A stretch of 62,135 bases of DNA, filler included, from Bipalium vagum (taxonomy: Eukaryota): assembly GCA_037834085.1 (NCBI GenBank). It is 3 parts of 3 records of this genome, joined end to end, with 100 filler letters (N's around TTAATTAATTAA, not from the genome) between each part and the next. Parts side by side here need not be neighbours in the genome. Positions count along the whole stretch, not along the records: positions 20,507 to 38,996 come from JBBMKC010027410.1; 2 more parts are not named here. The stretch is one strand, 5' to 3'. The first letter of the stretch is position 1, and each line of letters starts with the position of its first letter. A program made the position numbers and the translations under genes. Under the pieces are notes generated by a model. It had not been told where the DNA came from. It was given only the letters and a program-made list of their open reading frames with translations, and ran no database searches. Below are positions 1 through 62,135 of the stretch, piece after piece.

Positions 1-281
1 AGCTTTTTAATTAAGAGTGACTGCCTTGCAGTTTGTTTGTTGGAGTGTTGATAAGTGACTGCCTGTGCAGTTTGTTTATTTTTGTTTGACTGCCGATTGT
101 TGCAGTTTGTTTGAGGTGACTGCCTGTTGAAGTTTGTTGCTGTAATTAAAAGGATCACACCCTCATTTTATTAATATATTTTAAGAGAATTTTTTTTGTG
201 CTTTTGGGTGCGAGCTCAATAGTTAAGCCCACAGCAACCTTAGTAAGGTCAGATACGCTAAGGGGCAGGTTTGCGCCAACA
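1..281 (-). mobile_element. Probable LTR-retrotransposon terminus or leader with internal tandem repeats
   Basis: The minus strand starts TGTTGGCGC at 281 (LTR start or PBS-like). Four copies of TGACTGCC..TG(C/A)AGTTTGTT lie in 17-140. Confidence 0.4.
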
Positions 282-299
282 ATAATAATCATAGTAACC

Positions 300-1012
300 A
301 TCTTTGTTTAAAATGTTTCAATTCATGTAGACAGTTAAATCTTATAAATGAACATATAAAGTTGTGTCAAGAACACAAATAATCAAAAGCTACTTTACAT
401 GATAAAGAATATTGCGAGTATAACAATTTTCATTTTATGAATAAAATACCATTTGTATTATATGGTGATTTCGAAACCTTTAATTTAATAAAATCTGATA
501 ATGAGTTGGAGTTGCAAAGCAATGAAATACATCAAAAACCATTATCATTAGGTGTTTATTTAAAAAGTAATTATGAACATTTAATTTTAATCATGATATC
601 ACAATATCATGAATTTTATGGACAAAATATAATTAATAATTTTTTAGAATTTTTACAAAATATTAATATTAAATTAGCTGATATAATAAAAAATACAAAC
701 ATTCCAATTATTATGACAGAACAAGATGAAATAAACTGAATAAATCAAAAAGATGTTATTATTGTAATAAAAATATTGAATCAAAATCAGAAAAGATTAA
801 AGATCATGATCGCTTAAATGAAAATTATAGAGGAGCAGCTCACAATACCTGTAATCACAAATGATAAATCTTTAAGAAATTTCTTTATTCCATTTTATTT
901 TCATAATGGTTCAAAATATGATAATCACTTATTCTTTGTAGATTTATTAACAAAAATCCTAATGAAAATATTAAATTACTTCATCATACAGATGAAGAAT
1001 ATATAAGTTTTA
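300..1012 (+). mobile_element. Decayed Maverick/Polinton-type protein-primed DNA polymerase B fragment (N-terminal/exonuclease region with endonuclease VII-like insert)
   Basis: Across frameshifts: CLKCFN..HIKLC, PFVLYGDFET (ExoI), CYYC..DHDRLNENYRGAAHNTCN, PFYFHNGSKYDNHL (ExoII). Stops and frameshifts are present. Confidence 0.8.
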
Positions 1013-1950
1013 ATTATTTTTTAATGTAATGGCTTTGTAATATGTTCTTAATATGAATCTTTTACCATAGAGATAGTGTTTGAAATGATTGCAGAAATAG
1101 TAAATTGATAAGAGCTCCTTTCGGGTAATGCAATATCCTCTTTCGTGGACGGACATTGTATGGGATCCATATGCAATAACTCTTTCCTTACCTTTATTGT
1201 CTTTCTGGGCCAGCACTGCTCCAATCGTATCAAAGCTGGCATACGTATCTAGACTAAATTCTCTTCGTATGTCTGGGTAACTTAGCACCAGTGGATTTGT
1301 AAGGGCTGTTTTCATCTCTGAGAAGGCTGTACTGCACGCTTCTGTCCAGATTAGTTTCTCTTTGTACCGTCCACAAAGTTCCTCTAATGCTCTAGCCTTG
1401 TTTACATAACCATTGATGAAACGCCGATAATATTAGTTGCAAAGGCTTAGAAAACTTCGGAGAGTTTTTAAACACTTTGGGTGTTCAAATTTCTTTATAG
1501 CATCGACTTTCGTAGGGTCGGCTTTCACACCGTCATTGCTTATAATATGCCCCAAAAATGTTATTTCTTTCTGTTTAAATGAGCATTTGTCTGGGTTTAT
1601 TCGTATTCCTGCTGATTTGATTCTCATCAGCACTTCATTTAAGCGTTCGTAATGTTCTTCTAGGCCTTCAGAGTGTATTAGAATGTCATATGGAATGTCT
1701 CACAGGATTTTGGTCATCAATTCTTGGAATGTACCTGGTGCGATTGATACAGAACTGTCATGTTTTCGCCGAGAATGCTGTCTTCTCCTTCGAATCTTCA
1801 TCCAATTCTACCTGCTGGTAAGCCTGTTCGAGGTCGATAGAGCTAAAATAAACGGCTTCATTAAGTCTTTCCAACATGTCATCTACATTCGGCATAGGGA
1901 ATGCCTGTCTTTCCGTTACCAGGTTTAGTCTTCGAAAATCTAGACAAATG
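1010..1950 (-). mobile_element. Ty3/Gypsy pol fragment (RT and RNase H), degenerate
   Basis: ICLDFRRLN, YFSSIDLEQAYQQV, KTAF, INPDKC..FLGHIIS, LRSFL, DTYASFDTIGAVLAQ, YCITRKELLSI, YLYGKRF; the YxDD region is disrupted. Confidence 0.92.
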
Positions 1951-2029
1951 TCCTTTATATAAAAAATAAAAATAAAAATAATAAAAATAACAATAAATAA
2001 TAAAAAATAATAATAATAAATAAAAAACA

Positions 2030-3288
2030 AAATAAATACGCTTTCAAAATGTATTTCAAAACAATGTATCTGCCGACAACCGTATTATTTAAACAACAAA
2101 TTATTTTTTAATATTATTAATAATCCTCACTAGGAAAATTAAAAAATACAGTAAAACCGGAAAAATAGACGATAAACGTCGAGCTGAACGTCCAAAAAAC
2201 GTCCTCAAGAGACGCCGTCATTTTACGAAGGTGCTTCTTGGCAGATAGAAGTCTGAATTCTACAGATTCAACCAAGTTATGGTCTGAATCAACAGGAGTG
2301 ACAGTGTGCACTTCAACTGTAAGGAAAAGGCTTCAAAGTTTTTGAATTCGTTGCTGTCGTCCTAGAAAAAATCCATTATTAACAGAAATGCAACGAATGT
2401 GGACTTCAGAAGGATGAAATGGTGTTTTGTTTAGTGACGAATCTACATTTATTATCAATAATCACAGCTGAAATGCGTTCGTTCGTCGTTTTCCTAACGA
2501 AGAATCTTCACAGAAGTGTATTTTACCAACGATTAAGCATCCAGGTTCAATAATGAGATGGAGTTGCTTGTCATCTACTGGCCTTGAAAGATTGCATATC
2601 TTGTCAGGGGCAATAACTGGATCAAACCATATTAAGGTATTGACCTCAAATATGCTACCAAGTAGGGAAGACCTTTTTAAAGACAAAAATTTTATTTTTC
2701 AAGACGAAAATGCTCCATGCCACAGGGCAAAAGTAGTTTAAAATTGTTTAGAAGACAATGGTATTCAAAGAATGGACTGACCCGCGCAGTCACCCGATCT
2801 TAATTCAATCGAAAATCTGTGGCAAAGTGTTGCCAATATTATTTCTAAAAGTAAACCAAAGAATAAAAAATATTTAAGTGAAGCATTATGTAATGTCTGG
2901 TATCATTGCAACGTAGAACTTGAATTGAAGAAATTAGTAGATTCAATACCGAAACTATGTAAATTAGTAATAAAAGAACAAAGGCTGGCCTATTATATAT
3001 TAAAAGAAAGATGTTATTTTTCTATATTATTGTAAAAAGCTTTTGTAATAACAAAATTTGAATTTGTGTTGTATTTTATAAACAAAGCATATATCATTGT
3101 AGATAATGTGTTTTTATTATTTTAGCAACCTTTTAGCCGGCACAAATTATTTATTTCTTTTAATATAATATCTGAAGTGTGGCCTTGTCAAGTTTGCTAC
3201 AAATTTCATACAATATTGTGCCAAAAATTGTTCTAATGTTAAAAATTGTATTTTTCTTGTGGTGATGCAGAACTTTTTACCAACACTG
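2030..3288 (+). mobile_element. Tc1-like transposon, degenerate
   Basis: VLFSDES, TIKHPG, FIFQDENAPCHRAK, PAQSPDLNSIENLW; right TIR ...ACCAACACTG followed by TA. Confidence 0.9.
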
Positions 3289-3399
3289 TATATATATACA
3301 TAGATATATCAATAGTAACAAAAGGAATACATTTTCTTCTATAATCAGACTTTGTTGTTCCAATATAAAAAAATTAAATTAAAAAAGAATATTATTATA

Positions 3400-4300
3400 T
3401 CTTAATTTTTTTTATTTTTCTCATTTTGAAGGACAATTTTCAGAATACAATCTTATTTTCTGAACAATCCAGTTAAACCTTTAGAGATGGGAAAGGATTT
3501 CTATTTGATTGAGGAAGTCTGATTTACAATGGGAATTTTGTGGACATAGCAATTGACAAAGCGGTTTCTCTTGTCAACGGGGAATTTTCTATATCCATTA
3601 ATTATTTATTAGAGAGGTATGGAAATCTCATGAAATCTATTTCCTGATGCTCTCAAAAGAATTCAGGTCAAAGACTATTCTATAATTTGAAAGGGTTCTC
3701 CAATGAATTGGTTGAAGAGTAATTTTGTGCTTATCATAGTAAAAGAGATCCACATTCAAACAGGAAATGGTTTGGTAAATTTAATGACGACATCTACTTC
3801 GCTTGTATATTTTAGATGAGTATATGGTTATTAATTTGTTGAATTTTGTTCAAAAGATGAATAGGAGTACGAGGTTTCAATACTTTACAAAGTTTTGGCG
3901 ATGAAATAATCAAATTATATTATTGTTAAAGCACAACCTTCACCTCTCGTTTAACTGATATCTCATGTTTGTTGAGGAACAAATTTATAAACATTAAAAA
4001 TGATAGAAATATTAATACAATCTTTCAAAACGAAGCTCAAGAGGAAAAATCAAGGATCAGATTAAAACAAAATTAACGACATTTGCTGATTGCAGGGTCA
4101 ATACTTTAATCAGGCATGATTGATTTCGAAGTCCAAAAGATGCTTTGGAATGGTGATATTTATTTTGAGAATATATATGATAAATATGGCGTTGATGGAC
4201 TTTGGTTTCTTATGGTAGCTTTCCAATTTTTAGTCATATTTATAAGACCATCATCATTTTTGGTGTTATAAAAACATATTTAACCATCTTGAAAACAGTG
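3400..4300 (-). mobile_element. Highly decayed retroelement-like coding relic (possibly Penelope-like RT)
   Basis: Coding-like composition with only weak motif echoes (PSTPYLSYILKI, IPVDK); many stops. Confidence 0.25.
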
Positions 4301-4306
4301 GTCTTG

Positions 4307-4554
4307 TGTAACAAACATTGTTAATTATTAAGACGGAAGGATTAATGAAAAATATTTAACGTAGCCTTTTACAGCTGAGAGTGGCTTTGAATTGGCATTA
4401 ATGTATGTAGTACGTTTTTGTGTATTATATGTACAGTGTACGTTAGTTTCTATGTAGTCCTCAGGGGTGGTAGGCTTGAAGGACTGACCTGATTTTGTAA
4501 ATAGTAAGCAACTCGTTGGTGGTATTAAATTGATTCACGGTAAATTTCGTTACT
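4307..4554 (+). mobile_element. Putative solo LTR
   Basis: TGTAAC...GTTACT inverted termini about 250 bp apart, with ATTAAA near the 3' end. Confidence 0.4.
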
Positions 4555-7363
4555 AATAATAATATTTAATTTATAATGAAACGAAAAATTTTACTAAAAT
4601 TATAAAAATAACGCATTTTTTCATTTTTTTGATTCGTATTCCACAAAAATGGCTTTCTTTTTTATACTCACTCTTGTATTTTAAAGTTCTTTGGTCAAAT
4701 ATGTTAGTATCCTTTGTTATTTGCGTTATGAATTGACATAGACTTAGGTATGAGGAAAGTAAAGGGTTAAAATAATATTTTTCAAGTCATAATTAAGAAG
4801 GGTGAAGTATGTTGAAGTTGATATCATTTCAAGAGATTTTAAAACAACCGACCTCAGTCACCTTCCTAATTATCTACAGAGCATTGGATTAATAAAATTA
4901 AAAAAATTAAGTAAATTGGATTAAAGAAGTCTTAAAAATCATTTCAGAATATCAAAGGAATTCCAGAGCATTCCAATGCGTGCTGGTGGACTTAACTAAT
5001 TTGATACAATACCCTTTTTGCTACATTAAATGTGATTTTAAGCCAAAAATAAACGAGTCTAGTTTGTCTCAATCTCATTTAGAAGACAAAATATTTTTTG
5101 AGAAGTTAAATCTTGAAATTTACAGATCAGGAAAAAATAGAATTTTGGTAATATAGTACAATAGAACTTATGTCGAAAAGAAACAGTTTGTTATATTAAG
5201 AAAGTTTCGGTAATGAAGGTCCATTGCTTGAGTGGGGTCCGTATGAATGAGTTTAGTAGAGTTACTCGCAAAGTATCTATCGTTTTTCTTGAATATACAT
5301 AAATGTGATAGAAGGACATGTCGCAGGATTCTTGCTCTTTTATGCTAAGGGGTTGTTTCAGGTTTTTTGTAATCACACTGAGTGGCTTGATTCTTAAGAA
5401 AAATTGATATTTTCGACATTGTTCCGGACGTTGTATATTTTTTCTGAATTATGGCTCTTGAAAACATTAATTCACGTAATATATTGTGGGATCTTTTACG
5501 TCAGGCTGGTGTTGATAGATGTATTAACAGATAATTTTGCTGGTTCAGAAGCCAACTGTACCTTAGTTTTCTTGACCAACGGTCTCAAAAGGGTTATATA
5601 TATGTAGCAAAACATCTGCATGGAGATTGAGGATGTCTTCATCATCAACATTCTTTCCTTGTAATTCCTGGTTTGTTGATAGGACACCTTCGAGAGAATT
5701 GTTTGCTGTTTTGGTGACTTTCGTAACCTACCAGCTAAACCAATGGGGTGTCATCGGTCAAAAAAATGGTCTTTGTTCGATTCGATGAGTATATTTTGTA
5801 ACCCTAAGGATTACTTTAGGTTAGCAAAGCAAAATAGCCTGACCAAATCGTAAAATTAGTCTGAAAAGATAAATAAATAGTGCTAAAGAAGAAGTCATCT
5901 GGAATCATGTACTAGGTCCTTTACTTAGTTCGTTAAAACACAGGATATTTTTACTCATTTGAAACAAAAAGTCGAATTAAGGTGACCCGGTTCGAAGCCG
6001 ACTAGCTTAGGATAACTGGATAATTTTTGAGGTGCAGTTTAATTTTTTGTGGTGGTTGGTTATTATCAAGAAAAAGTGTAACACGTTCAACATCAGAATG
6101 CTCCAATGGGTTAAACATTAATAATTAAAACAAAATTTATAATTTTTCTTTCTGGAATAAGTCCCTGTGATAAATTGTTTTATTTTTATATTAATATATT
6201 TTAAAATGATTTTTTGTAATTTTTACCTAATTAAAATCGAGGAATAAAATTTTCTCAAGATATTAATTAATTATATTTTTTTAATTTGACTGTATTTACA
6301 ATATTTTTAAAATATACCCAGAGCTTAATAGTGAAATAAATAAATCCTGTGCTTCTTTATACAATTGAAATCTGATTATAAAGCGGATCTGAGATAACAT
6401 TTACAAGAGATATCACAATGGAACTTTGACTGATCTTCAATATAGAAGAAATTGATGAAGAACTATTTTGGGAAGATTGATCAAATAAAATTCCTTAAGA
6501 TGCTTCAGATTAGCCACCGGAAGGTGGGACAAAAATGAATTAAGAGTAAAAAAATCAAATTATTAAATTTCAAAGAGACAACGGATATATACAACCGATA
6601 AATTATGAAAAATGTAATGTTATAGAAAGAGTAGATTAATGAAAACATGAGGAGACAAAATTAAATAAAAATAATCTTTAAAAAAATCGAGTTTAAAATT
6701 TATTATAACTGATCTGAAAGAAAAGATGTCAAATATTAAAATTTACATTATAAGTTAACCGGTTTGACACTCGTGCTTTTGGTGAAAGGCTTTAAGTTAC
6801 AGAGTATTACACTGTATATATATATATATATATATACCTTTTCTTAACTCTGGTTTTGAGGTCATTTTAAATAATAAGAGAAATTGAAATAAATCTATTA
6901 ATAAAATATGAACTATTTTAATTTATTTAAACAAATGCCGAGATATTAAACATCCGAAAATGTTTTAAATTGAAAGCATTTTTATCTCACATTTTTTTTC
7001 ACACTCTTTATAAATATAAATTTATAGTATATGAAGACTATGTACAAAGGTATCAACAAAAATTGGTTGAAAATTTATGGGTGAAAAAGTTAAAATATAA
7101 ATAAAAAAATTAATCTTTTTAGGGTTTAAATTAGTTACGGTCGTTGTGAAAAACAAAAGAATAAATAACATTAAAAATGGCAAGTAATTCAAATCATGCG
7201 GTAGTATTTTGTTAATTATAATTATAATAATTATATGTTGGGTTAGCCAAGGACACATTCCTGCTAATCCTTGTAAAAATTATATGTTAAAGACCGCAAA
7301 AGGGTCTAGAATATTTATAATTATTATAAATTAATTATTAAGACCACAAAATGGTTAGAAGTG

Positions 7364-7364
7364 A

Positions 7365-7420
<56 letters not shown>
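7364..7420 (+). repeat. (AAT)n microsatellite
   Basis: About 18 perfect AAT units. Confidence 0.95.
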
Positions 7421-7422
<2 letters not shown>

Positions 7423-7424
7423 TA

Positions 7425-8136
7425 AAAAGTACAAACTTAATTAAAACAAAAAAAGCAATCTATTATTTTCCGAAAGGAAACTAATCTTGACAATGGCGAA
7501 GCTAAATTAGCAAGATTAGATCAAGGCCAGCAAGGAAGGACCGGTTTAGAATTAAAGAGTTACCATTAATCAAGCTGGTCTACGACTGATTAGTCGAGTT
7601 GAAATCCGCAGTGGATTACTACAAATTCTTCGAAGGAAATCACAAAACTATCTAAGAGAGCTACTTCAGAAGAAGTTCAAATGTTACTTGGTATATCAAT
7701 CTTTATGTCCTCTATGCGACAGGAGCTTACGACGGGTCCTGTGCTGTTAGGGAGTTTCTGAGTGAATTGGATTGGGCTCAGCAAACCACCCTTTAAACCT
7801 GTCGTCGACAGATTGGTGAGAGGATTATTTTTCTTTGTTTTTAAATTTTCTGTTTTAAATTAATCTTTAATTAAGTCATTTAATTAACATTGTGATTTAA
7901 GAGTATTTAATTATTTATTAATTTTTATTTTATTTTTTTTTGATTTTGTAGAGTTATTTGATTGTGTAACGGCTGACATTTAATTAGAAGTTCAATTTGA
8001 TCACTCGAGACATTGTGTTTGTTATTGTTATTTTGATAATAAAGTGTAGTTTGTAGTTCTTTTGATTCATTCATTTGCGACACGTTTTGACAAAAGTGAA
8101 GGAGTCAATAAACTTTATGAGCTAAGTGTTACGACA
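7425..8136 (+). mobile_element. Dispersed repeat, copy 1 (LTR-like, structured); homologous to 28370-29075
   Basis: Shares blocks CTAATCTTGACAATGGCGAAGCTAA, TGGTCTACGACTGAT, ATGCGACAGGAGCTTA..GGTCCTGTGCTGTTAGGG and CAAACCACCCTTT with copy 2. Ends AATAAA...TGTTACGACA. Confidence 0.75.
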
Positions 8137-8395
8137 GCGTTCATAGTAAAATAATAGCATAACATATATCTAGTAATTAAAACAATAATAATTATAAATG
8201 AACTGAAACAATGGTGATGTTATCTTAAAAATAAATAGAAAAATAAAAGGGTTTGTAAAGTGTTTTAAAATGAATAAAAATTATTATAAAATATTTTATT
8301 TATATCATTTGAATTATGTTATGTTTCTGTCTAATTTAAGTGGTGATAATACAATAGTTAATGTGGCCACCACCTGGATTTTGATGAAGAAAAGA

Positions 8396-9153
8396 CTATT
8401 TAAACAATGGCATGATCAATAAGATTATGATAGTGGCTGAACCGGCCACCGTAGCAAATATCCAGAACAAACATCGATCAAGGATATATGCCATAACCTT
8501 CCATTCTATCATCATTTCTTGGTCTTGCTCATCCTCCTGTTGCTTTTCAATCAGATGATGCAAATGTTGAATGATCTCAGAATACTGATTGATTGTATTT
8601 TGGCTTAATATATTACGATCATTGATAACAGTATCACTTAGTCCATTTAAGAAATCAAGTTTGTTGCCGTTTTTCTTTATTGGTGGTGTACTGCTACACG
8701 AAAAGGTATTGGAGTAATCATTACTTTTGTTTTCCAATACCAGGTGATCAGCACTATTATCTGAGTTAGAATTTACACAGTCAAACATTGTTATTTTTGA
8801 TACATTGTAATCGGTTTTTTCACACAATATATGAGGATTTGAAGTCGAAGCTGAGTTTTCTTTGCCTATATAATTAGGAATCTTTTCTTCGGTTAAAAAT
8901 TCTTTAGACAGGAACTTATCTGTATATGACATGGAAAACTGAGCCCCGTTGATGGTTTCATTATTTCTTTTTCGAAGCTTATATCGACGAACTGTAGTCA
9001 TACCAAGCAGGGGAGCTAATTTATCAAAAAATATATGTCTTAATTGAGGTGGTATCGATTTATGATTAGGACCAATATGGTGGATATGTAACACCAGCAC
9101 TGTCAATACTATTGACAAAGATGTTGTTGCCATGATGACAGTCAAATAGATAC
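8396..9153 (-). CDS. nAChR alpha last exon (M3, cytoplasmic loop, M4)
   Basis: [26 protein letters not shown]...[17 protein letters not shown]; ends at a TAG stop. Confidence 0.97.
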
Positions 9154-12100
9154 CTTAATAAAGGTTTTTCATATTAGAAAAGACGTTCAACACAAAGTTC
9201 TAGTTACCTATTAGAGGAACAAATTCACTTGTTGCTGGCATTTTCTCTGCAATAAGGAGCATGAAAACGGAAAATGCCAATAATACTGTTATTCCCAAAG
9301 TTATTTTTTCACCTGAATCAGGTGGTAGCCAAAAACTGAGAAGACTGAGAACGGTTAACCATAAACACGGAAGTATGATGTTGAATAAATAATATAATGT
9401 GCGTCTTCTCATGGAAATTGTAAACGTAATATCAGGGTAAGTTTCATTGCAACAAGGGTAGACAACCTAGACAGGAACAAGTAATTAAAAATCGAAAATA
9501 TTAAAAAATAAATTATACAAAAATAATAGTTTATTCAATTTGCTAATCAAGATTTAATTAGATTGGAGTTTTAAAAGTTAATAATATTAATTATTAATAT
9601 ATTAAAATATTTTTTGTTAGGTAACAATTGTTAGGATAACAAATGTTTTCGTTTGTAAATTTTTTTAAAAAATTAAAAAGAAATTTAAAAATCTTTTTAT
9701 TAATTATGATAAATAACACTTTCTGCCTTCGATATATATTATAAATAATACCGTTTAATGAGTCTGGAAAAATTCTTAACTAATTAATATAAATTTACAA
9801 CTGAAAATTGTCATACGGAAATTATTTTTTTTCAATTTGATATAAAATAAAAATTTTAATAATATAAATAATAAAATTGCAAAATTTGGTGTAAATGTAT
9901 AAATAAATTATAGATATAAATGGATAATTATTAAAAAATATAATATAATAAAATAATAAAATGTAATATAAAATATTATATAAATTAAATAACATAATAA
10001 TAATAATAATAATAATATTTAACATAATAAATATTATATATTATAATAAATATTTAAAAATGGATAATAAATTGAACAAATCAATAATATATAAATAATA
10101 TAATATATTTAATATGAAAAAAAAATTATAAATGTATTAGGTGAATCAGAAAGTAACCTCGTTTTTCTAATTTTTAAAATTAATTTCTAAATATTGACAA
10201 TTTTATTGTTGTTTTAATAATATTGATATAAAAATATTTGAAGCGCAATATTTAAAGTATAATAAATCATATTTATTTTTTAGATTATAATTTTTATAAT
10301 TCAGTGGCTACATTTGTCCCGACTAAGCAAAATGTACGAAATTGGCTCCTGTACGAATATCTCCGTGGATCTACCGCCACACTAGCTCCCTCTAATAATA
10401 ATGACATGAATAAAGGAGCTATTAATATTCGCCAAGCACAAGAATGGTTTGCAAGATTCAGTTTTGGTGACTTCAACCTCAATGACCATAAAAGAAGTGG
10501 ACGTCTACCAACGACTGACGACGTATTATTGGAAGAACTCATAAGAAGCGACCAACGATTAACGACTGAACAAATGTCAAAACCCTCGGCTGTAGTCCTA
10601 CTACAGTTTAGACTAACTTACATATGATTGGAAAGTCATATAAGGCAGGTGTCTGGGTATCCCATGAATTGACCGAAAAAAATAAATCTGTTAGACTATC
10701 TGTTTGTCAACACTGATTCTGAAGAACAACAGTGATCCATTTCTTTAACGAATTGACTGAATTCAGTACCACAATCCCAAAAGACAAAAGCAATGGTTAT
10801 TTCCAGGTGAAACCACGATGCCAACACCAAAACTAGGACTTCATCCTAAAAAAGCTATGCTTTGCATTTGGTGGGATTGTCATGGGGTAACCTATTGGGA
10901 ATTTCTCGAATCAAATCAGACAATTGATGGCAACAAATACTGTGATCAATTGGAAAAATTAAATGAGAACTCGGTTGAAATTCGTCCAGTTTTAGTCATC
11001 AGAAAAGGTCATTTTTCATCAGGACACCTCGAAGATCACATCTAAAAAATTAAAGACTTAGGATGAGAAGTTATGGCTCACCCACCATATAACCCAGACA
11101 TTGCTCCAACAGATTTTCATCTCTTCAGATCTTTGCAGCACTTCTTTTCTGGAAAAAGATTTCAAAAAGGAGATCCAATCATTTATTGCCTCTAAATCTT
11201 TCTCGTTCTTTGAAAAATGGATGAAATGCTTGGTTGACAAGTGGCAGGCTATAGTAAAAATAATGGCGATTTTATGATTGATTTATGATAAATTTAAATT
11301 TAAAAATTTGTAAAATGAAATTTTGTGATATTACACAATAAATATTAGTAATTTAGATATTAGTAATAAAAATCAGGGAACTTTATGACTTACCTAATAT
11401 AAATATCTTTTATTAATTGTAAAATAGTAAGATTTTAATACTAACGGAACATAATTATAACATGTGTATCATAATCATTATAAAGTAATTTTTATAAGTG
11501 GTGTAAAAAAGATAATTTATTTTCTCGATTTATTTAAAATTTAACAATAATTCACAATCCAAAAATCCAATTGTTTTAATTATTTTAAGTTTTAATTATC
11601 TAAAACTAAACTGGAGTTAATCAAACAAATTCCAAATATTATTTCAAATATGAGTTATGTAGAATCGATTTCTATCACTCATGAAAGAGATTTGTTTCAA
11701 GAAATATTTAATATTTTCAGTTCAATAGAGAAAAACGGTTATCTAATTTGTTAAAATAATAACATATTTTTATAATTAAATTTAATTGGTTGATAATTAT
11801 TATTTCATATTTTTCGCAAATATTTGAAAATCTGTTTAGAATTAATGATTTAAGTTGTAAAATTTGTGTTGAGTTCGTGTGGTATATTTTTAAAGTTTGG
11901 TATTTTTTCTACATAATTAAAATAAATAAATTAAAATAAAATCAAGTGAGAGAAAAAAATGGTTGCCAAAATAATGTTACTTAATTAATCAATAAAATAT
12001 TAAAATATAAAAATTATAATTATTTAATATATTAAAATAAAATTACTAAATCTAAAGAATTAAATTAAATTTATCACAATTATGATATTATTTTTATTTT

Positions 12101-24429: not shown

Positions 24430-25320
24430 GGTGTGATGTAACATCTTTACAATGATTTAATAATCATAATAATATTATTATTATTATCAAAAAAAGCATG
24501 GATATTGGTTTGATCTTTGGTTACTCGTCTTTGTACCCTTAGATGAGCACGTCTTTCGCCTGTCAGGTGGACGTTGAGAATAAAAATTTCCAAAGTCTTT
24601 CTGTCTTGAGAGTTGTTTCAGCTGAAAGAACCAGGACGGACTAATGGAAGCTGCGACGGACACCTCACCTCAGTCAGATACCCCAACGACGATCCAATGT
24701 AATACTGGAGAATTTCATCGATCGGCGGAAGGGCACTCAAATTATCTATGATAAATAACAGGGATGACCGGAATCCAAAGCATGCGGCACCTCTTCTTAA
24801 ATTTATAACAACAACTCAACATGTTTTCGTTCTCCACGATAATCTATGACCTTCTTTCATGCTCTCCCTCTTCGGAATGTAGTGCTAAGATAAACCTCCT
24901 TCGGAAGATCAATTTCAAATTTAGTAAATAGTTGTGGTCTTCATAAATCTGTTCCTAGGAGGTAGGAGATGAAGGTGTCTATTTTCACATTTGCTAGTGT
25001 TCCGATGCTGCAAGTTGTCCTCACATCTTGCATACCATTCCTGGAAAAGAGTAATATAATTTCTTCCTGACGGTTTCTCTGAAACGTATTCCACCTTCAC
25101 GAAGTCCTACTAGTCAACCTCCTTCAAAGTCCGACGGACGGAATGTTGTGTTCTTTAACCAGCCACCCTCCTAAATAAGTTTTCATATTCTGGAATTGCA
25201 GACATCGGTTTATTCGCCTCACTTGTTGCGAATAGAAATCAGAATTGACTGTCTGGTCCGCTGCAACACCTCAAAGTACACCAATCTCATAGAGTTTCAT
25301 CAAACTTGAACTATTTATTG
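24430..25320 (-). mobile_element. Mosaic of short TE scraps (Tc1 N-terminus, mariner core, LTR start)
   Basis: Minus strand PSDFEGG*LVGLREGGIRFRETVR (about 25070-25145) and VYFEVL..QTVNSDFYSQQVRRIN (about 25205-25290); PPT-like GGGTGTGA followed by TGTAAC near 24430 (+). Confidence 0.55.
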
Positions 25321-25491
25321 TTTTGAAAAAGCCGGTGATTTTGGCCCTGTTGACAAGAATTTTGGCCATGGTGAATTGTGTGGTCTTGCTTGCATCTCTG
25401 AACAACAAAATCTCTCAGTCAGCTGAAGACCAGTTTCTTCTGGGTCCAATGAAATAACTGCCTACGAATTATCATTATTGACGATTTCCAG

Positions 25492-25756
25492 GCGTCTTCA
25501 TGCTCCATGTCTTCAAAGCTTTCATCGCTTTGTCAAGAACATTGGTACCACCCTGGCACTGACATAAGTGTTGGAATCTACAGTAAAACCGGTAAAAAAA
25601 ACCAAGACTGAACTAACACAAACCTCCAAGAAAAAGCTTCCAGAAATCGCAGACGACGTCAAGGAACCTAAGGATCCGATGAAAAGTGATGACAGCTTTC
25701 CGAAATTAACTAATCGATATTGGAAACATTTGAAATCTTTTAAATTTGATATTTGA
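25492..25756 (+). CDS. 3' end of an unidentified protein-coding gene (Lys-rich C-terminus) with a predicted micro-intron
   Basis: tttccag acceptor, then RLHAPCLQSFHRFVKNI. The in-frame TAA is removed by GT(25545)..AG(25568 or 25583), then ..KPVKKTK..LTNRYWKHLKSFKFDI*. Confidence 0.45.
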
Positions 25757-27119
25757 TTTTTTATTTTACATTTAATTGATTTATTGTGCTTGAAAAGGCT
25801 TTGCAAAGCCTACTGTCTTTATTTTTTAATTTTAAAAAATGAATGTGATTTTATATTTGATGTGTGTCATTTAAATAAATAAATTTTGTCATTAAAATAA
25901 AAATTTTATAATTTTAGTAAAGTAAAATGAAATATATAAAATGTAGAGGTAAAATTTTAATTAAAAATATAATTCACATGATTAATTATTATTATTATTA
26001 TTATGAAAATAAAATAACTTACTATAAATAAATGATGTGGAGGTGAAGTTACTAAATATAGTAAGTTCTATAATATAATAAATTACTACTAATATAATAA
26101 CCACCTACGCATAATTCTATTAATTAGAAAGAAAAATGTACCTAAAATAGAAACCGTCCAGACATAAATTTATATTTAGTAAGTTAAAATAGAGCCAATG
26201 GAAAGCTCTAAAATGTGGAAAACAGTAGTATATAAACTCTGGGTTTTCACATTCAAAATGCCCTTAACAACTTAGATTACGATTTGATATCTTTTCAAAA
26301 ATGTTCTTAAGATGCCGGTAATAATAATGAAGGTAAGGAATTTGTATTAATTCCAAAAGTATTTAATCGATCGAGTTAAATTTAAATAATTAATTAATTA
26401 ACATTGATTTAGTGATAGAAGGAAATTCTTCTCATCACAAAATTTTTAATATTTTTATTCTTATTCATTGTTCGATTATAATTCGATCTATGTGACAGAA
26501 TACACATTTTTGTTAACCGTCTTTTTTCGACTATTGTACAGTCAACAGGGTATTTAATTAATTAAATAATGTATTGTTTGAATTTGTGAATCATTCTCTT
26601 TATTTGTAAATGTTACTATTATTTACACTTCCTTCGCGGAAGTTGGTAAGCCCAGATATAAACCCCTTTTAACAGTTTAGCTAAGCGACACTGACCGTTA
26701 CATAAGCTTGGAATATCCTTACTGAATTCTTAATATAGGATGCGGTGTGATTCTTTTGCATCTTTTCCTTTTTAAAAGTCATATAAAAGACAAATCCCTA
26801 TACGATATTTTTGCTCAACCATATCGGGAGTCTTTATTACATTTAAAAAGTACCTTGATATTCCACAACAGAAGCGTCGCCAGAGATTGACCTTCAAAAT
26901 CAATATTAAAACAATCGACAAGATTTTATTATAAAATGATAAAAACAGAATTCAACAAACGTTTATTATTTGCATTAATAAAATTTAACCATTTATTAAG
27001 TATAGAATTAAAACAAATCTAAAGGAATTTTGTAATTGGCTGAAATTAAACATGTCGAGGACATTGGATATAGCGAGGTCTCTTTATTTATTTTGGTCAA
27101 TTGTGAAATTTTCTGTCAA

Positions 27120-27932
27120 ATGTTGTTTTGTCTGAGCCTCGTTCTCTTTTCGCTTGTGATTTTGGTGCGATCTGACTTGAGGGTTGCTACAAAATGTGCG
27201 CTGAATTCCTTAACCAGTCGTAGTAAATATTTCGTGGTGAAGAATAGTTCATGCTACATCCCAAAGGCCAATTCCTCAACTCTGGGTAAACCAATGCAAC
27301 AGAAATACTTCAACCGACTCTCCGACAGGGTGACCCTCTTCAGAGTTCTTTCCGGAAGTGGAGTTATCCCTCGTTCGTATTTTCTCAACCCGGGTAACAA
27401 TAAGGAAACCTTAGCAGATTTGGGGAATGGACAAAATTTTCGAAGCATTTTCTTGGATGAATGGAACGATATTCGACCGAAGCTAATGAATCTGACTGTG
27501 AAAGACTACGATGATACTGTCGTCGTGAATCTACTGTTCAAGGTCACTGAAACAGATAATATAGAGTCCTGGTTTGCTAAGGAAAACGTGGTTGCCTCTT
27601 TCCCTTGGGATACGGACTACCTGCGACGTGTTGATTACAGTTATTTCAGTATAAAGGGTTTAGACATCAGGTATGGTATACACGCTAAAGAGTTTTTTCT
27701 TGCATTATCTCTGAAAGGATGTTCGAGAGATGAAGGAATGTTATTAGTGATATCAGGTAAAGATCACTGCACATATGGACAGAGTTGGCCGAATAACACG
27801 GCTTACCGTTACCCGCAGATTCTTTACATAAACGAAAACGGCAAAGGAGGCAAATGGAGAAGTTCTAGAAGGGCTGCTAAATCATTGGAAATCATAGGGG
27901 TTTACAACTCCGACATTGCAACATACCATTAA
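27120..27932 (+). CDS. Uncharacterised secreted protein, 270 aa, intronless
   Basis: Longest ORF in the window. ATG at 27120 is followed by the hydrophobic signal peptide MLFCLSLVLFSLVILVRS. Four N-glycosylation sequons and elevated GC. A paralogous 3' fragment at 35250-35328 differs at several synonymous sites. Confidence 0.85.
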   Translation: MLFCLSLVLFSLVILVRSDLRVATKCALNSLTSRSKYFVVKNSSCYIPKANSSTLGKPMQQKYFNRLSDRVTLFRVLSGSGVIPRSYFLNPGNNKETLADLGNGQNFRSIFLDEWNDIRPKLMNLTVKDYDDTVVVNLLFKVTETDNIESWFAKENVVASFPWDTDYLRRVDYSYFSIKGLDIRYGIHAKEFFLALSLKGCSRDEGMLLVISGKDHCTYGQSWPNNTAYRYPQILYINENGKGGKWRSSRRAAKSLEIIGVYNSDIATYH

Positions 27933-28369
27933 CATTTTTGCAAGGGTTGTGCTCCACATTCGTGTCATTTCTTTTATTAACTATCTAATTTAGTTCTTGA
28001 TTAACATTCAGGGGATCGTCGGCTCAGTTTCGGTGGGTCAGGGTGCATTGCCAATTTTCGTTCTGTAAAACATTTGTCCGTTTTGTGACAGGGGGGTCTA
28101 ACATAATATTTATATATCTTCTGCCTTTATTCTCTTATATACTTTACTTACTATTATTTCATTATATATATTATTAATTATTAATATGTACTTAATAATA
28201 TTATTTTAAACATTATTATATGAAAATAGATCTTTTTAGTTGTGTTATCGTCTTGAAAAAAAGAAAGATATTTTTTATTTATTTTTTAAACAGTATATAA
28301 ATAAATATAAATAAATAAATTATAAAAAAATATAATGTAAATATAAATAAGTAAAATATAAAAAATATA

Positions 28370-29075
28370 AAACATGTTTGCAAAAGAATGAATCAAAGCA
28401 AAGTAACAGCGACGATGTCTCCAATAATAGAATCGAATTGTCAATAAAATGTCTACAGTCACACAGTCAGATGTTTTAATGACTCTACAAAATCAAAATT
28501 AAGAATAATAAAAATCAATAAGTAATCAAATAATATCAATGAAATCAAAATCAATTTTAAACAACAAAATATAAAATAAAAGAAAAGTATGAATCTCTCA
28601 TCGATCTGTCAACGATAGGTTCAAAGGGTGGTTTGCGGAGCCCAATCCTGCTCGTTCAGAAATCCCCTAACAGCACAGGACCCCAAATAAGCTCCTGTCG
28701 CATATTTGGGGACATAAAACAACGAATTACTAATTGAAATTTTTTGACAACAGTTTCGGATTTTCTGACAGATAACTCTTTCGACACAAATTTTCCTTGA
28801 TCAAATAAAAAATATTAAGTCGAGATCTCTTTTGTGATAATCCATTGCGCATTCTAACTCCTTAAATACTATTCTGGTCATACCAATTATCAGTCGTAGA
28901 CCATTTTGATTAATGGGAAATGCCAATTCCCTTTTTAGATTTTATTACTAAAACGTTCCCTCCTTGCGGACCCTGATCTAATCTTATCAAGTTAGCTTCG
29001 CCATTGTCAAGATTAGATCCTTTTAAGAAAATAATAAATTGCTTTTTTAAAAATTAAATTTGCACTTTTTAATTA
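28370..29075 (-). mobile_element. Dispersed repeat, copy 2 (homologous to 7425-8136)
   Basis: The reverse complement contains the same conserved blocks in the same order. Confidence 0.75.
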
Positions 29076-29151
29076 ATTATGATTATTGTATTATCATTAT
29101 TATTGTTATTATTATCATAATTAGTATTATTTATAATTATCATTTATTTAT

Positions 29152-29508
29152 TGTAAAAAATTATATCGAACATAACCAGTGAGAAATATTTTTTTCCATG
29201 CGAGACATTGGTATTGTTCTTTCCAAAAGCGGTGCGAAGAAATAAAGAACGAGAAATGTGTCTAGAGACAAAGTCTGAACAACTCCCGGCGCAAACAAAA
29301 AGGGGGAGACGCAAAAGCCCCTTCATTATCGAAACAATAACATTGTTTCCTTTGTCGAAAACCTCACAGGGAAAGCGGTTCTTGCGAGACTTCTTTCCTG
29401 TCTTTCACTTGTTCCTTCCGTCGTGAAATGTTCAATGTCTGTACAGAGCGACACTTTCATTTCAGAGTTGGTACTAAGTGAAAGTATTAATAAAAGTGTA
29501 ACTTTACA
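29152..29508 (+). mobile_element. Putative LTR
   Basis: TGTAAA...TTTACA termini with AATAAA about 15 nt before the end; no target duplication seen. Confidence 0.4.
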
Positions 29509-30501
29509 AAGGTCACTGAAGAAACATTCAAGGAGTCATGAATAAAGAAATATCAAGAAGAAATGGAGAAGTATAATTAACTCTCGTCAGCCATCCGGAT
29601 ACAAAAGTTGGGAACCAAGATAGCACGGACCATAAGTGAAGATAGATTAAGACTAATTAAAGACTAAAAAGTCTAAGAGATCAAGCGTTTGACTGCTGAC
29701 CTCCGTACATCCCTGAAATTCATGACCTTCGGAATCGATCCAGTAAAAATATCAGAAAAGATCTTGAGTTACGGAGGGAAATCTTTGTTGATGATTCATT
29801 CAATAATGACGAGGAAAGGAAAATCGTGAGTCATTATGCAATGAAGGACACGTACAGAAACATGATGTTGTAGCTTAGACGATCATCTGCCGTATATCGC
29901 CGGAGTACCATCCCCCTCTGACACTGAACCATTGATTATGTAACAGAAAAAGCCCACAGCGCCATAGCCAGCCGTTCCCGACAAATGTACCAAGTTATCA
30001 CTGACAATAACTCATCAAAATTAGTCCCTTCATTGGGTTGAGAAAGGTCGGCACATCCCTAACCCTAGGCGTTAGTGACTTCTGCAATAATGAATGAATG
30101 GGCACATAAAAAGGGAAGTCTATACCTTCCTAGGGTATTTTTATAAGTCTTTTTTTTCTGTTAGGGACGTCCTGTTAAAATGTGTGCCAAGAGAAACTGG
30201 AACTTCTGAGGAGATAGGTACAGAATTCAGGCAAAGGTGTTTCCACTGAGAATCGGAAAATTCCAACAGAAAGCTCATTGAAAGATCCAGCAAACCGGCA
30301 ACACTCACACGCAGCAAGACTGTTTTGTTTGGTAATGTTTGTGACGCACACCAGGCTGTTGATTTCATTTTCTTCGGATGACGCCTGTGCCTGCGTGCAC
30401 CTTCACCATAGCACCTTCAGAGTGGCATCTGCAGCGTAGCAGGCTCACTTATCACCGACCAACCAACCATCGTACACGTGCTCTACTCTGCTTTCACAGC
30501 C

Positions 30502-30753
30502 ATGGCAACGTTTGAGAAAATAGACACTCTTGAGGCCCAAATCCGTCACAAGGAGACCGTGGTCTACAACCTCCCGCTGGACCATCCCGAAAGAAGGGCA
30601 AAGCTGGAGGAAATCAGAGAGCTGGATAAGATTATCGTTCGCATGAAAAAGTTCGAGAACGAAGCTGCAAGACAACATGGATCCACCGGCCTGCCTTACC
30701 CTGAGGTGTACGAAGTTAGCGTGAAGCAGAGTTCCATTTGTGGACTTCTGTAA
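30502..30753 (+). CDS. Small (83 aa) charged helical protein ending in a CaaX motif (CGLL)
   Basis: gccATGG Kozak context directly after a ctttcacag acceptor. GC-rich, codon-biased island in an AT-rich genome. AATAAA near 30900. C-terminus SSICGLL*. Confidence 0.7.
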   Translation: MATFEKIDTLEAQIRHKETVVYNLPLDHPERRAKLEEIRELDKIIVRMKKFENEAARQHGSTGLPYPEVYEVSVKQSSICGLL

Positions 30754-31461
30754 GTCTCTCGGGACCAGCGGCGTCTGTGTACGGACTTATGAACACTTTT
30801 CTCATCAATGAAGTATCCCTCCAGTCAGAACTGCCATCTCTTACCTCTTGGTGACCTCTCGGCTCATCTCATTTTGTGTCCTCGGAATTTGTTCTATCAA
30901 ATAAATGTTTTCCTACGTCTTGTTGGCACTTTTGTTGAACCGTGTGATACTTAGAGAGGGTCTTGTGCTTGTTAAACGCGTGCGTATTGATTATTTGCAG
31001 CATTCTGGCTGGCCTTCACCTTGTTGAGCTTGTGTGATCATGCCCGACTGAGCATTGAAGCAGCTCACTGAACCTACGTTGAAGGATCGTCGTTGTTACC
31101 ATCTCGTTCTGAATGGCGTCAAGGCTGTGTTCCGTGCAAAATGTTGATCAGACTAAAGACTCCTTGTCCTCATTACTATCATCATAGATTTATCAGTCCC
31201 AGACTCGACCAAAAGACCCCTCTTAAGCAGGTTTCGTTTGATCACCTCCAAGCCCTGTTTTATTTTTAAAATATAATTTATTTCACTGAATTTTTTCACT
31301 GAAAAATATCACATTTCTCTGTTGGGGTTTTCAATTTCAAAATTTGTTTTAATCGCTCTAAGTTTTAGTTTGATTTGCTACTCACAGTTTGAAAGTAGAA
31401 GTGCAGTAAAATATTTTATATTATTTATTAAATATTATTTATATTTTGAAGTTTTTTATTA

Positions 31462-31495
<34 letters not shown>

Positions 31496-31655
31496 CATTA
31501 TTAATTGATATTGTTAAATGTCAATTTTGTTTTAATCAGGTGAAATATTAAATATGACAACGTATCGATTGACAATAATGTCGTAATTAGTTACCGAGGC
31601 ACCCTTTTAGACATTTACAAAATAGTGAAGAGCGGCACGAGTGTGCGTCTTCCAA

Positions 31656-31785
31656 ATGGAAAGTGTGTGCCCTGACAGTGTCAGCACTGCAAAGGTACTC
31701 TTGACCAGTCCGGAAGAAGGATTATCCGCCACTTCGGAGGAGGATGATGATGATGATGATAACGGTCTTACAGGAGTGAGAAGAG
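31656..31785 (+). CDS. Possible first coding exon of an unknown gene (acidic tract)
   Basis: MESVCPDSVSTAKVLLTSPEEGLSATSEEDDDDDDNGLTGVRR, then an AG|gtattt donor; downstream exons unclear. Confidence 0.3.
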
Positions 31786-31866
31786 GTATTTGCGTTTGTC
31801 AATAAATAAAAATGAATCCATGTAATTTATTGATCCATCGTGTTTTTGCTGTCGCACGTTTAAATA

Positions 31867-32092
31867 TTGGGTTGGCAACTGAGTTCGTGCACTTTTTAAT
31901 ATAAAATTTTTCAAACTAATAGATTAAAAATATCTTATTTCAATTGTTGTTATTGTTGAATTTATGGGAAAGATGGCAGAAGGTCATTCTTAATAATGGT
32001 GAACATTTCATTGATTAAAACTGTTTTTATCAATAAAAATTTATGGTTTTCATTTCTTCTTAAAAAGAGCACGAACTTAGTTGCCAACCCAA
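31867..32092 (+). mobile_element. mariner-derived MITE
   Basis: Near-perfect TIRs TTGGGTTGGCAACTGAGTTCGTGC / GCACGAACTTAGTTGCCAACCCAA, TA target duplication, C-terminal ERWQKVILNNGEHFID remnant. Confidence 0.9.
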
Positions 32093-32228
32093 TATTTCTT
32101 TTACCGCTTGCCTCGTCCTAAATTTATATTTAACCTTTTTATCAGACACTGAACCCTGACAGGAGGTTTAAAACACTGAATTGACCTGGAAAAGTACAAA
32201 AATGCTTTTGAAAAAGGATAAAGAAGTG

Positions 32229-32407
32229 NNNNNNNNNNNNNNNNNNNNNNNNNNNNNNNNNNNNNNNNNNNNNNNNNNNNNNNNNNNNNNNNNNNNNNNN
32301 NNNNNNNNNNNNNNNNNNNNNNNNNNNNNNNNNNNNNNNNNNNNNNNNNNNNNNNNNNNNNNNNNNNNNNNNNNNNNNNNNNNNNNNNNNNNNNNNNNNN
32401 NNNNNNN
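32229..32407. other. Assembly gap (179 N)
   Basis: Plain N run with no linker motif. Confidence 0.95.
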
Positions 32408-32649
32408 CACAAAAGTGGGGTCAAACTTAACAAGGTTTACTGTAAGACCGGAAGTATTTATTTGCGTGTAATGTTGGGCTTAAGGTTTAAATGAAAATGT
32501 TAATATTTAATGTGACAATATAAACATTAACTGAAAATCAAATCGATTATAAAATCGATATAACTGAATCAAAATATAAAATAAAATCGAACTCTGTAAA
32601 CAAATTATTGACCAAGATAACAATTATTTTTTATCGAATATATTTTCAA

Positions 32650-32890
32650 TAAAGCTGACAATTGGGGTTTCGGTTACACTTTAAATTTGAGGTAGAATCC
32701 GGAGAAGAAGAAAAACTTAAGACAAAATAGAACACCCTTTCAAGGGGTTTCAGATAAAATATCGATTCTCCGTCCAAATTGACGTGAGGAACACAAAACA
32801 AGAAAAAATACTGGGAAATAAAGCAAAAACAAAGAAAATATTTGAATCTAATTTCCGTGGTACGTTCACCGAGTATTAGCACTCTTTTAT
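32650..32890 (+). mobile_element. Solo-LTR family member (related to 43090-43290, 53480-53690, 54282-54586)
   Basis: Shared core ..TCAGATAA..TTCTCCGTCC..TTGA.GTGAGGAACACAAAA..TATTT.AATC. Confidence 0.55.
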
Positions 32891-32957
32891 TTGTTCAATA
32901 AATTATAACCAACTTATAATTAGAAATCGAATTATGGTATGTAATGGTTTTATTATA

Positions 32958-33436
32958 CAGGGTGTCCCAAAATAAAGTATACACACGCCATTGATAGTGT
33001 GAACTAATCTCGGTATGTTGCATTTCATATGGCAGCGCTTTAAAGCTCGGTGAAAGTAATCTTTTGAGATTCCTAGATCAAGACTTTCTTGTCTCACAGA
33101 TGTTTGGTGGGATTCAACAACAATTGGAGTATTCTTTCTTCCTTTGCAGTACTTGTCGATATTCCCCATCTTCCAGGACGGTTCTTGTTGACACTACTTA
33201 ATAATTCAACTTTTTAATTTATCCTTTATTCGACTGGTTGCCCGTCTTGTTGAGAGATCTTCATGAATTTCTTCTTTCATGTTTACAAACTTGAAGTAAT
33301 TTTTTATAATAAATTTTCGCCGCTCAAAGCACAACCTATATTTAATGATTCAACCTGTAAGAATAAATTTTGAAGAATAAATTTTTTAATTATCGATTTA
33401 TAGTGAAAGTATGTATACATTTTCTGAGACACTCTG
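32958..33436 (-). mobile_element. Internally deleted Tc1/mariner-superfamily element, copy 2 (family of 18868-19434)
   Basis: CAGGGTGTCCCAAAA..GTATACAC / GTATACATTTTCTGAGACACTCTG termini; the same internal junction sequence (ATATGAAATGCAACATACCGAG.TTAGTT.ACACTATCAATG) as copy 1. Confidence 0.85.
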
Positions 33437-34309
33437 AATCGTTTTATTTATAAATCGATTCACTTGCGATCGGAGAGAAGCCAAAAATGTAATTTTATAT
33501 TTATTTAATTAGAGACAGTTCATTTAGATTTGTGACCAAATTTCCGAAAAAACCTAAAACTAAAATAATGGTACTATTTTGAATTTGGTAACGGCTTTTT
33601 ACTCCTTGTTACTAACTGGTTAGAGTCCCCTTGTTTTTTGCTTTACGAATATTATTATCTGTCCTTTTGACAGTCTTACTTCCGTTTTCTTCGAATTCTT
33701 CTCACTTCTGTGATTGCACTTGCAGACTTGCACTCTTCTTCGGAGTATTTTTTCTGTCCCTTATACTGAAATACTTCAGCATTTATATTATTTATTTATT
33801 TTTCATATTTTTTAAAATTATTAACTTAATGTTACTAATTTTAGATTTCACCTGAAAAGTTTTACGGTAAATCTATTTTTAGAAATGGAATAACTTTTGA
33901 TGGAATAATTATTTATAGTAACGTTTTATTACTAAATAATGTTTTCCTAACTTTTACCAAATTAATCATCGAAATGACTATTTTTAAATTAATTATGATA
34001 ATAATAATTTTTATATTTTATATATTATTTTTATATTTTATATTTTATTTGATACTTATTTTAAGATAAGAAAAAAGAAAGTATTTTAGATCTATACGAG
34101 TCCTAACTTAAATAAAACAAACACAAAATTATATTTTTCATACATAAAAAGAAATCATAGGATCAATATAGGATCAATAAAGGATCAATGTACAGCGTTG
34201 TTAAAATCAATGTCATTTTGAAGGATTTGATGGCCATGTTTGACTCGATTGACTTGACATTATTATCGTTATTTATTTATTTATGAATTATATTTATTTT
34301 GAATGGTAG

Positions 34310-34890
34310 GAATATTTCAAGCACATGGGGTTCATTGTGAAAGCCAAGTTTACCATGGTTACAAAGGGTCATGATGAATGGCTATAATGAATTTGTTTAG
34401 AGCGACCAAAGCAACTAACTCATCAATTGAATTTCCAGTTTTGTCAACTGTCAAAGGGAAACAATTGAGGTACCTGCTTCCTTATACCCTTGAGGATGTG
34501 CCAGGTACAACGTTCAATATCATTTTAATAAAGAATTTAAATAACAAGTTATTTAATTCCCTTTTCCTAATATTAAGGTTTCCGAGGGTCTCATTCCCAG
34601 ACAACGTTATAATTGTTCCTTCGGAGTCTCTAACGGAATTTGGATTCAGCATTATCCTGAAAATAATAACAATAGCTCCAACCACAATATTCTTGTCCCA
34701 GAAATAATAGGAAGAATAATATTTTATGAGCATTTCTCCCGTTAAGAATGTTATTGTTCTCCATTTCCCCAGTAGTCCTTCACCAAGAACCTTCAGACGC
34801 GTTGTGAAATCTCACTGTCCAAGAGGGACTGTGGAACACCACTGCGAATGGTCCATACCTTCACTGTCTGAGCCAAACTTTGAACAATGA
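34310..34890 (+). pseudogene. Fibronectin type III-like multi-exon gene fragment
   Basis: join(34310..34367,34439..34469,34578..) gives GIFQAHGVHCESQVYHGYKGFVNCQRETIEVSEGLIPRQRYNCSFGVSNG (the L.P...Y...NG pattern). A disrupted second repeat follows (EPSDAL*NLTV..WSIP). Confidence 0.4.
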
Positions 34891-35249
34891 GAAAAATAAT
34901 GGGCAAAAATTATTTCACCTTTTTCCTCTTACAATGGAAAAGAATCCTTCATTTTATATTTATTTATAAATAATTTAATATTATGTCTGTCAGGGGTTTT
35001 CAGAAGAATTAATGATTTTATAAATTATTATTATCATTATTGTATATTATTATTATTATTATCATTATTATTATTATTACTATTTTATTATTTTTATTAC
35101 TATTATTATTATTATGTCCTTATGTCCAATATTATAATAATTATTAACAAAAATGTATAACAAAGACTGCATTTATTGAGTAAAACGGAGAACACCAAAA
35201 ACTTAATTAAGAAAGTTAAAGGTTCCATAAATAAAAGGGAGTAACAGTG

Positions 35250-35328
35250 TTAGTCGTAAGCTGACATGGTGGGGTCGTAAACCCCGATGATTTCCAACGA
35301 TTTTGCAGCCTTTTTTGAACTTCTCCAT
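35250..35328 (-). pseudogene. 3'-terminal fragment of a paralogue of the 27120-27932 secreted protein
   Basis: WRSSKKAAKSLEIIGVYDPTMSAYD* versus WRSSRRAAKSLEIIGVYNSDIATYH*; same stop position; the upstream sequence is unrelated. Confidence 0.85.
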
Positions 35329-35994
35329 GGGAACAATATCATCCTCGACATTCTTGATATTGACAGCCATCTTGTCGCTGGTTTCGATATCATTGAATGC
35401 AAGGAACAGCAGACGATAACGTTTATTGCTGAACGAAACATTAACATAATTTCTTCTGACCCTCATTCACCGCAAACTAAAGTCACTTAATTTTGATCAT
35501 CCATCTTTCGAGACAATATCTTCTCCATGGTCCTCTGAGGATCCAAATAACTTTGACTGTATTCTGGTTTTCCTTGTAGCCTTACCGATATTTCTCCGAA
35601 TGGAAACCGGAGCTCATTTTCTATTAACCCTTCGTCATTCTGAACATTATCAAACCATTGCCGTCTGTGTATTCTCTTGCCGAATATCTTTTTTGTTGTG
35701 GTTTTTCATAATCCATTTCATTTCGCCTCGCTTATCATGTACAGAATATCTGATAACGTGATGCCTCCATTCTTCCACATTTCATCTTCTGTCGAGCAGT
35801 TCACGCAAAATCCGATCGGACAAAATTGTCTTTGAACAAGGTTGGTGCTCTGTTTCCGCAGATATATATTTCATTAATGAGGCCACTGAATTATTATACC
35901 ATGAATGAAAGCATCTCATTGGTTGGATAAATTAATCAATAAATCTGTGTGTGGTCGTTGTTTTAAAATCATTAAAAATTAATTTTACCTTTCA

Positions 35995-36700
35995 GATGGA
36001 TTTTAAGGACATGTCTTCACGAGATATATACATTAGAGATGTGATGCTCTATAGTTTTGTGCGGGATCAAATGCTTCGGAAATCGTTCCAAATATCTGTG
36101 CAGAATATCCGAATGGTATATATGAAAGAAAAGTTTGTTCGGGTTGGAGGAAATAAGTTCTATCCTGAAAATCTACAAGGAAAACGATGCTCTTTTCGAC
36201 CTGGATCTGAAGATGAAGTCTCGCAAGCTGGGACAAATTCCTGCCAAACATTACACAACAGTTTTAACCCACTTGAAGTCTATTGGGAAGTTTTCTTGTA
36301 CACTGTTTCGGTTTTGCACGAACTCTCTCAAGTTAACCTTTTGTCAAGAATTATGATCTGCTCTTCCTTACTTGCCACATTAAAATTGTGACCCTCTGCT
36401 TCGTTTGGTGACTGGGGGTGAGAAATGAGTCTCTATATCAATTCTAACCACACCTAAACCAGGCTTACACCCGACAAAAGTAATGGTTGAAAAGGAAGGG
36501 TGTATCGAAAAACCATTGGAAGTTTTGTTTGAATCAAAAAATGAAAAGTTCTTCAGAGATGGCATTGAGAGTTTATCTGAAAGACGGGAGAACATAATCA
36601 ATAATGATGACAATTATATTGTTCAGTTACCTTTAACCGAGAACTTTCATTTTGATTTATAAATTGTGAAAATATATCGGCGAAACACTCCCACCAAGCC
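35995..36700 (+). mobile_element. mariner, degenerate and deleted
   Basis: IRDVMLYSF, HLKSIGK, VLHELS, RLVTGGEK*VSI, LHPTKVMV, FFRDGIESLSERRENII. Confidence 0.8.
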
Positions 36701-36850
36701 AAAATGATACCCTTAGTGTTATGATGGTACGGCTGCGATCATTCAAATTCCATCAAATTCTTGACTCCCTTCATTCAAAGGTGTCAGTCTACTCAAACGT
36801 CTTTTGAAGCCTCAAGTCATGAATCCCATTCCGTGCAGCCGTCCCAGCGC

Positions 36851-36975
36851 AGGGTGGGGGTGATGTAACCAATTTTATTAATATCACACTCCAGGTAATA
36901 TCAAAATATGGTACCTAACCCTTTCTGTGATGTAAATTTATTTATGAAACTCTCCGAAGTCTCAATAAAACATTT
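36851..36975 (+). mobile_element. Gypsy-type polypurine tract and start of a 3' LTR
   Basis: AGGGTGGGGGTGA immediately followed by TGTAACC; AATAAA downstream. Confidence 0.45.
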
Positions 36976-37539
36976 TTTAATTTTTCTTATTACTTATGGA
37001 AAATGTTATTAGGAAGACGATACAAGGGTCTCCTCGCCAGTGCTTTTGAAGCTGTCCATCCATTTCTTCTTGCAATATTAACAACATGTTCCTGAGCTGG
37101 AGGCATGCAGTTCATTGGTGTCCTTTGAACCAAAGGGTACGAGGGCAAGTGTGAGAGCTTCCAGACATTATGAATTTGTTGGAGTGCATTTTTCAGTTAA
37201 CGGAACAATACAGTTTGCTCTTCTCATTGCTTCTGAATGCTCCCCCCACGATGTCTTGCAGTGGTTTCGGAGTATTTATAAATGATTGCTGAATAACCCC
37301 CGGTGGGTGCTGAGAAAATGTCGCTTATGAAAGAAATAAAATCTCTCCTGGAATGAATTACTGTCACGAATTAATTGATTAATGTTCGAAATTTGTTTTA
37401 ATGAATAACATTGAGTGCAGATTTAAAGTTGTAGTCCGCCACATTCAGATTTCCCTGAGACCATGAATAATGAAGAAATGATTATCAGACCTCGGTGGGC
37501 GTTCGTCGAAGGAGATAATTCAGTGACACTCGTGATGTA

Positions 37540-37900
37540 CTGAGAATTGATATTGTTTCTAATGGACAGTTGGACCCTGCTTTGCAAAATTTATATTAGG
37601 CTGAAAATCGTAGAGGTGGACATGGAACACTTCTGGATGACAAAGTATAGAACTCTTACATGGTCATCTTGCAGCAATACGGTTGATAAAGTCAGGAAGA
37701 TGTTCAATTGGATATCTCATGACCTGACCACGAAAAGGTCGACGAGTCGCTTGGAATCATCCCTAGCTCAGATGGATAAGAATAACTTGGATTCGTTTCT
37801 CGATGGAATAGTAACTGGTGATGAAAATTCCTTGTGATCAACTCAGGGATATTTTGAAGAAGTCTGCAACGTCAGCCTTGGATCATTTCATCAAACTCGA
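37540..37900 (+). mobile_element. mariner fragment
   Basis: KVRKMFNWISHDLT, FLDGIVTGDE. Confidence 0.7.
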
Positions 37901-37980
37901 CTGACCAACGGATATTTGTAGAGCAGCCATAACGTACCTTCTGGTGACCCTACATTATTTCTCTTCAATGTTTGTCTTTA

Positions 37981-38302
37981 CTATTTGGATTGTGGAAAAT
38001 AAATATTGTTGTCTTGACCTGCTCCTAAGGTCGATCTTATCAAGATGGCCGTGACAGACGAAACATATACAAATCCCTGTAGCAATTCATACCAAATGTT
38101 AACATTACGGTGATCTTTATAAACCAGGAATCCTATCGAAATGAGCATTGCGGGTAGTATCATTGGAAAAACAAATCGGAAAGATTCTTCTTCACTTTAT
38201 AATATTTTTGTATGAGGAAAATAACAACAATTTAAACCACAATGCCTTAAATACAACAATAAATGAGGAACATAGAGCATAAAACATACATAAATAGACC
38301 AT
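37981..38302 (-). CDS. Small multi-pass membrane protein, join(38241..38302, 37981..38194), about 91 aa (may be 5'-partial)
   Basis: A 46-nt GT-AG intron joins MVYLCMFYALCSSFIVVFKA in frame to FEEESFRFVFPMILPAMLISIGFLVY...IWYELLQGFVYVSSVTAILI. Three hydrophobic segments; CCAAT box about 55 nt upstream. Confidence 0.45.
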
Positions 38303-38996
38303 CACCTGTCGATTTCTCTTTGGTTGAAAATAGTAAAATTATCTGCGCTGTGATTGGTTGATTTTGTATAAATTATTTCTTCAACTGCTTTCATAAAATA
38401 TTTTATTATTCATATTTAAAAACTGAAGCCCAACATTGCCTTGTGAATGGTCTTGGAGAACCCCTGAGAAAACTTCATTCTCTCTCCAAAATGAAAACTT
38501 CGAAACCTTTTATAACACAACCAAGATAATCATTTTTCAGTCAAGTTTGTTTAATTGATCACACTTAAGTCTACAAATTTATCAACCAATCTGATGCAAA
38601 CAAATATCCCCAAATCTCTTCTAAACGATAACAGTCTAATGACATTATTTAAGTTGCTTTCTTTCAAGATATAACACGATTTTCGCAGTTTTCCGAATCT
38701 GAGGAGGACGTCTGAATGTAGGTCTTTGAAGGACTAGTATTATGGATCAAAATTAATTATGGGGTCCTTTGTATATTACAAAACGTAAACATTTTATTTC
38801 AATAAAATCAATTTAAACCCATTTAAGAAATTCTTTATTGAAGTGTGTGTGTGTGATATTTGTTTGACTAATACCATTGGCGTATCACATTTAAATTTTC
38901 ATAACAATAATTCGATATTAATTTGTTGGGTTTACCAAGACACCCCCCGGGGAAAAATAAATAATAAAAACTATAAATAATGTATAAATAATAATA

Positions 38997-39096
38997 NNNN
39001 NNNNNNNNNNNNNNNNNNNNNNNNNNNNNNNNNNNNNNNNTTAATTAATTAANNNNNNNNNNNNNNNNNNNNNNNNNNNNNNNNNNNNNNNNNNNN
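38997..39096. other. Artificial scaffold-joining linker (N44-TTAATTAATTAA-N44)
   Basis: Identical 100-nt structure to 20407-20506. Confidence 0.95.
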
Positions 39097-39260
39097 AATT
39101 TGAAATGCGTTTACTCAAAAGCCGATGTTGTCACTGTTATGTTTCACTTGACATGATTAGAAATTCATGCAGGAAAAAGATCTACTCGTGATTGAAAAGA
39201 TAATGTATTGATGAAGCTCTATGAAATATGATAGTTATAATAAATTTAAGATATAATTTA

Positions 39261-40439
39261 TTATGTTGTAAATAAAGTTTGCGAACAAGCTTAACATTAA
39301 TTTTTTTTAGGTATTTCGATCTTAGAATTTATTTTTCTTGTCAAAAGTAATGTCACATAATCAATTTTTTTATAATTTACTTTGATTTTAGAAAATTATT
39401 TTTGATGGAAAATATCTTATACTGGTTATAAGATTACAAAATTCAAGATTCGGGTGTTGCTACGTCATTACTGGAAAGCATTGACAATAGAGATGCCACA
39501 GATAAAATCAATAAAATTGAAGGCGAAAAGATAATCGGTAGACCTGTTGCGTGCAAGTGATACAATCGTTTCAATGAAAACAACTCTGATTTTGAAGACC
39601 GCCATCATTCTGAACGACCTACTGTTTCAAACAAAAGTGACTTACAACGAGCATTGGATGTGGAACCATCAGCAAGCACTATCGACTGTACTTGACCTTT
39701 CTCACTTGACAGTATGGAATAGATTGCAGAAACTTCGTTTAGTTCAAAAGAATCCGCACCAAGATCCGCAAGAACTCACCGACGCACAAGCAAACAAGTA
39801 AGTCGAAATTTGCCGTAAATTGCTCAACTTTCCATTGGAAAGTCGATTCTGAAAGCGAATTATGACGTCGGACTAGAAATGGGTGTATTTAGTCAACCAT
39901 AATCGAGACAAATGATGGGTTCAGAAGCGACAAAAGACACCTTCAATTCCAAAGCAAAGTAGAAAATTCGTGCTTTTTGTTTGGTGGAACTTTGAAGGGT
40001 TTGTACACTTTGAATTGGCTAAGAACAACTGCACTAGCAACTTGAACGCGTCTACCACAAGCTTAAGGAAAAATACCCGAATATGGTAAACCGAAATGAC
40101 AACCCCATACTGCACAAGTGCAGAAAAGAGCAAAGACAAATTACAGGAGTTTTATGGAATTGCACCCAAATTACGACCTTGTGCACCATCCGCTTACGGT
40201 CTGTTTCGGTCTATGCAACACTTTCTTAAAGGATGCAAGTTCGAAGATTGTCAAGAGTTCTTTGATTCGATGCTGTTCGAACGGTACTTTGACCAGATCT
40301 GGAAGCTTGCACTTCCATGCCACAAATTGATTGATAATGACGGACTTTATTTTGAGAAATAGTTGTCTTTATTTTGAATAAATTTATGCTCAAAAACATT
40401 TCAGTTTTTTATCGTCCGGGAACTTTATTTACAACCTAG
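39261..40439 (+). mobile_element. mariner, near full length, degenerate
   Basis: TIRs TTATGTTGTAAATAAAGTT / AACTTTATTTACAACCTAG; RVLLRHYWK, RIMTSD*KWVY, FVWWNFEG, APSAYGLFRSMQHFL, LIDNDGLYFE. Confidence 0.9.
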
Positions 40440-40749
40440 TCTTTGAATATGAGGCCTGGACTATACCAAGAAGTAAAACAATTTCATTAGATTTAAAAGT
40501 TGTGTATAAAGCATTTATTTTGTATAACTGTCAATTGAGACTAATTTCTGTTGTTTCATCAGATCAAAAATAAATCTATTTAATGAAACTGTCTTCCAAT
40601 TATAAAATCCATTTTTAAACTATCAGTTTAAGGAATAAGAAATTTCGTATTTTAATTTCATAGTTGTAGGTTTGCTTAATTCTTAACTAATGTGCAATTA
40701 TTTGAATTCATTTATGAGTTTATGAATGTATTGATCTTTGAATATTTAT

Positions 40750-41250
40750 TCCAATAACTTTAAAACTTCCAGTTCTAAAATGATATATTTTGCAAAGGTG
40801 TATTTTCGGGACTCCATATTCTTCCCTTTCAACACAGCGGTTGTGAGCAAAAACATATGTGCAAGATATATAGATTAGTGTTAGTCAATACCAGAATTTG
40901 CATAAAGTAATTTAGATTTTGAAGACCAATCAAGGTCGGGGCTCTAATTACAAGGGATGAAGAAATTTTGAGAGCAGTCATCGAATCAAATCCCCGTCAA
41001 ACCGAGCCATGATTGTAATCAGAAAACCACTTGGAATCATTTAAAAACCATTGAGAAGATCATCAAACTGACTATTTGGATACCGTTCAATTTGATAAAT
41101 AGAATTCAAATAACTATCACTTGATCTGCACTACTCTCCTGATTTCAAACTGATGCATTTCTTGATAGATAACTTGAGATGAGGAAATTAATTCTCTACG
41201 TCAACAACAAAAGAGGTAGGCAATGGTTAAAACTTAACCACGGATCCTGT
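40750..41250 (+). mobile_element. mariner 5' fragment
   Basis: DFEDQSRSG, LRAVIESNPRQT, WNHLKTI, WIPFNL remnants. Confidence 0.7.
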
Positions 41251-43089
41251 CTACTATAAAATATTTAATATTTCCCAATCAAATCATATTAATTGTATCA
41301 TCATATGTATTGTATTAATCTTTACTTTTAACATATTTTTCATATTACAATTATTCTTAGCTTGATATCTCTTATAAGCAGAATAAGAGTCGGGTGGATG
41401 ATATTGTTGTTAAATTTTAGATAATCATTGTTATGATGAAGTAAATGTTTAAAGAAACAAAGATAAACCAGTAGGAATCCTGGAAGTGGATGATCTCGGA
41501 TTGCGAATTTTCCAATAAAAAATTCTTCATAGTTCCAATAAGCACAAATAGGAATAGGGATAGGAATCTTAGACTTCATAATCTTCAAAGTTATCAAACA
41601 TGAACTCAATCTCAATTCAAGAAGGCTCAAAGGAGGCCAAAATTCGAATTATAATAATGTAAAAAAGAAAGATAAAATTAAATAAATGTGAAAAAATAAA
41701 TAAAAAATTATATTATCTATTTAAATTTTATTTTATTTTTAAACAATATTATTCAGATTATAAATATTAATAATATTGAAATTAGGGATTTTAATTCATT
41801 TAAACACAGGCGACACCGAAATTTCAGAAATTCAAAAAAATTATAAATAAATAAACAATTATATAAATAAAAAGAATTATAAAAAGTCGCAGTTTTGGAC
41901 AGCCTAAAATATGGAAATTAACAGAATTGGAACATTACATAAATATTAAAAATCTGTTTATGATGAATATTTTTGAATATTTTTTAATTTATTCTGATAA
42001 CTGCCAATCACATATATCAAAAATGAAAATTATTTATCCTAATTTATAGATTTTTATAATAAAATCAAATGGCCGAGCTTGTCAAATACTGCTTCATTCT
42101 TCTCCATTTAATTTTGAGTTCTTTACAATATTTATTGTGTTTATCGTACAATAAAATAATAATATTATTATTATTATTAAATTACATTAATATTTACTAT
42201 CATGTAAGAAATACTAAAAAAAACTAAAAAATCGGAATTATAAAATTTTTATAATAATTATAATAACTGCTTTTCCGTTAATAGAAAAATCAGCAGTAAA
42301 GAAATAATCACAGACTATTATTTTTTTTATTTTCGACAATAAATTAAAAAAGTATTTCTTAAAGGACCTTTTTACTAATATTAAATTTTAATTATCGTTC
42401 CCTATATTTTTTACATTTTTTTACACATTCAAATGTTACGAAATAACAAAGAAAAATATATATATAACTAATTTATATTAAAAACAATTATTTTATGTAT
42501 AATAAAATTAGTGGGAAAGTAAAATGATATTGTTAAATGTCAGACTCAATCAATAATGATAAAGCTGTCTAAACCAAATTTTTAAAATAAGGTGCAGATA
42601 CCTTTTTCCAAATACTCATCACTTATACTTTATGTACTTTTACAAGTGGTTGATTAAAGTCTTTTAGTCTTATGCTATTACATTCTGAGAAAAATCGTCA
42701 GCACTGTGATATACGAACCTGGTGATATAAATATTTGATTTTTTTATATAAAAACTTGGATCGAGCAACTTAACATAAACTGTTTGTATCAGGAGAATTT
42801 ATTCGGGAGTAATATCAGAAGTACTTTTTAAATATTAAAGTTCAATATTTAAATTGTAAAAAATTTTATTAAGGGTTGACAAAAAATTATTTCAAATCGA
42901 CAAATACAAAAGAATAAATTTAAAAGATGTAAGAAATTTAAATTTTTTTAAAAACACATGATTTAAACATGAAATTTATACACTAAATCGAAACAATTGA
43001 TATAACACCTAATTTGAAATAAATAATTTTCAATTAATTAATAATAAATAATTTGACAATTATTATTATTATTGGTATAATTTTTTTTA

Positions 43090-43290
43090 CTATAAGACCA
43101 GAGAAAAAGAGTAAAAGAAAAGACAGAGTACCATTCAGTATCAACTCTGAATGGCCTTCAGTTAAGAAATTTGTTTCTCCGTTCTACTTGATGAGGAGTA
43201 CACAAAAAAGAGGATACTAAGAAATATCAAATAAGGAATTGAATTATTTAATCCTAAACTTTGCTGATCCAGTCAAAACTAATATTAAAT
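43090..43290 (+). mobile_element. Solo-LTR family member
   Basis: Core CCTTCAGTTAAGAAA..TCTCCGTTCTACTTGATGAGGAGTACACAAAAAAG..ATTATTTAATCCT shared with the other copies. Confidence 0.55.
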
Positions 43291-43313
43291 AACTTTAACA
43301 TATCATAACAATA

Positions 43314-46025
43314 CACTCAATTCTCTTTTTATGCGGTAAATACGGACCAGAAAAAGTCGCGCATAAAAAACATATATTTACATACAAAATAATAGATAAG
43401 GACCACCGTTCTGAAAATTTTTATCTAATGATCCTCCATTGGAATTTGAAAAAAAAATTTTTAATGTTATTTTTAGGGTCTCAACTGTTTATAAATACGA
43501 AAAATAGCAATTAAACAAAAAACATGAAAAAAAGCCTTTTTTATTATTATTAATACATAAAATAGTCAGTCTGTGATTGCTTGGATAAGTTTTTATAGAT
43601 TTCTCGGTAACCTGACTTACAAAATTTCAGATCACATGTAAATTTTAAGGCACGCTCTGAATCGTTGTCATTTAATAGAAAATGATTTTCCAATTTACTT
43701 ACAAGTTGAAGGCCTTCAAAAATTTAATTGGCACTAAGTGGGACTGATTTTTCTTCTGATTCATGGTCTTCAAAAGGATCTTCGATAGGATCTAATTCCA
43801 AACTTTCTAAAATTTCTTTGACATTTAAGGCTCTTTCTCAAGCAATTCTTCAATATCGTTCTCGTCAAATTTATTAAAGCCTTCGCCACCAATTGCTTTG
43901 GTCAATGAAATAATTTCTGATGATATGGTTGTTATTTGATTTGGCACATGTTTATTAAATACGCATTCAGGCCGAACTTCTTTCCAACATGCGTTTAATG
44001 TGTATGGTTTAATTTCAGCATTTGCTAATGCAACTTGGATTATACAGCTTAAAATATTAAAATCATTCCAAACATCTGTAACTGTCATTGATTCAGTTTC
44101 TAGTTTATCGAAAATGTAATGAAAGGTTGACTTTAAATAATATTTTTTGGCTTCCGAAATAGTCTCCTGATCTAATGGTTGAATTAAGTTAGTTTTTGGA
44201 AGGATACAAATTATCTGTGTTGTATATAATATAATTCCATGTATTTGTTTAAATAATTCAAATATAACTTCACTAACTTTAAATAATTTTAAGTTTTAAT
44301 AATAAATTACAATTACCAGATAAGAAAAAAGAAGAGCTCATATTGTATTTGATTAATTAACATAAAAAAGCTAATAAAAATAATGTATTAATCTACACTA
44401 ATAGTAGGAATTTCTAAACCGTGTCCTAATATACTTATTCTTAGTTTCTTAGCTATTTCTGAAAAATAATGCATCCTAAATGATTCTATATTTTCAGATT
44501 CCTCTGAAGATAGTATTGGTATATGAACATTTTCATTTTCCGCATATAGATTTGCAAACCTATTAAATCCCGAAATATTTAACATTTCCAAGGCTGGTGC
44601 TGCATTTATGGCTCTGTTTTTTTATGTTATATTGATAAACCGTAGGTTTAAGTATAGTAACCCATTTATTGCATCGATTAGTTTGCATAATCGATAATAA
44701 CATTCGTTTAATCGTGAAATTAAACCTTTCTACCTGACCCTGAGTTCTTGGATGATATGGTCGTCCATGCACTTGCCTAATATTAAATTTAGAACATAGT
44801 GCTGAGATTTTATTATTCTTAAATTCACCACCATTCTGTGTATGTAACGCCTATGGAATAAAGCAGCTATGAAACAAGTCTTGAAAAGGTATATAGATTT
44901 CATCAGCCATTTTTGTCATCCATGAATAAGACCAGGTGAATTTAGTTCTGCAATCTATGATATTCAATATATATTGAAAACCAAAATTTTCGTCTGCAAA
45001 CTGAAGCATGTAGGTAATGTCTGCTGGAAAACGATCTAATTTATTATTAATGATAATTGTAGTTGTCTGTTCAACGACAGTATTCACTGTTCTATAAGAA
45101 CAAATATCGCATGAAAATAAGCAATTTTTAACATCTAATTGCTTAATATTATAAAACTTTTGTTTCAATTCCGCATAAATAGCATTTATTCCTCGATGTG
45201 AATATAAATGAAAATCTTAAATACATGCAATTTTCTTTCTTCGTTAAAATCTTCAATATATTCTAAAGGTCCGTGTTTTGGTGTATTGGTGAAGATACGG
45301 CTGTTTATTATTACCATTTTTAAAATTTTTTTTAGATATTTTATTAAAGTGTGGCAACAATACCTCTTTTAAGTAATTTAAAATTTCAGTATATTCTTCT
45401 TTGCTTGTAATTTTAAGATTAGTCCGCATTTTTAATCTAAAATGTAAATAAAATAATCAAATTATCAAAATCATAAAATAAACATAATTAAATAATTATT
45501 AAAACTTAAAATTATTTAAGGTTAATGAAGTTATATTGAAGTAATTTAAACAAATACATGGAATTATATTATATACAACTCTTTCATATAAATTTTGTCT
45601 TCAGGTACGAAGCAGTTATTAAACCACTGAGTAAAAATAGTTGTATAGCCCAAGTTACTTTGTTTGCCATAAAATGTACAGGTAGCTTATTTTGATCTAT
45701 TCCTTTAATTGCACGTAGTTTTAAAGATCGATTTACAAGCAGTGGTTTCAACACTATCTCCAGATTAATTTCTGCAAACCAGTAAAGCACCTCGATCTTT
45801 GGCAGCTTGAAAACCACTTGCAGATTATTCGGAACTTGCTATATAGGTAATATTGGGCATATTTATATTGGCATATATATTTTTTCCAAAATAATCCGGT
45901 TTCGTCAGCGTTGAAGATTTGAATAAAACCGTATACAATTATATACAAAATATATATACATTTTTAAAAGTCGCATAAAAAATAAGCCGCATAACTTTAA
46001 AATCGCATAAAAAGAGAATTGAGTT
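43314..46025 (-). mobile_element. Tigger/pogo transposon, internally deleted and split by a Ginger2 insertion
   Basis: TA-flanked TIRs CACTCAATTCTCTTTTTATGCG / CGCATAAAAAGAGAATTGAGTT; QIFNADETGLFWK, LIQPLDQETI, TLNACWKEVRPECV, GGEGF..DIEELL. Confidence 0.9.
44218..45580 (-). mobile_element. Ginger2/TDD-type integrase-encoding DNA transposon with about 95-bp TIRs, degenerate
   Basis: Long near-perfect TIRs starting (T/A)GTTGTATATAATATAATTCCATGTATTTG. HHCC zinc finger (SHRGINA..CDIC) and rve core (ADITYM, IIDCRTKFTW, HTQNGGEFKN, GRPYHPRTQGQVERFN). No RT or gag. Confidence 0.85.
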
Positions 46026-46534
46026 TATTTTAGTTATTACGTTATTACACAATCGACAACCCCGTTTTTAAAAGCACCCCGTTATAATGGACATTTTCAC
46101 GCTCTACAAACCTGCCCTTACAACGGTGTTTGACTGTATATGTAAAAGTAAAAGTAAAAGCATGGATAAAAAATTACCTTTATAGATCTAAGGTATATTT
46201 AGGCTCATTATTTCTGCGATTTGCTTTTTTGAATATAATCTATAATCCTTCTTCGCATTTCGTTGTTTATCATTTTTGAGTTTTAAATTTGTGTTCCTTT
46301 TTTTTATAAACAAATATATTTTTATATCAAATATAAAAATTTTAAATAAAATTTTAAATTTTTGTAATTGAATCTTAAATATTTGAAATGTGAGGTTAAA
46401 CCCTGTAATTTGATTAATAAGATAAAACTGAATTAAAACCACCATCGACTTTGATAATACAATTCATTAATAACTTTTATTGTTTTCTTTTAAAAGACAA
46501 AGCAAAATGAATCTCCATCAAATATCAAATTATA

Positions 46535-47626
46535 CAGTGTCAATTAAAAGCCTTTAAAACTTTATGAGTGGATAGCAAAAGAACCCATCAATGGAACTTA
46601 TAATTTTTAAATTAAAACAAAGACATTTAGAGAACATTTGATCATTTTCAATGTTCTCCAATAGCTTCCTTACGCAGACGTAGTCTATCAGAAATAGAGA
46701 ACAAAATTCCATTGATATGTTTGGGAATGCATCAATGATTTGAAATCTTGAAATGAAAAAAATGGTTTTAAACAAGCTATCTGCTTAATATGCCCCCACA
46801 CAAAATAGATAATGGGGTTAGGTCGGTGACTGTGGTGGTCAATCCCTTGCTCCTCATCTGTCAATCCACTTTCCAAGAAAATTCTGCTATTGTCAATCTA
46901 TAATTTCTAAAGAGCTTTGAGGAAACTGGAATAATTATTTAAAAGCATAACAAAAATAAGCCTTCAACATAATCAAGTAATTTGTGCATGTCACATTTTC
47001 GGAAAAGAAATAAATTTAAATCAGGACACCAGCATAAACACAGACCCTGATGACACCGGACGAATTGATTAGATGAGAATTGTCTAAACAGCAGTAAACG
47101 CTGTGATGTCAGTTCACAAAGCCACCGATATGAAATTTAGCTTTGTCATTCCACAGAATATTTTTTAAAATGGCTACTGATATATGCATCTCTGTCACTT
47201 GAAGTGAGAAATTCCTCACAAAACTCAACTCGTGTTAAAATCATTTTCTGTCAAAAATTGAATAAATCTAGGGATGTACGGTATAAAATGCAACGTCTTC
47301 ACTTCTTTACGAGCTGTTTCGTGTAAAGCATTACATTTATTGGTCAGCCCCTTAAGTGATATATTGAATTTTTTTGTAACAGCTGATTAATCTTTTCATT
47401 CAAAATTTTCCACTCTTGGCTGTTTGACGTCAACTTTTTGGTGCATTAAAGACAATTCTCATTTTGAGAAAATTTTTAAATATTGCGTCTATCGTTGGTC
47501 TACTAAGTTGATAATTATTCATTTCCTGTTTCCATATCCCTTTAATAGATCTGAATTTTTATTGGTTAGTTAAACATATATTTCAATTCAATAATTTGAT
47601 TCGCTTTTCATACCCGACAAGCGATG
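46535..47626 (-). mobile_element. Tc1/mariner-superfamily transposon, highly decayed
   Basis: TA-CAGTGTC terminus; TRVEFCEEF, FGGFVN*HHS, SVFMLVS, IDHHSHRPNPIIYFVWGHIKQI remnants. Confidence 0.65.
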
Positions 47627-47863
47627 TATAAACTAAAATAAAAATAATTATATTATAATTTTACATAGTATTAAAATTCAACCTGCATTCGGCAATAGTT
47701 AAGCTAAACAAAATTAAATATTCAACGATATATTACACTTTAAATTGTAAAACTACTTGATTGACATTACCTTAATCAATAGAAGTAAATTTAATAAAAA
47801 GATGTAAACATAATAGACAATTTAACATTTTTCAAGACTATTGAGAGTTTTTTCCTATGATTA

Positions 47864-48065
47864 GTAGGGTGGTGCAAAAGTTCGTTCTCAGAATCTGAAG
47901 CTGAAATTGTGGCGGCTTGTAAAGAGTTTTTCGAATCAGATAAGAATTCTAGCAGATTGGTGGCGTAAAATCATTGAAGCTGATGGACTTTTTTTTAAAG
48001 AATAATGTTATTGTTGTAAATAAAGAAATACATAATTTTGAGCACGAACCTTTCCATTACCCTAT
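47864..48065 (+). mobile_element. mariner-derived MITE
   Basis: TIRs GTAGGGTGGTGCAAAAGTTCGTTCTCA / TGAGCACGAACCTTTCCATTACCCTA; C-terminal WRKIIEADGLFF. Confidence 0.75.
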
Positions 48066-48294
48066 TATTATTAATTTGATTTATAATGTTAAATTCATTA
48101 TAAATTTTCAAAATAATAGATAAGGATAATTATAGTTAAATTTCTTTTTTTGTTTAAAATATCATCAAAAATATTTGTCAATTTGTATCAATCTATCAGC
48201 TTGACGTATTAATTAAGTCTGATTATAATTTTTAATTTATTATTGGTTTTAATATTGTTATTATTTAATTTCCATTAAATATTTATTTCGCCAC

Positions 48295-48327
<33 letters not shown>

Positions 48328-48655
48328 TTGTTTGAATTGCATCCGAAGTATCGCTAAAGGACTTTATAAAAACAAACGGCAGCACTCGAGTCTTTCTAAA
48401 ATAAATTATGAATATTGAATTCAGAATAATTGAGTATTATATTTCATTACTATTATTACATTAAAATTTAGAAATAGTCAAAAACGTAACAAAATCAATT
48501 TATTCTTTATTCACCAGATTTATATTCTCATAAATTAATTATGGAAATTTGATTTAAAGCTTAATTTGATTAGAATTTTCGAAAAAAGTAAATCTATATA
48601 CGAAAGAGATTGAATCAAAGACAATTCGAATAAAAAATCATATATATAATTAATT

Positions 48656-48682
48656 TGTCACTACTACTACTACTACTACTAC

Positions 48683-48720
<38 letters not shown>
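48656..48720 (+). repeat. Compound (CTA)n(ATA)n microsatellite
   Basis: Visible directly in the sequence. Confidence 0.9.
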
Positions 48721-48724
<4 letters not shown>

Positions 48725-49159
48725 TAATATCTCTAAAAGCTTTCGGGAGTAAAGTTTCTCCAAAATCAGATAGCATTTTATCAAATAGAATTTTATTATA
48801 CTTATACTTTGAAACTGGTTTCTATTTATTATATTTATTTCTATTTGCATCATTAATCATTAGTGTAAGTCACAGGATCGAAGATGATCAGCCCCGGTTC
48901 TGAACATAGTAAGATAATATTCAAATACTAGAAATAATAATCAGGTAATAATGTTGAGATTTTTGAGAACTTTGTATTCCTATGAACTTTCAGTCATATT
49001 ATTTCTAATGACAACTGTTTATTTTTTAATTATATTTTTTTCTTATTTTATTAACAAAATACTTAATTTGTTGTCATAAATTAAAGCTATAGCACACTAA
49101 GCGTCAACTATTATATTCTATTATAGAGTATATATTATTAAATATTGATAAAAAAAATT

Positions 49160-62135: not shown

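What the first reader, a model, noticed from the sequence alone, without database searches (positions are those of the whole stretch)
30440..31037. Orphan 83-aa CaaX protein whose stop codon is also a splice donor: possible prenyl versus tail-anchor switch
Seen: a GC-rich, codon-biased ORF (30502-30753) ends ...ICGLL-TAA. The last codon and stop read CT|GTAAGT, a perfect 5' splice site at 30750. An AATAAA lies near 30900, and a good acceptor (ttattgattatttgcag) ends at 31000. Splicing 30750-31000 stays in frame and gives ...SSICGLLILAGLHLVELV* (stop at 31035-31037). Established: CaaL motifs direct geranylgeranylation by GGTase-I, and a C-terminal hydrophobic run can act as a tail anchor. Inference: intronic polyadenylation versus splicing may toggle one small helical protein between two membrane anchors. 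I recognise no family for it; it is G-gamma-sized but lacks the G-gamma DPL/NPF motifs. The spliced tail is only marginally hydrophobic, since it contains His and Glu.
Basis: partly seen in the sequence, partly recalled or inferred. Interest (0 to 1): 0.7.

Follow-up and report, generated by a model that had tools for sequence, protein, structure and literature searches.

The report
Tiny lipid-anchored hairpin protein family
A small animal gene encodes an 83-residue protein of an undescribed family whose three full-length members found here all end in a lipid-attachment signal, so it is likely a membrane-tethered adaptor; the proposed splice switch to a second kind of membrane anchor is untested and probably incidental.

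Summary
The sequence features are there. The ORF is a real gene: two unnamed homologues (45-46% identical, full length) and a partial fourth copy were found. All three full proteins end S-x-I-C-x-L-L with their only Cys at -4, while the linker before it is unconserved. CGLL works as a GGTase-I signal in published yeast screens. AlphaFold gives an antiparallel helical hairpin plus a flexible tail. No Pfam, PHROG, NCBIfam, PDB or viral family matches; it is not a G-gamma.

The switch is weak. The donor is valid but not perfect (TCT|GTAAGT, 7 of 11). The 31000 acceptor is the weakest of five candidates, and such sites follow 93 of 120 donor-like words in this window. The tail is short and holds His and Glu. 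A more host-like acceptor at 31539 rebuilds CT|G-TGA, giving the identical CaaX end. Splicing could not be tested.

Verdict: a new small family of likely geranylgeranylated adaptors, in a GC-rich block that may be an insertion. Prenyl-to-tail-anchor switch about 7%.

The parts
29180..31260 (.). GC-rich block (44% GC, sharp edges, window mean 29%) holding the gene; possibly an inserted element (inferred)
   Evidence: no TIR, TSD or transposase found
30142..30147 (+). TATA-like word, candidate promoter (inferred)
   Evidence: seen in sequence
30332..30499 (+). candidate 5'-UTR intron: donor TTG|GTAATG (6 of 11), CTCAC branch-like word at 30444, acceptor with 12 of 15 pyrimidines ending 2 nt before the ATG; could also be a trans-splice acceptor
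   Evidence: use untested
30502..30753 (+). 83-aa coding sequence; predicted antiparallel helical hairpin (residues 2-23, 29-58) plus flexible tail
30688..30708 (+). conserved G-x-P-Y-P-[ED]-[VI] motif (residues 63-69)
   Evidence: resembles the YPX[L/I] ALIX-binding motif; Val here departs from it
30739..30750 (+). CaaX end CGLL; the only Cys of the protein
   Evidence: yeast GGTase-I data in PMC11304957
30750..30755 (+). GTAAGT donor-like word overlapping the last codon and TAA
   Evidence: use untested
30900..30905 (+). AATAAA 147 nt after the stop, followed by a T/G-rich stretch (64% over 30915-30950); likely main poly(A) signal
   Evidence: nearest but weakest candidate
31522..31543 (+). 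AT-rich, host-like acceptor (AG at 31539) followed by G-TGA; splicing here rebuilds Leu-stop and the identical CGLL end
31801..31810 (+). two overlapping AATAAA closing the 31540-31810 block; candidate distal poly(A) signal

Best explanation
The gene encodes an 83-residue member of a small undescribed family with a predicted two-helix hairpin and a conserved C-x-L-L end, and it likely works as a geranylgeranylated adaptor on the cytosolic face of a membrane, in one protein form. Shown: an intact, codon-biased ORF; full-length homologues; conservation of the core, the G-x-P-Y-P motif and the CaaL end. From established knowledge: CGLL is a GGTase-I substrate. Inferred: the mRNA ends at the 30900 signal; the lipid tethers the protein through a flexible linker; the hairpin and the tyrosine motif bind a partner (my preferred guess is an ALIX/ESCRT-type trafficking factor, about 15%); with no polybasic patch or second Cys the protein would favour endomembranes or need its partner for stable binding. 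The donor in the stop codon is probably a by-product of Leu(CTG)+TAA, or serves a 3'-UTR intron to 31539 that leaves the protein unchanged.
For: phmmer over 1.84 billion representatives: 13 hits at E<=0.001, of which 1 (P0001, E 4e-15) is a same-size full-length homologue; the other 12 are 685-1392-aa proteins matching short repeated stretches. Profile search added P0014 (E 1.6e-29). Identities 37/83 and 38/83; 28 of the first 67 columns invariant, 0 of columns 68-80, 5 of the last 7; one Cys per protein, always at -4. A contig of run X1 matches 30604-30659 with 9 differences in 56 nt; its 30-nt flanks, read by eye in the ORF's frame, are stop-free with 4 of 10 and 5 of 10 residues identical. 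AlphaFold2 pLDDT 84, tail 74-83 disordered. CGLL is among the 117 plasmids recovered in the FTase-free yeast Rho1 screen, and CGLL/CQLL score 4.5/3.6 at 42 C where >2 counts as enriched (PMC11304957). Poly(A) signal beats 488 of 500 shuffles. Of 67 downstream AGs only 31539 gives the identical end, and it is among the 5 acceptor-like ones.
Against: The family has only three full sequences, two from unnamed contigs whose organisms and DNA I could not see. A full GTAAGT at such an end is expected in only 1.6-2.9% of cases, which counts modestly for a real donor. The 31539 coincidence is itself reached by 54 of 596 acceptor-like sites (9%). The nearest acceptor is 31000, and nearest sites are often preferred (recalled). 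Prenylation is inferred from yeast reporters, not shown for this protein. The partner is a guess: this copy reads YPEV, not YPX[L/I].
Confidence: 0.7

Rival explanations
1. One reading: polyadenylation at 30900 gives the prenylated form and splicing 30750-31000 gives a tail-anchored form of the same protein.
For: Donor has the full intron-side consensus (1.6-2.9% by chance); 31000 is the nearest acceptor-like site; best 17-residue Kyte-Doolittle window 2.13, reached by 23 of 596 acceptor-like sites in the window (3.9%) and 5 of 63 downstream AGs. Splice-made targeting tails and CaaX on/off isoforms are known.
Against: Acceptor is the weakest of 5; 93 of 120 donor-like words have one this good within 300 nt. 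A 19-residue window drops to KD 1.68 and +5.1 kcal/mol on a position-free Hessa sum (scale recalled), with His and Glu in the run. The T-rich acceptor and the tail are one continuous hydrophobic-coding stretch in the unspliced frame, so one compositional feature explains both. Intron GC 44% against 22% and 27% in two host nAChR introns; 3 of 3 host donors seen have exon-side AG. Both homologues are recorded with the CaaX end.
Confidence: 0.07
2. The donor is used to 31000, 31187 or 31387 and simply removes the CaaX, giving a non-prenylated (soluble or unstable) minor form: an on/off switch like OAS1 p46/p42.
For: All three acceptors extend the frame past CGLL (94, 109, 89 aa). Precedent in OAS1 (PMC7612834 passages).
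Against: Same chance-level acceptors; nothing conserved is known for any of the tails.
Confidence: 0.1
3. The ORF is silent cargo of an old mobile element or virus fragment; the family is real but this copy is not expressed and its splice-like words are noise.
For: GC-rich block with sharp edges, holding the highest-GC 500-nt window of the whole sequence (0.51); ORF GC3 0.59 against 0.33-0.45 in host exons; protein-like broken frames beside it; patchy family.
Against: The ORF, its start context and the poly(A) signal are intact while neighbouring frames are broken; no terminal repeats, target-site duplication, transposase or viral relative found.
Confidence: 0.13

Closest known systems
CaaL substrates of GGTase-I (Cxa[L/F/I/M/V]; PMC11304957)
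   Same: C-terminal Cys at -4, Leu at a2 and X, unstructured linker before it; CGLL itself recovered in the yeast Rho1 screen.
   Different: The protein body matches no known prenylated family; no polybasic patch or second Cys (1-3 K/R in the 11 residues before the Cys).
G-protein gamma subunits (features recalled)
   Same: Size, helical N-terminal part, CaaL end.
   Different: No G-gamma Pfam hit for any of the 3 proteins; no DPL or NPF motif; model is a closed hairpin.
OAS1 p46/p42 (PMC7612834, passages) and Cdc42 terminal-exon isoforms (10.1101/366369, search listing)
   Same: RNA processing decides whether or which lipid signal ends the protein.
   Different: Those isoforms are documented; none swaps a CaaX for a tail anchor; here no isoform is shown.
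Cryptic targeting tails by alternative splicing in fungi (Freitag 2012, as cited in PMC9549241 passages)
   Same: A splice near the stop codon could append a short targeting peptide.
   Different: There the hidden tail is conserved and functional (PTS1); here the conserved signal is the unspliced end.
Generic helical hairpins: Get1 cytosolic domain, CHMP4B hairpin, ING4 dimerisation domain; HR1 (recalled)
   Same: Antiparallel two-helix arrangement (best VIA Z 8.9, rmsd 2.5 A, 63 residues, Get1).
   Different: 10% identity, 1392 chains reach Z>=5, no Foldseek match at E<=0.001; no homology implied.
YPX[L/I] ALIX-binding late domains (PMC10532540, passages)
   Same: P0001 has YPEI and P0014 YPDI at a conserved position.
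   Different: This copy has YPEV; binding untested.

Membership tests
GGTase-I CaaL substrate | Cys fourth from the C-terminus, hydrophobic a2, X = L/F/I/M/V | tested here: met
   CGLL, CQLL, CGLL; rule from PMC11304957 abstract
GGTase-I CaaL substrate | motif accessible on a flexible tail | tested here: met
   residues 74-83 pLDDT < 50, predicted
GGTase-I CaaL substrate | geranylgeranyl attached in vivo | not testable with these tools
   only yeast reporter data for the tetrapeptide
G-protein gamma subunit | match to the G-gamma/GGL Pfam model | tested here: not met
   no hit at E<=1 for 3 of 3 proteins
G-protein gamma subunit | DPL and NPF motifs (recalled) | tested here: not met
   absent in alignment
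G-protein gamma subunit | fold match | tested here: inconclusive
   not among listed rows
Tail-anchored protein (94-aa spliced form) | about 17-22 apolar residues near the C-terminus with favourable insertion (recalled) | tested here: inconclusive
   KD 2.13 over 17 but 1.68 over 19; Hessa sums +1.9 and +5.1; His and Glu inside
Tail-anchored protein (94-aa spliced form) | the isoform is made | not testable with these tools
   needs RNA reads
Stop-in-donor isoform switch | stop codon inside a donor consensus | tested here: met
   CT|GTAAGT
Stop-in-donor isoform switch | donor and downstream exon conserved in relatives | not testable with these tools
ALIX-binding YPX[L/I] motif | Y-P-X-L/I core | tested here: inconclusive
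   2 of 3 proteins fit; this one has Val
Transposable element or endogenous virus | terminal repeats with target-site duplication | tested here: inconclusive
   only a 10-nt inverted match and AT-only duplications; old elements lose them
Transposable element or endogenous virus | transposase, RT, integrase or viral gene | tested here: not met
   six frames and 13 sub-frames read through stops, no Pfam hit; no PDB hit under E 0.25

The most novel reading that the evidence does not exclude
A new family of lipid-anchored micro-adaptors, possibly carried by mobile elements and possibly recruiting ALIX/ESCRT through the conserved YPx[IV] motif, in which this gene uses a splice donor hidden in its stop codon to swap a geranylgeranyl anchor for a peptide tail anchor on the same 80-residue body.
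Probability: 0.06. Interest if true: 0.7.

Novelty: new member of a known kind. Interest (0 to 1): 0.33.

Why it matters
As it stands: a previously unannotated microprotein family with a strictly kept prenylation signal, small enough to test directly, and of the size that gene finders miss. If the switch were real it would be a minimal natural system for comparing a lipid anchor with a peptide anchor on one protein body; I saw no such case in the listings of my searches. CaaX on/off isoforms and splice-made targeting tails are already known, so the mechanism class is not new.

Tried and rejected
No whole genome is held. Run search: 1 run listed (X1, kind not on record, contigs); no RNA holder listed, which says nothing on expression. 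Laying X1 on 29150-31410 gave 5 records with short partial matches and no spanning piece, no joints; the hole proves nothing on copy number or splicing. No relatives by tblastn in viral contigs (4 scans), JGI metagenomes (2 scans: 25, 49), GTDB genomes, phages (81) or plasmids. Third homologue search: 2 of 23 candidates, no new member; longer or shorter forms were not searched with the word-index tool, but one search covered all lengths. ESM Atlas best scores 0.78 and 0.80, leads only. Pfam only DUF4078 below cut-off for P0001; PHROGs E>=0.016; NCBIfam none; PDB sequences none with A2, E>=0.55 with A1; Foldseek best E 1.3 (PDB) and 0.3 (viral). The 12 long phmmer hits were set aside: they match only short repeated stretches, and the two I read (P0002, P0003) are long repeat proteins. 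No paralogue in the window. No Rfam match; no unusual RNA fold round the donor and signal (z +1.43). The bacterial promoter scan (68) is irrelevant here. PMC9478949 (abstract) is not a precedent for this switch. Paper searches returned 0 papers; 32, 57, 64, 65 and 73 (listings only) showed no description of this family. bioRxiv supplements and subscription papers were not visible.

Full report
Setting. The window is from an AT-rich animal genome (29% GC) with an intron-split nicotinic receptor gene and retroelement and mariner debris. Earlier scan notes call the host a flatworm or planarian; I did not check that. No whole genome is held.

Observation. The ORF has GC 0.58/0.33/0.59 by codon position, an asymmetry reached by 1 of 5000 shuffles. 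The donor reads TCT|GTAAGTCT: full intron-side consensus, no exon-side match, 7 of 11 overall. The three host donors visible in the receptor gene show the opposite pattern, AG|GTAA. A donor of the TCT|GTAAGT type is still a workable class (recalled). The AATAAA lies 147 nt after the stop with a T/G-rich stretch behind it; 12 of 500 shuffles give one that close.

The gene is real. phmmer over 1.84 billion representatives gave 13 hits; one, P0001 (87 aa, ENA, unnamed), is a full-length homologue at E 4e-15. A two-sequence profile added P0014 (87 aa, Logan, unnamed). A third search added nothing (2 of 23 candidates). Identities to the ORF are 37/83 and 38/83. Invariant columns: 28 of the first 67, 0 of the next 13, 5 of the last 7 (S, I, C, L, L). 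Each protein has one Cys, at -4. Conservation that skips the linker and returns at the last residues is what selection on a prenylation signal predicts. A 1007-nt contig of run X1 matches 56 nt of the ORF with 9 differences; its displayed flanks, read by eye in frame, are stop-free and keep 4 of 10 and 5 of 10 residues. It may be a paralogue in the same animal; X1 may be the source of this assembly and is not independent.

Structure and family. AlphaFold2 on the three sequences gives helices 2-23 and 29-58 as a hairpin (mean pLDDT 84) and a disordered tail. Fold searches return only generic hairpins. No Pfam, PHROG, NCBIfam or PDB sequence family fits, and no relative was found in viral, prokaryotic, phage or plasmid collections. 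G-gamma membership fails on profile and motifs.

Prenylation. In PMC11304957 (abstract, section 16 part 1, section 20, supplementary Files S1 and S2 seen) yeast GGTase-I best modifies Cxa[L/F/I/M/V]. CGLL is listed among the Rho1 variants recovered in a strain without FTase (Fig. S4b), and Ydj1-CGLL and -CQLL score 4.5 and 3.6 at 42 C, above the paper's enrichment line of 2. That is tetrapeptide evidence in yeast, not proof for this protein.

The switch. For: a gene ending Leu+stop gets GTAAGT in only 1.6-2.9% of cases, the 31000 site is the nearest acceptor-like one, and its tail is as hydrophobic as only 23 of 596 acceptor-like sites would give. Against: five acceptor-like sites lie between 30800 and 32228 and 31000 is the weakest; 93 of 120 donor-like words in the window have such a site within 300 nt. 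The hydrophobic run holds over 17 residues (KD 2.13) but not 19 (1.68), contains His and Glu, and sums to +1.9 and +5.1 kcal/mol on the recalled Hessa scale. The acceptor's T-run and the tail are one hydrophobic-coding stretch in the unspliced frame, so they are not independent signs. The intron would be 44% GC; two host introns are 22% and 27%. Finally the AT-rich acceptor at 31539 is followed by G-TGA, so splicing there rebuilds Leu-stop and the same CGLL end. It is the only one of 67 downstream AGs to do so, and the block behind it ends in two AATAAA. That coincidence has a 9% background (54 of 596), so it is a rival, not a proof. Whether any splice occurs is untested.

Origin. The gene sits in a 2.1-kb block of 44% GC with sharp edges, holding the most GC-rich 500-nt window of the sequence. 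That suggests an insertion, but no terminal repeats, target-site duplication or element gene was found. Mobile cargo versus host orphan is about even.

Mechanism committed to. A TATA-like word (30142), a probable 5'-UTR intron ending 2 nt before the ATG and the 30900 signal would give a short mRNA. GGTase-I would add geranylgeranyl to Cys80, and the hairpin, held on a flexible tether at the cytosolic face of a membrane, would bind a partner. The conserved G-x-P-Y-P-[ED]-[VI] recalls the YPX[L/I] motif bound by ALIX (PMC10532540 passages); two homologues fit it and this copy has Val, so this is a lead only. Shown: ORF, family, conserved CaaL. Predicted: fold. Inferred: transcript, lipidation, partner.

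Known relatives of the idea. CaaX on/off by splicing is documented for OAS1 (PMC7612834 passages); splice-made targeting tails for fungal enzymes (PMC9549241 passages; Freitag 2012 itself not read). Other scan notes report stop-in-donor layouts in several genomes (unchecked), so the layout is common among flagged findings. I saw no prenyl-to-tail-anchor swap and no description of this family in the listings.

Verdict. New small family of likely geranylgeranylated hairpin proteins (confidence 0.7 for one protein form); switch as proposed 0.07. Interest 0.33.

Noticed in passing
window 27120-27932 (+): Intact 270-aa single-exon ORF with a hydrophobic N-terminus and no Pfam family; an inverted partial copy lies at 35248-35328 (80% identity).
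   Followed up: partly
No Pfam hit read through.
   Followed up: partly
window 29700-30044 (+) and 31544-31802 (+): Protein-like broken frames flanking the gene, the second with an acidic (GAT)n run; no Pfam or PDB match.
   Followed up: partly
window 31862-32097: 236-nt element with 46-nt inverted ends (89%), likely a mariner-type MITE (label recalled).
   Followed up: no
window 8396-19800 (-): Nicotinic-receptor-type gene with exons near 19710, 17335, 9460 and 8396-9154, including a very short last intron; used as host splice-site reference.
   Followed up: partly
window near 24.1 kb (+): A lone tyrosine-kinase exon (Pfam PF07714); my motif scan found no other kinase exons in the window.
   Followed up: partly
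window 7364-8037 and 28392-29132: Inverted copies of a 700-nt repeat at 69% identity; the second ends right at the left edge of the GC-rich block.
   Followed up: no
window 383-739 (+), 1010-2084 (-): A fragment resembling protein-primed DNA polymerase B (motif recalled; no Pfam hit) next to retroelement RT/RNase H fragments.
   Followed up: no
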